Part shown: positions 1 through 64,000 of the stretch, in pieces | Layout: each line of letters starts with the position of its first letter | How positions within the stretch are numbered: the stretch's first letter is position 1 | From: an uncultured Clostridia bacterium | GTDB lineage: Bacteria > Bacillota > Clostridia > Christensenellales > UBA1242 | Assembly (NCBI GenBank): GCA_946496065.1 | Contig: CAMMFF010000007.1 | Location: 1,690 to 65,689, forward strand | Direction: 5' to 3' | DNA length: 64,000 bases | Translations under genes and position numbers: made by a program | The notes under the pieces: model-generated | The model's database searches: none | What the model saw: the letters and a program-made list of their open reading frames with translations, nothing else | What the model was told of the DNA's origin: nothing

Positions 1-335
1 ACAAGACTGTTGAAATCCCTGCATCAAGAGAAAAATTAGAAATCATTAAAATACTTTTGGACGAAGGTTACATTTCAGAATACAAACTTGTTGACGCTGG
101 TTCTTTCAAAAATATTCAAGTTACACTTAAATATGATGAAGAAGGACAAAGTGTTATCCAAGGTTTGAAGAGAATTTCAAAACCTGGTCTTCGTATCTAT
201 TCTGACAAAGAACATCTTCCAAAGGTTATAAGCGGGCTTGGAATTGCCATTATTTCAACAAACAAAGGAATTGTTACTGACAAAGTTGCAAGAAGTTTGA
301 ATGTTGGTGGCGAAGTTCTCGCTTATGTATGGTAA
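1..335 (+). CDS. rpsH: 30S ribosomal protein S8 (5' end outside window)
   Basis: Frame open from base 3; C-terminus [31 protein letters not shown] is typical S8; precedes rplF as in spc operon. Confidence 0.95.
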
Positions 336-346
336 GGAGGTGCAAT

Positions 347-889
347 ATGTCAAGAATAGGAAATAAACCAGTTAAACTTGAAAATGGTGCCACTTTTGCC
401 AGAAATGGAGATGAAGTTGTAGTCACAGGACCAAAAGGAACTTTGACACAAACAATCGACAAGGGTATCAAAACAGAAGTTAAAGATAATGAAGTTCACT
501 TCACATATGAAAATGAAGAACTCAACGCAAAGCAAGGACTTTATAGAGCACTTGTTCACAACATGGTTGTTGGTGTGACAAAAGGCTGGGACAAGAAACT
601 TGTTATTGCCGGAGTTGGTTATAAAGCACAGGTTTCTGGAAACAAACTTGTTATGGGACTTGGCTATTCTCACCCAGTTGAAGTTGAAATTCCTTCTGAT
701 TTGAAAGTTACTTGCCCATCTGTTACTGAAATTGTTGTTTCAGGAATTGATAGACATAAAGTTGGACAATTTAGTGCTGTTATTAGAAGTAAAAGACCTT
801 ATGAACCTTATCATGGATATGGAGTTCACTATGATGGTGAACCACTTGTTAGAAAAGTTGGTAAAGCTTCTGGTAAGGGAAAGAAGTAG
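347..889 (+). CDS. rplF: 50S ribosomal protein L6
   Basis: MSRIGNKPV start 7 nt after AAGGAGG; L6-like sequence and operon position (ORF-track start 329 rejected). Confidence 0.95.
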   Translation: MSRIGNKPVKLENGATFARNGDEVVVTGPKGTLTQTIDKGIKTEVKDNEVHFTYENEELNAKQGLYRALVHNMVVGVTKGWDKKLVIAGVGYKAQVSGNKLVMGLGYSHPVEVEIPSDLKVTCPSVTEIVVSGIDRHKVGQFSAVIRSKRPYEPYHGYGVHYDGEPLVRKVGKASGKGKK

Positions 890-903
890 GAGGAGATTGA
901 GAG

Positions 904-1272
904 ATGATTACTGTTAAAGATAAAAATAAAGACAGACAAGTTCGTCATGAAAGAGTTAGAAAAACAGTTGTTGGAACATCTGAAAGACCAAGACTTAATG
1001 TTTACAGAAGTCTTAGCAATATCTATGCTCAAATCATCGACGATTCAAAAGGTAAAACTCTTGTTTCTGCTTCTACTCTTGACAAAGAAATTGCCGAAAT
1101 GATCAAAGGTAAGACAAAAACTGAAGCAGCTAAGATCGTTGGTGAAGTTATTGGCAAAAGAGCAAAAGAAAAGAAAATCAAGGAAGTCGTTTTTGATAGA
1201 GGTGGATATCTCTACACTGGACGAGTTCAGGCAGTCGCTGATGGTGCAAGAGCATCAGGACTCAAATTTTAG
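904..1272 (+). CDS. rplR: 50S ribosomal protein L18
   Basis: [19 protein letters not shown] and [20 protein letters not shown] motifs; GGAGG upstream. Confidence 0.95.
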
Positions 1273-1281
1273 GAGGAAATC

Positions 1282-1833
1282 ATGGCAGAAGAAATTAAGA
1301 ATAAAAAAGAAGATAGACCTCAAAAAAACAACCGTCGTGAAAGACCTGTTAAGAAAGAAGATGATGGAATGGACAAAAGGCTTGTTCATGTTCGTCGTGT
1401 AACTAAGGTTGTTAAAGGTGGTAGAACCATGCGTTTCTCCGCTCTTGTTGTTATTGGTGACGGCAAGGGTAACGTTGGAATGGGAATTGGCAAAGCTAAT
1501 GAAGTTCCAAACGCTATTGACAAAGCAACTGTTGTTGCAAAGAAAAATATGAAGAAAGTTGCTATCGTTGAAGGAACAATTCCTCATGAAACAATTGGAA
1601 AATTCAGCACAACAAAGATTTTGATGCTTCCTGCTGAAGAAGGTCACGGAGTTATCGCCGGTGGTGCTGCGAGAGCAGTTTTGGAAGTTGCAGGCGTTAA
1701 GAACATCGTGACAAAGATTCACGGTTCAACAAACAGAATCAACGTTGTTAGAGCAACTATGAATGGGCTTCTTTCTCTTAAGACAAGAGAAGAAATTGCT
1801 GCACGTCGTGGCAAAAAGCCTGAGGAAATTTAA
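1282..1833 (+). CDS. rpsE: 30S ribosomal protein S5 (Lys/Arg-rich N-terminal extension)
   Basis: [38 protein letters not shown] core; operon order. Confidence 0.95.
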
Positions 1834-1845
1834 TCGGAGGGCGTC

Positions 1846-2034
1846 ATGAAAAAAGGAAAAACATTGAAAGTTACTTGGGTTAGAAGTGCAATTGGTTACA
1901 ACAAAAACCAAATGAAAATCATGGAAGCCCTTGGTTTCAAAAAACTTAATCAAACTAGAATATTGCCAGACAACGAGAGCATTCGTGGAAGTTTGTTCCA
2001 TGTAAGACATCTTGTTGAAGTGGTTGAAGAGTAA
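1846..2034 (+). CDS. rpmD: 50S ribosomal protein L30
   Basis: 62 aa, LKVTWVRSAIGYNKNQ...LGF motif, between rpsE and rplO. Confidence 0.92.
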   Translation: MKKGKTLKVTWVRSAIGYNKNQMKIMEALGFKKLNQTRILPDNESIRGSLFHVRHLVEVVEE

Positions 2035-2044
2035 GGAGGGCAAC

Positions 2045-2494
2045 ATGAAATTAGAAAATCTTAAACCTGCCGAAGGCTCTACAACTAAAAAAGTTAGAGT
2101 TGGTCGTGGTATCGGCTCTGGAATTGGTAAAACTTCTGGAAAAGGTCACAAAGGACAATGGGCTAGAAGTGGTGGCGGAGTTAAGGCTGGATTTGAAGGA
2201 GGAAACATTCCTCTCATCAGAAAACTTCCTATTCGTGGTTTTAACAATGCAAACTACAAAAAAGTTTATTCAACTGTAAATGTTGGCGATTTGGAAATTT
2301 TTGAACCAAACACAGTTATCACAGAAGAACTTTTGTATGAATACAGAGTTGTTGGTAAAAGAGCTCCTTATGGACTCAAGGTTCTTGGGAATGGAGAGAT
2401 AACAAAACCTCTCACAATCAAGGCTAAAAAGGCAACAAAATCTGCTATTGAAAAAATTGAAAAAGCAGGTGGAAAAATCGAAATAGAGGAGTGA
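2045..2494 (+). CDS. rplO: 50S ribosomal protein L15
   Basis: MKLENLKPAEGS start after AAGGAGGG; GRGIGSGIGKTSGKGHKGQ motif. Confidence 0.94.
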   Translation: MKLENLKPAEGSTTKKVRVGRGIGSGIGKTSGKGHKGQWARSGGGVKAGFEGGNIPLIRKLPIRGFNNANYKKVYSTVNVGDLEIFEPNTVITEELLYEYRVVGKRAPYGLKVLGNGEITKPLTIKAKKATKSAIEKIEKAGGKIEIEE

Positions 2495-2497
2495 TTT

Positions 2498-3814
2498 ATG
2501 TTTAAAACTCTCGTAAATGCTTTTAAAATCAAAGATTTGAGAAAGAAAATTCTCATCACATTAGGCTTGCTCATACTTTTCAGAGTGGGTTGTGCTTTGG
2601 TTTGCCCTGGTTTTGATTTGTCAGGAGCAATCAGTGACAGCAATTCAGATGGGGTTACTTTCTTCTCTTTAATGAACTTGCTTAGTGGTGATGCTTTGTC
2701 AAACGGTTCAATTTTGGCACTGGGTGTTTCGCCTTATATCACAGCTTCAATTGTCATTCAACTTTTGACTGTTGCAATTCCAAAACTTGAAAGTTTGTCA
2801 AGACAAGGCGAGGATGGAAGAAGAAAAATCACTTTCTACACTCGTGTTTGTGCATTGGTTTTGGCTCTTGCTCAGGCTATTGGAATTGTTATTTCGTTTA
2901 AAGATTATGTAAATATAGATGCGGAGACTGGGGCTGCTATTATGAATATTCCAACTTGGCTTGTTATGGCTGGAATTGTTTTGATTTTGACCGCTGGTGG
3001 AATGTTCACAGTTTGGCTTGGTGAAAAGATAACACAAATTGGTGTTGGAAACGGAATGAGTTTGCTCATCTTTGTTGGTATCATTTCATCTTCAGCATCA
3101 GGAATTTCAAGTGCCATCTCACAAGTTGGTGAAGACATTACAAATCTTTGGATGATCATCATCTACCTTGTTGCTTTGGTATTGATTTTCGGACTTATCG
3201 TTTTCATTGATTCGTCAGAAAGAAGAGTTGGTGTCAAATATGCAAAACAAATCAAGGGAAGAAAGATGTATGGTGGACAAGACACTTTCATTCCAATCAA
3301 ATTGAATGCTTCAGGTGTTATGCCAATCATCTTTGCAACTTCACTTTTGACATTGCCTCAACTTATCATGAGCATTGTTCCATCTTGGGAAGGAGCGCTT
3401 AACTGGTATAACACATACCTTGGAACAAATTCTTGGGTATATATCGTTCTGCTTGCCATTCTCATATTTGCATTCGCATTCTTCTATGCTCAAATCACAT
3501 TTGACACAGATGATATTTCAAGGCGTATGCAACAGCAGGGTGGTTTCATTCCGGGAATTAGACCTGGAAAAACAACATCTGATTATCTTAGAAAGATTTC
3601 TAAGAGAATCACATTGTTTGGTGCAGTGTTCTTAGCTTTCATTGCTTTGATTCCATCTTTGACATTCAAAGCAATTGATGATTACACATTGACAAGCCTT
3701 ATCAATGCGTTCAGCACAACAGGACTTATGATTATCGTTTCTGTTGCATTGGAATTTGATAAGAGTCTTGAAGCACAAATGCTTATGAGAAACTATAAAG
3801 GTTTTCTCAACTAA
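2498..3814 (+). CDS. secY: preprotein translocase subunit SecY
   Basis: 438-aa polytopic protein, LALGVSPYITASIVIQLL motif, canonical position after rplO. Confidence 0.96.
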   Translation: MFKTLVNAFKIKDLRKKILITLGLLILFRVGCALVCPGFDLSGAISDSNSDGVTFFSLMNLLSGDALSNGSILALGVSPYITASIVIQLLTVAIPKLESLSRQGEDGRRKITFYTRVCALVLALAQAIGIVISFKDYVNIDAETGAAIMNIPTWLVMAGIVLILTAGGMFTVWLGEKITQIGVGNGMSLLIFVGIISSSASGISSAISQVGEDITNLWMIIIYLVALVLIFGLIVFIDSSERRVGVKYAKQIKGRKMYGGQDTFIPIKLNASGVMPIIFATSLLTLPQLIMSIVPSWEGALNWYNTYLGTNSWVYIVLLAILIFAFAFFYAQITFDTDDISRRMQQQGGFIPGIRPGKTTSDYLRKISKRITLFGAVFLAFIALIPSLTFKAIDDYTLTSLINAFSTTGLMIIVSVALEFDKSLEAQMLMRNYKGFLN

Positions 3815-3921
3815 GCAGTGAGCGTTTGGAAAAACTAAACTTAAATTTCAAACAAATTTGATGTAAAAGATTTTTAAAGCAATTGGTTATGCTAGACACT
3901 TATAACAATATGGAGGATTTT

Positions 3922-4542
3922 ATGAATATCATATTGCTTGGTGCACCATTTTCTGGAAAAGGGACATTGGCTAGAAACATTGTTTCAGATTTCAATCTTG
4001 TGCAAATTTCTACTGGTGACCTTTTCCGTGAAAATATAAAAAATGGGACTGAAGTTGGAAAGTTGGCTAAAAGTTTTATGGACAAAGGTCAACTTGTTCC
4101 AGACAGTGTCACAATTTCAATGCTTAAAGAACGTATTTCCAAAGATGACTGCAAGAAAGGTTTCATTCTTGACGGTTTTCCAAGGACAATTGAACAAGCA
4201 AAAGCGCTTGAAGGCATTGCAAAAATTGATGCTGTTATCCAATTGGACGTTTCGTTTGATGAAATCAGACGCAGATGTCTTGGTAGAAGAACGTGCAGTA
4301 AATGTGGTGAGATTTACAACACTTCTACCTATGATAAACCTACTTGCAAGTTGTGCGGTTCACCACTGTTCCAAAGAGATGACGATAATTTGGAAACAGT
4401 CAACAATCGTCTGGAAGTTTATGAAAAAATGACAGCACCACTCATAAACTTCTACGCTGATAGGTTGTTTGTGATTGAAGGAAAAGAAACTCCTCAAGAA
4501 ACATACGAACCTGTGAAAAACTTTTTGAAAGGGAGAATATAA
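3922..4542 (+). CDS. adk: adenylate kinase (Zn-lid type)
   Basis: MNIILLGAPFSGKGT P-loop after GGAGGA; CSKCG...CKLCG zinc lid; internal start preferred to ORF-track 3883. Confidence 0.93.
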   Translation: MNIILLGAPFSGKGTLARNIVSDFNLVQISTGDLFRENIKNGTEVGKLAKSFMDKGQLVPDSVTISMLKERISKDDCKKGFILDGFPRTIEQAKALEGIAKIDAVIQLDVSFDEIRRRCLGRRTCSKCGEIYNTSTYDKPTCKLCGSPLFQRDDDNLETVNNRLEVYEKMTAPLINFYADRLFVIEGKETPQETYEPVKNFLKGRI

Positions 4543-4543
4543 G

Positions 4544-5314
4544 TTGATTCAAAAAACACCTGCAGAAATTGTGTTAATCAAAAAAGCATGTGAAATAACT
4601 CGTGACGCTCTTATATACGCCAAAAGCCTTATAAAGCCAGGAGTTTCTACTTTTGATATTGACAAATCTCTAGAAAAGTTTATAATAGATAGTGGTGGTT
4701 CGCCTGCCTGTCTTGGCTATGAAGGTTATCCGGCTGCAACATGCATTTCTGTCAATGAAATGGTTGTTCATGGCATTCCTAGCAAAGACATCATTTTGAA
4801 AGAAGGCGACATTGTCAGTGTCGACATTGTGGTTGCCTATAAAGGTTATCATGGAGACGCTGCAAGGACCTTTCCTGTCGGTGAGATTAGCGAAGAGAAA
4901 AAGAAACTGATAAGAGTCACCAAAGAATGTTTCTTCAAAGGTATTGAAAACATCAGAGTTGGTGACAGACTTGGAAAACTTTCTCATGCCATTCAAACTC
5001 ATGCAGAGAGCAACGGATTCTCGGTTGTCCGTGAACTTTGTGGACATGGAATTGGTCGAAGAATGCATGAAGCACCATCTGTTCTTAACTTTGGAAAAGA
5101 AACAGATGGTCCAGTCATTGCAGAAAATGCCGTTCTTGCGATTGAACCAATGATTAATGCTGGTAAGAAAGAAATTGGCATGCTTAGTGATGGTTGGGGG
5201 ATTGTTACTCGTGATGGCAAACCTTCAGCGCATTACGAAAATACCGTTCTTTTCACTCGAAGTGGACCTCAAGTTTTAACCTTGGAGAATGATGATGAGT
5301 TTGCAAGAAGGTGA
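4544..5314 (+). CDS. map: type I methionine aminopeptidase (TTG start)
   Basis: VHGIP...DIVSVD...GYHGD...HGIGRRMHE...EPM metal-ligand motifs. Confidence 0.93.
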   Translation: MIQKTPAEIVLIKKACEITRDALIYAKSLIKPGVSTFDIDKSLEKFIIDSGGSPACLGYEGYPAATCISVNEMVVHGIPSKDIILKEGDIVSVDIVVAYKGYHGDAARTFPVGEISEEKKKLIRVTKECFFKGIENIRVGDRLGKLSHAIQTHAESNGFSVVRELCGHGIGRRMHEAPSVLNFGKETDGPVIAENAVLAIEPMINAGKKEIGMLSDGWGIVTRDGKPSAHYENTVLFTRSGPQVLTLENDDEFARR

Positions 5315-5570
5315 TGTTGTTGTCGCTACGGCAGGAAAAGAAAAAAATCAGATTTTCGTTGTTCTTGAAACTGATGGCAAATTTTGCTATATAGTTGACG
5401 GAAAACGCTTAAAATTGACTAAACCGAAGAAAAAAAGCCTGAAACATGTCCAGAAGGCTTCCAAAATTGGGTTTGATGCGCAGAAACTCAAATCTGGACA
5501 AGAAAATGTCAATGCGGAAATTAGAAAATTTTTAAAAGAAAGGAGCCTTATATGTCCAAAGAAGACGTAA
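5295..5570 (+). CDS. KOW-domain RNA-binding protein (ybzG-like position between map and infA)
   Basis: [22 protein letters not shown]-like motif; three tandem ATGs (5289/5292/5295), third best spaced from GGAG; overlaps infA by 19 nt. Confidence 0.7.
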
Positions 5571-5773
5571 TTGAATTTGAGGGAGTGGTCACAGAAGTTT
5601 TGCCAAGTATGACTTTCAAAGTCACACTTTCAAATGGGCATGTTATCACAGCCTACATTTCTGGAAAACTCAGACAAAACTTCATCAGAATTATTGAAGG
5701 CGACAAAGTTAAAATTGAAATGAGTCCGTATGACCTCTCTAAAGGAAGAATAACTTGGAGAGAAAAGGGTTAA
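5552..5773 (+). CDS. infA: translation initiation factor IF-1
   Basis: [13 protein letters not shown]...[33 protein letters not shown]. Confidence 0.96.
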
Positions 5774-5786
5774 AAAGGAGCAAAAA

Positions 5787-5903
5787 ATGAAAGTCAGAGC
5801 ATCGGTTAAACCAATGTGTGATAAATGTAAAGTCATCAAAAGAGATGGAAAGGTTATGGTTATTTGCTCAAAGAGCAAAAAACATAAACAAACTCAAGGT
5901 TAA
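5787..5903 (+). CDS. rpmJ: 50S ribosomal protein L36
   Basis: 38 aa [38 protein letters not shown]; AAGGAG upstream; below ORF-track length cut-off. Confidence 0.93.
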
Positions 5904-5993
5904 TTTGAGTTCCTTTGAATATCTTTATCGATTGCTTTATATTTAACAAACAAAAATTAGACAAAGGGTAATGCCCTCAAAAGGAGAAAAATA

Positions 5994-6371
5994 ATGGCAA
6001 GAATTGCTGGTGTTGACCTTCCAAGAGATAAGAGATTGGAATATGGTTTGACTTATATTTATGGAATTGGCGTTGAAACTTCAAGAAATATCTGCAAAGA
6101 AACAGGAATTTCTATGGACATTCGTGTTAAAGATTTGACTGAAGACCAAGTTGCTAAACTCCGTAACTATATCGAACACAATCTCATGGTTGAAGGTGAA
6201 CTTAAATCTAAAGTTAGTATGAACATCAAGAAACTCAATGAAATTGGGTGCTATCGTGGTATTCGCCACAGAAAAGGACTTCCTGTTCGTGGACAGAGCA
6301 CAAAGAATAACGCTAGAACAAGAAAAGGTCCTAAGAAAATTGTTAGCGGAAGCTCTAAGAAAGGTAAGTAA
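5994..6371 (+). CDS. rpsM: 30S ribosomal protein S13
   Basis: [14 protein letters not shown]... typical S13. Confidence 0.96.
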
Positions 6372-6383
6372 GAGGTGTGAACA

Positions 6384-6794
6384 ATGGCTAATGTAAAATC
6401 ATCAGGAAAGAAAAAAACTGTTAAGACCAGAAAAAGAGTAAGCAGAAACATCGAAAAAGGTCAAGTTCATATCACGACCTCTTTCAACAACAACATTATC
6501 GTTTTCACTGACATGGAAGGTAATGTTATTTCTTCATGCTCATCTGGAAGACTTGGACTTAAGGGTTCCAAAAAGAGCACTCCATTTGCTGCTCAAACCT
6601 GTGTTGAAACAGCAGGGAAAGTTGCTCTTGACAATGGAATGAAGTCTGTTGAAGTGTATGTTAAAGGACCAGGAAATGGTAGAGAAAGTGCAATCCGTTG
6701 TCTTTCAACTCTTGGTTTCAATGTGACACTTATTAAGGATGTTTCTCCAATCGCTCATAACGGTTGCAGACCTCCAAAAAGAAGAAGAGTTTAA
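6384..6794 (+). CDS. rpsK: 30S ribosomal protein S11
   Basis: [15 protein letters not shown]...[11 protein letters not shown]...[13 protein letters not shown]. Confidence 0.96.
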
Positions 6795-6808
6795 AAGGAG
6801 AATAAAAA

Positions 6809-7429
6809 ATGGCAAGAACTATTGAACCTGATTGCCGTCAATGTAGAAGAGAAGGACGTAAACTTTTCCTTAAAGGTGAAAGATGCACGACAAAGAAATG
6901 TGCAATGGAAAGAAGACCAGTTATCCCTGGACAACATGGAGCTTCAAGAAAAAGAGTTACTGAATACGGACTTCAACTTCGTGAAAAACAAAAAGTTAAG
7001 AGAATGTACGGTATATTGGAAAAACAATTCAGAAAATATTACGAAGATGCTGTTAAGATGAAGGGTGTTACAGGTGCAAATATGTTATCCCTTATCGAAA
7101 GAAGACTCGACAATGTTATTTACAGAATGGGCATTGGAGCATCAAGAGCAGAATGTCGTCAAATCGTTAACCACGGACAAATTTGTGTTAATGGAAAACG
7201 TGTTACGATTGCATCTTACAGAGTTAAAGTTGGCGATGTGATTACAATCAAAGAAAACAAACAAGACCTTGAAATGTTTAAAGACCTTAAAGGGATGAAG
7301 ATTGTTATGCCAAAATGGTTGGAATTCAACACTGAAACTTTGACAGGAAAAGTGCTTGCTCTTCCAGAAAGAGAAGATATTGATACAGACATCAAGGAAC
7401 AACTTATTGTCGAATCATATTCGAGATAA
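6809..7429 (+). CDS. rpsD: 30S ribosomal protein S4 (Cys-cluster type)
   Basis: CRQCRREG...CTTKKC zinc-like cluster, S4 domain RLDNVIYRMG. Confidence 0.95.
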   Translation: MARTIEPDCRQCRREGRKLFLKGERCTTKKCAMERRPVIPGQHGASRKRVTEYGLQLREKQKVKRMYGILEKQFRKYYEDAVKMKGVTGANMLSLIERRLDNVIYRMGIGASRAECRQIVNHGQICVNGKRVTIASYRVKVGDVITIKENKQDLEMFKDLKGMKIVMPKWLEFNTETLTGKVLALPEREDIDTDIKEQLIVESYSR

Positions 7430-7447
7430 TATTAGGGGGATTTTAAT

Positions 7448-8401
7448 ATGATGGAAATGGAAAAACCTAGAATCACTTGTGAAGAAACAGATGGTGGAAA
7501 TTTTGCAAGATTTGTTGTTGAACCTCTTGAAAAAGGTTATGGAATCACTCTTGGAAACTGCATGAGAAGAACTCTTCTCTCATCACTCCCAGGCTCAGCT
7601 GTGATTGCTTTCAGAATTGCAGGTGTTGCACATGAATTTTCAACTGTTCGCGGAATCACAGAAGATGTTGTTGACATTGTTTTGAATTTGAAAGGTTTGG
7701 CAGTTAAATGTTCAAATCAGGACAGAAACTTTGTAACATATTTAAAAATCAGAAAAAACACACCGGGAGAAGTTACTGCAAAAGATTTTGAACCAAATGA
7801 TCAAGTTGAGGTTCTCAATCCAGATCTTCACATTTGCACAATGGATGAAGGTGCAGTTTTGGATCTTGACGTTATGATTGGCAATGGCCGTGGATATGTT
7901 TCAAGTGAAGACAACAAAAACAAATATGACGACATTGACTTTATTGCAGTTGACAGCATTTTCTCACCTGTTAAGAAAGTTAATTTCAATGTTGACACAA
8001 CCAGAGTTGGACAAAGCATTGACTATGACAAATTGACTCTTGAAGTTACAACAAATGGAACAACAACTGCAAGAGAAATCGTTTCACTTGCTGGAAAAAT
8101 CATCAATGAACATGTTAATTTGTTTATCGAACTTTGCAGCGAAATGAGCGATATGTCAATTTTGGTTTCTAAAGAAGAAGATAAACAAGTGAAACTCATG
8201 GAACTTCCAATTGAAGAAATGGACCTCTCTGTTCGTTCTTACAACTGTTTGAAGAGAGCAGGTATCAACACTATTCAAGACCTTCTTAAAAAATCTAAGA
8301 GCGATATGTTTAAAGTTCGTAACCTTGGAGCAAAGTCTGTTGAAGAAGTTATCCAAAAACTTGAAAGTTATGGTTTCAGTCTTCGTAAAGATGAAGAATA
8401 A
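7448..8401 (+). CDS. rpoA: DNA-directed RNA polymerase alpha subunit
   Basis: GNCMRRTLLSSLPG, C-terminal LSVRSYNCLKRAGINTIQDL HhH domain. Confidence 0.96.
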   Translation: MMEMEKPRITCEETDGGNFARFVVEPLEKGYGITLGNCMRRTLLSSLPGSAVIAFRIAGVAHEFSTVRGITEDVVDIVLNLKGLAVKCSNQDRNFVTYLKIRKNTPGEVTAKDFEPNDQVEVLNPDLHICTMDEGAVLDLDVMIGNGRGYVSSEDNKNKYDDIDFIAVDSIFSPVKKVNFNVDTTRVGQSIDYDKLTLEVTTNGTTTAREIVSLAGKIINEHVNLFIELCSEMSDMSILVSKEEDKQVKLMELPIEEMDLSVRSYNCLKRAGINTIQDLLKKSKSDMFKVRNLGAKSVEEVIQKLESYGFSLRKDEE

Positions 8402-8517
8402 TTTTGAGAATTATATTTTCATAGATTGATTAATGTTAATGTTTGTTACAAATTTTAGCAAACGATTGTTAACGTAAAACAAATAAAATTGGGCAAAGCC
8501 CTAAAAGGAGCGCTATT

Positions 8518-9027
8518 ATGGCTAACGATAAATTAGGCAGACCATCAAAAGAAAGAAACGCAATGCTTCGTGGACAGGTTTCTTCTCTTCTTTGGAACGG
8601 CAAGATTGAAACAACTTTGGCAAAAGCTAAGTCAACTGCAAGATGTGCTGAAAAAATCATTACACTTGCAATCAATTCTTATGAAGACACAGTTAAAGTT
8701 GTTAAGGAAGTTAAGGGTGCTGACGGAAAGAAAACTAAGACAGAAGTTCTCAACGATGGACCAAAGAAACTTGCTGCAAGAAGAAAAATCATGAGTTATG
8801 TTTATGATTTGCAAGAACAAAGAAAACCTAAAGAATCTATCACTGCATATAAGGCACGTATTGAAGGAATTAATCATCCAATCATTGAAAAGATTTTCAA
8901 TGTTTATGCACCAAAATATGCTGAAAGAGCGAAAGTTTCTGGTCAAGGTGGTGGCTACACACGAATCACAAAACTTGGACTTCGTCGTGGTGATGCATCA
9001 GAGATGGCTTTGGTGGAATTGGTATAA
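8518..9027 (+). CDS. rplQ: 50S ribosomal protein L17 (about 50-aa internal insertion)
   Basis: KLGRPSKERNAMLRGQV... and GGYTRITKLGLRRGDASEMALVELV termini; long Lys-rich middle segment. Confidence 0.93.
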   Translation: MANDKLGRPSKERNAMLRGQVSSLLWNGKIETTLAKAKSTARCAEKIITLAINSYEDTVKVVKEVKGADGKKTKTEVLNDGPKKLAARRKIMSYVYDLQEQRKPKESITAYKARIEGINHPIIEKIFNVYAPKYAERAKVSGQGGGYTRITKLGLRRGDASEMALVELV

Positions 9028-9044
9028 TTTTAAATATAAAAATT

Positions 9045-9072
9045 CTTCCAATATTTATTGGAAGTTTTTTTA
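9045..9072 (+). terminator. rho-independent terminator of the rplQ operon
   Basis: CTTCCAATA / TATTGGAAG stem followed by T7 run, 18 nt after rplQ stop. Confidence 0.8.
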
Positions 9073-9082
9073 TTAATAATCA

Positions 9083-9119
9083 AAAAATAAATTAAAATTA
9101 ATTATTTTAATTTATTTTT
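9083..9119. repeat. perfect 16-bp A/T-only inverted repeat (loop TAATT)
   Basis: 9083-9098 pairs base-for-base with 9104-9119; inside a ~290-nt almost pure A+T spacer. Confidence 0.6.
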
Positions 9120-9323
9120 GTTTATTGCATTTACATATTTATTATTTTTTAAATAATTTAAAAATTAAATAATAAAAATTCTAGATGTTGCTAAATTACG
9201 GCGTTGTGGCTTTTGGAATTTTAATTTAAAATTAAAAAAATAATTAATTTAATAATTAAATTTAATTTATATTTAAAAAATAGATTTTAATATTAAATTT
9301 TTGGAGAAAATTAGTGATAAATC

Positions 9324-10118
9324 ATGGAAAAAATTAAAAAAATATTTAAATTTTTTACACCTTATGAATATTGTTGGTTTATTAGTATAACCATTTTGGC
9401 TTTTGTGTTTGCTTTTCTGTTTCCCGAAGAAGATATTGGTGGAGTAAACGGAAAAGTCATTATGGCATTATATCTTGTGGATATTTTCAGCAATATATTG
9501 TGCGAACTTTTGATTTCAAAACAAAGCAAATGGAACTTTATGGTTTCGCTTGTTGTTGAATTTACAGAGATTGCCATTTGCATTGTTTGTGCGTATCGTT
9601 TTGCAACAATGGCGGCAACAATATTTTTCTGGATACCTATCGACATCATCAGTTTCTTTATGTGGAACAGACACAAAGATGTTGAAGATGAAAAAATTAC
9701 TGAAGTAAGAAGATTGAAAGGCTGGCAAGAAATTCTTGTGATTGTTGGCATTGTTGTTTGGACTGTTGTGATTGGCTTCCTTTTGACTTTGATTGATGTT
9801 GAAGAAGGAATATTGTCTGACAATCCCGTTATGGAAAAAGTTGTTTGTTACATTGATGCTTGTTGCAGTGCCGTTGGAATTGCGAATGGACTTTTCATTT
9901 TGTTCAGGTATCGGGAGCAATGGATTGCGTGGTATATTGCAACATTTTGCGAGGTCGCAATAAACATCATTTCAGGACAGTGGGTGCTTTTGGTTTTGAA
10001 GTTTGGATATTTGACAAACACAACTTACGGATACATTATGTGGACAAAGAGCATCAGACACAATGAAGAGGACTACACGCATAGAAAAATTATGAAAGTT
10101 TTAAAGACAGAACTTTAA
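9324..10118 (+). CDS. pnuC: PnuC-like nicotinamide riboside transporter family membrane protein
   Basis: ~7 TM segments; SKQSKWNF and FFWIPIDIISFFMWNR motifs resemble PnuC signature (from memory). Confidence 0.55.
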   Translation: MEKIKKIFKFFTPYEYCWFISITILAFVFAFLFPEEDIGGVNGKVIMALYLVDIFSNILCELLISKQSKWNFMVSLVVEFTEIAICIVCAYRFATMAATIFFWIPIDIISFFMWNRHKDVEDEKITEVRRLKGWQEILVIVGIVVWTVVIGFLLTLIDVEEGILSDNPVMEKVVCYIDACCSAVGIANGLFILFRYREQWIAWYIATFCEVAINIISGQWVLLVLKFGYLTNTTYGYIMWTKSIRHNEEDYTHRKIMKVLKTEL

Positions 10119-10140
10119 TGGTCTGTCTTTTTCATTTTTT
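10103..10140 (+). terminator. rho-independent terminator
   Basis: AAAGACAGA / TCTGTCTTT stem overlapping pnuC stop, then T-rich run. Confidence 0.7.
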
Positions 10141-10148
10141 TATGCTTA

Positions 10149-10157
10149 TGCATATAT
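10149..10157 (+). promoter_or_regulatory. extended -10 box TGcATATAT, 6 nt before murB ATG (leaderless candidate)
   Basis: No SD between box and ATG 10164. Confidence 0.4.
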
Positions 10158-10163
10158 ACAAAT

Positions 10164-11030
10164 ATGTTTGAAGAATTTGAATGTTTGGAAAATGTGGAAC
10201 TATCAAATTATTCCACGATGAGAACTGGTGGAAAGGCAAAATATCTTGTCTTTCCCAAAAATGTTAAAGAATTGCAAAAAATTTTGAAAATAATCAAAAA
10301 AAACAAGCAAAAATTCTGCATTTTTGGAAATGGCAGCAATATTCTTTTTAAAGATGAGGGTTTTGATGGCGTTTTGATTAATCTCAAACACCTTAACAAA
10401 TTTGAAGTCTTGGGAGAAAGTGTTTATGTTGGTGCGGGCATAAATCTTTTTTATCTGAACCAAATTTTGCAAAAAAAAGGTTTGAGTGGTTTGGAATGGT
10501 CATATGGCATACCTGCAACATTGGGCGGACTTGTGGTGAACAATGGTGGCTGTTTAGGTCATGAGATTGCAGATTTTGTTGAAGAAGTTTTTGTTTTGAA
10601 GGGATTGAAAGTTTTGGTGCTAAACAGGTCAGAAATTGAATTTTCTTATAGAAATTCAAGTTTAAAACACAAATTTATCGTTCTGAGTGCAAAATTGAAA
10701 TTAAAACACGAAAATCCTGAAGTTATAAAAGCAAAAATGATTGATTATCTTGAAACGAAAAGAAAAAGTCAGCCATGTGAATATCCGTCACTTGGAAGTG
10801 TTTTTAAAAGAGTGCATGGTGAGGGAATTTTGTATCCTGCCAAATTGATTGACAACTTGGGGTTGAAAGGTGTTAAAATAGGGGGAGCAGAAGTTTCCAA
10901 AAAACATGCAGGATTCATAATCAATGTTGGTGGAGCAACCAGCAGAGATATTGAAGATTTAATCGTGTTTTTGGAAAGTAAATTGGCAGAAATTGGAGTG
11001 TTTCCAGAGCGAGAAATTGAAATTTTGTGA
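10164..11030 (+). CDS. murB: UDP-N-acetylenolpyruvoylglucosamine reductase
   Basis: YSTMRTGGKAKYLVFP, FGNGSNILF, SLGSVFKR, C-terminal MurB domain. Confidence 0.9.
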   Translation: MFEEFECLENVELSNYSTMRTGGKAKYLVFPKNVKELQKILKIIKKNKQKFCIFGNGSNILFKDEGFDGVLINLKHLNKFEVLGESVYVGAGINLFYLNQILQKKGLSGLEWSYGIPATLGGLVVNNGGCLGHEIADFVEEVFVLKGLKVLVLNRSEIEFSYRNSSLKHKFIVLSAKLKLKHENPEVIKAKMIDYLETKRKSQPCEYPSLGSVFKRVHGEGILYPAKLIDNLGLKGVKIGGAEVSKKHAGFIINVGGATSRDIEDLIVFLESKLAEIGVFPEREIEIL

Positions 11031-11050
11031 AAAAAAGGAGAATTTTGGGT

Positions 11051-11509
11051 ATGAATAAGTGGGACAAGCGTTTTATGGAACTTACCGAACAAATCGCAAC
11101 ATGGTCAAGTTGTTTGAGAAGACAAGTTGGTGCGGTTATTGTGAAAGATAAAAGAATTATGACAACGGGGTATAATGGTGCACCTGCTGGTGTTCAAACC
11201 TGTGTTGAAAAAGGAAAATGTTTGAGAGAGGAATTACATATCCCAAGTGGAACACATGCAGAAACTTGTTATGCAGCACATGCTGAGCAAAATGCGATTA
11301 TTCAGGCTGCAAGAGAGGGAATAAGTCTGAAAGGTTGCAAACTTTATTGCACACATCAGCCTTGTGTTGTTTGCGCAAAAATGATTATTAATGCTGGAAT
11401 TAAGGAAGTTATATATAAGGAAGGTTACCCTGATGCGTTTTCTGTTGAAATCTGCAATGAGGCCGGGGTGAAACTTACAAGATTTGATGAATTAGACAAA
11501 AAGGATTGA
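11051..11509 (+). CDS. comEB: dCMP deaminase / ComEB-type cytidine-deoxycytidylate deaminase
   Basis: HAEQNAI and PCVVCAKMIINAGI zinc motifs; ATG 11051 follows AAAGGAG. Confidence 0.85.
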   Translation: MNKWDKRFMELTEQIATWSSCLRRQVGAVIVKDKRIMTTGYNGAPAGVQTCVEKGKCLREELHIPSGTHAETCYAAHAEQNAIIQAAREGISLKGCKLYCTHQPCVVCAKMIINAGIKEVIYKEGYPDAFSVEICNEAGVKLTRFDELDKKD

Positions 11510-11510
11510 T

Positions 11511-11951
11511 ATGAAAGCAGTTATTCAAGTGGTTGACAATGCATCACTCTCTGTTGATGACAAAATTGTTTCAAAAATCGGAAAAGGAATGGTTGTTTAT
11601 TTTTGTGTTGAAAAAGGTGATAATGAAGAAAAATTGCCTTTTTTTGCAAAAAAATTGGCAAATTTACGCATTTTTCCTGATGAAAATGGAAAAACAAACC
11701 TTTCTGTTAAAGATATTGGTGGAGAAGTTTTGCTTGTTTCACAATTCACTTTGGCTGGAGATTGTGAGCATGGTAATCGTCCTAGTTTTATTGCGGCTGA
11801 ACTTCCAGAAAAAGCAGAAGAGTTTTATTTGAAATTGGCAAAGATGCTTGAAAAAGATTATCTTTTGCCCGTCAAATTGGGTGTTTTTGGTGCAGATATG
11901 ACAATTTTGCAGGAAAACAAAGGACCATTTACGATAATTTTGGACAAATAA
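11511..11951 (+). CDS. dtd: D-aminoacyl-tRNA deacylase
   Basis: MKAVIQVV..., SQFTLAGD, NKGPFTIIL motifs. Confidence 0.9.
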   Translation: MKAVIQVVDNASLSVDDKIVSKIGKGMVVYFCVEKGDNEEKLPFFAKKLANLRIFPDENGKTNLSVKDIGGEVLLVSQFTLAGDCEHGNRPSFIAAELPEKAEEFYLKLAKMLEKDYLLPVKLGVFGADMTILQENKGPFTIILDK

Positions 11952-12042
11952 CTTTCATAATGTTTTTGATAATTTTTATAAAACCTTATGGATAGTTGTA
12001 AAAAAATGGCAAAACTGATAAAATAACACTAAGGAGTTTTTT

Positions 12043-12807
12043 ATGCTTTTATACGGAGATTATCACACACATTCAATCTATTCCAGAAATCACCATGGAA
12101 AGGGAACAGTTTTAGAAAATGCGTCCGTTGCTGCAGACAAGGGGCTTAAACAAATTGCCATCACAGACCACGGATTTAATCATGAATTTTTTGGAATCAG
12201 AAGAAAAAATATACCAAGTTTGCAGGAAGACATTTTGAATGCAAAAGAAATCACTGGTGTTGACATTCTGCTTGGAGTGGAAGCGAATCTCATTTCACTT
12301 GATGGCGATGTTGATGTCAGAGAAGAAGACTATGAATTTTTGGATATCTTTTTGATGGGATATCACAAAATGGTTCACACAAGCTCTATGAAAGACAAGT
12401 TTTTGCTTTGTTGGGCAAACAACATTGGCAAGATTTTTGGCGAGAGCAAAGAAAGAACAAATCGAAACACAACAGCACTTTTGAAAGCTCTTGATAAATA
12501 TCCAATTGATGTCATCACTCATTTGAACTATGGTTTTCAAACAGATACAATCGCCATTGCAAAAATGGCAAAACAAAAAGGCATTTATGTTGAACTGAAT
12601 GGAAAGAGAATCAATTTCACTGAAGATGAAATTCGCACCATGACTACTGAAGGAGTGAAGTTTATCGTCAACTCTGATGCTCATACTCCAGACAGAGTTG
12701 GGGAAGTTAATAATGGGTTGAATTTGATTTACAAATATGACATTCCACTTTCTCAAGTTGTCAACATTGATAAATTGCCAAAATTTCACAAGAAAAGAGG
12801 GAACTGA
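12043..12807 (+). CDS. PHP-domain phosphoesterase
   Basis: GDYHTHSIYS...ITDHG...H.N...DAH histidine motifs of PHP fold; TGATG overlap with whiA. Confidence 0.75.
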   Translation: MLLYGDYHTHSIYSRNHHGKGTVLENASVAADKGLKQIAITDHGFNHEFFGIRRKNIPSLQEDILNAKEITGVDILLGVEANLISLDGDVDVREEDYEFLDIFLMGYHKMVHTSSMKDKFLLCWANNIGKIFGESKERTNRNTTALLKALDKYPIDVITHLNYGFQTDTIAIAKMAKQKGIYVELNGKRINFTEDEIRTMTTEGVKFIVNSDAHTPDRVGEVNNGLNLIYKYDIPLSQVVNIDKLPKFHKKRGN

Positions 12808-13769
12808 TGAGTTTTTCTAGAGAGTCAAAAGAAGAGATTTTAAAGACAGAAATTGAGGACGATACCGCCGCTCTGTCTTTTTTGTCTGGACTTATTCACT
12901 CTTGTGGAGAAATTGAAAAAATTAACAACAAAATTTTTATTAAAATTGTTTCTGATGTTGAGAAATTGTTTGCCTACTGCCAAAAAATAATCAAGCGACT
13001 TTATGGCGATGACATTCAGCCAGAAGTTTCTGAAAACTATAACATTAACAAAAACACTTTCTATGAAATTTCCTTTGAAGTTGAAAAATTTAAGCAGTTG
13101 CTTCTTGATGTTGGGGTTATTGACTTTTCTGATGGTCTGACTTTCAATTTTGAGATTGACAAGAATTTGCTTCATGAAGATGAGACAAGAAGAGCGTTCA
13201 TCAAAGGCGTATATATCGGTGCAAGCACTTCAAGCATCAAACTTTCTGCGGACACGACGCAAAGTTGTGGTTCGGGTTATCACATGGAGTTTGTTTCTCG
13301 AAGTCACAATTTTCTGTTGGAGTTTTCCAGCATTTTGGCGGAATATAACATCATTGGAAAGATTTTTGAGAGAAAAAATTCTTATGTGCTTTACATCAAA
13401 GACGTCAACACCATTCAAGATTTGTTGGCTCTTGTTGGTGCAAATGAGAGCGTGTTGAAACTCAGCAATGAAATTGTCACGAGAGAACTTAGAAACAAGG
13501 TCAACAGGCAAGTTAATTGCATAAACGCAAACATCAACAAGACGGTTGAGGCAAGTTTGAAGCAAGTTAATGCAATCAACACCATAATTGGCACGATTGG
13601 ACTGGAAAGTTTGCCTGAAGATTTGCAAGAAGTCGCAGTTTTGAGACTGGCAAATCAAGAAGAAAGTTTGGACGAGTTGTTGAAATTGTCCACAATCAAA
13701 CTCACTAGGTCTGGACTCAATCACAGATTTAGAAAACTTATTAAAATTGCTAACGCTTTGGAGGAATAA
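12807..13769 (+). CDS. whiA: DNA-binding protein WhiA
   Basis: LAGLIDADG-like FLSGLIHSCGEI, C-terminal HTH ...LTRSGLNHRFRKL. Confidence 0.88.
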   Translation: MSFSRESKEEILKTEIEDDTAALSFLSGLIHSCGEIEKINNKIFIKIVSDVEKLFAYCQKIIKRLYGDDIQPEVSENYNINKNTFYEISFEVEKFKQLLLDVGVIDFSDGLTFNFEIDKNLLHEDETRRAFIKGVYIGASTSSIKLSADTTQSCGSGYHMEFVSRSHNFLLEFSSILAEYNIIGKIFERKNSYVLYIKDVNTIQDLLALVGANESVLKLSNEIVTRELRNKVNRQVNCINANINKTVEASLKQVNAINTIIGTIGLESLPEDLQEVAVLRLANQEESLDELLKLSTIKLTRSGLNHRFRKLIKIANALEE

Positions 13770-16700
13770 TGGGAGATTTTGTTCATTTGCACGTTCATAC
13801 TGAGTTCTCACTTTTGGACGGTATTGCCAGAATCAACAAATTGGTTGACATAACAAAAGAAAGAGGCTACAGTGCGGTTGCAATCACTGACCACGGAAAT
13901 ATGTATGGAACTTTGCAGTTTTTTGAAGAGTGTATTAAGGCTGGAATTAAGCCTATCATAGGCTGTGAGTTTTATATTTGTCATGATTTACATAAAAAAC
14001 AGGGGAAAGATGACATTGGTCATATTATTTTGCTTGCCAAGAACAACAAAGGTTATCACAATCTTATGAAATTGAACGAAATCGCCTTCTGTGACGGATT
14101 TTACTATAAGCCTAGAATTGACTATGAGACTCTTGCCCAACACAGCGAAGGAGTCATTTGTCTTTCGGCTTGTCTTGCTGGACACATTCCTTCTCTTATT
14201 ATGCAAAGAAGATTTGATGAAGCCGATGCGTTGGCTCTCAAACTTAAAGGAATGTTTGCTGAAGGAGATTTCTATCTTGAAATTCAAAATCACAACATTC
14301 CAGAGCAAAAGATTGTCAATCAATATTTGGCAGAGATGTCAAAAAAATTCAACATCAAAATGGTGGCAACAAATGACGTGCATTATCTTTACAAAGAAGA
14401 TGCTGAAATGCAAGATGTTTTGATGTGTGTTCAGATGGGCAAATTCCTTGATGACACTGACAGATTGAAATTTTCAACTGACGAATTTTATTTGAAAACT
14501 TATGAAGAGATGATGGATGCAATGCAAGGCTTTGAAGAAGCGGTTGCAAACACTGTTGAAATTGCAGAGAAATGCGAAGTTGTCATTCAAACAAAATCTT
14601 TGGGAGAAATTCCTTCTGTTGATGCAAAATATAAGTTGCCAGCTTCAAAAAACTATATTCCGGTTTACACCACTTCCACTGGCGAAGAGCCTTATGAATT
14701 TTTGAGAAGAATTTCTTATGAGGGGTTGCATAAAAATTATAAGGAAGTCACTCAAGATTTGATTGACCGACTTGAAATGGAGCTTCAAATCATCAAAGAG
14801 CAGGGCTTTGTTGAATATTTCTTGATTGTGTGGGATTACATTCATTATGCCGAGAGTCAGGGGATTCCTGTTGGACCAGGAAGAGGAAGCGGGGCTGGAA
14901 GTTTGGTTGCATACTGCTCGGGAATCACTAAGATTGACCCAATCAGATATAGTTTGTTCTTTGAAAGATTCATCAACAAAGAGCGTGTTTCCATGCCAGA
15001 CTTTGACGTGGACTTTTGTATGGACAGGCGTGGAGAAGTTATTGAATACGTCAAAAGAAGATATGGTGTTGACCATGTTGCCGGCATTGGAACCTTTGGA
15101 TGTATGCAGGCAAAGAATGCCATTAGAGATGTTGGAAGAGTTTTGAGAACCCCAAACCCAGATGTGATGAAAATCACAAAACTTATTCCAAGCAAATTGC
15201 CCGATGGAATCAAAAAACCACCAGTTTTGAAATATTATTTTGGGACAACCGGAAAACCAGAAAATGACAAGTACATAATTCCAGAGTTGAGAGAACTCTA
15301 TGACAACGACGAAAACATCAAAAGAATTGCCGACATGGCCATCAAACTTGAGGGTGTTCCAAGAAACACATCTCAGCATGCTTGTGGTGTTTTGATTGCG
15401 CCAGAACCTGTGGCAAACTTTGTGCCTGTTGCAAAAACTGACAACGAACGTGTGACTCAATACAGCATGATTGAGCTTGAACACCTTGGCCTTTTGAAAA
15501 TGGACTTTTTGGGACTGAGAACATTGACAGACATCAAAAAGGCTTGTGATTATATCTATCAAAGCTATGGCAAAAAAATTGATTTTTATAGTATGTCATA
15601 CGATGATCCAAAAGTTTTTGAAATGCTTGCTGAAGGAAAAACTGATGCTGTTTTCCAACTTGAAAGTGCCGGCTTTAAGAAGTTTATGAAAGAACTTAAA
15701 CCAACCTGTTTGGAAGATATTATCGCGGGGGTTTCTCTTTATCGTCCAGGACCTATGGATTCCATTCCTAAGTTTGTTAGGAACAAGCAAAATCCTGATG
15801 AAGTTGTCTATGATGATCCTTGCCTTGAAGACATCTTGGACGTTACTTATGGCTGTATTGTCTATCAAGAACAAGTTATGAAGATTGTTCAGGTTATGGC
15901 TGGATACAGTTTGGGACAAGCCGACAACATTCGTCGTATCATGGGTAAAAAACAGGTTGATAAGATTGACAAAGAAAGGGAAAAATTTATCAATGGGTGG
16001 GAAGACCCTGAAGGGAAGAAGAGTATTCCAGGTGCTGTTAAACTTGGACATGATGCAAAAGTTGCTGACAAAATCTTCAATGAAATGAAGGAATTTGCGA
16101 AATACGCCTTCAACAAATCACACGCTGCTGCCTATGCTCATGTAACATATCAAACAGCATATTTGAAGTGCTATTATGAAACAGAATTCATCACTGCAAT
16201 TTTGAATGACAGAATCACCAACGCCGACGACATAAAGAAATATGTTTCTTTTGCCAGAAGTGAAGGAATTGAGGTTTTGCCACCAGACATAAACAAAAGT
16301 TTGACATATTTCAATGTTGAAAATAAGGCAATCCGTTTTGGACTTGGAGGACTGAAACATGTCGGCACTGCTCTCACTGACAGCATAATCAAAGAAAGAG
16401 AAGAAAATGGACAGTTTAAGAGTTTTGATGACTTTATCAATCGTGCTGTTCAGGTCGGAGTAAACAAAAAGGCTATTGAATGTCTGATTTTGAGCGGGGC
16501 TTTTGATTGCTTTGGTCATGCCAGATCTCAATATATGGCAGTTTATGAAAAATTGGTTGAGAGAGCAATAAAGGACAAAAAGAGCAATCAACTTGGGCAA
16601 ATGTCTTTCTTCGGTGAAGATAAACTTGTTGACACGACAGATTATCCAGACATCAAAGAATTTAACAAGAAAACATTGCTTAAATACGAGAGAGATATCA

Positions 16701-17359
16701 TTGGTGTCTATATGTCAGGACACCCTTTGCAAGACTATGTGAAACGTTTTGACAATTACACTTTGACTTCAGATATGCTTTCTTCAAATTCTCAAGATGA
16801 AATCGGTGAGGACGATGAATATTCTGAAGAGCAAAACACAAATGAAAGCAATTTGCAAGATGGTCAACCTTTCGTGTGCGGTGGAATCATCACAGAAGTC
16901 AACAAAAAGCGTTCCAAGTCCGGTCGAGAAATTTGCTATATGAAATTGGAAGACTTGAAGGGGACTTTGGAAATCACATTTTTCAGCAATGCTTTTGCAA
17001 AATACAGAAGCATCATTGAAGAGGACAATTTGGTCACAATCAAAGGAAGAATCAATATTCGTGATGGAATGCCACCTTCTCCTGTTGGTGAAGTTGTCAT
17101 TTTGTGGAAAGATGAAGAAGAAAATGCTACAAAAGCAAAACTAAAGCAAAGACTTTGTTTGCGCTTTGACACCAAGAATCCAGACATATATAGCAAAGTT
17201 AAAAATTCCATTTCGTCATATCCTGGAGAGACTCCAGTTGTTATCAAATGCAGTTCGTCAAACAAGGTGTTTAATTATCAACAACAAGTGAGAATAAACA
17301 ACTATCTTCTCAACGAACTTCGTGGAATTATTGGAAATGAAAATATTGTGGTTCAATAG
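13769..17359 (+). CDS. dnaE: DNA polymerase III alpha subunit (DnaE type)
   Basis: N-terminal PHP FVHLHVHTEFSLLDG, PDFDVDF, FNKSHAAAYA motifs; 1196 aa; start overlaps whiA stop (TAATG). Confidence 0.95.
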   Translation: MGDFVHLHVHTEFSLLDGIARINKLVDITKERGYSAVAITDHGNMYGTLQFFEECIKAGIKPIIGCEFYICHDLHKKQGKDDIGHIILLAKNNKGYHNLMKLNEIAFCDGFYYKPRIDYETLAQHSEGVICLSACLAGHIPSLIMQRRFDEADALALKLKGMFAEGDFYLEIQNHNIPEQKIVNQYLAEMSKKFNIKMVATNDVHYLYKEDAEMQDVLMCVQMGKFLDDTDRLKFSTDEFYLKTYEEMMDAMQGFEEAVANTVEIAEKCEVVIQTKSLGEIPSVDAKYKLPASKNYIPVYTTSTGEEPYEFLRRISYEGLHKNYKEVTQDLIDRLEMELQIIKEQGFVEYFLIVWDYIHYAESQGIPVGPGRGSGAGSLVAYCSGITKIDPIRYSLFFERFINKERVSMPDFDVDFCMDRRGEVIEYVKRRYGVDHVAGIGTFGCMQAKNAIRDVGRVLRTPNPDVMKITKLIPSKLPDGIKKPPVLKYYFGTTGKPENDKYIIPELRELYDNDENIKRIADMAIKLEGVPRNTSQHACGVLIAPEPVANFVPVAKTDNERVTQYSMIELEHLGLLKMDFLGLRTLTDIKKACDYIYQSYGKKIDFYSMSYDDPKVFEMLAEGKTDAVFQLESAGFKKFMKELKPTCLEDIIAGVSLYRPGPMDSIPKFVRNKQNPDEVVYDDPCLEDILDVTYGCIVYQEQVMKIVQVMAGYSLGQADNIRRIMGKKQVDKIDKEREKFINGWEDPEGKKSIPGAVKLGHDAKVADKIFNEMKEFAKYAFNKSHAAAYAHVTYQTAYLKCYYETEFITAILNDRITNADDIKKYVSFARSEGIEVLPPDINKSLTYFNVENKAIRFGLGGLKHVGTALTDSIIKEREENGQFKSFDDFINRAVQVGVNKKAIECLILSGAFDCFGHARSQYMAVYEKLVERAIKDKKSNQLGQMSFFGEDKLVDTTDYPDIKEFNKKTLLKYERDIIGVYMSGHPLQDYVKRFDNYTLTSDMLSSNSQDEIGEDDEYSEEQNTNESNLQDGQPFVCGGIITEVNKKRSKSGREICYMKLEDLKGTLEITFFSNAFAKYRSIIEEDNLVTIKGRINIRDGMPPSPVGEVVILWKDEEENATKAKLKQRLCLRFDTKNPDIYSKVKNSISSYPGETPVVIKCSSSNKVFNYQQQVRINNYLLNELRGIIGNENIVVQ

Positions 17360-17367
17360 AGGTTAAT

Positions 17368-18246
17368 ATGAAAATTTTAGTTTTGGCTAGTGGTGGAGAT
17401 GCACCAGGAATGAACAGATTTATGTGGGAGATATACAGAAAATTTAAGGACAATGTATATTTTGCTTTTGCTGGCTTCACAGGGCTTGTTAATGGTCAAA
17501 TTTTTCCACTTTCTGAAGTTATTGACAGTTCAAAGAAAAACAGTGCGGGTGTTGTTACAAAGGCTTCTCGTTGCCCAGAGTTTAAGCAGGCAAAATATTT
17601 CAATATGGGACTGGAATATGCAAAAAAATTTGATGCTGTGATCATTTTGGGTGGCAATGGTTCAGAAAAAGGAGCCAAAAGATTGTTTGAAAATGGAGTT
17701 AACACAATTTTTGTTCCAGGAACAATCGACAATGATGTGGAAGATTGTCATTACAGCATTGGATTTTCAACTGCTGTCAAAGAAGCAGTTTATTCGGTTG
17801 AAAACACCATGCCAAGCATCGATGCCTTTTTGAATGCTTGTTTGTTTGAAGTTATGGGCAGAGAAGATGATTCAATTTGTAAAGAAGTTGCAAAACAAGT
17901 TGATGCTGATTATCAAGTTGTCGATGAAAAAACTCTTGACTATGAAAAAATGAAGAATGTCATTTTGAAGAAATACATTGCTTCCAGCAGTGCCAAGATC
18001 ATAGTCAGAGAAAACATTGCAAACATCACAGAAATTGCATCAAAACTCAACGAAATGCTTGGAATGAACATTGTCAAAACTCAAATTGTCGGAAGAACAC
18101 AAAGGGGAGGTTCTCCGACAAAGCAAGAACTTTCAATGGCCACCAAGTTTGCAAAAGAAACTATTCGTTGCATCAAAACCAAAGTTTTTGGAGTGAGAGT
18201 TTTGGCTGATGAGAATTTGAATATCATTGTGACAGAATTTAAATAA
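17368..18246 (+). CDS. pfkA: 6-phosphofructokinase family protein (divergent, 292 aa)
   Basis: SGGDAPGMN, PGTIDND, EVMGR, QRGGSP motifs; GGDGS replaced by GGNGS. Confidence 0.8.
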   Translation: MKILVLASGGDAPGMNRFMWEIYRKFKDNVYFAFAGFTGLVNGQIFPLSEVIDSSKKNSAGVVTKASRCPEFKQAKYFNMGLEYAKKFDAVIILGGNGSEKGAKRLFENGVNTIFVPGTIDNDVEDCHYSIGFSTAVKEAVYSVENTMPSIDAFLNACLFEVMGREDDSICKEVAKQVDADYQVVDEKTLDYEKMKNVILKKYIASSSAKIIVRENIANITEIASKLNEMLGMNIVKTQIVGRTQRGGSPTKQELSMATKFAKETIRCIKTKVFGVRVLADENLNIIVTEFK

Positions 18247-18272
18247 AAGAAGTCAGACGACTTCTTTTTTAT
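18247..18272. terminator. bidirectional rho-independent terminator
   Basis: AAGAAGTC / GACTTCTT stem flanked by A-run and T-run, between convergent genes. Confidence 0.8.
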
Positions 18273-18279
18273 TTTGTTT

Positions 18280-19005
18280 CTAGTCTAACAATATTTTGCA
18301 ATAAGTCTGTTTAATTAAAGATGAGAAAGTTTGTGTTGTTGTGTCATAATTTTCACTGATCAGATTTGACAAACAATTATTTGTTGCAGTTAAGGTTGAT
18401 TGCAAAGATTGAAGTGATGTGTTGTTTGACTGTTTGAAAAAGGTGTCAAAGTTGGCTTTGGTTGAAACATTTTCAGAATAGATGGTGTTGCATTCCAATT
18501 TTGCTTTGGTCTTGTCAAAAACATTTGTATCCAAACTTATTGCAACATCATACAGATTTTTGAAAGTTTCAATTTTTGATTTTAGGCAATTTGTCAAAAT
18601 TGTTTTTTCATCTGCGGAAAAATTCCCTTCCACCATCGATTTTTCCAGAACTATTGTCAAAATTTCTGTTTTGACCCCACTTGTTTGAAGATTGTTTTTG
18701 ACAAGTTCTGCATCATTGAAATTTTCATATATGCTGGCAATGAGATAGAATTTGTCATCTTTTTCATAGATGTAGCCAGCACCATTTTGTGTTTGCAATT
18801 CTTGCTTGCTGGAGGACAACTCTGCCTCTGTTGTTCCACTTGTCATTGAAATTGCATACACAGTTTGGTCATCGCAGGAGACAACAGAGGAGTATTGAAA
18901 CAGGTTTGAAGTCACTATTGCTGTGGAAATCAAATAGCCACATGAAACGCAAGCGCATAGCCCTACAATCATTAAAAGAAGAGACAAAATGGAAAATTTT
19001 TTCAT
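18280..19005 (-). CDS. membrane-anchored hypothetical protein (possible SPOR-like fold)
   Basis: N-terminal signal/TM MKKFSILSLLLMIVGLCAC; segment ...GAGYIYEKDDKFYLIASIYENFNDAELVKNNL resembles SPOR repeats (weak). Confidence 0.6.
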   Translation of the reverse strand: MKKFSILSLLLMIVGLCACVSCGYLISTAIVTSNLFQYSSVVSCDDQTVYAISMTSGTTEAELSSSKQELQTQNGAGYIYEKDDKFYLIASIYENFNDAELVKNNLQTSGVKTEILTIVLEKSMVEGNFSADEKTILTNCLKSKIETFKNLYDVAISLDTNVFDKTKAKLECNTIYSENVSTKANFDTFFKQSNNTSLQSLQSTLTATNNCLSNLISENYDTTTQTFSSLIKQTYCKILLD

Positions 19006-19010
19006 GCTCT

Positions 19011-19016
19011 ATTATA
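19011..19016 (-). promoter_or_regulatory. TATAAT box 5 nt upstream of the ATG at 19005 (leaderless candidate)
   Basis: Minus strand reads caaaaTATAATagagcATG, no SD. Confidence 0.35.
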
Positions 19017-19093
19017 TTTTGAAAAATTTTCACATATACCTTTCAAATCAAAATGAATTAATCTCAAATTTATTTTTAATTTGTCGGAAACTT

Positions 19094-19102
19094 TGTTATA
19101 AT
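19094..19102 (+). promoter_or_regulatory. extended -10 TGtTATAAT, 6 nt before patatin ATG (leaderless candidate)
   Basis: tTGtTATAATaaacttATG, no SD. Confidence 0.45.
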
Positions 19103-19108
19103 AAACTT

Positions 19109-19957
19109 ATGAAAAACATTTTCAAATTTTTTAATAAAAAACCTAAAATAGGCATCGCTTTCGGTGGTGGCGGAGCCAGAGGTTTTTCACATATTGGTGT
19201 CATCAAGGCGTTGAATGAGTTTGGTCTTGATTTTGATTATGTTGCCGGAACAAGTGTAGGAAGCATCATTGGTGCTGCTTACGCAAGTGGTATGACATGG
19301 AAAGAGATGTATGATGTTGCAAAAAAATTGAAAACAAAAGACATCAAAACAAACAAAATCTTTTTCATGCCTTCAAAGACGGACGGAATTGAAAATTTGA
19401 TGAAAGAAACATTTGGAGATATAAACATTGAGGAATTGAAAAAACCATTTTCTGCAATCGCTGTTGATTTGAAAACCACAAAAGAAGTATGTATCAGCAA
19501 TGGAAATTTGGCAAAAGCAGTTGCTGGAAGTTGTTGCGTTCCTGGAATTTTTCAACCAGTCGAATTTGGAGACAGATTGCTTTGCGATGGTGGACTTCAA
19601 AACACCATTCCTGCAAACATTCCAAGATATTTTGATTGTGATTATGTCATTGCGGTTGATTGCAATAGCACAAGGACCTATGGAACAGACAGTTCAAAAA
19701 TGATTGATGTTTTGGGGTGTTCAATCAGAATCTTGATGAAAAGTAATGCTGTTAAGGGATATATGTGCTCTGATGTTATGATAGCATCAGATAACAGACG
19801 CTTCAAATCAACCAAACTTGATGGGCTTGACGAGATGGTGGAAGAAGGTTACAAAAATGCCATTGATATGATGTCTCAAATTATGCTTGTCTTCCAAGGA
19901 AAATTTCCAAAGAAAAAACTTAAAGATATTGATAAGGACGAAATAGATTTTATTTAA
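19109..19957 (+). CDS. patatin-like phospholipase
   Basis: GIAFGGGGARG oxyanion motif, GTSVGS nucleophile elbow, DGG; internal ATG 19109 preferred to 18989, which overlaps the divergent gene. Confidence 0.85.
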   Translation: MKNIFKFFNKKPKIGIAFGGGGARGFSHIGVIKALNEFGLDFDYVAGTSVGSIIGAAYASGMTWKEMYDVAKKLKTKDIKTNKIFFMPSKTDGIENLMKETFGDINIEELKKPFSAIAVDLKTTKEVCISNGNLAKAVAGSCCVPGIFQPVEFGDRLLCDGGLQNTIPANIPRYFDCDYVIAVDCNSTRTYGTDSSKMIDVLGCSIRILMKSNAVKGYMCSDVMIASDNRRFKSTKLDGLDEMVEEGYKNAIDMMSQIMLVFQGKFPKKKLKDIDKDEIDFI

Positions 19958-19959
19958 CA

Positions 19960-21066
19960 ATGGAAAAACTGCGTGAGAAAGTGAAAAGAATAAAAGAAAA
20001 TGACATTATAAGGTCATTTTTTATCATTATTTATGCCATTGTTTGTCTACTCCTTTTCATAAATCAATACAACATTCAATATTTCGCAAATGGCTTTTCT
20101 GCGATTGATGACAAAAAATTACAAGTATATTATTTTGATGTCGGTCAGGCGACTGCAACGATGGTTGTTTTGCCAAATGATTTGACCATGGTGATTGACA
20201 CAGGAAGTTCGGACAGTGAAAAAGATTTTATGGAATCAGTCAACCTTGTGCTTGAACAAAACAATTTGGAAACAGTGGATTATCTCATCTTAACACATTC
20301 GGACGAAGATCATGTGGGCGGCGCCGTTGCACTTTTGGAGAAATACCAAATCTACAATGTCATTCGTCCAAAAATTTTGTCGGTTAGTTCCAGTGAAGTG
20401 GAAGGTGAAAGTTGTAAGGTTGTCGCAACACAGGTTTATGAAGATGTGATAACTGCGGTTTACAACGAGCCATATTGCCAAGTCACTTTCATGGAAGACG
20501 AAGCAATGTTTGCGGGTCAAGATACATACATCAGATTTTTTGCGTGCCAAAAAGACAGTTATTCAGAAACGAATGATTATTCTCCATTTATAAATATAGT
20601 TTACAAAAACAATTCATTTCTTTTTACCGGTGATGCATCAGAAGACAGAGAGAAAGAACTGATTGAATATGCAAATGAGAATGATATTGATGTGAGTGTT
20701 GATTTCTTGCTTGTTGGTCATCATGGTTCAAAATACAGCACAAGCTCAGAGTTTTTGGCATTGACAAATCCAAAGTTTGCTTTCATAAGTGCGGGTGACA
20801 ATCTTCATCCGTCTTATGACGTCATCAAGCGTTTGCAAGAAAATGGAGTTGAAGAAATTTATTGCACAAAGACAGACGGTATGATTGCTGTTGGTGTTGA
20901 TGAGAGTGGAAATTTTGTTATTAAAACGATGAAAAATATGATTGATTTGCCTTTGATTATTGTCCTATTTTCATGTGTGGTTTTCTGTTTGATTTATTTG
21001 TTTGACAGATATTATTACAAAAAACGACGCAATAAATACCTTAGAAACAAACATTTGGTGTTATAA
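19960..21066 (+). CDS. MBL-fold hydrolase, ComEC/Rec2 C-terminal-domain-like, membrane anchored
   Basis: LILTHSDEDHVGG and LVGHHGSKYSTS motifs; TM helix at each end. Confidence 0.75.
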   Translation: MEKLREKVKRIKENDIIRSFFIIIYAIVCLLLFINQYNIQYFANGFSAIDDKKLQVYYFDVGQATATMVVLPNDLTMVIDTGSSDSEKDFMESVNLVLEQNNLETVDYLILTHSDEDHVGGAVALLEKYQIYNVIRPKILSVSSSEVEGESCKVVATQVYEDVITAVYNEPYCQVTFMEDEAMFAGQDTYIRFFACQKDSYSETNDYSPFINIVYKNNSFLFTGDASEDREKELIEYANENDIDVSVDFLLVGHHGSKYSTSSEFLALTNPKFAFISAGDNLHPSYDVIKRLQENGVEEIYCTKTDGMIAVGVDESGNFVIKTMKNMIDLPLIIVLFSCVVFCLIYLFDRYYYKKRRNKYLRNKHLVL

Positions 21067-21102
21067 AAAGTGATGTTTGTTTATTGAGTTATTAAAAAAA
21101 TT

Positions 21103-21130
21103 TTGTATTAGTCAAACTTTGTGATAAAAT
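21103..21130 (+). promoter_or_regulatory. promoter TTGTAT-16-TGaTAAAAT, -10 ends 6 nt before ATG 21137 (leaderless candidate)
   Basis: Read directly; no SD. Confidence 0.45.
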
Positions 21131-21136
21131 AAACTT

Positions 21137-21610
21137 ATGGATATAAGAAATTTCAACAAAATTGTCATAGTATCCCTTTGTGATAGATTTTCTAAAGATT
21201 TGGGAAAGACACTATCTCAAAATTTAGACATGATTTTTTGCGATACTAAGGAATTGATTGAATATGAACTTATAGACAAAAAGGCGATTGAAAAACTTTG
21301 CACAAAAGAATATTTGGAAAAATCAGAAAAATCTGTCATCTCTCACATTGCTTCTTTTGAAAATGTTGTTGTGGCAATCAATTATGACTATTTGACGCAT
21401 AATAATATATTAAAAGAGAACAGTTTGATCGTTTTTGTTGATTTACCAAAAAAATTTGTGAAAGAAAAAGGCAATGTGGTTGACTTCATTGCCTTTGATG
21501 AGAGAACGACAACTCTCAAAAATATTGCCACTTTGACTGTTAGCGTCAGAAACACCGATATTGATTTTGTTTGCAAAAAAGTTATGAGTGGTCTTGGAGG
21601 AATATTATGA
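21137..21610 (+). CDS. shikimate-kinase-like protein with degenerate P-loop
   Basis: Collinear with AroK (IVIVSLCDRFSKDLGKTLSQNLDMIFCDTKELIE vs GxxGxGKT...D.D) but glycines of Walker A and GGG motif missing; ATGA overlap with tkt. Confidence 0.5.
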   Translation: MDIRNFNKIVIVSLCDRFSKDLGKTLSQNLDMIFCDTKELIEYELIDKKAIEKLCTKEYLEKSEKSVISHIASFENVVVAINYDYLTHNNILKENSLIVFVDLPKKFVKEKGNVVDFIAFDERTTTLKNIATLTVSVRNTDIDFVCKKVMSGLGGIL

Positions 21611-23577
21611 AATTAACTCAAAAAGCAATAAACTATCTTAAAGCACTTTCGGCAGAGACAATCACAAATGCAAAGTCTGGGCATTTGGGCGTTTCTTTGG
21701 GTGCTTCTTCAATTTTGTTTGCACTCTTCAAAGACCATTACAACTTTGATGTTTCCGACACCGATTTTTTGAACAGAGATAGACTTGTTATGTCAGCAGG
21801 TCATGCAAGTGCTCTTTATTACAGTTTGCTTTCAATGTTTGGCTTCAATGTTTCTCTTCAAGATTTGAAGGAATTCAGAAAGTATGGCTCAAAGACACCA
21901 GGGCACCCAGAATATAGAGTGACGGAAGGAGTGGAAGTTTCCACAGGACCCCTTGGGCAAGGAGTGGCAAATGCTGTCGGCATGGCAATTGCTGAGACTG
22001 TCATGGAAGAGCGTTTTAACACAGTTGGATTCAACATCATTGACAACTACACATATTGTTTTGTTGGAGACGGCTGTTTGATGGAAGGCGTTGCAATGGA
22101 AGCGGCAAGTCTTGCGGGCAACCTGAAACTCAATAAACTGATTTTGCTATATGACAGCAATGAAGTGACAATTGATGGTTCTTTGAGTTTGGCAAACAGA
22201 GAAAATATTGCAAAGAAATTTTCTGCAATGGGTTGGAATGTCATTAAGGTTGCAAGAGGCAACAGTTATTGGTGGTGTTCGCAAGCAATTGGAAGAGCAA
22301 AGAAAAGCAAAAAACCTACTATAATCATTTTCAACACAACAATCGGAATTGGCACTCAAAAAGAAGGGACTTCTGCTGTTCATGCAGCAGTTTTGTCAGA
22401 TGAAGAACTTGCAACTTTCAAGGAAAATTTGAAGGTTAAGGAAAGTTTCTATATTCCAAGTGATGTCAGAGAACTTTGCATGGCAAGCACAAGAAGGGGA
22501 AAACTCAATCACGAGAAATGGAACCAAAATCTTGCAATGTATTCCAGCACACATCCAGAACTTTACAAATCTTTGATGGCATTTTTTGACAGAAAGAAAA
22601 TCAATTTTGAGAGAATTATGAAAAACATCTCAAAGTATGACGGACAAAGCACAAGAAAAATCAATCACTATGCTTTGAGCGAACTTGCATATCAATGTCC
22701 ACAACTTATTGGTGGAACTGCCGATGTTGGACCTTCAACAATGGCTTGCATTGATAATGCCGGAAATTTCTCTGCTGGTTACAGAAGAGGAAAGAACATT
22801 CACTTTGGTGTTCGTGAACACGCAATGGCTGGGGTTTGCAACGGCATTGCTCTTTATGAAGATTTCATAACTTTTGATTCCACATTCTTGGCTTTTGCCA
22901 ACTATGCAATTCCATCACTTCGTATGCGTTCGATGATGAAACTTCCAGTTATGTCCTTCTTCACTCACGACTCCTTGGCTGTTGGGCAAGATGGACCTTC
23001 TCATCAACCAATTGAACAGTTGACACAACTCAGAGCGATAGTTGGCAGCACAATCTATCGTCCTTGTGACTATAAGGAATTGGTGGCAGGATATTACACT
23101 TGCGTAAGAGGATATAAGCCAGTTGCTTTTGCATTGTCAAGACAGGACATTCCACACATTGAAGGGGCTTCATATGATGGTGCATTGCTTGGGGGTTATT
23201 TGATTCAAAATGTCTCTTCAAAACCGGACATTGTTTTGGTCGCAAGTGGCGCAGAAGTTGATTTGGCAGTTAAGACAGCCAAAGAACTGAGCAAAAAATA
23301 TCAAGTCAATGTTGTTTCCATGCCATCAATTGAAGTTTTTGAACAACAAACAAATGGCTATAAAAACAAAATCATCAGCAAAGAAGCATCACTTGTTGTT
23401 GGTATTGAAGCAAGCAACGACACCAAGTGGCTCAAAATTTTGGGAGAAAAAGGTGTTTTCTTTGGTGTTGAACAATATATGCACAGCGGAAATGGGGAAG
23501 AAGTTATGGCAAAAGCCGGCTTTACTGTGAAAAATTTGGTTAAGTTTGTTGAAGCAAAAATGAAAAGCCAAAAATAG
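21607..23577 (+). CDS. tkt: transketolase
   Basis: SGHLGVSLG, GPLGQG, GDGCLMEG, HDS...GQDGPSHQP motifs; ATG after GGAGGA. Confidence 0.95.
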   Translation: MKLTQKAINYLKALSAETITNAKSGHLGVSLGASSILFALFKDHYNFDVSDTDFLNRDRLVMSAGHASALYYSLLSMFGFNVSLQDLKEFRKYGSKTPGHPEYRVTEGVEVSTGPLGQGVANAVGMAIAETVMEERFNTVGFNIIDNYTYCFVGDGCLMEGVAMEAASLAGNLKLNKLILLYDSNEVTIDGSLSLANRENIAKKFSAMGWNVIKVARGNSYWWCSQAIGRAKKSKKPTIIIFNTTIGIGTQKEGTSAVHAAVLSDEELATFKENLKVKESFYIPSDVRELCMASTRRGKLNHEKWNQNLAMYSSTHPELYKSLMAFFDRKKINFERIMKNISKYDGQSTRKINHYALSELAYQCPQLIGGTADVGPSTMACIDNAGNFSAGYRRGKNIHFGVREHAMAGVCNGIALYEDFITFDSTFLAFANYAIPSLRMRSMMKLPVMSFFTHDSLAVGQDGPSHQPIEQLTQLRAIVGSTIYRPCDYKELVAGYYTCVRGYKPVAFALSRQDIPHIEGASYDGALLGGYLIQNVSSKPDIVLVASGAEVDLAVKTAKELSKKYQVNVVSMPSIEVFEQQTNGYKNKIISKEASLVVGIEASNDTKWLKILGEKGVFFGVEQYMHSGNGEEVMAKAGFTVKNLVKFVEAKMKSQK

Positions 23578-23665
23578 ATATTTAATCACAAAATCTGACA
23601 TTTTTCGATTTTTATCATAATCTTCACAATTATATAATAGATATATATTGTGAGGATTTTTTATT

Positions 23666-24655
23666 ATGTTGAAAAGAAAAAGTATTGTTTTGAGTGATAT
23701 ATCAAATAATTCCAGCAAAAAGGCGGTTTTGTCCTTGGAAGAGGATGGAGTTGGTGTCAAAGGAACATTGAGATTATATAATTTTCCATTTGAACTCTCT
23801 GGCATTTCTTCACTTGGATTTTATGTTGACCAAAAGGTGTATAAAGCAGGATTGACATACAAATCACACATGCTTTATGATTTTTTTCTTTCAATAAACG
23901 AGTTGCCGAACAAATTTTCGTGTGCAGTAGTTAATTTTCAAAATGCTGTTGCGACACCAATTTTGTATGGCTCAAGTGAAGGGAACAATGAAAACATTTA
24001 TGGAAGCATAATCAGTGAAATTGCGAAGGACAATTCTTTGAAAAACACTAAACAAACATTGGACAGTTTTGGTGTTGATTATGATGAAGAAGAGAAAAAA
24101 CAGATTGAAAAAGACATTGACTCCGCCCTTTGTGGTGAGAACTGTGGAAGTTGCTCTGATTGTGTGTATAAAAAATATTTTTATGAAAATCAACCACATG
24201 AAACTGAAACTGTCTTGGCGAATTCTTTGCACAAAGAAGAAAATTCCGATTTGATTGACAAAAATTTACAAGAACCAGCAAAAGAAAATGAAAGAAAGGA
24301 AGAAGAGAGTGAAGTCATTTTCATTGACAAATTGAAACCGCAAATTGACAAACTTTTTGAAACAAATCCGATGGAAGACAATCTTCAGAAACTGATTCCA
24401 TATTCCAAGTGGGTTAAGGTGGAATATGAAGACGACGGCGATTTTTATGTTTTTGGTCTTTTGTATGACGAACACAACAATGTGAGATATGTTTGTTATG
24501 GTGTTCCGGCAGTTTTTGAAGAAGAACCGCCAAAAGAACTTTCTGGCTATCCAATTTGGTTACCACTTGATAAAGACAACATGAGAGGATTTGGATATTG
24601 GTTGACGTATCAAGATGCCACCACAGGAGAACCTGTCAAAGCGATTATTGACTGA
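23666..24655 (+). CDS. hypothetical protein (Cys cluster CGENCGSCSDC, acidic middle, conserved-looking C-terminal domain)
   Basis: GAGGA SD; long ORF; no family recognised. Confidence 0.7.
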   Translation: MLKRKSIVLSDISNNSSKKAVLSLEEDGVGVKGTLRLYNFPFELSGISSLGFYVDQKVYKAGLTYKSHMLYDFFLSINELPNKFSCAVVNFQNAVATPILYGSSEGNNENIYGSIISEIAKDNSLKNTKQTLDSFGVDYDEEEKKQIEKDIDSALCGENCGSCSDCVYKKYFYENQPHETETVLANSLHKEENSDLIDKNLQEPAKENERKEEESEVIFIDKLKPQIDKLFETNPMEDNLQKLIPYSKWVKVEYEDDGDFYVFGLLYDEHNNVRYVCYGVPAVFEEEPPKELSGYPIWLPLDKDNMRGFGYWLTYQDATTGEPVKAIID

Positions 24656-24666
24656 AAGAGGTGTGA

Positions 24667-25602
24667 ATGAAAATTCTGGCTTGGATAGTTTTGGGGATTG
24701 TGATTTTTATCATCGCAGCATTGCTCTATTATTTGGTTGTTGGAGCAATTTTGTTTCACTATGTTTTTTCAAAGAAAAGCGTTTCAAGCAGAGTTTTGAA
24801 AAAAGACACACAAAAAAGGCTGACAGATTACAAGATTGATCTTTGTTGGTGGGACAAGGTTAAGTTTTCAAAAGTTAAAATCAAAAGTTTCGATCAACTC
24901 ACTTTGGTGGGGAATTATTATGATGCAGGATCCGACAAGACGGTGATTGTTGTCCATGGTTTTGGCGGAAGTTATCAGGAAATGCAACCTTATTGTAAAT
25001 TTTTTCATGATAAAAATTTCAATGTTCTTGCTGTTGACAACAGAACTCACGGAGAAAGTGAAGGCAAATGCATAGGTTTTGGTTGGCTGGACAGAAATGA
25101 CATTTTGGCTTGGATTGAATATCTCAATGCCAAAAATCCTGACAACAAAATTTTGCTCTTTGGTTTGTCAATGGGTGGAACTGCGGTCTGTTGTGTTGCA
25201 GGTGAGAAGTTGCCGACAAATGTTAAAGCAATCATTTCAGATTGTGCGTTCGACAATGCCAATAAGCAAATTGATTATGTCATGAGAAATCACAAAATTT
25301 TGCTTAAGTTGATAAAAAAACATCTATACAGTTATGCGAAAAGAATTCACGGTTTTGACATTCATCAAGCAGATGCAATAAAGCAGGTTAAGAACACAAA
25401 AATTCCAATTTTGTTTATTCATGGGCAAGATGACAGTTTTGTACCAGTTGAGAATGTCATCAATTTATATAATGCAACGCCACCGAATTTGAGAGAAAAA
25501 TTTATTGTTGATGTTGCGGGGCACGCCATGTCATATTCAGTTGCAGGGGTGTTATATGAGAAAAAAATAAGCGACTTCATAAGAAGTCGCACAAATTTGT
25601 GA
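24667..25602 (+). CDS. alpha/beta hydrolase, N-terminal membrane anchor
   Basis: VVHGFGGS, GLSMGG nucleophile elbow, IHGQDD, GH. Confidence 0.8.
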   Translation: MKILAWIVLGIVIFIIAALLYYLVVGAILFHYVFSKKSVSSRVLKKDTQKRLTDYKIDLCWWDKVKFSKVKIKSFDQLTLVGNYYDAGSDKTVIVVHGFGGSYQEMQPYCKFFHDKNFNVLAVDNRTHGESEGKCIGFGWLDRNDILAWIEYLNAKNPDNKILLFGLSMGGTAVCCVAGEKLPTNVKAIISDCAFDNANKQIDYVMRNHKILLKLIKKHLYSYAKRIHGFDIHQADAIKQVKNTKIPILFIHGQDDSFVPVENVINLYNATPPNLREKFIVDVAGHAMSYSVAGVLYEKKISDFIRSRTNL

Positions 25603-25605
25603 GGG

Positions 25606-26118
25606 CTACTTTGCCAAAATTTTCATGATGTAAATATAATTACTGCTTTTCATATCACTGATGCCGGTGTATTTATTGCTGTAAAAACTGATTTGCGTGC
25701 AATTTCCAAAACTTATCACCCTTTTATTGTTTTGCGTTGTGATTACGAAATTGAAACCATAAAGAGTGGTTGAAGTTCTTGAATTTCCCATAATTGTGAA
25801 TGCGTTTGGCTCCAAATCAGAAATATCAAATTCTTTGAGGTGATAATCTCCCTCGACCATAAGGTATACTTTTAGTTGGGTGTATGGCATTAAATCCGGG
25901 AATTCACTGATAATTCCAATGCTTCCTTTAATGCCAGAAGAGCGGTTTAAATTTATGTTTGGGTCATCACTTGAATAGTCGTAAAGGGTTGTCCAATCTC
26001 CATCTTGTGGAGAAGAGCCTCCACCAGTATTCCCGGTTCCGCCACCATTTTTTGTTAGATAAGATAATTGTTTTTTGATTTCATCAATTTCTGCTTCCAG
26101 AATATCATAACTTGCCAT
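25606..26118 (-). CDS. hypothetical protein: coiled-coil head, Gly-rich linker, beta-rich C-terminal domain
   Basis: AAAGGAG SD before MASYDILEAEIDEIKKQL; GGGTGNTGGGSS linker; phage-fibre-like layout (inference). Confidence 0.65.
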   Translation of the reverse strand: MASYDILEAEIDEIKKQLSYLTKNGGGTGNTGGGSSPQDGDWTTLYDYSSDDPNINLNRSSGIKGSIGIISEFPDLMPYTQLKVYLMVEGDYHLKEFDISDLEPNAFTIMGNSRTSTTLYGFNFVITTQNNKRVISFGNCTQISFYSNKYTGISDMKSSNYIYIMKILAK

Positions 26119-26177
26119 AAAAAACTCCTTTTGCACTTTATTTTAAATTGTGAATAAGGAGTTTTCAATTTTTTATG

Positions 26178-26852
26178 TCAATTTTCTGGTTTTAAATGTG
26201 AAGATTTTTGTTTTTTCAATTTAACCTTCTTGTTTTTCATAAAAAGCCAAGCAAAGATAATGCCAAGCAAAGCAATGATAATTATAATGCAGGTGATGAT
26301 TGCTGGGTTGATTCCATCAGGGGAGATGGTATCTGTTTTTAAATATCCATACAAAACTTCATTTTCATGGACAAAGGCGATGGCGTTAAATTCTTCTTTT
26401 CCGTTGAAACCTTCATAAAGAAAGATTCGTTCACCCTTGCCTAAAGTGATATCACTTTCCACCATTCCATTGTCTTGTTTCCAAAACACTTTGCTTTCTG
26501 TGTTCGTTTGCCCATTAAAACTTGGTATTGCGGTTATAACATTGTTTTTTTGTGTCAATAAGTCTGCGAAAACATATCCTTCAAGTTCTCCATGTGTGAT
26601 TTTGTAGAAGACAAAACCTTCATTTTCAAACTCTTGTGGGGCATCATTTTCCATTTGAACATAAACTTCTTCGTCATGTTCAATTTGTCCAACTTTTGCA
26701 GAAGCAAAGTCGGCAGATTCAAAAACAGAAGCTCTGTTTGCTGTCACAACGTATATTTCTTGAGTATTTTGCGCAAATGCATTTTCCACTCCAAAAAAAG
26801 AGCAGAACGTACACAAAAACAACAAAGAGAAAACAAAGAATGATTTTTTCAT
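26178..26852 (-). CDS. secreted/membrane protein with two SH3b-like repeats and C-terminal TM anchor
   Basis: Signal peptide MKKSFFVFSLLFLCTFCSFF; repeats ...VYV..../...GYVFADLL and ...LYGYLKTD; start 26852 chosen because 26876 lies inside the promoter. Confidence 0.65.
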   Translation of the reverse strand: MKKSFFVFSLLFLCTFCSFFGVENAFAQNTQEIYVVTANRASVFESADFASAKVGQIEHDEEVYVQMENDAPQEFENEGFVFYKITHGELEGYVFADLLTQKNNVITAIPSFNGQTNTESKVFWKQDNGMVESDITLGKGERIFLYEGFNGKEEFNAIAFVHENEVLYGYLKTDTISPDGINPAIITCIIIIIALLGIIFAWLFMKNKKVKLKKQKSSHLKPEN

Positions 26853-26858
26853 ATAAAT

Positions 26859-26887
26859 ATTAAACCAAATTGACATGACAAAGTCAA
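26859..26887 (-). promoter_or_regulatory. promoter TTGACT-17-(TGg)TTTAAT, 6 nt before ATG 26852 (leaderless candidate)
   Basis: Canonical spacing read directly on minus strand; no SD. Confidence 0.55.
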
Positions 26888-26956
26888 GTTGATAGTAATG
26901 GAGTAAGGAAGTTTATTTTTATTATGATAAAAATTTATTTTTGAGATTTATTATTG

Positions 26957-26985
26957 TTGCAATAAATTTTTGATTCTGATAAAAT
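26957..26985 (+). promoter_or_regulatory. promoter TTGCAA-17-(TGa)TAAAAT, 6 nt before ATG 26992 (leaderless candidate)
   Basis: Canonical spacing read directly; no SD. Confidence 0.55.
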
Positions 26986-26991
26986 TTAATC

Positions 26992-27984
26992 ATGTGGATT
27001 TTATATGCGTCAATTTATGGAATATTAATTGGTTTTTTTACAGTTTTAAGAAAAAAAGCAACTGAAAAATCAAATGTTTTGTTTGTATTGGCATTTTCCA
27101 GCACTATTGGTTTTTTGCTTATTGGTTGGAGTGCTGGAGAAGCGTTTTTATTAAATTGGCAGGGGATTTTGTCAATTTTAGGGAAATCTTGTGCAGTGAC
27201 ATTGTCCTGGATTTTTGAATTGTATGCCTTGAAAAATTATTACATATCATCTCTTCAGCCCATAAGTGCAATAAAGATAATTATTTCCTTTGTTGCCAGT
27301 TTGCTTATTTTTGGTGAACAATTCATTTGGTGGAAATTAATTGGTGTTGCAATTATTTTTGTAAGTTTGATTTTGTTAAATCTTTATGACAGACGTTTGA
27401 TTAAAAATGGTCATGCATACATAAAAAATTTTGCCGGTGTAAACAGCATTCTGAAATCATCCAACAAATATGAATTTCAAAGTTTAAAAGGGCAAGGAGT
27501 AGTGAAATTGTCACTTGTTGGCAATAATATTCAGAAAAATATAAACAAAAAAAGAATTAAGGCAATTATATTTTTTGTCCTTGCTTGTCTTTGCAGTGAA
27601 ACTTCCGCAATTTTGGATAAGTTAATCATTGACCAAGTTTCAACAAGTCAAATGCAATTTTGGTTTATGTTTTTTGTGAGCGTAATTATTTGGGTCGCCT
27701 TTTTTGTTCTTTGCATAAAAGAAAAAAGAATGCTTGTATGTAAAGCAGATTGGAAAAATTGGGCAATGTATATTTTCCCAGTTATTCTTATCGTGGCTGA
27801 CAGACTTTTGTTTACCGCTCTTTCTCAACCAGATGTTCTTGTTTCAGGGGTGGCAATTATAAAACAATTGTCAACGGTTGTATCTGTAATTTTTGGTGGA
27901 ATTTTGTATAAAGAACCTAAACTTCAATATAAGTTGATATATTTGGCATTTATTTTGGTAGGCATCGTTATTGTTGTTATTTGA
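26992..27984 (+). CDS. EamA/DMT-family transporter with long hydrophilic central loop
   Basis: Two 5-TM halves, EamA-like; ~60-aa Lys/Asn-rich insert. Confidence 0.7.
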   Translation: MWILYASIYGILIGFFTVLRKKATEKSNVLFVLAFSSTIGFLLIGWSAGEAFLLNWQGILSILGKSCAVTLSWIFELYALKNYYISSLQPISAIKIIISFVASLLIFGEQFIWWKLIGVAIIFVSLILLNLYDRRLIKNGHAYIKNFAGVNSILKSSNKYEFQSLKGQGVVKLSLVGNNIQKNINKKRIKAIIFFVLACLCSETSAILDKLIIDQVSTSQMQFWFMFFVSVIIWVAFFVLCIKEKRMLVCKADWKNWAMYIFPVILIVADRLLFTALSQPDVLVSGVAIIKQLSTVVSVIFGGILYKEPKLQYKLIYLAFILVGIVIVVI

Positions 27985-28111
27985 AGCCGGGGATACATAA
28001 AGCGAGCATGTGCACCATCAGACTATTTCCAGGCACGGCGAGAAGATGTCAAGTCAGGACAGTATGATTTTTAAATTTTAAGAGGGAAATACATAATTCT
28101 GTAGATATAAA

Positions 28112-28138
28112 GAAAAAAGCATATCATTTGATATGCTT
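28112..28138 (-). terminator. rho-independent terminator closing the minus-strand cassette
   Basis: AGCATATCA / TGATATGCT stem, T6 run on minus strand, 10 nt after stop at 28149. Confidence 0.8.
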
Positions 28139-28148
28139 TAATTAAGTT

Positions 28149-29180
28149 TTATTGTAACCAATCTCTTTCGGTTGTTTCATCCCATATATCTTTTAAAAGT
28201 TTACCATCAATTTTAGCATTGTTTATAAAATCTTCCTTTGTCTTAAATGTTTGCAAATGTCCACCATTGAAATCATTCATTTTAATGATTTCCTCATCAT
28301 TTTCAGAAGCAAGAATGACTTCATAATATATATTTTTGTATTTAAATTGAACTTCACTATAAAAGAATAATGCTTCAACAAAATCATCAAGATTAGGCTC
28401 AAAAGGCCTACCTTCGCTATAAAGTTTTTTTGCTTTATTTATTGAAATTAAGTTTGGGTAGATAACTCTGTTTTTAAATTTATTTGCAAATTTATCCAAT
28501 CTCCAACCGCAGTTTTGGCATTCTCCATTTCCATATTGGTCTTTTAAACATTTTGCTTCACACACAGGACATTTCGTTTTGTATTTTCTTTTAAATAGAC
28601 TCTCCCTTCCACAAACTGGGCATGTGCCGTCATATGATTCAATTGTCACATAATGTCCACACTCGCATTTATAGTTTGCCATTGAAAATCTTTGAGATGA
28701 CTTTATTATTAATTTTTCTACCACATTATAAATTTGTTCGAGATTATCAAAGTCGGCATAGATAATAAATTTTGTATCTTTTGATTTTTCGATATTGTTT
28801 TTTGTTTCTTTTAAATCTTCAGAGTTATAAAGTTCTTGCTGATAATGAAATCCATAAATAAGATATTTGAGGTTTGCAAAAACTTCCAAATCAAGAGATA
28901 AAATTTCTGCTTTATTTGGATAAAGTTTGATATATCCGATATAGCCTTTGTTTGTATAGACATCAAAAAAGACCTCCGTTTTTATTCCTTTCAGCCTAAA
29001 GCGGATAATAGGAATAGGATATAATTCATTAGTAAATTGTTTACCAATTTTTATTCTATGTCCATAATGAAAATCTAACGCGTGGTCAACACAATTCTTA
29101 CCAAGGAATTTTGACATTTTTTCCATTTTTTCAAATGCAGTCGCGTATAATTTGTTTAAATTTTTAACTGTTTTTCTCAT
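28149..29180 (-). CDS. hypothetical protein: unknown N-domain + double zinc ribbon + C-domain paralogous to the 150-aa neighbour
   Basis: CECG..CPVCG, CPVC..GNGECQNCGW; C-terminal 140 aa align with ORF 29230-29682. Confidence 0.7.
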   Translation of the reverse strand: MRKTVKNLNKLYATAFEKMEKMSKFLGKNCVDHALDFHYGHRIKIGKQFTNELYPIPIIRFRLKGIKTEVFFDVYTNKGYIGYIKLYPNKAEILSLDLEVFANLKYLIYGFHYQQELYNSEDLKETKNNIEKSKDTKFIIYADFDNLEQIYNVVEKLIIKSSQRFSMANYKCECGHYVTIESYDGTCPVCGRESLFKRKYKTKCPVCEAKCLKDQYGNGECQNCGWRLDKFANKFKNRVIYPNLISINKAKKLYSEGRPFEPNLDDFVEALFFYSEVQFKYKNIYYEVILASENDEEIIKMNDFNGGHLQTFKTKEDFINNAKIDGKLLKDIWDETTERDWLQ

Positions 29181-29187
29181 ATTTTAT

Positions 29188-29196
29188 ATTATATCA
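29188..29196 (-). promoter_or_regulatory. extended -10 TGaTATAAT, 7 nt before ATG 29180 (leaderless candidate)
   Basis: Minus strand aTGaTATAATataaaatATG, no SD. Confidence 0.45.
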
Positions 29197-29229
29197 TATT
29201 TTTTCCGCACAAACAAACATTTTTAGTTT

Positions 29230-29682
29230 TTATAAATAGCAAGGATTTTCAACTTTGTCCCAAATATCTCGGACATATTCATTGTCAATTTTTGCGTTTT
29301 GGATAAAGTCTTCCTTGTCTTTGAAATATGCAACTTCATTATCGTTTGGTCCCCAACCCATTTCAATTCCATTGTCGCCATGTCTAAATAGACAGAACGT
29401 TAAATTTTTATATTCAAATCCTGTTTCGCCATAAAACACAAATGCTTCAAGAAAATCATCTAAATCAGGTTTTATTGGCTTATTTTCTTTATATAATTTT
29501 TTTGCTTTGTTTAGGGAAACTAAGTTGGGGAAAACTACCATATTCTCGTTAATTTCTCCAAGTCGATTATTATACCAGCCACAATGATGACACTCCCCAT
29601 TTCCTGTTTTGCTAGCAAGTAGAGTTTTTCCACAAACATCGCATTTTTTTTCAAATATTTTATCATATTGATTGTATTTCAT
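29230..29682 (-). CDS. hypothetical zinc-ribbon protein (immunity-like small protein, inference)
   Basis: CDVCG...GNGECHHCGW; AAGGAG SD 12 nt after upstream stop; paralogue of C-half of 28149-29180. Confidence 0.7.
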   Translation of the reverse strand: MKYNQYDKIFEKKCDVCGKTLLASKTGNGECHHCGWYNNRLGEINENMVVFPNLVSLNKAKKLYKENKPIKPDLDDFLEAFVFYGETGFEYKNLTFCLFRHGDNGIEMGWGPNDNEVAYFKDKEDFIQNAKIDNEYVRDIWDKVENPCYL

Positions 29683-29694
29683 AATTGTCTCCTT

Positions 29695-30015
29695 TTAACA
29701 ATAATGCATATTTGTTTTTTCTCCGTTTGGACCTATGTATTCTGGTCTAGGAGGATGCACTTTATCTTTTAACCAATCCCAGTAATGGTCATGAGGAAAG
29801 GTGTGATTATGATGAGAGTCGTTGTGTTTCCAATCTCTATCCCAAATAGCTTTGCCATCAGAATCATACCATCGCTGTTGTAATAATTCTCCAGTTTTTT
29901 CATCATAATAATCCGTTCTAGAATTTGGAGAGCAACCTTCAATGTCTGGTATATTCTTTCCAAAAGGTCCATATATAGGGGAATTAATTCCGCCACTTGG
30001 TTTACACATTCCCAT
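29695..30015 (-). CDS. hypothetical His/Trp/Asp-rich 106-aa protein with one YD-like repeat
   Basis: RWYDSDGKAIWDRDW and HNDSHHNHTFPHDHYWDW; AGGAGG SD; ATG overlaps upstream stop (TAATG). Confidence 0.65.
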   Translation of the reverse strand: MGMCKPSGGINSPIYGPFGKNIPDIEGCSPNSRTDYYDEKTGELLQQRWYDSDGKAIWDRDWKHNDSHHNHTFPHDHYWDWLKDKVHPPRPEYIGPNGEKTNMHYC

Positions 30016-30206
30016 TATAGCACCTCCTGTGGCAAAATTTCAAAGCTTTTTGAGATTGTTTCTCCACCTATGCCAATAATTTTGAATTTTAGATTTTTGC
30101 CAATTAAGTTTTTAACTTTCAATTCAGTTGCAAATAGTCCGGCGGTATTATATTTTGTTTTTATCTTTTTCTCATCTAAATACCATTCAACTCTGTCAGC
30201 AAACAA
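30015..30206 (-). CDS. 63-codon ORF, probably the frameshifted C-terminal beta-rich part of the HNH protein
   Basis: No SD before TTG; frame open from 30236; joins to upstream frame by a 1-nt shift near 30206-30208. Confidence 0.4.
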   Translation of the reverse strand: MFADRVEWYLDEKKIKTKYNTAGLFATELKVKNLIGKNLKFKIIGIGGETISKSFEILPQEVL

Positions 30207-30832
30207 TGCTTGATTTGAATAATTCCCTGATAGTTATCTACACCAATAGAGACAATTTTAGGGGAACCAATTAAGTTCTCGTTTCTTTTTATTTCAAACA
30301 AACTTTTCATATCGTTATAAGAAAGCGTGTCCCAATCAATATTCTCATAAGGATTTTTTATTAGGGGAATATTGTTTTGTTTGATCTCAATTCCGCTCCC
30401 GCCAAATTTTTCTAAATCTGCCAATATTTTCCAACGATATATAGAATTTCTTTCGTTATATTCAAGCAAAGCCTTGTTGAGATGACTTGCAAATTCCATT
30501 TCGGAGCAATTATTAACTTTCATAAAATGCCTTTGTGCTTCTTCGCCATAGCCAAGCCTAACAGAGTTTTTGAAATGTTTAACTCCATGACAGCGTGAAC
30601 AAATTGCAACAATATCTTTTAAAGTTTGCGTTTTCTTTTCTATATTGAATTCCCATTCTTCGTGAACATCAAGGTCGTTTGTTTCAAAACCACAAATTTC
30701 GCATTTGCCTTTTGCTCTTTTAAGTGCAAATTCACGTAGTTTATTCCAATCTTTTTTAGATAGCGTTTTGCTAAAATCATTACTCCAAGCACCTTTTGGG
30801 AGCATATTTATAGTTAGTATCAAATCTTCCAT
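30176..30832 (-). CDS. HNH-type zinc-finger endonuclease-like protein
   Basis: CEICG...VHEEWEF...ICSRCHGVKH (CxxC...H...CxxCH..H); AGGAG SD overlapping upstream stop. Confidence 0.7.
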   Translation of the reverse strand: MEDLILTINMLPKGAWSNDFSKTLSKKDWNKLREFALKRAKGKCEICGFETNDLDVHEEWEFNIEKKTQTLKDIVAICSRCHGVKHFKNSVRLGYGEEAQRHFMKVNNCSEMEFASHLNKALLEYNERNSIYRWKILADLEKFGGSGIEIKQNNIPLIKNPYENIDWDTLSYNDMKSLFEIKRNENLIGSPKIVSIGVDNYQGIIQIKHCLLTELNGI

Positions 30833-30841
30833 AATCCGCTC

Positions 30842-31579
30842 CTATATCTCTGGGTAAAGTTCGCCGGCAAAATATTTTCTGGTAAACTCGCTTAATCCAA
30901 TCTTTTTGATAAGTTCTTCTCGGTTAAATGGGTCAATTGCTTTAATGTTTCCTTTCATTTCTTCAAAAGGTGTTCCATAGCAAATTATGGCACTTGGCTT
31001 AATTTTTTCCATCATAATTTCATAACCTTCCATGAAGCCCTTTTTATTATCTTCTCTTGTGTAGGTTGACACTGCTACAACTGACCCTTCTTCAACTCCG
31101 TCACAAAAGAAATCAAAACAATCATATGAACCCCAAGAAATTGTTGGAATTACAAGCATACCTTGTTTTTGCCAAAAAGCACCGCACCAACGATTTTTGA
31201 AAACGCTGTCGATTTGTCTAGCAAGTGGCATATCTTTGTATGTGCTAAATTCAGGAGTAAGCAAAGCATAGTATTGGTCTAGTTTTTCAAGTGCTTGCTC
31301 AGGTTTTTCATAGACAGTTTCAAAATTCCAGTCGTAAGTGAAGAAGTGAATTGTTTTATTTTTATTTTCTTCATCATCATTTTTTGTTTTTAAATAACTT
31401 AATAACTCAATATTATCTAAGTCTATATTTTGTTTTTTGATTAGTGGCATTCCATGTTTCCCACTTTGTTCAAACTCATTTCTCACAAGTTTTTGTTTCT
31501 TTTTTCGCTTTTCTTCTTCATAATCATTTTCATTTTCGTTATGAGAAAAAAGCGAATTTAATTGTTCGTTGTTAATCAT
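30842..31579 (-). CDS. DUF4417-like protein with charged low-complexity N-terminus
   Basis: IHFFTYDWNFE...LLTPEFSTYKDMPLARQI..FKNRWCGAFWQKQGMLVIPTISW recalled as DUF4417 signature; AAGGAG SD. Confidence 0.65.
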   Translation of the reverse strand: MINNEQLNSLFSHNENENDYEEEKRKKKQKLVRNEFEQSGKHGMPLIKKQNIDLDNIELLSYLKTKNDDEENKNKTIHFFTYDWNFETVYEKPEQALEKLDQYYALLTPEFSTYKDMPLARQIDSVFKNRWCGAFWQKQGMLVIPTISWGSYDCFDFFCDGVEEGSVVAVSTYTREDNKKGFMEGYEIMMEKIKPSAIICYGTPFEEMKGNIKAIDPFNREELIKKIGLSEFTRKYFAGELYPEI

Positions 31580-31688
31580 TTTATTCTCCTTTTATTAATG
31601 TCCTTAAAGCAAAAAGAGATTAACAATGAAATTTTGGCTTTGCAATGTTTTGTGACATCTTTTTTTATTTTGTTATATAAAAAACTTT

Positions 31689-31701
31689 TGTTTAATAAAA
31701 T
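31689..31701 (+). promoter_or_regulatory. -10-like boxes (TGtTTAATA / TAAAAT) 5-9 nt before ATG 31707, no SD
   Basis: Read directly. Confidence 0.3.
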
Positions 31702-31706
31702 ACAAT

Positions 31707-32396
31707 ATGAAATTTTTAATGGTTAGAAAGCGGACGCTATGCATTATTTTGGTGAGTGTGATTTTAACCTTCTCGATTGTTGGCGTTTTTTATGCTGTCA
31801 GGATGACAAGTTCGCCGAAAGCACAATATACTATTGTCGTTGACGCTGGGCATGGTGGAAAAGACGGCGGGGCGGTTGGAAAGGAAACTGCTGTCACAGA
31901 AAGTTATTTGAATTTGCAATATTCTTTGGTTTTGAAAAATTTGTGTGAACAGTATGGTTTTAAAGTCGTTTTGACTCGCAGTGACATGAATGGTCTTTAT
32001 TCTCCTTTTGCCAGCAACAAAAAGAAAAGTGAAATGGAAAAGCGTAAACAAATCATTGAAAATGCTGACACTGATATGGTTGTCAGTATTCATATGAACA
32101 GTTATTCTTCTTCACAGTCAAGAGGAGCACAAGTTTTTTATGCCGATGGTTCAGAAAATGGACAATTTTTGGCTGAACAAGTGCAAACATCTTTGAACAA
32201 AAACATTGAATATGCAAAGAAAACAGCAAAGGTAGGAGATTTTTATATTCTTAATTGCACAGAAAAACCGAGTATTTTGATTGAATGTGGTTTTTTGTCC
32301 AATTCGGAAGAGGAAGTGCTTTTGCAAGATGAGAACTATATGCATGATTTTTGTTATAACGTTCTTTGTGGAATTTTGCTCTATTTTTCTTTTTAA
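31707..32396 (+). CDS. cwlD: N-acetylmuramoyl-L-alanine amidase (Amidase_3, CwlD-like)
   Basis: N-terminal TM, IVVDAGHGGKDGGAVG, SIHMNS, ECGFLSN motifs. Confidence 0.75.
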   Translation: MKFLMVRKRTLCIILVSVILTFSIVGVFYAVRMTSSPKAQYTIVVDAGHGGKDGGAVGKETAVTESYLNLQYSLVLKNLCEQYGFKVVLTRSDMNGLYSPFASNKKKSEMEKRKQIIENADTDMVVSIHMNSYSSSQSRGAQVFYADGSENGQFLAEQVQTSLNKNIEYAKKTAKVGDFYILNCTEKPSILIECGFLSNSEEEVLLQDENYMHDFCYNVLCGILLYFSF

Positions 32397-32718
32397 ATGT
32401 TGTGCTACAACAATTAATTAAAAAAATCTTATCTTTTAAGGCATTTTTTTGTTTAATTTTTATGTAAAAATCATAAAATCATATTCTTACTAAATTTTTA
32501 TATATTCCAATAATTAACCACCTTCTTTTATATTTTCATATTAATCAAATAAACTCATATTAAAATAAGCATTTTGATAGCATATTAAATTGAATTATTA
32601 GTATATTCTGATTTGTAAAATTACAATAAAAAATTTGAATAAAGATGATATATTATGATGATATACTATATTTATTATTTGTTTAAATTAAAAAATTTAA
32701 AAAATCTTTGTCAAATAC

Positions 32719-32748
32719 TTGACTAAATTTGTAAATAAATGATAAACT
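32719..32748 (+). promoter_or_regulatory. candidate promoter TTGACT-18-(TGa)TAAACT for the lipoprotein gene
   Basis: Read directly in 380-nt A+T-rich spacer. Confidence 0.35.
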
Positions 32749-32777
32749 AATCATATATAAAATTATAAGGAGGAAAT

Positions 32778-33659
32778 ATGAAAAAAATTTTGAAAAAATC
32801 GCTTAATGTTTTTGCAGCGTTGGTTGTTTTGGTTATTAGTGCATTTGCTCTTTCAGCATGTGGTGATAAGCCTTCTCCATCTTTTGAAGCAGCAAGCAAT
32901 GTAAAAGCAACAACGATTGAAATTATTGATGACTTTTTCGAAAGAGTTTACAATAATTCATCAGTACTAGGAACTAAAACTACTTACTCTGTTGAACAAA
33001 TTCAAAACAAAGTTGCAGATTTTGAATACTATGTAGAAGTTGGAACAATCAAAGATATAAATGAGGTAAAATCAATTTCATTGAATGATACATCATTTAC
33101 AGAAAATCAAACATTCTACCTTTCAATTGGTAATGCAAACCAATTATTAGACAAAGTTTACTATGTTGAAGAAAGCAAGCTTTATGTAGCCGCCCCTGTA
33201 GTTGCTTTTGAAACAGTTGACAATGCAAAAATAAAAATCAACAATAATGAATTTAATTTTGATTTAGATGTAACAATAGATCAAATTAATTTAACAAATG
33301 TAGCATTTAATACTGGTGCTGATAACACTGCTAGCAAAGTTTCTGACACTGAATACAATTTAACAATTAAAAGTGGTACAGAATACGCAGGCTTGTATTA
33401 TAACGGCGCTTCTACAAGCGATACAATTATTACAAAAAGAATGTTAAATGGCGTATTAAGTGGCTATGGTATTGTAAATCCAGTTAATGGTTCAAACGGA
33501 GCTTGCTCATACTTTTACCCTGTTGGTTGGGTTGAAAATCCAGCAGAAATAAATTGTGAAAAATTTGATGGTGCTACTTTTGACTATTCATTATACATTG
33601 TAAATCAGCAAAAATTAGCAAATGTAACATTAAATATTGATGTTGATATTGTAAAATAA
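32778..33659 (+). CDS. lipoprotein, hypothetical (first segment of a longer interrupted frame)
   Basis: AAGGAGG SD; lipobox LSAC after signal peptide. Confidence 0.75.
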   Translation: MKKILKKSLNVFAALVVLVISAFALSACGDKPSPSFEAASNVKATTIEIIDDFFERVYNNSSVLGTKTTYSVEQIQNKVADFEYYVEVGTIKDINEVKSISLNDTSFTENQTFYLSIGNANQLLDKVYYVEESKLYVAAPVVAFETVDNAKIKINNNEFNFDLDVTIDQINLTNVAFNTGADNTASKVSDTEYNLTIKSGTEYAGLYYNGASTSDTIITKRMLNGVLSGYGIVNPVNGSNGACSYFYPVGWVENPAEINCEKFDGATFDYSLYIVNQQKLANVTLNIDVDIVK

Positions 33660-34007
33660 GTTTCTACATATTCTGAATTAACTAGTGCTTTGTACAATGG
33701 AAAAGCAATCATTAAACTTTATGTTTATGAAGGAACTGCTCAAATTAAAGGCGGACATTAAGCAATTAAACAAGTTTATGGTGCAGACAAACCATACGAG
33801 TTTGTTTTAAACTTATTAGATGAAAATCGTGAAACCGGAACAGCATCTATAACAACATCTATAGTAGTAACTGGTGGAACATTTGAAAAGTTCAACCCTG
33901 CAGATTGTAAAGCAGAAGGTAAAGGAACTAACTTTGTTGCAGAAGGTTATACTTCTAGATTACAAGAAGGTAGTGAAGATATTTATGAAGTTGTAAAAAA
34001 TTCATAA
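33660..34007 (+). pseudogene. in-frame continuation of the lipoprotein gene past TAA 33657 and TAA 33759
   Basis: 33 + 81 further sense codons in the same frame, no start codon inside, terminator only after 34007. Confidence 0.6.
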
Positions 34008-34016
34008 ATTAGTATA

Positions 34017-34051
34017 AAAGAAGAAAACACAATGGTTTTCTTCTTTTTTTT
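34017..34051 (+). terminator. strong rho-independent terminator
   Basis: 12-bp perfect stem AAAGAAGAAAAC / GTTTTCTTCTTT plus T-run. Confidence 0.85.
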
Positions 34052-34323
34052 ATCATTACAGTGCATAAATTAAATCAAAAGACTTTAGTTTATACAAAAT
34101 ACTTTGATTTATTAATATTAAAATATATCTTTCGTTTTAATAACTATATCAGGAGGAAAAATAATATTATCGACTGACTATGATAAAACTTATGATATAG
34201 AAAACGAAATAATAATTCCTTTTGTTGACGCCTTAATTCGCAGTCAAATATTGCACCCATAAATTTAAAAATATTGTCATAAATTGTTGAAAATAAAAAT
34301 ACATATAATCTATGAGGCGTATC

Positions 34324-34574
34324 ATGGATTATGAAAAAAATAACTTATATTAAGCGAAGCGAAATATTTAATAAAAAACAATTCAACAATTCGAGCGACA
34401 GCAAAGCATTTTGGATTACCCAAAAGCACCTTGCATAAAGATATACACACTTACTTGCCAAAACTTAACAAAAGGTTGTATTTTAAAGTTCAGCAACTTT
34501 TCGACAAAAATTTTAGTATAAAACATATTCGAGGTGGCGAATCCACTAAAAAATATTACCTTGCAAAAAAATAG
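34324..34574 (+). pseudogene. spoIIID: spoIIID-like HTH regulator gene with N-terminal frameshift
   Basis: GAGG SD + ATG 34324 gives MDYEKNNLY-stop; the -1 frame (34344-34574) encodes LILSEAKYLIKNNSTIRATAKHFGLPKSTLHKD...HIRGGESTKKYY with no usable start. Confidence 0.6.
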
Positions 34575-34718
34575 CATATAGTTTAAATTTAAAATAAAAA
34601 TGTCAATCTTATCTATAACTTTTCAAAGTATTAAAAAAGAGTTTTACTGCTAAAAAGTAGAACTCTTTTCTTATTTATTCTGCTAGTCTCAAAATGATTT
34701 AATCTTTAGATAAGATTT

Positions 34719-37223
34719 TTATTTATAGCGAGACTTTTTGTTTTTATATTTTTGGTTCGTCTGATAATTTTCTGCTCGTGTTTGTTTTCTTTTGTTTGCA
34801 TAAGGGTGACCAATAACTTCTTGTGAAAATTTTTCAAAACATTTTGCAAGATGTTCAGCATTAACAATGTCAGAAACAGTTATTTTTGGCATTTCAAATT
34901 TCTTTGTCAAGTCAGTGCTTCCGACAATGCTTCTGGAGAATCTGTTTGCGTTTGAAATTTTAAATTTAACAACTTCTCCAACCATGGCAACAATTTGATT
35001 GTTTAAAACAACTGCAACATTATTGTTTGTAACAGTATATTTTGATGAACCTACTGCGTCTGAAATAGAAATTTTTACTCTCATATTTTCTTTGGTTACA
35101 ACAACCAATTCATCACCTATTATTGAACGTATTCTTCCTTCAAAAATTTCATTCACGTGTTCTTCGGCATAAATTGCCAAGGCAAGTTCTTCAATTGTTT
35201 TGCTTGTTTTGTCAATCTCAACTTCTCTTGCAGAGACTTTTTGTGCCATGTTGTAAACATATTCTTTTGGTATTTCGTCAAGAACGATTGATGACAAACC
35301 TTTTTCTCTTAACATTTTATTCCAAAGGCATTTATGTCCATATTGGTTGATAAGGTCAGGAAACCTTCTTATTCCCGAGGTGAAATGCAGATAATAATCA
35401 AGTCCCAGAGCATTGTGGCAACATAAATCTTCCAACACTTCTTGCGTGTCTTTGTCGATAGGGTGTGGGACTGGGAAATATCTTGCCTTGTCAAGACAGG
35501 TCTTGGCGACTTCATTGACTATTTCTTCATATTCAGAATCTTTGAAATGGTTAAGAATTTTTTGTAATGACACATTTGAACCATCCCACTCCATGTCACA
35601 ATCCAAACAGGAGATCAGAGAATTGAATTTTTCAATTTTGAAAACGGTTGAGATTCCATGAGTCCTGTAAAGCACAGGAAGGTTTTGTGAGTCAGCTTTT
35701 CTTGCGGTGAATTCATTTGCATTAATCATCAAAGCTTCAATCAATTCCATTGATGGAAGGTGTGCCTTTCTTTCGATTTTTTCAATTTTTTCTTTGCTAG
35801 GGTCCAAATAGAATTGCACTTCTTCATCTGAATTTAATCTTAATGTTTGAGTTTTGTGCAATCTTTTCCAAACAGCTTGTGATGCTTTTAAATTGAAAAC
35901 CAATGCTTCAACCAAATCTGATGGTTCAACGGATTTGTGTGATTTTTTGCTTTCATTAAGTGCAATTGCAAAATTTTCATTTATATTTTCATTTGTGAAG
36001 TCGTCAAAAATTTGCTGAGCTTCATTATAGCTGAATTTCTTTTTGCTGTTGATTATGGCTTGGACAACTTCTCCCGATATAACATCTCCAGTTTTTGGAT
36101 TTATGGTTGTTTTGACGCACATTGTCAGTCTGTCTTCATTTGGGTTGAGAGAACATATTCCGCTGGCAATTTTGTGTGGCAACATATCAAATGCTCCAAG
36201 GAGAGTGTAGAGTGTGAAATTTTTCTCTGCTGCATCATTCCAAATTGGAGAGAAAGGTCTGATATATTCAGTCACATCAGCGATTGCAGCATATGTTACA
36301 ATATTTCCGTTCTCATCAATTTCAGTATAAACAGCATCGTCCATATCTTGACAGTCAAATGGGTCAATTGTGCAGAAAAGTTTGTTACGCAGGTCTATGT
36401 ATGTAGGCTTTGTTGGATCAATTTTATCAGTTTCAGACAAATCGGCGACTATATTATATTTGGTTGGGTCAACATGAGTCGGAATTGCATTTAATTGTTT
36501 TTCACCTTCTTCGGTCAAAGGTTTGTCTGCTTCAACGGCATGAGCATGTGCTCTGACATATTCTTTGAGAGAAGACAGTGGACCAAACACTTTATCAATT
36601 GTGCAACACTGATTTGCATCGTTGATTTTTGCTGTTACAACATGACCAAATGCATTATTGGTCATTTTTGGATTTAAAACTAAGTATTTTTTTGTGATTA
36701 CTCCATAAACAGATTGTTCATAGAAATATATTTCTCCGGTTTCTTTGTCTTTGTTTAAAAAACCGAGTGAAATTACAGGAGGATTTTTATAATCTAGAAT
36801 AGCAATATCGTTATTTTTATTGATAATAAAATTGACAGAGGCGTTGTTTCTTACCCCTTCCAAAGGTTTAATACTGTAGCATTTTTGATTTTCTTCAACA
36901 AAGATGCTTGCATCATGTTTGCCATAAACGTAATAAATTCCCATGTATTGTTCAGCATTTTTTGATTCATCTTGTTCAATCAGTTTTGTTGGTTTTGTTT
37001 CAAGAATGATAAAAGTTCTTTTGTTTTCAGTAATTCTCTTGACGCCATATTTTTCAAGAGAGATAAGTGCAGATTTGATTTTATTTCGAGAAATTCCGTT
37101 TCCGATTCTCTTTTTGCAAAGTTCAACAAAAGAGACGTAATCTATTTGCCCATCAGGAGATTCTTTCTGTTCTTTTGCAAAAATTTCAAAAACAACTTCA
37201 GATAATTTGCTTTTTTTTGACAT
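34719..37223 (-). CDS. rnr: ribonuclease R / RNase II-family exoribonuclease
   Basis: RNB motifs IDPFDCQDMDDAVY and HFTSGIRRFPDL, C-terminal S1-like domain and basic tail; ATG 37223 after AAGGTGA. Confidence 0.85.
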   Translation of the reverse strand: MSKKSKLSEVVFEIFAKEQKESPDGQIDYVSFVELCKKRIGNGISRNKIKSALISLEKYGVKRITENKRTFIILETKPTKLIEQDESKNAEQYMGIYYVYGKHDASIFVEENQKCYSIKPLEGVRNNASVNFIINKNNDIAILDYKNPPVISLGFLNKDKETGEIYFYEQSVYGVITKKYLVLNPKMTNNAFGHVVTAKINDANQCCTIDKVFGPLSSLKEYVRAHAHAVEADKPLTEEGEKQLNAIPTHVDPTKYNIVADLSETDKIDPTKPTYIDLRNKLFCTIDPFDCQDMDDAVYTEIDENGNIVTYAAIADVTEYIRPFSPIWNDAAEKNFTLYTLLGAFDMLPHKIASGICSLNPNEDRLTMCVKTTINPKTGDVISGEVVQAIINSKKKFSYNEAQQIFDDFTNENINENFAIALNESKKSHKSVEPSDLVEALVFNLKASQAVWKRLHKTQTLRLNSDEEVQFYLDPSKEKIEKIERKAHLPSMELIEALMINANEFTARKADSQNLPVLYRTHGISTVFKIEKFNSLISCLDCDMEWDGSNVSLQKILNHFKDSEYEEIVNEVAKTCLDKARYFPVPHPIDKDTQEVLEDLCCHNALGLDYYLHFTSGIRRFPDLINQYGHKCLWNKMLREKGLSSIVLDEIPKEYVYNMAQKVSAREVEIDKTSKTIEELALAIYAEEHVNEIFEGRIRSIIGDELVVVTKENMRVKISISDAVGSSKYTVTNNNVAVVLNNQIVAMVGEVVKFKISNANRFSRSIVGSTDLTKKFEMPKITVSDIVNAEHLAKCFEKFSQEVIGHPYANKRKQTRAENYQTNQKYKNKKSRYK

Positions 37224-37391
37224 AAGTTCACCTTCTAAGATGAGTATAACACCAGAAAAGAGAATAGTCAATACCCGTTTTTTATTTTTCAATTTCAAAA
37301 AACTCAAAATATACAAAATGAAGACATAAAAAGACAAATTTCTAAACGCTCAAAATTACATCATTGAACTACAATCAGGATAGGAGTTTTT

Positions 37392-39686
37392 ATGAATTTG
37401 AAAATTAACAAATATTTGTCATTTATTCTTCAGTTTGTCATCTTTTTGGCATTGTTTTTTGTCCTTTTTAATGCAAGCATAAATTATGTAATTTTTCCAT
37501 TCGCTTTTGGAATGCTTTTTGCACTCACTTGGGCGAACCAAAAAGTTTGGCTTTTGGTTCCAGCTTACATAATTGCTGGTGTGGTTTATCAGCCCACAAT
37601 GGAATTTGCAATTTGTATGTTGGTTTGCATTTTTTGCTTGATTGTGCCATATTTCATTCACATTTTATGCAAGAAAAACATGAAAAAGTGGGAGTTTGCT
37701 GTTTTTGCCATTCTCAGTCAGACAGCAAATGTCGTTTTTGATGTCATTTCGGACTTCTCTCCAATTCTTTCGTGCGTAAGTGTTTTGTTGGGCGTTTTGT
37801 TTATGTATGCCTGCATAAATGTTTTTGAGGCGATCATTATTCGTGGATTCACAAACAAATTGACAAGTCTGGAAATTGTCTCTCTTTTCACAATCATTGC
37901 GGCCATTTGCAGTGGGCTTATGATGCTTAACATCTCATCATTCAGCTTTTTGAAATTGTTTATGAGTTTTGTTTTGCTTGTTTTTGCTTTTTGTTCAACC
38001 CCACTTTTGACTTTGCTTGTTGCATCCATTGGCGGCATTGGTTCGTTGATTGCAACAAACAATCCAATTTATGTCACACCATTCATCATTTGGGCGTTGG
38101 CAGTTTTGCTCTTTAAAAAGCGTCATAGAATTTTCATGATAATTTCACTCATTTGTGTGGAACTTATTATTGGATATTATTTCAATCTTTATTTGTCATT
38201 TGGTTATGTTGAAATTTTGCCAGTTGCAATCTCAAGTTTGATCTTTTTATGCTTGCCAAAAGGTTTGTGCAGTGAAATCGCTGTAATTTTCAATCTCTCA
38301 AAGGATAGGCTTGCAATGAAAAATGTTGTCAATCGAAACAGAGAGATTTTGCACAGGCGACTTGGAAATTTGTCCGAAATTTTCAATGAGATGAACATCA
38401 TATATCGCAATATGTTGAAACAGGGAATGACACTTGATGAAGTGAAAACTTTGCTTGAACAAGAAATTACAGACAAGATTTGTTCTTTCTGTCCAGAAAG
38501 AAATCATTGTCACAGAACTTTTGCAGAAAACACCAAACAGGTTTTTGATGAATTGATTACCATTTCTTTTGAAAAAGGAAAAGCTACACTTCTGGACATT
38601 CCTTCATATTTGACTTCAAGGTGCAAACAGACAAACGCAATTTTGGGAAGTATCAACACTTTGACGGGGCAATATAAAAAATATATGAGCATGGTTCACG
38701 ATGTGGATACCAGCAAGTTGATTATTGCCGAACAACTTTTGGGTGTTTCAAAAATCATGGGCGGGCTGTCAAAAGAAGTGGAATCAAGCATATCATTTGA
38801 CACGACACGAGAAAATAAAATTCTTGATGAATTGACTTATTACAACATCATTTGCATTGATGCAGTTGTCTTTGAAAAAGATGTATGGACACAAATGGCA
38901 TCGGTTGTTGTCAGAAATAGTGACAGTGACAAACCAAGAATTGTCGATGTGATCAGCAAGGTTTGTGGAAGCAAAATGGCTGTTTTTGAAAGTTATCCTT
39001 GCTCAAGGCCGGGATACACTGTTGTAAACTTAAAGACTGCTCCAAAATATGACTGTTTGTTTGGTGTTGCTCAAAAAACTAAGAATGGCTCCAAAATGAG
39101 TGGTGACACATACAGCATCGTCAAACTTGATGGCGAGAAAATTTTGTTTGCAATCAGTGATGGAATGGGCAGTGGAGAGAAAGCAGAGAAGACAAGTGAA
39201 CTTTCAATAAGTTTGGTGGAAAATTTTTATAAGGCCGGTTTTGATAATGATTTGATTTTGTCAACAGTCAACAAACTTTTGGCATTGCACAAAGAAGAAA
39301 TTTTCAGTGCTCTAGACATTGCCATTGTTGATGAAAAGAATGGGTTGGTTGATTTCATCAAAATGGCATCACCAAAATCTTACATTTTGAATGAAGATCA
39401 ATGCCAGGCAGTCGAGGCAGGTGCTTTGCCAATGGGTATTGTTGAAGAAACAAAGCCGCTTATCAAAAAACATGTCATTGAAGCCAAAGATTTCATCATT
39501 TTGATTTCTGATGGAATAAGCGACAGTTTTGAAGATGATGAAGAACTCAAGGAATGTATCAAAACAATAAAAACAAAAAATCCGCAAGAATTTGCAGACG
39601 AACTTTTGGAAAGAGCGCTCGCTTGCAACAATGGATACGCGGTTGACGACATGACGGTTATTGTTGTAAAAATTTTGGATTTCTAA
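37392..39686 (+). CDS. spoIIE: stage II sporulation protein E (PP2C phosphatase, ~10 TM)
   Basis: Polytopic N-half; C-terminal SGDTYS...AISDGMGSGEKA...ISDGISD...DDMTVIVV PP2C motifs; upstream of tilS as in Bacillus. Confidence 0.8.
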   Translation: MNLKINKYLSFILQFVIFLALFFVLFNASINYVIFPFAFGMLFALTWANQKVWLLVPAYIIAGVVYQPTMEFAICMLVCIFCLIVPYFIHILCKKNMKKWEFAVFAILSQTANVVFDVISDFSPILSCVSVLLGVLFMYACINVFEAIIIRGFTNKLTSLEIVSLFTIIAAICSGLMMLNISSFSFLKLFMSFVLLVFAFCSTPLLTLLVASIGGIGSLIATNNPIYVTPFIIWALAVLLFKKRHRIFMIISLICVELIIGYYFNLYLSFGYVEILPVAISSLIFLCLPKGLCSEIAVIFNLSKDRLAMKNVVNRNREILHRRLGNLSEIFNEMNIIYRNMLKQGMTLDEVKTLLEQEITDKICSFCPERNHCHRTFAENTKQVFDELITISFEKGKATLLDIPSYLTSRCKQTNAILGSINTLTGQYKKYMSMVHDVDTSKLIIAEQLLGVSKIMGGLSKEVESSISFDTTRENKILDELTYYNIICIDAVVFEKDVWTQMASVVVRNSDSDKPRIVDVISKVCGSKMAVFESYPCSRPGYTVVNLKTAPKYDCLFGVAQKTKNGSKMSGDTYSIVKLDGEKILFAISDGMGSGEKAEKTSELSISLVENFYKAGFDNDLILSTVNKLLALHKEEIFSALDIAIVDEKNGLVDFIKMASPKSYILNEDQCQAVEAGALPMGIVEETKPLIKKHVIEAKDFIILISDGISDSFEDDEELKECIKTIKTKNPQEFADELLERALACNNGYAVDDMTVIVVKILDF

Positions 39687-39810
39687 AAAATATCAAAAAA
39701 TGTGCAAAAAAATCACAAAAAATGCCTTAAAAAAGCATTTTTTTTGAAAAACATATTGTTTTTTGATTGATTTTTTTGTATACTATGCTAAAGAAAATTG
39801 GGGAAAAGAG

Positions 39811-41145
39811 ATGGAGAAGATATTAGATTTTGTTAAAAAACATAATTTAATCAAGCCTGGTGAAGTCATCGGTGTTGGTGTCAGTGGCGGAATTGACTCA
39901 ATGTGTCTGTTGCATTTCTTGAACGAAAACAGGCAGTTGCTTGACATTGAGGTTGTTGCAATTCACATCAATCACGGCATCAGGGAAGCAAGTTATGATG
40001 AAGCGCGTTTTGTTATGCAAAAGTGCAAAGAAATGGGAGTTAGAGTTTACAAATTTTCAATTGATGCTCCAAAGATTGCAAAGGAGAAGAAGATAAGCAT
40101 TGAAACCGCTGCAAGAGAAGGACGTTATGGTGTTTTTGAAGCATTGGTAAAAAAAGATATTGTGGACAAGGTTGCACTTGCACATCACCAAAGTGACCAG
40201 GCAGAAACAATTTTGATGCACATTTTCAGAGGTTGTGGTGTTTCTGGAGCAAGAGGAATGGAACCTGTGAGAGACAAGATCTACATCAGACCTATGCTTC
40301 CAGTTTCAAAAGAAGAAATCAATGAATATGCTTCATTGAACAACATTGAATACGTTGAAGACGAAAGCAACACTGACACTTCTTACGCAAGAAATTATGT
40401 GAGAAATGTCATCATGAAAGATATTCTCAAAAAATGGCCAAATGCCATTGAAGCAATCAACAACTTTGCAAGTGCAGTAAGTGACGATGATGACTATATC
40501 AAATCACTGCTTAACACAAATGCTCTTCTTGTTGATGACAAAATTGTTCAAATGCCATGCAGTTATTTTTATGGAAGCAGTTCAATCTACAGTCGTATTG
40601 TTTTCAAAGCGTTATCACTTATCGGTGTAAAGAAAGATATTGAAAGAAAACATATTGAAATGATCAGAGAACTTGCTGTTAACCTTGAAAATGGCAAAAA
40701 AATCAAACTTCCTTATGACATTACCGTAAGCAAAGAGTATGATTATCTCACATTCGAAAACAACTATGTTGAAAAGCCTAAAATGAACAAGGCATTGAAA
40801 TGTGAAGAGTTTGACGCTCCAAACTTTGGAACAGTCACCGTCAAGAGAGTTAAAACTGATAAGATGAATGAAAGTGATGCTCTTTATTTTGACTATAGAA
40901 AAGTTCCAAAAGAAGCGAGATGGAGATACAGAGAAGAGGGGGATGTCATTGAAAAGTTTGGTGGTGGAACAAAGAAACTCAAATCTTTCTTGATTGACAA
41001 AAAAATTCCTGTCAGACTCAGAGATTACATTCCTGTGCTTGCTTGTGAAAATGAAGTGTATGTCATCGCTGGGGTGGCAATAAGTGAAAAAGTCAGAGTT
41101 GATGCTGACGTTCCAACTTGCTTCAAAATCACTGTGAAAAAATAA
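39811..41145 (+). CDS. tilS: tRNA(Ile)-lysidine synthase
   Basis: PP-loop GVGVSGGIDSM; HHQSDQAET; ATG 39811 after GGGGAAAAGAG. Confidence 0.88.
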   Translation: MEKILDFVKKHNLIKPGEVIGVGVSGGIDSMCLLHFLNENRQLLDIEVVAIHINHGIREASYDEARFVMQKCKEMGVRVYKFSIDAPKIAKEKKISIETAAREGRYGVFEALVKKDIVDKVALAHHQSDQAETILMHIFRGCGVSGARGMEPVRDKIYIRPMLPVSKEEINEYASLNNIEYVEDESNTDTSYARNYVRNVIMKDILKKWPNAIEAINNFASAVSDDDDYIKSLLNTNALLVDDKIVQMPCSYFYGSSSIYSRIVFKALSLIGVKKDIERKHIEMIRELAVNLENGKKIKLPYDITVSKEYDYLTFENNYVEKPKMNKALKCEEFDAPNFGTVTVKRVKTDKMNESDALYFDYRKVPKEARWRYREEGDVIEKFGGGTKKLKSFLIDKKIPVRLRDYIPVLACENEVYVIAGVAISEKVRVDADVPTCFKITVKK

Positions 41146-41176
41146 AAATCTTGGATTTCAATTCCAAGATTTTTTA
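41145..41176 (+). terminator. rho-independent terminator
   Basis: AAAATCTTGGA / TCCAAGATTTT stem + T-run. Confidence 0.8.
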
Positions 41177-41232
41177 TTACATTTAAAATTCAGTTTTTAA
41201 CTTCAGTTTTCATCATAAAGATTGGGTCATTT

Positions 41233-42225
41233 TTAGATTGCAAAACTGAAAACATTTTTAAGAGGCTCTCTTGTGACAAAGCCATATTTTTGACAAGCAC
41301 TTTCAAACAATACATAAATTTTTCCGTTGACAAACTCGATTTCTTCACTCATGCAAGGTGCTTCCAAATCTTCAATAAGAATTTTGTTTTCCAAAACAAA
41401 GAGTGGAATTGCTGTTGAGTCATTATAGTTGAATGTTTTTTCTGCCTCAGAAGTTTCTTCCATGATGTTTGTGTATGAATAAATATGTGAGTTTGGAAGA
41501 GAATATGAAGTTGAAATCACAATTTTTTCTGTTGTGAATGACATACCTTGAACCAAAGATGGGGTGGAAAGTGCCATGATTGGTGTTGTTGATGTGATGC
41601 CATAAGGACTGTCGCTGTTGATTTCATAACAAAAACTTATTGCCTTGTTGATTGTGCCATCTGATGTTTCGATGAAATGACTTTCATCTGTGTCATATTT
41701 GCCTTCTCTGTGAAATTCTCCAACCCAAAGATTGTTTTTTGTTCTGTCAACAGTGACAAAGTCTGCGCCATTGTTTGAAACGAAAGAATCAAGAATTTGT
41801 ATTGCATTTCCATTTTCAACCGCCATAACCTCTTCAAATGAGAATCTGTTTACCGTTCCGTCTCCAACAATCCAAACATTTGTTCCATCGGTTGCAATTC
41901 CACCAGCATGACCGGTGTAAACTTTGTCTTCTATATTAAGTGTGAAAAATTTTGTTGTTTTTTCAGTTTTTCCATCAACTACATAAATTCTTGAAGCCGA
42001 ACCATCATTCATATAACCGCAAACAAGGAAAATGTTTTCTTTGTCTTCATAACAAAGTCCTTGAGGAGTGAAACCTTCACTTAGTCCCGGAATTTCAAAT
42101 TCTTTGGTCGCTTTGGCATAAAAATCTCCATAAGAAACACCAAAATACCAAAATGTCACAAAGATTGCCAAAACGGCAAATATGCAAGCAATCACAATGG
42201 TGGTTATTTTTTTAGATTTGCTCAT
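41233..42225 (-). CDS. membrane-anchored hypothetical protein (beta-propeller-like)
   Basis: TAGGAGGA SD; N-terminal TM; repeated beta-strand-rich sequence. Confidence 0.7.
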   Translation of the reverse strand: MSKSKKITTIVIACIFAVLAIFVTFWYFGVSYGDFYAKATKEFEIPGLSEGFTPQGLCYEDKENIFLVCGYMNDGSASRIYVVDGKTEKTTKFFTLNIEDKVYTGHAGGIATDGTNVWIVGDGTVNRFSFEEVMAVENGNAIQILDSFVSNNGADFVTVDRTKNNLWVGEFHREGKYDTDESHFIETSDGTINKAISFCYEINSDSPYGITSTTPIMALSTPSLVQGMSFTTEKIVISTSYSLPNSHIYSYTNIMEETSEAEKTFNYNDSTAIPLFVLENKILIEDLEAPCMSEEIEFVNGKIYVLFESACQKYGFVTREPLKNVFSFAI

Positions 42226-42402
42226 AAATATATCCTCCTATTTATAGAAAACCTATTTTTATATGAGTTTATCATTAAAATATTTTTGCGTCAAATGATT
42301 AAAAGAAATTTTTTTATTTTGCCACTTTATGGCAATTTTTTTGTTTTAATCATTTTGCATTATTTTTAAAATATAGTAAAATATTTATTAAGGAGGATTA
42401 GC

Positions 42403-43254
42403 ATGAAAACTGTTATCACTGCAGAAAGCACAATTGACCTTCCGAAAGAACTTTTGGAGAAATATGATATCAAAACCATTCCTTATATGATTATTCTTGG
42501 GGATAACGAATTTAAAGATGGAGAAATTCAACCAACTGAAATTTTTGATTTTGTTGATAAAAATAAAATTTTGCCTAAGACCTCAGCAATCAACAAAGAA
42601 CAATATTTAGAATTTTTTAAACAACAACTACAGTCTCATGATGCGGTTGTTCATTTTTGTCTTTCCGGCGGAATCACAAGCGCTTGTCAAAATGCAAAAG
42701 ATGCTGCACAAGAACTCAAAAATGTCTATGTTGTAGACACACAATCTCTTTCGACTGGAATTGCACTTCTTGCAATTTATGCGAAAAAACTTGTTGACAA
42801 AGGTGTTGATGCTTCTGAAATTTATGAAAAGGTGATCGCGAGAACTCCAAATGTTCAAGCGAGTTTTGTGCTGAAAAAGTTGGAATATCTTTATAAAGGA
42901 GGAAGATGTTCAGCGTTGTCATACTTTGGAGCGAACATTATGCACATAAGACCACAAATCATTCTCAAAAATGGCAAAATGGGTGTGCACAGAAAATATC
43001 GCGGAAACATGGACAAGGTGGTGGCACAATATTGCAAAGACACTTTGGAAGAATTTAATAATCCTGATTTGGAAGTTGTTTTTGTCACATACACAACAGC
43101 AACTCCAGAAATGATTGAAGCAGCCAAAAATGCCGTCAAAGCAAGAGGTTTCAAGACCATTTATGAAACAAAGGCTGGAGCGACAATTTCAAGTCATTGT
43201 GGGGAAAATACATTGGGAATTTTGTATATCAACGATGGCACAGAAGGTCACTAA
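42403..43254 (+). CDS. DegV-family fatty-acid-binding protein
   Basis: AAGGAGG SD; DegV-like length and motifs (STGIALL, GGR). Confidence 0.8.
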   Translation: MKTVITAESTIDLPKELLEKYDIKTIPYMIILGDNEFKDGEIQPTEIFDFVDKNKILPKTSAINKEQYLEFFKQQLQSHDAVVHFCLSGGITSACQNAKDAAQELKNVYVVDTQSLSTGIALLAIYAKKLVDKGVDASEIYEKVIARTPNVQASFVLKKLEYLYKGGRCSALSYFGANIMHIRPQIILKNGKMGVHRKYRGNMDKVVAQYCKDTLEEFNNPDLEVVFVTYTTATPEMIEAAKNAVKARGFKTIYETKAGATISSHCGENTLGILYINDGTEGH

Positions 43255-43278
43255 AAGATTGGAAACAATCTTTTTTTT
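43255..43278 (+). terminator. rho-independent terminator
   Basis: AAGATTG / CAATCTT stem + T8. Confidence 0.75.
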
Positions 43279-43315
43279 GATACATTTTTTCTTTTAAATT
43301 CGACATAATAAAAGT

Positions 43316-43432
43316 ATGAAAAAGAGAAAAAAGAAAAGTGAATATCAAAGCAAAAACGACCCATTGGGGTCATACACAGGAACACCTTCAGATGAATATG
43401 AAATTCCTGTGCAAGATGCAGACGATTTGTAA
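43316..43432 (+). CDS. candidate 38-aa small protein
   Basis: MKKRKKKSEYQSKNDPLGSYTGTPSDEYEIPVQDADDL; CATAAT box 6 nt upstream, no SD. Confidence 0.35.
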   Translation: MKKRKKKSEYQSKNDPLGSYTGTPSDEYEIPVQDADDL

Positions 43433-43488
43433 GGATTAATGGGGTTTTTATGCTTGTTTTTTTGCTTTAAAAGTTGTATCATATTTTC

Positions 43489-44340
43489 ATGAAAGAATTG
43501 ACAAAGGCACAAAGCGTTGAACAAAGCATAAACAAAAGATTTAGAAAAGGCATTTGGTCAAAATTTATTTTGGCTCTCAAGAGATATGAGTTGATTCAAG
43601 AAGGTGACAAGATTGCAGTTTGCATTTCAGGCGGGAAAGATTCCATGCTTCTTGCAAAACTTATGCAGATGTTGCAAAGGATTTCCGAAGTCAAATTTGA
43701 CCTTGTTTTTTTATGCATGGATCCGGGCTATAACGCAGAAAACAGGAAACAGATTGAAACAAATGCAAAAATGCTGGAAATCCCATTGGAAATTTTTGAG
43801 ACCAACATTTTTGACAGTGTAGTTAACATTGAAAAATCTCCTTGCTACCTTTGTGCAAGAATGAGAAGGGGATATCTTTATAATGAAGCACAAAAACGAG
43901 GGTGCAACAAAATTGCACTCGCACATCACTATAGCGATGTGATTGAAACGACTTTGATGGGCATGCTGTATGGGGCACAAATTCAAGCGATGCTTCCAAA
44001 ATTGCGTTCTCAAAATTTTGAAGGTATGCAACTCATCAGACCACTTTATTGTGTTCATGAAGACGATATCATTGCTTGGAAGAATTACAACAATTTGAAA
44101 TTTTTGCAGTGTGCTTGCCGTTTCACTGAAAATTGTCATTTGTCAGAAGATGAGATTTCTCCTTCTGCCAGACTTGAAGTGAAAAATTTGATTAAGCAGT
44201 TGAAAAAACAAATTCCTGAAGTGGAAAACCATATTTTCAAGAGTATTCACAATGTCAACATTGAAACTCTGGTTGGTTTGAAGTACCACGGAAAGGTTTA
44301 TGATTTCAATGAAATTTATAATGATGATGGAAATAAATAA
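43489..44340 (+). CDS. ttcA: TtcA-family tRNA 2-thiocytidine / PP-loop ATPase
   Basis: CISGGKDSM PP-loop, SPCYLCARMRRG, second Cys pair CAC; start 43489 (ATG) or 43474 (TTG). Confidence 0.8.
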   Translation: MKELTKAQSVEQSINKRFRKGIWSKFILALKRYELIQEGDKIAVCISGGKDSMLLAKLMQMLQRISEVKFDLVFLCMDPGYNAENRKQIETNAKMLEIPLEIFETNIFDSVVNIEKSPCYLCARMRRGYLYNEAQKRGCNKIALAHHYSDVIETTLMGMLYGAQIQAMLPKLRSQNFEGMQLIRPLYCVHEDDIIAWKNYNNLKFLQCACRFTENCHLSEDEISPSARLEVKNLIKQLKKQIPEVENHIFKSIHNVNIETLVGLKYHGKVYDFNEIYNDDGNK

Positions 44341-44360
44341 AATAAGTGTTAATAAAATGA

Positions 44361-44390
44361 AAAAAGTCACAAATTTTTGTGACTTTTTTT
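44361..44390. terminator. bidirectional rho-independent terminator
   Basis: AAAAAGTCACAAA / TTTGTGACTTTTT. Confidence 0.8.
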
Positions 44391-44408
44391 GAAAACTAAA
44401 TTTTGAGT

Positions 44409-44576
44409 TTAGCCTTCATCATCAACACTTACGTAGTAACTACCTTCATGTTGTGTTGCAGGAAATCGTTTTCCTTTTTCAAGATAAGTAGTTCCACCGT
44501 TATTTCCTTCGCGGTCGTAGGCTGCATATTCCCCAGATTCAGGAACTTGCTCACCAGGTTTCCATTTTTGACTCAT
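44409..44576 (-). CDS. YjzC-like small protein (55 aa)
   Basis: AGGAGG SD; MSQKWKPGEQVPESGEYAAY...KGKRFPATQHEG pattern recalled from YjzC family; below ORF-track cut-off. Confidence 0.65.
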   Translation of the reverse strand: MSQKWKPGEQVPESGEYAAYDREGNNGGTTYLEKGKRFPATQHEGSYYVSVDDEG

Positions 44577-44624
44577 TTTAACCTCCTGTAAGTAGGTTGT
44601 GCAATGAGAGATAAAATATTCAAG

Positions 44625-45503
44625 TTAAATCAAAGTTTTTAGATATTCTTTTAATTGTTTGGAAATGTCAGAGTCTTCAAGAGAAAAATCAATAATACAT
44701 TTGACATATTCAAGTTTGTTTCCACAATCATAATATTTTGCATCAAATTCATAGCATACTGCACGGTTTTTTTGAGCAAGAAGGCTTATTGCATCAGTAA
44801 ATCTGATTTCATTATTGACAAATTTTGGGCATTTGAGAATTTCATCAAAAATTTCGGGAGTAAGAATGTAACGTGCAAGTCCAACCAAATTTGAAGGAGC
44901 TTTTCCTTTTTCTGGTTTTTCTATGATATCTTGCATTTCAAAGCATCTGTCAAACAATTTCTTCTTTGTGACAATTGAAGAATAGTTGTGAATTTTGTCC
45001 ATTGGAAAAGGTTTTGCACCAACAACACATTTCCCTGTTTTTTCATATACTCTTGCAAGTTGACCTATTGCTGGCAATTTTCCTTTTTCTGATTTACATA
45101 AATCATCGCCAAGAATCAACGCAAAAGGTTTGTTTTTAGCCCATCTTTTTATTGCATACAAAGCACCGCCAGAACCATTAAGTTTTCCTTGATATTTGAA
45201 CGAAATATCCATGTTGTCTATGATCTTATTGAAATCTTCAAGCAGATTCAGTTTCCCTGCTTTTTGAAGAAAATTTTCAAGAGATTTGTCTCTTTTTAAA
45301 AATTTTTTGGTATATTTTTTTTCTTTTGAAATGCACAAACAAACTTTCTTAATCCCACTGTTATAAAGTTCTTCCAAGTGATATAGAAGTGCAGGTTTGT
45401 TTTCAATTGGGAACAATTCCTTTGCAATGACTTTTGTTGCGGGAAGAAAACGGGTTCCTTTTCCACCCATTAAAATGACTGCTTGCTCAATTTTTTCAAA
45501 CAT
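44625..45503 (-). CDS. galU: UTP-glucose-1-phosphate uridylyltransferase-like nucleotidyltransferase
   Basis: GGKGTRFLPATKVIAKELFPIENKP signature. Confidence 0.75.
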   Translation of the reverse strand: MFEKIEQAVILMGGKGTRFLPATKVIAKELFPIENKPALLYHLEELYNSGIKKVCLCISKEKKYTKKFLKRDKSLENFLQKAGKLNLLEDFNKIIDNMDISFKYQGKLNGSGGALYAIKRWAKNKPFALILGDDLCKSEKGKLPAIGQLARVYEKTGKCVVGAKPFPMDKIHNYSSIVTKKKLFDRCFEMQDIIEKPEKGKAPSNLVGLARYILTPEIFDEILKCPKFVNNEIRFTDAISLLAQKNRAVCYEFDAKYYDCGNKLEYVKCIIDFSLEDSDISKQLKEYLKTLI

Positions 45504-45554
45504 TAAAACCCCCTTATATTGTTTAGCATGATAAAATTTTATGCTTTTATTGTC

Positions 45555-45590
45555 AAAAAAGAGTCAACATGCAAGAGCTTTGTTAACTCT
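45555..45590 (-). terminator. rho-independent terminator (minus strand)
   Basis: AAGAGTTAAC / GTTGACTCT imperfect stem then T6 on minus strand. Confidence 0.6.
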
Positions 45591-45596
45591 TAAATT

Positions 45597-46586
45597 TTAT
45601 TTTTTCTTTGCTAACGAAACTGCAACAGCAAGAGAAACAGTTGCTCCAACCATTGGGTTGTTGCCCATTCCAATGAAGCCCATCATGGCAACATGTGCAG
45701 GAACGGAAGAAGAACCAGCAAACTGAGCGTCACAATGCATTCTTCCCATTGTGTCTGTCATTCCATAACTTGCAGGGCCACATCTCATGTTGTCAGGGTG
45801 AAGTGTTCTTCCTGTCCCACCGCCAGAGGCAACAGAAAAATATTTCTTTCCATTGTCTATACACCATTTTTTGTATGTTCCAGCAACAGGGTGTTGAAAA
45901 CGAGTTGGGTTTGTGGAGTTTCCTGTGATTGAAACATCAACACCTTCGTGTTGCATGATTGCCACACCTTCAGAGACATCATAAGCGCCATAGATTTTGA
46001 CCTTCCCTCTTTCGCCACTTCCAAACGCAATTTCTTCCAAAATGTTCAATTTTTGTTCGTCGTGTTCAAAATAAGTTTTAACAAAAGTGAAACCATTAAC
46101 TCTGGCGATGATGTATGCAGCATCTTTCCCAAGACCATTCAGAATGATTTTGAGTGGTGTTTTTCTGATTTTGTTTGCTGTCTTTGCAATTCCCATTGCA
46201 CCTTCGGCAGCGGCAAAACTTTCATGCCCTGCCAAGAAGCAGAAACATTTTGTGTTTTCGTCCAAAAGTCTTCCAGCAAGGCGACCATGTCCAAGTCCAA
46301 TTTTTCTTTCATCTGCAACAGAGCCTTTCACACAAAAAGCCTGCAAGCCTTCACCAATTTTTTCAGCATATTCACTTGCACTTTTGCAGTTTGATTTCAA
46401 AGCAATTGCAGTGCCAAGAGCATAGGCATCAACTGCATTGTCAAAGCAGATTGGTTGAATTTCACGAACGATTTTTTCAACATCAATACCATATGAATTG
46501 CAAAAATCTTTGGCATCTTGAATGTTTTTGAGTCCATTATCTTTCAATGCTTTTGAAAGGTATGCGTATTTTGTGATTTCTTCCAT
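45597..46586 (-). CDS. GGGtGRT-family protein (function unknown)
   Basis: Literal SVASGGGTGRTLHPDN motif; ~330 aa. Confidence 0.8.
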   Translation of the reverse strand: MEEITKYAYLSKALKDNGLKNIQDAKDFCNSYGIDVEKIVREIQPICFDNAVDAYALGTAIALKSNCKSASEYAEKIGEGLQAFCVKGSVADERKIGLGHGRLAGRLLDENTKCFCFLAGHESFAAAEGAMGIAKTANKIRKTPLKIILNGLGKDAAYIIARVNGFTFVKTYFEHDEQKLNILEEIAFGSGERGKVKIYGAYDVSEGVAIMQHEGVDVSITGNSTNPTRFQHPVAGTYKKWCIDNGKKYFSVASGGGTGRTLHPDNMRCGPASYGMTDTMGRMHCDAQFAGSSSVPAHVAMMGFIGMGNNPMVGATVSLAVAVSLAKKK

Positions 46587-46588
46587 AA

Positions 46589-47281
46589 TTATTCTCCTCT
46601 TGGATTGATGACTTTCTTCGCTTCATCAAATCTTCCATAATGTTTGGTCGACTTTTCAATTGCTTCTGCTTTTGTCAAACTTTCATCATTAAGATTTTTA
46701 AGGAGCAGTCCCAAGTTGACATATTCATATCCAATTACTTCTCCAGTTTCATCAAGAGCCATTTTTGTGATGTATCCTTCTGTGAGATTCAAGTATTTAA
46801 CTCCACCATTTTCGGTTGAAACAATCGTTCCGACTTGGCTTGTTTTGTATTTCCCAAGGTCTTCCATGCTTGCACCAACTTCAAGACCACCAAGAGAGAA
46901 AGCAGATTGACTTCTTCCATAGACAAGTTGTTCAAAGATGTTTTTCATTGCATCGTTGATGGCATCACAAACAAGGTCGGTGTTGAGTGCTTCCAAAAGA
47001 GTTTTTCCAACCAAGATTTCTCCAGCCATTGCGGCAGAATGGGTCATTCCGGAGCAACCGATTGTTTCTACGAGTGCTTCTTTGATTATTCCGTTTTTCA
47101 CGTTGAGTGTAAGTTTGCAAGTTCCTTGTTGAGGAGCACAAGCACCACAGCCGTGTGAGAAACCAGAAATTTGAGTTATTTCTTTAACTTGGTCCCATTT
47201 TCCTTCTTGTGGAATTGGAGATGGGCCAAAGCCGTGCATATTTTTGACACAGCAATCTGAGTTTTTGTTGTTCTTTTCCAT
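46589..47281 (-). CDS. NifU/IscU-N-like Cys-containing protein partnered with GGGtGRT
   Basis: HGCGACAP and GCSGMTHSAAMAGE motifs; stop 2 nt from next ATG. Confidence 0.7.
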   Translation of the reverse strand: MEKNNKNSDCCVKNMHGFGPSPIPQEGKWDQVKEITQISGFSHGCGACAPQQGTCKLTLNVKNGIIKEALVETIGCSGMTHSAAMAGEILVGKTLLEALNTDLVCDAINDAMKNIFEQLVYGRSQSAFSLGGLEVGASMEDLGKYKTSQVGTIVSTENGGVKYLNLTEGYITKMALDETGEVIGYEYVNLGLLLKNLNDESLTKAEAIEKSTKHYGRFDEAKKVINPRGE

Positions 47282-47342
47282 AATATCTCCTTTCGTCTAA
47301 GTATAGCATTATACTCTTCAAAAATTCAAATGATTTTGGGTA

Positions 47343-47371
47343 TTGACTACACAAAAATTGTGTGATAAGAT
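47343..47371 (+). promoter_or_regulatory. promoter TTGACT-17-(TGa)TAAGAT with ACACA-N5-TGTGT repeat in the spacer
   Basis: Read directly. Confidence 0.45.
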
Positions 47372-47395
47372 TAGAAACGAAAAAGGAGTAAATGT

Positions 47396-47794
47396 ATGAA
47401 TAAAGACAAAAAAACTTTGGCAAGTTTGGATATAGATGCAGAGACTTATTATAGCCTTAGAAAAATCATGGAAGCCTTAAAGAAACCTTTGAATGTTGGT
47501 GGATTGAAAGAAGTTGGACTTGTTGGTCTTTATGATTTTGATGTTGTGCCAGAATATTTTTCTGCAAAAAAATTGGACAAACTTTTGACAGCTTTGGAAG
47601 AAGAAGGAATTGAACTTTCCATGTCCGAGCAAGAACTTGAATCTTTGGACTTCAGTTGGAATGACAACAACGACGACAGACTACATTTGGGAAAGGTGTT
47701 GATTGATCACGGAGCATTGTTGATGGAAGATGAAGAACAACAAGTTTTGGCAACACCAAAACAACAAAAAGAAGTTTCAAGAGATAGAGGTTAA
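47396..47794 (+). CDS. acidic hypothetical protein
   Basis: AAGGAG SD; 132 aa. Confidence 0.65.
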   Translation: MNKDKKTLASLDIDAETYYSLRKIMEALKKPLNVGGLKEVGLVGLYDFDVVPEYFSAKKLDKLLTALEEEGIELSMSEQELESLDFSWNDNNDDRLHLGKVLIDHGALLMEDEEQQVLATPKQQKEVSRDRG

Positions 47795-47800
47795 ATTTGT

Positions 47801-47829
47801 TTGACAAAAGCAAATTTTGATGTTAAAAT
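47801..47829 (+). promoter_or_regulatory. promoter TTGACA-17-(TGt)TAAAAT of the T-box leader
   Basis: Consensus hexamers and spacing. Confidence 0.75.
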
Positions 47830-47835
47830 TTGCAC

Positions 47836-48058
47836 ATAATCAAAATGGCGGAGTAAGAAAAGTAGGTTTAAGTTTGACCTTTCAGAGAAAGATTGGTTGG
47901 TGAAAAATCTTGGGAAACTTAAAGTTGAATTACACTTATTTCAAGTTTTGCGTCAGTCCACGAACGGACATAAATAGGGTTGAAAAATTTTCAATCGAAT
48001 TGGGTTGGTACCACGAACGCACGCTTCGTCCCAAAATTTGGGATTTTGCGTGCTTTTT
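47836..48058 (+). promoter_or_regulatory. T-box riboswitch leader, Tyr specifier (UAC at 47931-47933)
   Basis: AGAGA and GGTTGGTG stem-I elements, GAAT-TAC-ACTT specifier context, T-box AATTGGGTTGGTACCACG, terminator GCACGC...GCGTGCTTTTTT. Confidence 0.85.
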
Positions 48059-48064
48059 TGTTAG

Positions 48065-48850
48065 GTGACTATGATAACGAAAAAAGAGTTTCCGATTTTG
48101 GAGAGAGATAGTTGCAAAGATGGTTTGATTTTGAACAAGTTTGATGATCTTGGTCTTGATGTATCAACGCCAATACCACAAAAAGCACTATTGCTTTTTC
48201 TGAAAGAGAATGTGATCAAAGATTTCGTTGAAAAAAATAATGGTGTTTCTATTATTCTTCACAAAACTATTTCAAACAACTATCAACTCTGGTCAGTGAA
48301 ATATAAAGGCGAAGACATTTGCATTTGTCAAGCGGGTGTGGGGGCACCTGTTGCTGCACAAATTTTGGATTACATGATTGGACATGGTGCCAAGAAAATT
48401 GTAGCTTGTGGGTCTTGTGGGGTTTTGAAACATGTTGATGAAGGTGCTTTTTTAGTTCCAGTTAAGGCTCTAAGAGATGAGGGTGTGTCATATAAATATC
48501 TTTCACCGACAAGATTTGTTAATCTTGATTCAAAATTTATTAAATCCATTGAAAAGACTTTCAAACGCATTGGAATTCATTATGAGAAATGTGTCACATG
48601 GACAATTGATTCAATATTTCGGGAAACAAAAAACATGATTGCCTACCGCAAAGAAGAAGGTTGTGATGTTGTTGAAATGGAGTGTGCTTCTCTTGCAAGC
48701 GTAGCAAAATTTAGAAAAATAAGTTTTGGTCAAATTTTGTTTGCTGCTGATAGTTTGGCAAATACAAAAAAATACGATGCAAGAAATTTTGGAGTTGATT
48801 CTCACGAGATTGTTCTCAACATTTGCTTGGAAGTAATTTCAGATTTTTAA
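48065..48850 (+). CDS. PNP/UDP-family nucleoside phosphorylase-like protein
   Basis: QAGVGAPVAAQ, VVEMECASLA motifs; start GTG 48065 or ATG 48071. Confidence 0.7.
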   Translation: MTMITKKEFPILERDSCKDGLILNKFDDLGLDVSTPIPQKALLLFLKENVIKDFVEKNNGVSIILHKTISNNYQLWSVKYKGEDICICQAGVGAPVAAQILDYMIGHGAKKIVACGSCGVLKHVDEGAFLVPVKALRDEGVSYKYLSPTRFVNLDSKFIKSIEKTFKRIGIHYEKCVTWTIDSIFRETKNMIAYRKEEGCDVVEMECASLASVAKFRKISFGQILFAADSLANTKKYDARNFGVDSHEIVLNICLEVISDF

Positions 48851-48895
48851 AGGTTGATTTAAGTATTTTTAGAAAACTAAAAGGAGAAAAAAGAA

Positions 48896-50131
48896 ATGAA
48901 TAAAATTGAAAGATCGACATTATTCGAAACATTAAAGGAAAGAGGATATGTTTATCAAATGTCAAATGAAGAAAACGTAAGAAGGATTGTCAATGGAAAA
49001 CCAACAACTGTTTATGTTGGAATTGATCCAACGGCTGACAGTTTGCATATTGGACATTTTTTTTCTTTGATGATGATAAAATATTTTCAAGATGCTGGAC
49101 ACCATGTAATTATTTTGATTGGTGGAGCAACAGCAATGGTTGGGGATCCAAGTGGAAGAACTGACATGAGAAAGATGTTGACAGAAGAGCAAGTTCAACA
49201 TAATCTAAATGAAGTTAAAACTTTGGTAGAAAAATTTGTTGATACAACAGGGGAAAACCCAGCACGAATTGTCAGCAATGCAGAATGGTTTAAGGGATAT
49301 GACTATGTCAATTTCATGAGAGATGTTGGGACATATTTCAATGTTAACAAAATGCTTTCAAATGATGCTTATGCAAGAAGACTTGAAGAAGGCGGTTTGA
49401 CATTTCTGGAAATGGGTTATATGCTTATGCAGGCGTATGATTTTGTTTATCTCAACAAAAAATATGGTTGCAATTTGCAAATCGGAGGCTCTGACCAATG
49501 GGGAAATATGGTCGCTGGCACAGAACTTGGTAGAAAGATGTCTTTTGCAGATGGGAAAAAACTGGAACTTGAATGTTTAACTTGTCCACTTTTGACAAAT
49601 TCTGAAGGACAAAAAATGGGGAAAACTGCAAAAGGTGCTCTTTGGGTAGCGAGAGAAAAAACAAGTGTATTTGATTTTTATCAATATTTCTATAATGTTC
49701 AAGACAAAGATGTTCCAACACTTTTAAGACTTTTCACAAGGATTCCATTAAAAGAGATTGAAGATCTTGTTTCTGCGAATATTATTGAAGCGAAAAAGAG
49801 AATGGCTTTTGAGATCACAAAACTTGTGCATGGTGAAACCGCTGCAAAAGAAGCCTTAGATATGGCACAAAATTTGTTTGTTAATGGCGGTGATGACGCT
49901 CCTGTTGTTGAAGTTGAAAAAGCAGAATTTCCAATGATGATTTGTGACCTTGTTTTCAAATGTGGACTGGCACCATCAAAGAGCGAAGCAAGAAGATTGA
50001 TTCAAGGCGGGGCAATAACTTTCAAAAATGAGAAAGTTGCAAAATTTGATATTCAGGTGACAGCAGAAAATGCAAATGATGCACTCATCAAAAAAGGGAA
50101 GAAAAACTTTATCAAAATTGCAGTTAAGTGA
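48896..50131 (+). CDS. tyrS: tyrosyl-tRNA synthetase
   Basis: HIGH (SLHIGH), KMGKT (KMSKS-type), C-terminal S4 domain. Confidence 0.95.
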   Translation: MNKIERSTLFETLKERGYVYQMSNEENVRRIVNGKPTTVYVGIDPTADSLHIGHFFSLMMIKYFQDAGHHVIILIGGATAMVGDPSGRTDMRKMLTEEQVQHNLNEVKTLVEKFVDTTGENPARIVSNAEWFKGYDYVNFMRDVGTYFNVNKMLSNDAYARRLEEGGLTFLEMGYMLMQAYDFVYLNKKYGCNLQIGGSDQWGNMVAGTELGRKMSFADGKKLELECLTCPLLTNSEGQKMGKTAKGALWVAREKTSVFDFYQYFYNVQDKDVPTLLRLFTRIPLKEIEDLVSANIIEAKKRMAFEITKLVHGETAAKEALDMAQNLFVNGGDDAPVVEVEKAEFPMMICDLVFKCGLAPSKSEARRLIQGGAITFKNEKVAKFDIQVTAENANDALIKKGKKNFIKIAVK

Positions 50132-50145
50132 ATTGAATAAAAAAT

Positions 50146-50175
50146 AAAAAGTCCAAATTTCGTGGACTTTTTTTA
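50146..50175. terminator. bidirectional rho-independent terminator
   Basis: AAAAAGTCCA / TGGACTTTTT. Confidence 0.8.
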
Positions 50176-50183
50176 TTGTGAAA

Positions 50184-51014
50184 TCATTTTTCAATATATG
50201 CAAGACCAAAGCAACCGGGTCCAACATGGGTGCCAATGACTGGACCGATCTCATCAATTCTGTCTTGATTGATTTTGAAATTGTTTTGAAGATCTTGTTT
50301 CATTTCAAAGAATCTTTTTCTATCATTAGAGTGACCTAAAGAAATTTCTTTTTCTAAGTCAATATTGTTGATATGCTTAATCAGAGTTTTGAGTGCGTTG
50401 TTATAACCAATTGCCTTTGACAAAACCTTAAGTTTTCCGTCAACAATATGAACAATTGGTTTGATGTTGAGAGCGGTTACAGCAATTCCAGCAATCAGTG
50501 AAAGTCTGCCACCTTTGATGAGATATTTTACATTGTCAATGACTGCCATAAGTCTGCATTTTTCTCTCAAAGTTTCCATTTGGGTTTTGATTTCTTCAAG
50601 AGAAAGACCTTTGTTTATCAATTTGACTGCTTCATAAACCAAAACTTTGTAACCCAATGTGACTGTTTTTGTGTCAAAAATCTCAAGATTTGGAGAGTTC
50701 AGCTCTTCGCTGGCAAGTCTTAGACTGTTGAAAGAACCTGAAAGACCACTTGAAAGTGCCATAACAAAAACCTCATCACCATTGTCCAGGATTGGTTTGA
50801 TGGTGTTGATGTATTCATCTTGATTTATTTGGGTTGTATGTGGAAGATTTTTGCAGGTTTTAAGTAAACTAAAAAATGTTTCATCATCAAGATTGACACC
50901 TGCGAGATATTCTTTTTCATTAATACAAACTTTCATAGGAATCACAGTGACTCCCAAATCTTTTGCTTCTTGTGCGGTTAGGTCCGCTGTGCTGTCAATA
51001 ACTAATTTAATCAT
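50184..51014 (-). CDS. DegV-family fatty-acid-binding protein
   Basis: MIKLVIDSTADL..., SSGLSGS, GGR motifs. Confidence 0.85.
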   Translation of the reverse strand: MIKLVIDSTADLTAQEAKDLGVTVIPMKVCINEKEYLAGVNLDDETFFSLLKTCKNLPHTTQINQDEYINTIKPILDNGDEVFVMALSSGLSGSFNSLRLASEELNSPNLEIFDTKTVTLGYKVLVYEAVKLINKGLSLEEIKTQMETLREKCRLMAVIDNVKYLIKGGRLSLIAGIAVTALNIKPIVHIVDGKLKVLSKAIGYNNALKTLIKHINNIDLEKEISLGHSNDRKRFFEMKQDLQNNFKINQDRIDEIGPVIGTHVGPGCFGLAYIEK

Positions 51015-51051
51015 ATTTTTCTGCCTTTTGTTTGATTTTCAAGTTTCAAAG

Positions 51052-51067
51052 TGTTACACTTGTAACA
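51052..51067. promoter_or_regulatory. 16-bp palindrome TGTTACActTGTAACA, candidate TetR operator
   Basis: Perfect 7+2+7 inverted repeat in the degV/tetR divergent spacer. Confidence 0.5.
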
Positions 51068-51146
51068 GATGGTATTTTAGCAATGTTTATACCTAAAATC
51101 AACTTAAAAAATTCAATTTTTACGTAATGTGATAAAAGGGGACAAA

Positions 51147-51695
51147 ATGTATCAGTTTAAAGCAAGGAAGAACAAAAACAATCTTTTTGTCAGAGATTGC
51201 ATAACTCAGGCTTTGTTTGAACTTTTGAAGAAAAATAATTTTGAAGATATAACAGTGACGGACATAATCAACAAGTCAGGGGTGAGCAGAATGGGGTTCT
51301 ATCGCAATTTTTCCACCAAAGAAAATGTTATTGAGGACTATATCCTTGACATTTTTGTGGAAACCATTGAAGAGATAAGAGCAAAACGAGAGTTGGACTT
51401 CAGTATAAGCAGAGTTATGACAACAACACTGGAAAACTTCAAAAAATATGCGGACATAATTCAGCTGTTTTTGGATAAGGGCATGGAGTTTTTGCTTTAT
51501 GATTGCTATCAAAAAGCATATTTCATTCTCAGTGAAAGCAGAAAACAAAAATCATCACACATCAGAGATTATTCCGAGCAGATGTTCATTGGAGAGTTGT
51601 TCAGTTTGGAAATGTGTTGGCTGAAAAGTGGAATGAAAGAAACCCCAGAAGAACTTGCGAGAATATACAGATTGATTCACCTGTCAAGAAAATGA
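51147..51695 (+). CDS. TetR/AcrR-family transcriptional regulator
   Basis: N-terminal HTH ITVTDIINKSGVSRMGFYRNFSTKENV; ATG after AAGGGGA. Confidence 0.85.
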   Translation: MYQFKARKNKNNLFVRDCITQALFELLKKNNFEDITVTDIINKSGVSRMGFYRNFSTKENVIEDYILDIFVETIEEIRAKRELDFSISRVMTTTLENFKKYADIIQLFLDKGMEFLLYDCYQKAYFILSESRKQKSSHIRDYSEQMFIGELFSLEMCWLKSGMKETPEELARIYRLIHLSRK

Positions 51696-51696
51696 A

Positions 51697-51924
51697 TCAG
51701 TTGACCAAGTCGCTGAAATCAACACTCATTGTTCTAGCAATTTTCAGCACCCAAATTGGTTCAAAATATGAACGATTGTGCAAAACTTTTTGAAGTTCTT
51801 TCAAAATCAAATGACACTTTTGAGCAAATTGCTCTTCTGTCAAATTATGTTTTTTCATATATTCTTTAATTTTTTGAATTCTAATTGTATTCTCAAAAGT
51901 AATTTCGTTTTTATCTTTTTTCAT
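51697..51924 (-). CDS. small HTH DNA-binding protein (XRE-like)
   Basis: 75 aa; LTEEQFAQKCHLILKELQKV HTH-like; GGAGAAAT SD. Confidence 0.65.
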   Translation of the reverse strand: MKKDKNEITFENTIRIQKIKEYMKKHNLTEEQFAQKCHLILKELQKVLHNRSYFEPIWVLKIARTMSVDFSDLVN

Positions 51925-51941
51925 AATATTTCTCCGTTATA

Positions 51942-52008
51942 ATACCTTTTGGTATTATAATATCAATACCGTATGGTATCAGTCAAGCAATTTGATACCA
52001 AATGGTAT
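51942..52008. promoter_or_regulatory. three ATACC-N4-GGTAT operator-like palindromes (51942-55, 51966-79, 51995-52008)
   Basis: Three exact copies of the half-sites, outer two overlapping TATAAT boxes of the divergent promoters. Confidence 0.7.
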
Positions 52009-52033
52009 ATAATTTTCATATAAGGAGAACTAT

Positions 52034-52237
52034 ATGAAAATATTTGCCGAAAGGTTGAAAGATTTAAGAACTGAAGCCGGACTTTCAACAAAAAAAATGG
52101 GCGAGAAAATTGGTGTCAGTGATGCTTGTATAAGTCGTTGGGAGAGAGATTTGAGAGAACCAAGTTTGGAGAACGCAAAACAAATTGCCATCTTTTTCAA
52201 GGTGTCAACAGACTATTTGTGTGGATTGGAGGATTGA
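52034..52237 (+). CDS. XRE-family HTH transcriptional regulator
   Basis: LSTKKMGEKIGVSDACISRWERDLREPS; AAGGAG SD. Confidence 0.85.
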   Translation: MKIFAERLKDLRTEAGLSTKKMGEKIGVSDACISRWERDLREPSLENAKQIAIFFKVSTDYLCGLED

Positions 52238-52593
52238 TGACCACATTTGCAAAAGAAATTGAATATGTTGAAAAGAAATCGAGATTCATCGGTTATCTTT
52301 TGAGATGCACAAGTGTGGAAGAAGTTCAGTCTGCGCTTTCAGAACTTCGGGCGGAACATAAAAAGGCGACACATATTTGTTATGCATATTCTCTCAAAAA
52401 TCCTTTCATGGAAAAAGCAGTTGATGACGGCGAGCCGGGAGGGACTGCAGGGCGACCGATTCTTTCAGTAATTCAAAAAAAAGGGGTCACAGACACCTGC
52501 GTGTTTGTTGTCAGATATTTTGGCGGAATAAAACTCGGAGCTGGTGGACTTGTGAGAGCATACACAAAAACAACAAGCGAGGTGCTTAAATGA
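52237..52593 (+). CDS. yigZ: IMPACT/YigZ-family N-terminal-domain protein
   Basis: KKSRFIGYL...HICYAY...DDGEPGGTAGRPIL...VVRYFGGIKLGAGGLVRAY; TGATG overlap with XRE gene. Confidence 0.8.
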   Translation: MTTFAKEIEYVEKKSRFIGYLLRCTSVEEVQSALSELRAEHKKATHICYAYSLKNPFMEKAVDDGEPGGTAGRPILSVIQKKGVTDTCVFVVRYFGGIKLGAGGLVRAYTKTTSEVLK

Positions 52594-53222
52594 CAATCAC
52601 AAAAATCAAACGAATTGGGAGCACAAATCGTTTTCATGTCTATGTTGATGAAAAGTGGAGTGGAATTTTTCTTGATGAAATTTTGGCTTTTTATCACTTT
52701 AAGACTGACATGGAAATTGACGAAGACGAATTTAAAACAATTAAGTCCGAGAATGATGAAAAAGTCGCTTTTGATATGGCGGTTTCCTATCTTGAAAAGT
52801 ATGTTGTCAGTGAGAAAGGGTTGAAAGGCTATTTGAAAAAGAAGTCCTTTGATGGGAAAGTCATTGCCAAAACTGTTGAAAAATTGCGAGAGTATGGCTT
52901 TATTGATGATGAGAAATTTGCAAAGAACTATTTTGAAAGTTTGAGCACAAGCAAAGGGAAACGAGCAATCGCAAACAAGTTGAGAGAAAAAGGAGTTTCT
53001 GCAGAAATTATCGAAAATTTGCTGGAAAATGTCGATGAAGAATCTCAGATTGAAATGGCAACAACGCTTGCTGAAAAATTCGTGAAAAATCGTCAAATTG
53101 ACACAAAATTAAAACAAAAATGCCTTGCTCATCTGATTTACAAGGGGTATGATTATAGCGTGGCACAAAAAGCAACGAAAAATGCCCTTCAAAACTTAGG
53201 AGAAAATGATGATTGGATTTGA
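52590..53222 (+). CDS. recX: recombination regulator RecX
   Basis: Three-repeat helical protein, ...YGFIDDEKFAKNYFES...; ATGA overlap. Confidence 0.75.
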   Translation: MTITKIKRIGSTNRFHVYVDEKWSGIFLDEILAFYHFKTDMEIDEDEFKTIKSENDEKVAFDMAVSYLEKYVVSEKGLKGYLKKKSFDGKVIAKTVEKLREYGFIDDEKFAKNYFESLSTSKGKRAIANKLREKGVSAEIIENLLENVDEESQIEMATTLAEKFVKNRQIDTKLKQKCLAHLIYKGYDYSVAQKATKNALQNLGENDDWI

Positions 53223-53562
53223 TTTACAAGAGGTTAAAAGAATTAAAGATGAAGACAAATTGCTTCAAAAAATTGCCCTTGAAAGTGAAATTGCTTACAT
53301 AGAGAGATTTGTTAAAAACAAAAAAGAAAAAGTTGCAACTCTTTGGGCGGTTAAGGAAGCGGTTTTCAAAGCTCTCGATGTTTCAAGTGGAGAGATTTCT
53401 TTCAAAGAGATTGAACTTTGTCACAAAGAGAGCGGTGCGCCAATCATCATTTTGCATGGAAAAGCAAAAAAGAGATTTGAAATGCTTAAGGGAAAGGAAA
53501 TCAATGTTTCCATTTCTCATCAAAAAAGCATTGTTGGAGCGGTGGTGGAAATTTGCACATAA
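53206..53562 (+). CDS. acpS: holo-[acyl-carrier-protein] synthase
   Basis: IGFDLQEV, WAVKEAVFKAL, SISHQKSIVGAVV. Confidence 0.88.
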   Translation: MMIGFDLQEVKRIKDEDKLLQKIALESEIAYIERFVKNKKEKVATLWAVKEAVFKALDVSSGEISFKEIELCHKESGAPIIILHGKAKKRFEMLKGKEINVSISHQKSIVGAVVEICT

Positions 53563-53621
53563 TCCTTTCATCTATTGAGCATTATTGCTGAGAAAATTAT
53601 CAAAAATTTGTTGCTTTGGTG

Positions 53622-53665
53622 GTGTCACACTGGCTTTTATGCCTTGTGACATCTTTTCTTTTTTA
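53622..53665 (+). terminator. rho-independent terminator
   Basis: TGTCACA...TGTGACA stem, T-rich tail. Confidence 0.7.
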
Positions 53666-53733
53666 CTGATGAATAAAAATTTTTGCTTGTTTTAAAATAA
53701 GTATAAAATTTTGATAAACAGGAGATATTTTTC

Positions 53734-53982
53734 ATGGAACAAAATGTTTTTCATGAACTTGAAAAAAGAGTCGAAGAAATTGAGAAGGAATATGGTTCCC
53801 TTGAAAATTTTGTCGTTAACTCAACAATTACCGATGAGAAACATAGAATGAGAATGGAAGAGCAAAATCCTTCCACATACAAAGAGATGTCGCTTGTTTA
53901 TCAGTCGCTTTCTGATCTTGAACTTGCCGACCTCTTTGACTTTCAAAAATTGGCAGGTTCGTTTGATGGAGAATTCAGTTAA
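53734..53982 (+). CDS. putative MazF-cognate antitoxin, non-RHH type
   Basis: 82-aa acidic ORF overlapping mazF by 17 nt; GGAG SD. Confidence 0.55.
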
Positions 53983-54319
53983 AAGAGGAGATATATATTT
54001 TGCCGACCTCAGTCCTGTTGTTGGGAGTGAGCAAGGCGGAATACGTCCTGTTCTCGTCATTCAGAATGATGTTGGAAACAAATATTCTCCAACAGTGATT
54101 GTTTCAGCAATAACAAGCCAACTTACAAAAGCAAAACTTCCAACTCACATAGAGTTGTCGTCAGAGGCTTATCATCTTCCAAAAAACTCAGTTGTTTTGC
54201 TTGAACAGATAAGAACTCTTGACAAGCGTAGGTTGAAAGAAAAAATTACTGTTATTGACGAAAGAAAAATGAAAGAAGTAAATCGTGCACTTTTGATTTC
54301 ACTTGGCTTTGTTCAATGA
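53966..54319 (+). CDS. mazF: MazF/EndoA (PemK-family) mRNA interferase toxin
   Basis: [31 protein letters not shown]...[10 protein letters not shown]. Confidence 0.9.
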
Positions 54320-54420
54320 TTATATTTGTTGAAATGTTATCACAAATCTCAAAATAAATCTCATATTCTGATTTTTAATCAGCAAAAGATGCTTAAAATG
54401 AAGATTTTTTCTTAAAAGAC

Positions 54421-54449
54421 TTTACAATTTTTTCATTCTATGATAAAAT
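54421..54449 (+). promoter_or_regulatory. promoter TTTACA-17-(TGa)TAAAAT upstream of rpoZ
   Basis: Read directly. Confidence 0.6.
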
Positions 54450-54481
54450 ATGGTCGATTAAATTTTAGGAGAATTGCCGTT

Positions 54482-54685
54482 ATGATGATTGAACCACCTA
54501 TTGATGAACTCACAAAAAAAGCACATGGAAACAAATATGTTCTTTCAATTATTGCTTCAAAAAGAGCAAAAGAAATTGAAACAACAAGAAGAGCAGAACT
54601 TGCCACTGCCGATAAAAAATCAATTAGCATTGCCCTTGATGAAATTTATGAAGGCAATGTTGTTCCAAGCGATTTAAATGATTGA
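54482..54685 (+). CDS. rpoZ: DNA-directed RNA polymerase omega subunit
   Basis: MMIEPPIDELTKKAHGNKYVLSIIASKRAKEI; TAGGAG SD; position before priA. Confidence 0.85.
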   Translation: MMIEPPIDELTKKAHGNKYVLSIIASKRAKEIETTRRAELATADKKSISIALDEIYEGNVVPSDLND

Positions 54686-54755
54686 TTTAGGCAAAATTTT
54701 TGTGATATAATTCTACTGTCAAATGGCGGTAGAATTATTTTTTTAGGAGTTTGAT

Positions 54756-56927
54756 TTGTTTGCAAAAATCATAATTGATCAAGACGCTAAGGCTTTGGAT
54801 AAAGTTTTTGAATATCGCGTTCCAGATGATTTGTCTGTGCAAGTTGGAGAAAGGGTGATTGTTCCTTTTGGCAGTCGCAATCTCCAAGGGTTTATCGTCG
54901 GTCTAGAAGATGTCGCAGTCTTTGACGAAAGCAAAATCAAACCTATCGCACGAAAAATTGAAGATTTCCCTGTCATAAAAAAAGAAATGCTGGAACTTAT
55001 GTTCTACATGGCAGACAAACTGCATCTCAAACTTGCAAGCATTTTGAGATTGTTTTTGCCTAGCGAAATGAGAACTGACCAAATCAAAGAACTTATTGTA
55101 AGATATGTTTCTCTTTCAGGTGGCGGACAAATGCCATCTTCCCGAGCAAAAAAGCAGTTGGAAATTGTGGAGTTTTTGAAAGAAAACGGAAAACAAAAAT
55201 TTTCTGATGTTTCCAATCAGTTTGGATATGCTCCACTTTCTGCACTGGTCAAAAGTGGTGTTGTGGTGGTGGAAGAAAAACAAGAAAATCGTGTTCCAAT
55301 CTTTGATGAGATAAAAAACGAACACAGAGTTCTGACCGCATTGCAACAAAGGGCGGTGAACACAATCACAGAAAACAAAACCTATCTTCTTCATGGTGTG
55401 ACTGGAAGCGGAAAAACAGAAGTCTATATGAATTTGATTGAAAGGCAACTTGCTCTTGGCAAAACTGCACTCATGCTTGTTCCTGAGATTTCTTTGACAC
55501 CTCAAGTTTTGGCAAATTTCAAAGCACGTTTTGGTGAAAAAGTGGCACTCATTCACAGTGGACTTTCTGCTGGAGAACGCTTTGATGAATGGAAAAGAAT
55601 TTTCTTTGGAGAAGCAAGAGTTGTTGTTGGTGCAAGGTCGGCAATCTTTACACCGATTGAAAATTTGGGAATCATCATCATTGACGAAGAGCATGAGCAG
55701 AGTTATGTTTCGGAAAGCAACCCAAGATATGACACTCACATGGTTGCGGAGTTCAGAAGGAAATACAACGATTGCACACTTGTTTTTGGAAGTGCAACAC
55801 CTTCAATTGAAAGTTATTCCAAGGCGATTGATGGGGAGTATCAACTTGTTGAAATGCCTGTTCGTGTCAATGGAATGGAAATGCCCAAAATTGTTGTCAT
55901 TGATATGCTTATGGAAATGCGACAAGGCAACAACCAAATTTTTGCCATTCCGCTGATTTATGAACTTAAAAATGTCATTGAGCAGAAGAAACAAGCAATG
56001 ATTTTCATCAACAGACGTGGTTTTTCTTCCTTTCAACGCTGCAGACAATGTGGTTATGTTGCCAAATGCACAGATTGTGATGTGTCACTTGTCTATCACA
56101 GAACAGAGAACAAACTCAAGTGTCACTATTGTGGGAAAAGGTTTAGGGCTCTTGATGTCTGCCCAAGTTGTGGAAGTCGTGACATAAAACAAGGGGCAAT
56201 TGGCACTGAAAGAGTTGTTGAAGAACTTCACAAACTTTTCCCTGATGTGCGAATTTTGAGAATGGACAATGACACCACTTCAAAAAAGAATGGGCACAGA
56301 GAAATTTTGAATCAGTTTAGAAACACAAAACCAGCAATTTTGGTTGGGACGCAGATGATTGCAAAAGGGCATGATTTTGAAGACGTTGTTTTGGTTGGAA
56401 TTGTTGATGCTGACCAAAGTTTGTATCAATCAGATTACCGCTCAATTGAAAGAACCTTTCAACTTATCACGCAGGTTGCAGGCAGAGCAGGAAGAAGTGC
56501 ATCTCAGGGGAGAGTGATTTTGCAGACATACAGTCCAAGACACTATGTCTATAGATTTGCAAGCAACTATGACTATAAAGGCTTTTTCAAAAAGGAAGCA
56601 AACTTGAGAAAGGTTACAAACTTCCCGCCTTATGCACGCATTGTCAGAATTTTGTTTACGCACGAAAATGAAAATACTGTGGCACAAGAGTGCAAAGTGT
56701 GCTATAATAAGGTCAAAGAAGTGAGAGATGCATATGCTGAAGATTTTGTCTATCTTGATGTCATGAAGGCACCGCTCAACAAAATCAAGAACAAATTTAG
56801 ATATCAAATTATGATGAGATTCAAACTTGACAAGGCTGATGAAATTGAAAAGAAAATCTATGATTGTGTTGATGAAAAATGCAAATCCAGCGTCTTTTTT
56901 GAAATTAATCCAAACAATTTGAGTTAA
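54756..56927 (+). CDS. priA: primosomal protein N' (replication restart helicase PriA)
   Basis: GVTGSGKTEVY, DEEHE, Cys4-Cys4 zinc region CRQCG..C..C....C.YCG..C..CG. Confidence 0.93.
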   Translation: MFAKIIIDQDAKALDKVFEYRVPDDLSVQVGERVIVPFGSRNLQGFIVGLEDVAVFDESKIKPIARKIEDFPVIKKEMLELMFYMADKLHLKLASILRLFLPSEMRTDQIKELIVRYVSLSGGGQMPSSRAKKQLEIVEFLKENGKQKFSDVSNQFGYAPLSALVKSGVVVVEEKQENRVPIFDEIKNEHRVLTALQQRAVNTITENKTYLLHGVTGSGKTEVYMNLIERQLALGKTALMLVPEISLTPQVLANFKARFGEKVALIHSGLSAGERFDEWKRIFFGEARVVVGARSAIFTPIENLGIIIIDEEHEQSYVSESNPRYDTHMVAEFRRKYNDCTLVFGSATPSIESYSKAIDGEYQLVEMPVRVNGMEMPKIVVIDMLMEMRQGNNQIFAIPLIYELKNVIEQKKQAMIFINRRGFSSFQRCRQCGYVAKCTDCDVSLVYHRTENKLKCHYCGKRFRALDVCPSCGSRDIKQGAIGTERVVEELHKLFPDVRILRMDNDTTSKKNGHREILNQFRNTKPAILVGTQMIAKGHDFEDVVLVGIVDADQSLYQSDYRSIERTFQLITQVAGRAGRSASQGRVILQTYSPRHYVYRFASNYDYKGFFKKEANLRKVTNFPPYARIVRILFTHENENTVAQECKVCYNKVKEVRDAYAEDFVYLDVMKAPLNKIKNKFRYQIMMRFKLDKADEIEKKIYDCVDEKCKSSVFFEINPNNLS

Positions 56928-56941
56928 TTAAGGAGATTTAT

Positions 56942-57418
56942 ATGGCGACAAGAAAAATTGTGACTTTGGGGAATGAAACTTTGAGAAAAAAATCAAAACC
57001 GGTGACCGTTTTTGATGATTCTCTTGGCATTCTTCTTGATGACATGAAAGCAACAATGATTGAGAAAAAAGGTGTTGGAATTTCTGCTGTTCAAGTGGGT
57101 GTTCTTCGTCGTGCAATCGTCATTGAAGTTGAGCCTGAAGAATATTTGGAAATCATCAATCCAGAAATTGTCAAGACAAAAGGGAAAGTCACAAACAGCG
57201 AAGGGTGTTTGAGCATTCCTGGTTTCTATTGTGATGTCCCAAGACCTAGGTATGTCAAAATTGTTGCACAAGACAGACATGGAAAATTTTTTGAATTTGA
57301 AGCAGAGGATTATATTGCTCGTTGTGTTTGCCACGAGATTGACCATTTGAATGGCATTCTTTTTGTTGATTTGACGGAAGAAGGAAGAGAATATAAAAAA
57401 GAGCATGGGGTGGTTTGA
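56942..57418 (+). CDS. def: peptide deformylase
   Basis: GVGISAVQVG, EGCLS, HEIDHLNG. Confidence 0.95.
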   Translation: MATRKIVTLGNETLRKKSKPVTVFDDSLGILLDDMKATMIEKKGVGISAVQVGVLRRAIVIEVEPEEYLEIINPEIVKTKGKVTNSEGCLSIPGFYCDVPRPRYVKIVAQDRHGKFFEFEAEDYIARCVCHEIDHLNGILFVDLTEEGREYKKEHGVV

Positions 57419-58332
57419 TGAAGATATTGTTTTTTGGGACTCCAAGATTTGCTGAAATCATTTTGCAGGGACTTTTTGACAACAATTTTGATGTTGTTGG
57501 AGTGGTTTGTCAAAATGATAAGCCTGCTGGTCGAGGCAACAAGATGAAGACGCCACACATTGTGGAACTTGCAAGAGAAAAAGGCGTTCCAGTTTATCAA
57601 TTTGAGAAAATTAGGGAACACATTGAAGATTTTAAGGCAATGAATTATGATTTGGCTGTGACTGCTTCCTATGGGAAAATTCTTCCAAAGAGTTTTCTTG
57701 ACTTGAAACCTTGCATAAATGTTCATCCTTCCATGCTTCCAAAATATCGTGGAGCAACTCCAATTCAAAGTGCACTTTTGAATGGTGACACAATGACAGG
57801 TGTGACAATCATGAAGACAGAAGTTGGCATGGACGATGGAGATATTTTTGTTCAGAAAGAAGTGGAAATTTTGCCAGAAGATAACTATGTTTCTCTTCTT
57901 GACAGACTTGCAAAGGTTGGACTTGACCTTTTGATTGAAACTTTGCACAAAATTGAAGATGGAAATGCTGTCAGAACACCACAAGACGACAGTAAGGCAA
58001 CTTTTGTTAAATTGATTCAAAAAGAAGATGCACTTCTTGATTTTTCTATGCCTGTTCAAAGTTTGGTCAACAAGGTTAGGGCATTTTGCGAAAACCCTGT
58101 GGCATTTTTTCATTTGGGGGAGGATAGAATCAAAGTTTACAAAGCAAAGGTTGCAAGTATGAGCACTGATGCACCTGTCGGGCAAATCATTTCAACGAAA
58201 AAACATTTTCAGATTCAAGCAAAGGACGGAGTTTTTGAAATTTTGAAATGTCAAGCCGCAGGTGGAAAGGTTATGGACGCAAGCAGTTTTCTGAATGGTT
58301 ACAGATTCAAGACATTGGCGGTGAGTTTATGA
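57415..58332 (+). CDS. fmt: methionyl-tRNA formyltransferase
   Basis: MKILFFGTP, NVHPSMLPKYRGATPIQ; ATGA overlap with def. Confidence 0.93.
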   Translation: MMKILFFGTPRFAEIILQGLFDNNFDVVGVVCQNDKPAGRGNKMKTPHIVELAREKGVPVYQFEKIREHIEDFKAMNYDLAVTASYGKILPKSFLDLKPCINVHPSMLPKYRGATPIQSALLNGDTMTGVTIMKTEVGMDDGDIFVQKEVEILPEDNYVSLLDRLAKVGLDLLIETLHKIEDGNAVRTPQDDSKATFVKLIQKEDALLDFSMPVQSLVNKVRAFCENPVAFFHLGEDRIKVYKAKVASMSTDAPVGQIISTKKHFQIQAKDGVFEILKCQAAGGKVMDASSFLNGYRFKTLAVSL

Positions 58333-59351
58333 TTTTGGATATGAATTTGCAAGAACTCACAGAATATGTGAAAGAACTTGGACAACCGTCATACAGAGCG
58401 AAACAACTTTATGAGGGCTGTATTCTTGGGAAAAACTTGGAAGAGATTTCAAATTTGCCAAAGTCATTTAAGGATGAAATTGAAAAAGATTTTCCAAGGT
58501 ATGAAGTCGTTGCACATCTTTTCAGTGATGACGGAACTCAAAAAGTTGCACTGAAACTTTTTGATGGAAGCATTGTTGAGAGTGTTTTGCTGAAATATAA
58601 ATATGGCTACACAGTCTGTGTTTCGACGCAAGTTGGTTGCAGAATGGGGTGCAAGTTTTGTGCCTCAACACTGAATGGTTTGCAGAGAAATTTGAGTGCA
58701 GGAGAAATTTTGCTTCAAATTTTGTTTTTCAATCGTTTTCTTGGTGGAACGCTTAAAGAAAGAAAAGTGACAAATGTTGTGCTTATGGGATGCGGAGAAC
58801 CTTTGGACAACTATGAAAACGTTACAAAATTTTTGAAATTGGTTTCTGATGAAAATGGATTGAACATCAGTCAAAGAAACATCTCTTTGTCAACCTGCGG
58901 AATTGTTCCAAATATATACAAACTTGCTGATGACGGTTTTTCTGTGACATTGACAATTTCTTTGCACGCACCAAATGATGAGCTTAGAAAAACAATCATG
59001 CCAATCGCAAATGCATATAGCATTGAAGAAATTTTGAAAGCGTGTGATTATTATTTTGACAAGACTGGAAGAAGGCTTGAGTTTGAATATTCTCTCATTG
59101 AAGGCGTCAATGACGGAGAAAAAGAGATAAGAGAGCTTGCACAAATTTTGAAGGGAAAAACCTGTCATGTGAATTTGATTCCGCTTAACTCAGTCAAAGA
59201 GAAATCTTTGCTTGGGGTGACGAGAAAGAAAGCTTATGTGATTGCTGGAAAATTGGAAAAACTTGGAATTAATGCCACAGTAAGACGAACGATGGGCGAA
59301 GATATTGAGGGGGCTTGTGGACAACTTAGAAACAGAGTTGAGAAAAAATAA
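58329..59351 (+). CDS. rlmN: 23S rRNA/tRNA (adenine-C2)-methyltransferase RlmN (radical SAM)
   Basis: YRAKQLYEG, CRMGCKFCAS, GEDIEGACGQL; ATGA overlap with fmt. Confidence 0.92.
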   Translation: MILDMNLQELTEYVKELGQPSYRAKQLYEGCILGKNLEEISNLPKSFKDEIEKDFPRYEVVAHLFSDDGTQKVALKLFDGSIVESVLLKYKYGYTVCVSTQVGCRMGCKFCASTLNGLQRNLSAGEILLQILFFNRFLGGTLKERKVTNVVLMGCGEPLDNYENVTKFLKLVSDENGLNISQRNISLSTCGIVPNIYKLADDGFSVTLTISLHAPNDELRKTIMPIANAYSIEEILKACDYYFDKTGRRLEFEYSLIEGVNDGEKEIRELAQILKGKTCHVNLIPLNSVKEKSLLGVTRKKAYVIAGKLEKLGINATVRRTMGEDIEGACGQLRNRVEKK

Positions 59352-59363
59352 AAAAGGAGAAAT

Positions 59364-59900
59364 ATGGAAGAAAAATCTGTGAAGAAAAGAGGAAAAGGTT
59401 TTCTGATCACATCAATTGTGATTTTTGTTTTTTCGTTTTTGTTTTTTTGGGGTTCAACGGTTTTTGCAGATATTTACAGAAGTTTGAAAGAAAGTGACAC
59501 AATTGAGATTACGGCTACAATTAAAAATATTAATCCAATTAACTTTTATACAATAAACGTTGAAGAATATAATGCTGGTTTGTGTATTTATTATCAAGAT
59601 ATTGTTCTTGATATGAATGAAATTAACAATTTTTCAATTGGACAAGAAATAACTTTCAGAATAAGATTAAACGAGCGGGAATTGCTTGAAGATTCAAGTG
59701 CCAAAGTGGAAATTGTTTCATTAACCTCAAATGAATCAGAGATCATAACTTTGGAAAGTTATAACACTTTTTCTCAAAAAATGAAACAGCAGGCGATAAA
59801 TGGATTTATTGGTGGCGGAATTTTCTTTTTGGTTTTAGGTGGAATTTTCCTGACAATTTATATATGCCTTAACTTGAAGAGAAAAGGAGAACCAAAATGA
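59364..59900 (+). CDS. hypothetical bitopic membrane protein
   Basis: TM helix near each end, beta-rich middle; AAGGAG SD; ATGA overlap with rsgA. Confidence 0.7.
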   Translation: MEEKSVKKRGKGFLITSIVIFVFSFLFFWGSTVFADIYRSLKESDTIEITATIKNINPINFYTINVEEYNAGLCIYYQDIVLDMNEINNFSIGQEITFRIRLNERELLEDSSAKVEIVSLTSNESEIITLESYNTFSQKMKQQAINGFIGGGIFFLVLGGIFLTIYICLNLKRKGEPK

Positions 59901-60739
59901 GAGGGTTGGTATTGAAAAAACAGGCAGACCTTTTCACAGTTTTGCTCGGAGACCAATTTGTCACGACTGTTGCAAGAAAGGTTTTGAAAAAAGACGGAAT
60001 TTTTGTGGGGGATTATGTTTTTCTTGATGAAGATGACGCCATTTTCAAAATTGACAAGAGAAAAAATGTTTTAATCCGACCACCTGTTGCAAACATTGAC
60101 AGAATGTTTATTGTCGTTGCCCCTGTTCCAAAGGCTGATTTATACACAGTTGACAAAATGATTTTGTTTTGCAAATTAAATGCAATTGAACCAATTATTT
60201 GCATAAACAAAAAAGACTTGAACGAAGAATATTGCAAAAATGTTGAAAATATCTATAAAAAAATTGCAAAAACAATGATTTTTTCCAGTTTTGATGACAG
60301 TGTCATGAAATTGAAAAATCAAATCAAAGGCATTTGTGTGCTTGCGGGGCAGAGCGCCGTTGGAAAATCTTCCATCATTAATGCTCTGAAAAAAGAAGAA
60401 GTCGCAAAAGTTGATACGTTCAGCAAAAAAATTGAAAGAGGAAAACAGACAACAAGAACTGTGCAACTTTTTGAATTTGGCAAGGGGAATTATCTTGCAG
60501 ATACTGCTGGATTTTCCAAACTTGATGAAAGACTCTTAGACATCAGAGAAGATGAAATCAAGAGTTATTATCCAGAATTTTTGACTTTTGCTGAAAAATG
60601 TAAATACAAAAGTTGTGCACATCTGACAGACAAAGATTGCGGAGTTGTCAAAGCGGTCAAAAATGGTGAAATCTCAAAAGAGAGATATGAAAATTATTTA
60701 AAACTTTATCAGGCTGTCAAAAATATCAAAAGATATTGA
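59897..60739 (+). CDS. rsgA: ribosome small-subunit-dependent GTPase A
   Basis: NKKDL, GQSAVGKSSIINAL, zinc cluster CKYKSCAHLTDKDCG. Confidence 0.9.
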   Translation: MRGLVLKKQADLFTVLLGDQFVTTVARKVLKKDGIFVGDYVFLDEDDAIFKIDKRKNVLIRPPVANIDRMFIVVAPVPKADLYTVDKMILFCKLNAIEPIICINKKDLNEEYCKNVENIYKKIAKTMIFSSFDDSVMKLKNQIKGICVLAGQSAVGKSSIINALKKEEVAKVDTFSKKIERGKQTTRTVQLFEFGKGNYLADTAGFSKLDERLLDIREDEIKSYYPEFLTFAEKCKYKSCAHLTDKDCGVVKAVKNGEISKERYENYLKLYQAVKNIKRY

Positions 60740-60793
60740 TAATGATTTTGAAATTTTGACAACTTTTTGTTAGAATAAAAAAGCGGAGGATAT

Positions 60794-61462
60794 ATGAGAA
60801 AACGAGTTGATATATCTGTGTCAACAGACCCAATCAGTGATTATCAGAACATAATTGAATATGCAAAACAAATGCAAGGAATTGCTGAATTTTTGCATTG
60901 TGATGTTATGAATGAGAATTTTGTGCAAAAAAACACCTATGACTTTAATCTTGTGAAAAACATCAATCGAAACAGTGCCATCATGCTTGATGTTCATTTG
61001 ATGGTCAATGAACCCTTGAATGATGTTCCAAAATATATTGAAGCAGGTGCAAACATTGTCACTGTGCATTATGAAGCATTTGAGAACAAAGAAGATTTGG
61101 TGAATGTATTGAAATATATACAAGAAAATCACACTTTGGCGGGAATTTCTTTGAAACCAGAAACACCTTTTAAAGATGTTCGCTCTTTTGTTTTTAATTG
61201 TGATGTCGTTTTGGTTATGGGTGTTGAACCAGGGGCAAGTGGTCAAAAAATCCTGGATGAAACTTATGACAAGGTCAGAGAAATTTATGAATTTAGACAA
61301 TCAAACAATTTAAATTTCAAGATTGAGTTTGACGGTGGAGTCAATCCTGAAACAGCAAAAAAATTGATTGAATGCGGAGTTGACATTTTAGTTAGCGGGA
61401 CCTATGTTTATAACAGCAAAAACAGACAACTTGCTGTTGAAGAACTCCGTGGAGAAGAATAG
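60794..61462 (+). CDS. rpe: ribulose-phosphate 3-epimerase
   Basis: HCDVMNENFV, DVHLMV, MGVEPGASGQ, DGGV. Confidence 0.9.
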   Translation: MRKRVDISVSTDPISDYQNIIEYAKQMQGIAEFLHCDVMNENFVQKNTYDFNLVKNINRNSAIMLDVHLMVNEPLNDVPKYIEAGANIVTVHYEAFENKEDLVNVLKYIQENHTLAGISLKPETPFKDVRSFVFNCDVVLVMGVEPGASGQKILDETYDKVREIYEFRQSNNLNFKIEFDGGVNPETAKKLIECGVDILVSGTYVYNSKNRQLAVEELRGEE

Positions 61463-61483
61463 GAAAAATTTGTTGGTGGAGTT

Positions 61484-62125
61484 ATGATTAAGACAATAAT
61501 TTTTGATTTTGATGACACTCTTTATGTTGGAGATGTTTGGGGCAAAAAATGGGCTGATTTTTTGGAGAAATTTGCCCAATACATTGTGAGAAATGAATCA
61601 ACATATAAAAAAATAATGAAAAAATATGATTTAACAAATTCTTTAAGGACGCAAAAAGAAGTTTGTATTATGTCAGAAAAAGAAGGTTTTGGGCATAGAA
61701 GATTCAAAAAATTTTTAAAGCACAATATTTATGAACACGCAACAAAAGATGTTGAAGTCATCAGCGCAGATTTCTTGAAAGAGCTCAGCAAATCTTATCA
61801 TTTGTATGTGGTTTCATTATCCACACAAAATTATCTTAAGCATTATTCAAAATTGTATGGAATTGATGAAAAATGCTTCAAAAAAATGTATTCTGTGAAT
61901 TTGTGTGCGAAAAACAAATCAAAAGCAGTTCTTTTGAAAAAGATAATGAAAAAAGAAAAGTGCTTGCCAGAAGAGATGTTGATGGTTGGGGATAGTTTGA
62001 AAAGTGACATTGAACCAGCAAAACAACTTTCAATCAACACTTTGCAGTTCAATGGCGATTTCAATCAAATTTATGAATATTTCACAGAAAACAAAATTCT
62101 TGATTGCAAGAAGTACATAAAATAA
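61484..62125 (+). CDS. HAD-superfamily hydrolase
   Basis: IIFDFDDTLY motif I, VGDS motif. Confidence 0.75.
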   Translation: MIKTIIFDFDDTLYVGDVWGKKWADFLEKFAQYIVRNESTYKKIMKKYDLTNSLRTQKEVCIMSEKEGFGHRRFKKFLKHNIYEHATKDVEVISADFLKELSKSYHLYVVSLSTQNYLKHYSKLYGIDEKCFKKMYSVNLCAKNKSKAVLLKKIMKKEKCLPEEMLMVGDSLKSDIEPAKQLSINTLQFNGDFNQIYEYFTENKILDCKKYIK

Positions 62126-62148
62126 AACAGGGCAAAGCCTGTTTTTTT
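62124..62148. terminator. rho-independent terminator (bidirectional context)
   Basis: AAAACAGG / CCTGTTTT stem, T-run. Confidence 0.7.
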
Positions 62149-62149
62149 G

Positions 62150-62962
62150 TTAGGTTGATTTTATTATTTCAATAATTTTTTCTGTTACATCTTGTTTTTT
62201 TGTTTTTCTTTTTTGAGAAATATACGAAGGTAAATAGAACAAGAAAGGAATGAGTGCATATGCAAGATACAAAACAATAATCCAAAGCCATTCTGGCATA
62301 TGGTCTGAAATCAAGGAGAATGGGAAACCACCTCTGAAGAACATATATGAGCAATTATAAACAAAGTTTATGACATTTGCAGGGATTGAAACCACGAAAA
62401 GTGGAATGAAAGCCAAAATGGCATCTTTGATGTTTTTGTAACTATAATAACCAGAGAACAGCATAAGCAAAGCAACAAAAACCATAGTACCATGATAGAC
62501 CAACGTATGCAATCCGCTGAATGAGATGACAGAATAGTTGGACAAAACATTTGAAGGGTAAACAAAGTTAACAAGTCCGCCAATCAAGTTGAGGGTGCAT
62601 AGATAACTGCAGGCCATTTTTCGAGAGAACCCAAATTCCCTCCCCCATATTGCAAATGGCATTACATACATGAAAATGCTGCATATATAAAGAGGAAGAA
62701 TTCCTGTGACTTCAAAACCGTTAGGATTGGTCAGTGACTCCCAGGTGATTTTGACAATTTCAAGAGAAGTCATTAGAGCCCAAAGAACAATAAAAAGAAC
62801 TTTCATTTTCTTTTTGTTCATTTTTCTTAAAAACCATGCCAAAAGTGGAACGGCAATAATTAAGACAATCATTACGCCAATATGCAATGGAGAAAACAAT
62901 TTTCCTGGGATATCTGCGGGCAAGTATGCTTTATTAGTGAAAAAATACTTAAATACATTCAT
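62150..62962 (-). CDS. polytopic membrane protein, paralogue 1 (possibly YwaF/TIGR02206-like)
   Basis: ~7 TM; LEIVKI, LPLYICSIF, YPS, HTLVYH shared with neighbour. Confidence 0.65.
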   Translation of the reverse strand: MNVFKYFFTNKAYLPADIPGKLFSPLHIGVMIVLIIAVPLLAWFLRKMNKKKMKVLFIVLWALMTSLEIVKITWESLTNPNGFEVTGILPLYICSIFMYVMPFAIWGREFGFSRKMACSYLCTLNLIGGLVNFVYPSNVLSNYSVISFSGLHTLVYHGTMVFVALLMLFSGYYSYKNIKDAILAFIPLFVVSIPANVINFVYNCSYMFFRGGFPFSLISDHMPEWLWIIVLYLAYALIPFLFYLPSYISQKRKTKKQDVTEKIIEIIKST

Positions 62963-63731
62963 TTTCTTTTACCTCGTCTTTTTTTGTTTTGGTTCTGCCT
63001 TTTAATTTTTTATATATCAATTCAATTAATTTAAAAATTCCGAATTGTAACCAAAATAATATTACTGCTTGTGCAAAATAAGCTAAGAATGCATATAAAT
63101 GTTTTGAATAATTGAAAATAGACTGCAAGATTTCCAATCCAAATGGGTTTGACAAGAACATCATATTTGTTCCCAAAAAGTGATTTACAATTGCGGCAAT
63201 GGCAGTGAAAATTGTTACAAATGAAAAGTAGTATACAAAGTGAATAGCTTTAGGTTTATATTCTTTCAATATTAAACAAGAAGAATACAACATCAACCAA
63301 TGATATATGAGACTGTGTATTGAACCAGGGTGCCAAATGGGCAAAATCATCAAAGATGTTGATGGATAAAGAATGTAGCAAAGTGAAGGAAATAATCCTC
63401 CAAATACGACCATAACTTTTCCCAGTGTGGAAACATATTTGTTTTTTGCAAATACAAACCAAATAGTGAAAAGAAACATACTGCAAAAATATAAAGGTAT
63501 CCAAGCGTCTCCACTTTCATGTTTATAGATTCTTATTATAATTTTTACAATTTCAAGAACGGTGACTATGATGGCAATGGTCAATAATGCGACTTTTCTT
63601 TGCTTCTGATTTATTTTTCGAGTGAAAAACAAAACGAATGCAAGAGAAATAAAAAATATGGCTATCGCAAAAAAATGCCAAGGTGTATAAAGTCCACAGA
63701 TTTGATCTTCAGTAAAATTATCGTAAAACAT
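62949..63731 (-). CDS. polytopic membrane protein, paralogue 2
   Basis: ~7 TM; LEIVKI, IPLYFCSMF, YPS, HSLIYH; 14-nt overlap with paralogue 1. Confidence 0.65.
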   Translation of the reverse strand: MFYDNFTEDQICGLYTPWHFFAIAIFFISLAFVLFFTRKINQKQRKVALLTIAIIVTVLEIVKIIIRIYKHESGDAWIPLYFCSMFLFTIWFVFAKNKYVSTLGKVMVVFGGLFPSLCYILYPSTSLMILPIWHPGSIHSLIYHWLMLYSSCLILKEYKPKAIHFVYYFSFVTIFTAIAAIVNHFLGTNMMFLSNPFGLEILQSIFNYSKHLYAFLAYFAQAVILFWLQFGIFKLIELIYKKLKGRTKTKKDEVKENECI

Positions 63732-63861
63732 GATAATATCATTTTAAAAGATTAATTCTTTTAAAGTCAATAAAAATTAATGAGAATTATATATTTATCA
63801 ATCATGTTTTTTTGATTTTATCAGTTTTTGTTATATAATAATATAAATATGGAGAGATTTT

Positions 63862-64000
63862 GTGGAAGAAAAACAGAGATGTTATTTTGTGATTGATATG
63901 AAATCTTTTTTTGCTTCTGTTGAATGTGCAGAAAGGGGGCTTGATCCGCTTACAACAAGACTTGTTGTTGCAGATGAAAGTAGAGGAGAAAAGACCATTT
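63862..64000 (+). CDS. Y-family DNA polymerase (3' end outside window)
   Basis: GTG after GGAGAG; FVIDMKSFFASVECAERGLDP is the Y-family N-terminal catalytic motif. Confidence 0.75.
   Translation, partial: MEEKQRCYFVIDMKSFFASVECAERGLDPLTTRLVVADESRGEKTI

Follow-up and report, generated by a model that had tools for sequence, protein, structure and literature searches.

Genes and signals between eamA and cwlD

The window (the whole 64,000-nucleotide stretch analyzed, in whose positions all coordinates are given) carries, between an EamA gene and a CwlD-like amidase gene, minus-strand reading frames for a DUF4417 protein, a zinc-finger HNH nuclease, a small His-rich protein termed sm, and two CPCC zinc-ribbon proteins (Table 1). 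All six open reading frames of the initial annotation are real, but they represent five genes, one a pseudogene, because the 63-codon frame is the C-terminal piece of a frameshifted HNH gene and was rejected as a gene. Compared with strains L004, L007, L014, and L015, where a single 272-aa HNH frame ends on the TAATG, the window is one A short (ATCAAAGC to ATCAAGC, at about 30212).

Direct reading of the sequence bore out the coupling signals described earlier: the DUF4417 stop TAG lies within TAGGAG, in the SD of the next gene (9-nt gap), the stop of the 63-codon frame overlaps the sm ATG (TAATG, 30015-30017, with AGGAGG upstream), and the 12 nt between the sm stop and the next ATG hold AAGGAG. 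The separate -10-like box of the 343-aa gene was also recovered, as was the closing hairpin with its T-run, now placed with a 10-bp stem; cassettes at L029, L041, L054, and L092 have a comparable hairpin after the 19-nt motif.

Family assignments agreed with the initial annotation. DUF4417 was matched in Pfam at E=2.9e-51, the HNH product matched PHROG 5200 at E=7e-27 with Pfam HNH under its cut-off, and the two zinc-ribbon paralogues scored 26.3 and 29.1 bits for CPCC (cut-off, 24.5) and share 43% identity across 141 aa. The CwlD-like protein matched TIGR02883 spore_cwlD (E=1e-50) at 172 bits, under the equivalog cut-off of 221. As noted before, the cassette contains no recombinase or phage gene. 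The Leu-codon skew, previously judged by eye, can now be quantified: TTA and CTA make up 47% of cassette Leu codons versus 11% in a background of 60 ORFs (chi-square p=6e-20). A few neighboring genes share a similar skew, and cassette GC3 is only ~1 SD low.

Table 1. Positions of the genes and signals in the window
Feature	Position	Strand	Description
EamA gene	26992-27984		flanking gene
19-nt junction motif GATGTCAAGTCAGGACAGT	28045-28063	+	marks distal cassette end
Bidirectional terminator hairpin AAAGCATATC-N4-GATATGCTTT	28116-28139		between last gene and 19-nt motif
343-aa protein	28149-29180	-	N-terminal ~190 aa without assignment, extra zinc ribbon, CPCC 203-255, phrog_3711-type C-domain 263-335
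Putative extended -10-like box TGATATAAT	29188-29196	-	7 nt upstream of 343-aa gene ATG; read from sequence
150-aa CPCC protein	29230-29682	-	CPCC zinc ribbon 13-66, phrog_3711-type C-domain 73-146; proposed immunity partner of sm
106-aa His-rich sm	29695-30015	-	motifs RWYxxDG, PH[DE]HxW; conserved N-terminus MGMCKPSGG
Conserved segment, putative recombination site	29987-30090	-	last ~25 HNH codons, SD, first 9 sm codons
HNH nuclease gene (272 aa if intact)	30015-30832	-	pseudogene here
HNH 63-codon (63-aa) ORF	30015-30206	-	C-terminal remnant
HNH 218-aa ORF	30176-30832	-	
DUF4417 protein, 245 aa	30842-31579	-	
Divergent intergenic region DUF4417/cwlD	31580-31706		conserved in a subset of cassettes
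CwlD-like N-acetylmuramoyl-L-alanine amidase gene	31707-32396	+	intact; Pfam Amidase_3; target/host gene of cassettes
cwlD codons 1-53	31707-31865	+	segment travelling with cassette; ends at DAGHGG-x-D insertion point

Distribution, transfer, and the cwlD junction

Gut Clostridia carry the cassette in no fewer than 194 species-level genomes, and 80 species-level loci were examined for detailed counts. The cross-genome comparison suggested by the initial annotation found the families together widely. All four genes, with intact ORFs, are present at 57 of the 80 loci, HNH directly follows DUF4417 at 75, and sm is followed by CPCC at 58. Many species share the four-gene set, in one of two cyclic orders, DUF4417-HNH-sm-CPCC (43 loci) and sm-CPCC-DUF4417-HNH (14 loci), and the cluster is retained even where sm is only 47% identical.

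Cassette versions adjoin cwlD at 34 of the 80 loci, plus L017-L026. About half lie away from cwlD, a few with tyrosine-integrase remnants alongside, so the cwlD mechanism would be lineage specific. The cwlD gene itself also occurs without a cassette (L127) or with only a 95-aa remnant (L124-126). Within the species of the window (comparison of 15 full-length loci, reading of 23 and 22 contigs), the cassette is at the same locus in every contig displayed and is not a strain-variable accessory island. The initial annotation had counted presence of these genes at this locus in all relatives, with ordinary codon usage, against its reading; the cassette is in every displayed contig of the species and repeatedly beside cwlD, and its Leu-codon usage is atypical.

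Foreign origin is also backed by cassette genes being far more alike between species than core genes. Where SpoIIE, TilS, and CwlD are 46-68% identical, DUF4417 is 87-95% and HNH 71-89% identical. L031 and L039 hold modules that match the sm protein of the window at 95-96% and its CPCC protein at 91-92% identity, against about 50-60% for core proteins, and the fraction of identical codons in these modules is 0.91-0.96, compared with a saturated core-gene baseline of ~0.5. The cassette genes are younger than the divergence of their hosts.

The HNH nuclease, with its zinc-finger HNH domain at the N-terminus and a further domain at the C-terminus, is broken in the window and decaying in this species, where it has three independent lesions. 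Of four independent inactivating lesions among the strain loci, every one hits DUF4417 or HNH (binomial p ~0.05), and sm, CPCC, and the 343-aa gene are spared; sm and CPCC are intact in all strains compared, and the 343-aa gene in 15 of 15 loci.

In the closest relatives of the window, cassettes sit at codon 52/53 of the spore-wall gene cwlD, in the DAGHGG motif, and each supplies a new cwlD 5' end while the old one is left beside the 19-nt motif. In other genomes, distal cassette ends carry displaced copies of exactly codons 1-52/53, with the motif directly after them. The same motif marks ~25 cassette ends at 17 other species-level loci, and it occurs once in the window with one mismatch allowed (chance expectation, 0). 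No significant cwlD similarity was detected in the 60 nt upstream of the window copy, where the displaced piece is unrecognizable. Displaced cwlD codons 1-52/53 and the 19-nt motif bound the cassettes. The current cwlD N-terminus is cassette borne: the N-terminal segment of CwlD is mosaic relative to the remainder, the outermost displaced 5' pieces are unlike the current N-terminus, and current N-termini are common to several species. Tandem arrays and unrelated cargo cassettes are present at the cwlD locus, and the presumed target sequence persists in intact cwlD. A search for a circular cassette, a within-species pair of empty and filled sites, or a recombinase found none. Genes of the 343-aa type form single-gene cassettes with cwlD pieces or the motif at their edges at L092 and L117, and the window copy is best read as an orphan immunity-like CPCC paralogue, a cassette by itself. 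Neither the cwlD insertion, nor the 19-nt motif, nor this separate standing of the 343-aa gene figured in the initial annotation.

Protein families of the cassette

The sm family matches nothing in Pfam and comprises 125 clusters, whose proteins range from 52 to 165 aa and mostly measure 90-108 aa. The window protein shows 42% identity to the phage Fern toxin (676 aa) over residues 609-666 of the latter (E=5e-8 against the database, 2e-13 pairwise), a stretch that comes right after a PT-TG domain (E=2.5e-11) and is followed by a 73-aa ORF. By this alignment, sm is a homologue of the toxin domain that ends a Paenibacillus phage toxin of the PT-TG type. An AF2 model of sm (pLDDT, 92.6) had no fold match in the PDB, and its top match in BFVD was a "minor capsid protein" (E=7e-4). 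The catalytic-looking core is conserved rather than hypervariable, and sm carries no signal peptide or recognizable trafficking domain.

Pairs of sm and CPCC co-vary and form arrays of divergent modules. Identity in sm tracks identity in CPCC (Spearman 0.68, 48 modules), and modules of one array are only 47-50% identical in sm and 30-44% in CPCC. Alignment of orphan sm-CPCC modules from other genomes revealed a truncated copy of the HNH-3'/sm-5' segment in front of them, and HNH 3' fragments are present in L030, L039, L041, L057, and L063.

DUF4417 is the best-conserved cassette gene, 81-95% identical across species whose CwlD proteins are 40-68% identical. In other proteins it is fused to barnase-type RNase, LHH, Ntox50, Ntox37, and colicin-E3-type "Cytotoxic" domains, being there an N-terminal partner of diverse toxin domains. 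A structure search with its AF2 model (pLDDT, 93.2) returned no significant match, only weak TIM-barrel-like ones. In a second cassette type and in P0242, DUF4417 itself carries a fused CPCC zinc ribbon, which does not fit a pure immunity role for CPCC. The toxin-immunity reading, initially drawn from layout, is now supported by homology and architecture: the PT-TG toxin relative of sm, the DUF4417 fusions, and the co-varying arrays.

Interpretation and comparison with known systems

We propose, with a probability of roughly 0.55, that two neighboring cassettes here belong to a horizontally mobile toxin-immunity family that accumulates at the cwlD 5' end in Christensenellales-like gut Clostridia. 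Cassette 1 would consist of DUF4417, the HNH nuclease, sm, and CPCC, and cassette 2 of the 343-aa CPCC paralogue alone. From sequence we infer a polymorphic toxin-immunity type with integron-like insertion, and toxicity, immunity, and the mobility mechanism are set out here on that footing. The sm protein may be a small metal-dependent toxin acting through its conserved His and Asp residues, and the CPCC protein encoded just downstream would neutralize it. Such a pair could stabilize the cassette or lend its carrier a competitive edge, and retained orphan CPCC genes, the 343-aa gene included, may preserve immunity to displaced toxins. New sm-CPCC modules would be acquired through recombination within the conserved ~100-nt segment, in the manner of CDI/Rhs CT/immunity modules, and a duplicative event would bring whole cassettes into cwlD at the site coding for DAGHGG, either Campbell-type insertion of a circle carrying a cwlD 5' segment or break-stimulated copying. 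DUF4417 and HNH are candidate machinery for that event; if dispensable once a cassette is fixed, this would explain why only these two genes decay in this species.

Some of the same observations would suit a system acting inside the cell rather than between cells, such as a toxin-antitoxin or abortive-infection anti-phage defense island, with DUF4417 as a sensor or nucleic acid enzyme, HNH and sm as effectors, and CPCC proteins as antitoxins or regulators. None of the products has a secretion signal, the effectors fused to DUF4417 (RNases and HNH-type nucleases) come from a pool that defense systems also use, DUF4417 relatives are common in phages, as arms-race genes would be, one orphan module adjoins a GmrSD-type gene, and the cassettes are mobile and gather at a hotspot, like defense islands. 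We nevertheless regard this explanation as unlikely. In line with the earlier failure to match a named defense system, PADLOC returned zero hits for all six products; arrays of divergent modules headed by stubs of the upstream gene typify polymorphic toxin loci, not known defense systems; and in this species the nuclease and DUF4417 decay while sm and CPCC are kept.

That decay could also be expected of an inert prophage or integrative-element remnant, in which the genes no longer have a function, DUF4417 and HNH being left over from a phage pre-packaging region and sm and CPCC from morons. In phages of Streptococcus and Lactococcus, DUF4417 lies just upstream of terminase genes, every cassette product matches PHROG families, and truncated tyrosine-integrase genes flank the block at L062, L066, L077, and L091. 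Those integrase remnants aside, none of the listed phage Pfam families (structural or replication) occurs among 81 ORFs flanking L058-L106, and no such family was found among ORFs read in the cwlD-linked arrays or, in the window, within several kilobases of the cassette. The 19-nt motif stands at chance level in 2.9 million viral contigs, DUF4417 and this HNH type occur in separate groups of phages with no overlap, and the compact gene set with its intact ORFs, together with the unbroken sm, CPCC, and 343-aa genes of all strains, makes a remnant improbable. Least credible of all, to the point that we give it hardly any weight, is a vertically inherited operon tied to cwlD function, for example in spore-cortex maturation or sporulation-specific DNA processing. 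Such a tie would account for the conserved divergent arrangement, and it draws on the cwlD linkage persisting despite differing outer flanks, on the cwlD promoter region shared with the cassette, and on DUF4417 being conserved above CwlD. But synonymous-site similarity and 95% identical modules in distant species indicate transfer, and tandem arrays, displaced cwlD 5' pieces, unrelated cargo, loci away from cwlD, cwlD genes with a remnant or no cassette, and pseudogenes within the species all run against vertical inheritance.

Read as mobile toxin-immunity cassettes, these loci resemble the CDI/Rhs loci of the polymorphic toxin framework reportedly set out by Zhang, Aravind, and co-workers in 2012. 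They share a variable toxin-type domain with a co-varying small partner gene directly after it, arrays of divergent modules, orphan modules headed by a truncated conserved upstream piece, and a constant module, here DUF4417, fused elsewhere to many toxin domains. In CDI, the conserved/variable boundary of cdiA-CT/cdiI follows VENN, and an equally sharp one follows MGMCKPSGG here. Unlike in CDI/Rhs, the toxin-type domain stands alone as a ~100-aa protein whose translation is coupled to that of HNH, instead of ending a large exported protein, DUF4417 and the HNH nuclease serve as the constant genes, no secretion or delivery domain is recognizable, and the whole unit is a small mobile cassette.

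Phage-borne toxins offer a second parallel. In the Paenibacillus larvae phage toxin Fern gp26 (PT-TG), the match of sm covers the C-terminal 58 residues, and a small ORF follows there as well, but sm is free-standing and no phage is present at this locus. With the MuF/"minor capsid protein" toxins, reportedly described by Jamet et al. in 2017, the cassette shares the annotation of sm's top viral fold match and a phage-associated domain near packaging genes that is fused to toxin domains, although DUF4417 is unrelated to MuF.

In its mode of accumulation, the family recalls integron arrays and tycheposons, the latter being tandem islands at duplicated partial target genes (partial tRNAs). Cassettes insert serially at one site, the newest adjoins the intact target, some are cargo only, and each is bounded by a repeated element, here the cwlD 5' piece and 19-nt motif with a hairpin nearby. 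In contrast to those systems, the arrays at cwlD neither contain nor adjoin any type of integrase, and the repeat, spanning about -16 to +159, is the 5' part of a protein-coding gene and takes the place of that gene's N-terminus and promoter. Free-standing homing endonuclease genes are comparable in that the HNH gene is akin to free-standing phage HNH genes (its N-terminal 136 aa are ~37% identical to those of large enterobacterial phages) and lies beside a conserved host gene, insertion falls exactly at the codons of that gene's most conserved catalytic motif, and the nuclease degenerates once fixed. Here, however, insertion restores the target instead of disrupting it and leaves a duplicate of part of the gene, and the nuclease is always accompanied by DUF4417 and usually by cargo.

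Gene content and decay of the window cassettes

All six minus-strand ORFs of the initial annotation lie where it had placed them, but the 63-codon ORF is not a gene in its own right: it is an artefact of a frameshift caused by a single missing A in the window HNH gene, which in loci L004, L007, L014 and L015 encodes 272 aa and ends on TAATG. The coupling described between neighboring genes could be read in the sequence, with the DUF4417 stop codon TAG inside TAGGAG, 9 nt ahead of the HNH ATG, the TAATG preceded by AGGAGG, and a 12-nt gap holding AAGGAG before the 150-aa gene. The 343-aa gene has TGATATAAT 7 nt from its ATG, and the hairpin, of 10 bp plus a T-run, is also present. The Leu-codon skew noted by eye is pronounced, TTA and CTA making up 47% of cassette Leu codons versus 11% in 60 other window ORFs (p=6e-20). 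Cassette GC3 is only slightly low, and two neighboring genes are as Leu-skewed as the cassette.

In exact-match look-ups, dozens of same-species metagenome contigs had the cassette between eamA and cwlD as in the window. Among 15 near-identical loci, HNH has three independent lesions (the A deletion, an extra G and a nonsense codon at codon 97) and DUF4417 has a 7-nt insertion in three loci, while none of the 15 has a lesion in sm or in the 150-aa or 343-aa gene. Confinement of these four events to DUF4417 and HNH fits genes that would serve spread and not maintenance.

The 245-aa product is a DUF4417 protein (Pfam PF14386; E=2.9e-51), scoring 174 bits where the cut-off is 28.9 and aligning with positions 2-177 of the 183 in the profile. 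The 218-aa product of the frameshifted HNH gene matches PHROG 5200 (E=7e-27) and reaches 16.7 bits with Pfam HNH, under its cut-off of 21.4; a search for a CxxC...H...N...H...CxxC core found its Cys/His motif readable in the sequence. Both the 150-aa and 343-aa products are CPCC zinc ribbons (Pfam Cys_rich_CPCC, PF14206; 26.3 and 29.1 bits, cut-off 24.5) that have a C-terminal phrog_3711-type domain in common. TIGR02883 (CwlD) is the best match of the neighboring amidase, aligned over its full length at 172 bits (E=1e-50), below the cut-off of 221.55. The idea of a known anti-phage defense system was not borne out, as PADLOC-DB 2.0 gave zero matches at E<=1 for all six products. Sequence and profile searches of the PDB returned nothing for DUF4417, HNH or sm, and for the CPCC protein a single match that was not significant, 8ey4 chain I. 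No other solved structure bears the name of a CPCC-domain protein; this 70-aa chain aligned with residues 203-256 of the 343-aa product (E=2.2).

Other features of the region are listed in the table. A sequence strongly resembling a sigma-70 promoter (TTGAAA-18 nt-TATAAT, TG upstream; 11 of 12), whose -10 element overlaps the sm start codon, sits within the conserved HNH-3'/sm-5' segment that is copied ahead of orphan modules elsewhere. Between cwlD and an RNB-family gene, a segment of about 2.3 kb is a true strain-variable indel, holding a gene for a 293-aa lipoprotein-like protein (GC3 0.17; TTA and CTA 55% of Leu codons) and roughly 1 kb of non-coding sequence low in GC. Same-species loci L004, L005 and L011-L016 lack this segment, and their amidase and RNB genes are about 54 nt apart. 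An Rfam search of window positions 27000-33000 gave no match.

Positions of features in the window and in compared loci
Feature	Locus	Position
232-aa SH3-like membrane protein and 176-aa protein genes	Window	25606-26876
EamA gene	Window	26992-27984
19-nt motif	Window	28045-28063
Hairpin plus T-run	Window	28116-28139
TGATATAAT ahead of the 343-aa gene	Window	29196-29188
Sigma-70-like match (minus strand)	Window	30014-30043
TAATG	Window	30015-30017
Missing A in HNH	Window	~30212
Extra G in HNH	Among the 15 near-identical loci	30401
cwlD–DUF4417 spacer	Window	31580-31706
Strain-variable segment	Window	32397-34718
Lipoprotein-like gene	Window	32778-33659
Second-type small protein gene	L035	13388-13717
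Second-type small protein gene	L088	7290-7610
Second-type small protein gene	L092	7271-7585
Cassettes with unrelated cargo	L092	11167-13901
Truncated tyrosine-recombinase gene	L062	7353-7850
Truncated tyrosine-recombinase gene	L066	37-402
Truncated tyrosine-recombinase gene	L077	273-716
Truncated tyrosine-recombinase gene	L091	7107-7871

Recurrence of the gene set and the sm–CPCC module

A DUF4417-alignment scan of species-representative genomes gave 194 loci, and counts out of 80 refer to the best 80 of these, from uncultured Clostridia, Christensenella/Catabacter, Christensenellales and 'Candidatus Onthoplasma'. HNH directly follows DUF4417 in 75/80 and a CPCC gene follows sm in 58/80, and the co-occurrence check proposed earlier came out positive, with DUF4417, HNH, sm and CPCC all present in 57 of the 80. 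Gene order is DUF4417-HNH-sm-CPCC in 43/80 loci and sm-CPCC-DUF4417-HNH in 14/80, and 34/80 have at least two CPCC genes. Members of the sm family, which comprises 125 sequence clusters, are small proteins that stand alone and mostly measure 90-108 aa; divergent ones (47-63% identical) sit in the same gene cluster of DUF4417, 272-aa HNH, sm and CPCC. A second cassette type begins with a different small protein of about 105 aa, followed by a fusion of a CPCC zinc ribbon to DUF4417 and then by HNH. The small protein of this type (104-109 aa; MEKAPSEYAKYWTSPE...) has no Pfam or NCBIfam match in the three loci tabulated and may represent another small toxin-type family. Locus L107 (MT835546.1, deposited as 'Bacteriophage sp.') looks bacterial by eye in the stretch read, with long, unannotated, chromosomal-looking ORFs; an HTH protein and, judged by eye, a possible peptidase-like ORF precede DUF4417 (216 aa), a 139-aa His-rich protein and a 101-aa protein resembling the C-domain of CPCC proteins, and the locus has no HNH gene.

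The cassette genes are far more alike between species than the core genes are. In comparison species whose SpoIIE, TilS and CwlD are 46-68% identical to those of the window, with core-gene use of identical codons at conserved residues saturated at about 0.45-0.55, DUF4417 is 87-95% identical (codon identity 0.61-0.80) and HNH 71-89%. Window sm and CPCC are 95-96% and 91-92% identical, respectively, to modules of loci L031 and L039, with codon identity of 0.91-0.96.

Homology ties sm to a toxin. Over its residues 16-81, sm shares 42% identity with positions 609-666 of a 676-aa 'toxin' of the Paenibacillus larvae phage Fern (E=5e-8 when searched against phage proteins and 2e-13 in pairwise alignment), in which the sm-like part comes after a PT-TG pre-toxin domain (497-555, E=2.5e-11) and a 73-aa ORF lies 12 nt downstream of the gene. 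RWYxxDG and PH[DE]HxW motifs are common to both proteins, and sm weakly matches PHROG 18811 'toxin' toward the C-terminus of that family (E=1e-6). Its AlphaFold model is confident (pLDDT 92.6) and had no PDB fold match at E<=1e-3 in Foldseek, the best viral match being a 406-aa 'minor capsid protein' (E=7e-4). The protein is free-standing at 106 aa, without a signal peptide or a fused N-terminal secretion/trafficking region.

Several observations link sm to its CPCC neighbor. Identities of the two proteins co-vary across 48 modules (Spearman 0.68), and modules within one array are strongly divergent. Orphan modules each follow a truncated, 50-95-nt copy of a nearly invariant segment consisting of the last HNH codons, the Shine-Dalgarno sequence and codons 1-9 of sm (MGMCKPSGG), beyond which variability starts. 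Such modules with an HNH fragment occur in L030, L039, L041, L057 and L063; in the window, the 343-aa gene is an orphan partner gene without an HNH stub. Modules would be exchanged through the conserved HNH-3'/sm-5' segment, and we infer that sm is toxic and that CPCC proteins neutralize it.

A library-wide search gave 2,496 DUF4417 cluster representatives. Among 86 diverse representatives, DUF4417 is fused to ParB_N (8), barnase-type ribonuclease (2), LHH nuclease, Ntox50, Ntox37, colicin-E3-type 'Cytotoxic' and CPCC domains, which makes it the constant N-terminal element to which different toxin domains are joined, although the toxin fusions occur only in proteins other than that of the window. 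For two such fusions, P0286 and P0254, viral-contig scans gave no usable context. DUF4417 is rare on plasmids (5 records), and in literature searches it came up solely as a ParB-fused domain of phages with no assigned function. Its structural model (pLDDT 93.2) returned nothing from the PDB at E<=1e-3 in Foldseek; the only matches were weak ones to TIM-barrel nucleic-acid enzymes, in which predicted similarity to TGT and EndoIV/UVDE is at most a hint.

Displaced cwlD 5' ends and the 19-nt motif

Intact cwlD adjoins the block in 34/80 loci. Many cassettes end distally in cwlD codons 1-52/53, from the Met to TIVIDAGHGG-x-D, oriented as the intact gene, and this displaced piece runs straight into the 19-nt motif, GATGTCAAGTTAGGACAGT. 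The insertion point in intact cwlD reads GGN GGN nnn GAY GGN GG and the junction reads GGN GGN nnn GAT GTC AAG TTA GGA CAG T. The junction falls on the DAGHGG-x-D codons, a highly conserved site in the host gene. In locus L092 an array runs from the second-type small protein, CPCC-DUF4417 and HNH through a piece, a 342-aa homologue of the window's last gene, a piece, two unknown genes, a piece and two more genes to intact cwlD; L035 holds three cassettes, and in L117 a 343-aa-type gene stands alone between cwlD and the motif. Two other L092 cassettes carry unrelated cargo and look like further toxin/partner-type modules: one encodes a 212-aa protein with an HPNCHC motif and its 124-aa partner, the second a 165-aa protein followed by one of 262 aa with DUF4116 repeats (E=1.4e-91). 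Reduced or empty sites were also found, in which cwlD either retains no more of a cassette than a 95-aa remnant of a CPCC C-domain or lies next to proS.

The outermost displaced pieces are 42-57% identical to the present CwlD N-terminus, and present N-termini are alike across species. Identity to the window over the N-terminal 51 residues of CwlD is bimodal (0.65-0.75 or 0.31-0.53), with the rest of the protein at 0.45-0.63 except in L030 (0.75) and L087 (0.84). Together these identities indicate that every cassette arrives with a cwlD 5' end and a promoter region of its own. In the spacer between cwlD and DUF4417, in the window and its equivalents in L027-L083, TG(G/T)CA-N8-TTGAAA recurs across cassettes, possibly as a shared promoter element.

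The window itself has the motif once, with 1 mismatch and 0 matches expected, and its terminator and 343-aa gene lie inward of the motif, the same as in L092. A degenerate cwlD 5' remnant upstream of the motif was rejected, as alignment scores fell inside the shuffle range, and a terminal inverted repeat (GATGTCA also occurs in the cwlD–DUF4417 spacer) was dismissed as not general across cassettes. Homologues of the window's SH3-like membrane and 176-aa proteins are encoded just outside the outermost cwlD piece in L035 and L088; the window EamA gene lies between those two genes and the motif, where other species have the displaced piece.

Origin of the cassettes and comparison with known systems

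As the initial annotation had noted for integrase, capsid and tail genes, no integrase, structural or replication gene lies within or beside the window cassette, and the cwlD arrays have no integrase within or next to them. A phage attP role of the motif was rejected, given its chance-level occurrence in viral contigs (IMG/VR), and a metagenome scan for it returned only 4 short, chromosomal-looking contigs and no circles. At distant loci the block lies away from cwlD, and a few are flanked by truncated tyrosine-integrase genes. A motif search placed integrases only in L062, L064, L066, L069, L077 and L091. In one subclade, DUF4417 has immediately upstream of it a tyrosine-recombinase gene that is truncated (C-terminal HGLRHT...LLGH region), and L064 has a full 399-aa integrase downstream. 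Literature searches found no paper that ties cwlD to an integration site. Two routes into cwlD would agree with the duplicated segment (about -16 to +159): a circle that carries this segment could have inserted, or a break could have stimulated copying at the DAGHGG codons. Codons of the DAGHGG type are a typical kind of homing-endonuclease target.

The evidence best supports a polymorphic toxin–partner cassette that is mobile and built around a conserved pair, DUF4417 and HNH. Not fitting it neatly are the CPCC–DUF4417 fusion of the second cassette type, the lack of a delivery signal on sm and the regeneration of the target site after insertion. A less likely explanation, and one we consider improbable, is that DUF4417 and HNH constitute a previously unrecognised, recombinase-independent machinery for DNA insertion. 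The two proteins would recognize the DAGHGG-coding cwlD sequence, the 19-nt motif or both, and would effect a duplicative, integron-like capture in which each cassette supplies the target gene with a new promoter and 5' end. DUF4417 would then be a new DNA-acting enzyme fold, which would also account for its occurrence beside phage packaging genes and for the proteins that join it to ParB or nuclease domains.

The toxin–partner cassette reading gives DUF4417, common in phages, a first functional context as constant partner of diverse toxin domains. It makes sm a new small toxin-type domain family with a confident model that matched no solved fold, and gives the widespread CPCC zinc ribbon a proposed role within the cognate partner. 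The site is an insertion hotspot in a sporulation gene of abundant, uncultured gut Clostridia, where cassettes pile up like integron cassettes without a visible recombinase. Cloning a few genes and preparing oligonucleotide substrates would allow direct tests of the toxin–partner pair as well as of how cassettes insert.

The present system works like CDI/Rhs polymorphic toxin loci but lacks the fused secretion domain of polymorphic toxin systems. Its arrays resemble integrons and tandem-island arrays, although no integrase was found and the cassettes are bounded not by attC but by a cwlD 5' segment and the 19-nt motif. Like a homing endonuclease gene, the cassette places a nuclease gene at a conserved site in a host gene, here the DAGHGG-x-D codons of cwlD.
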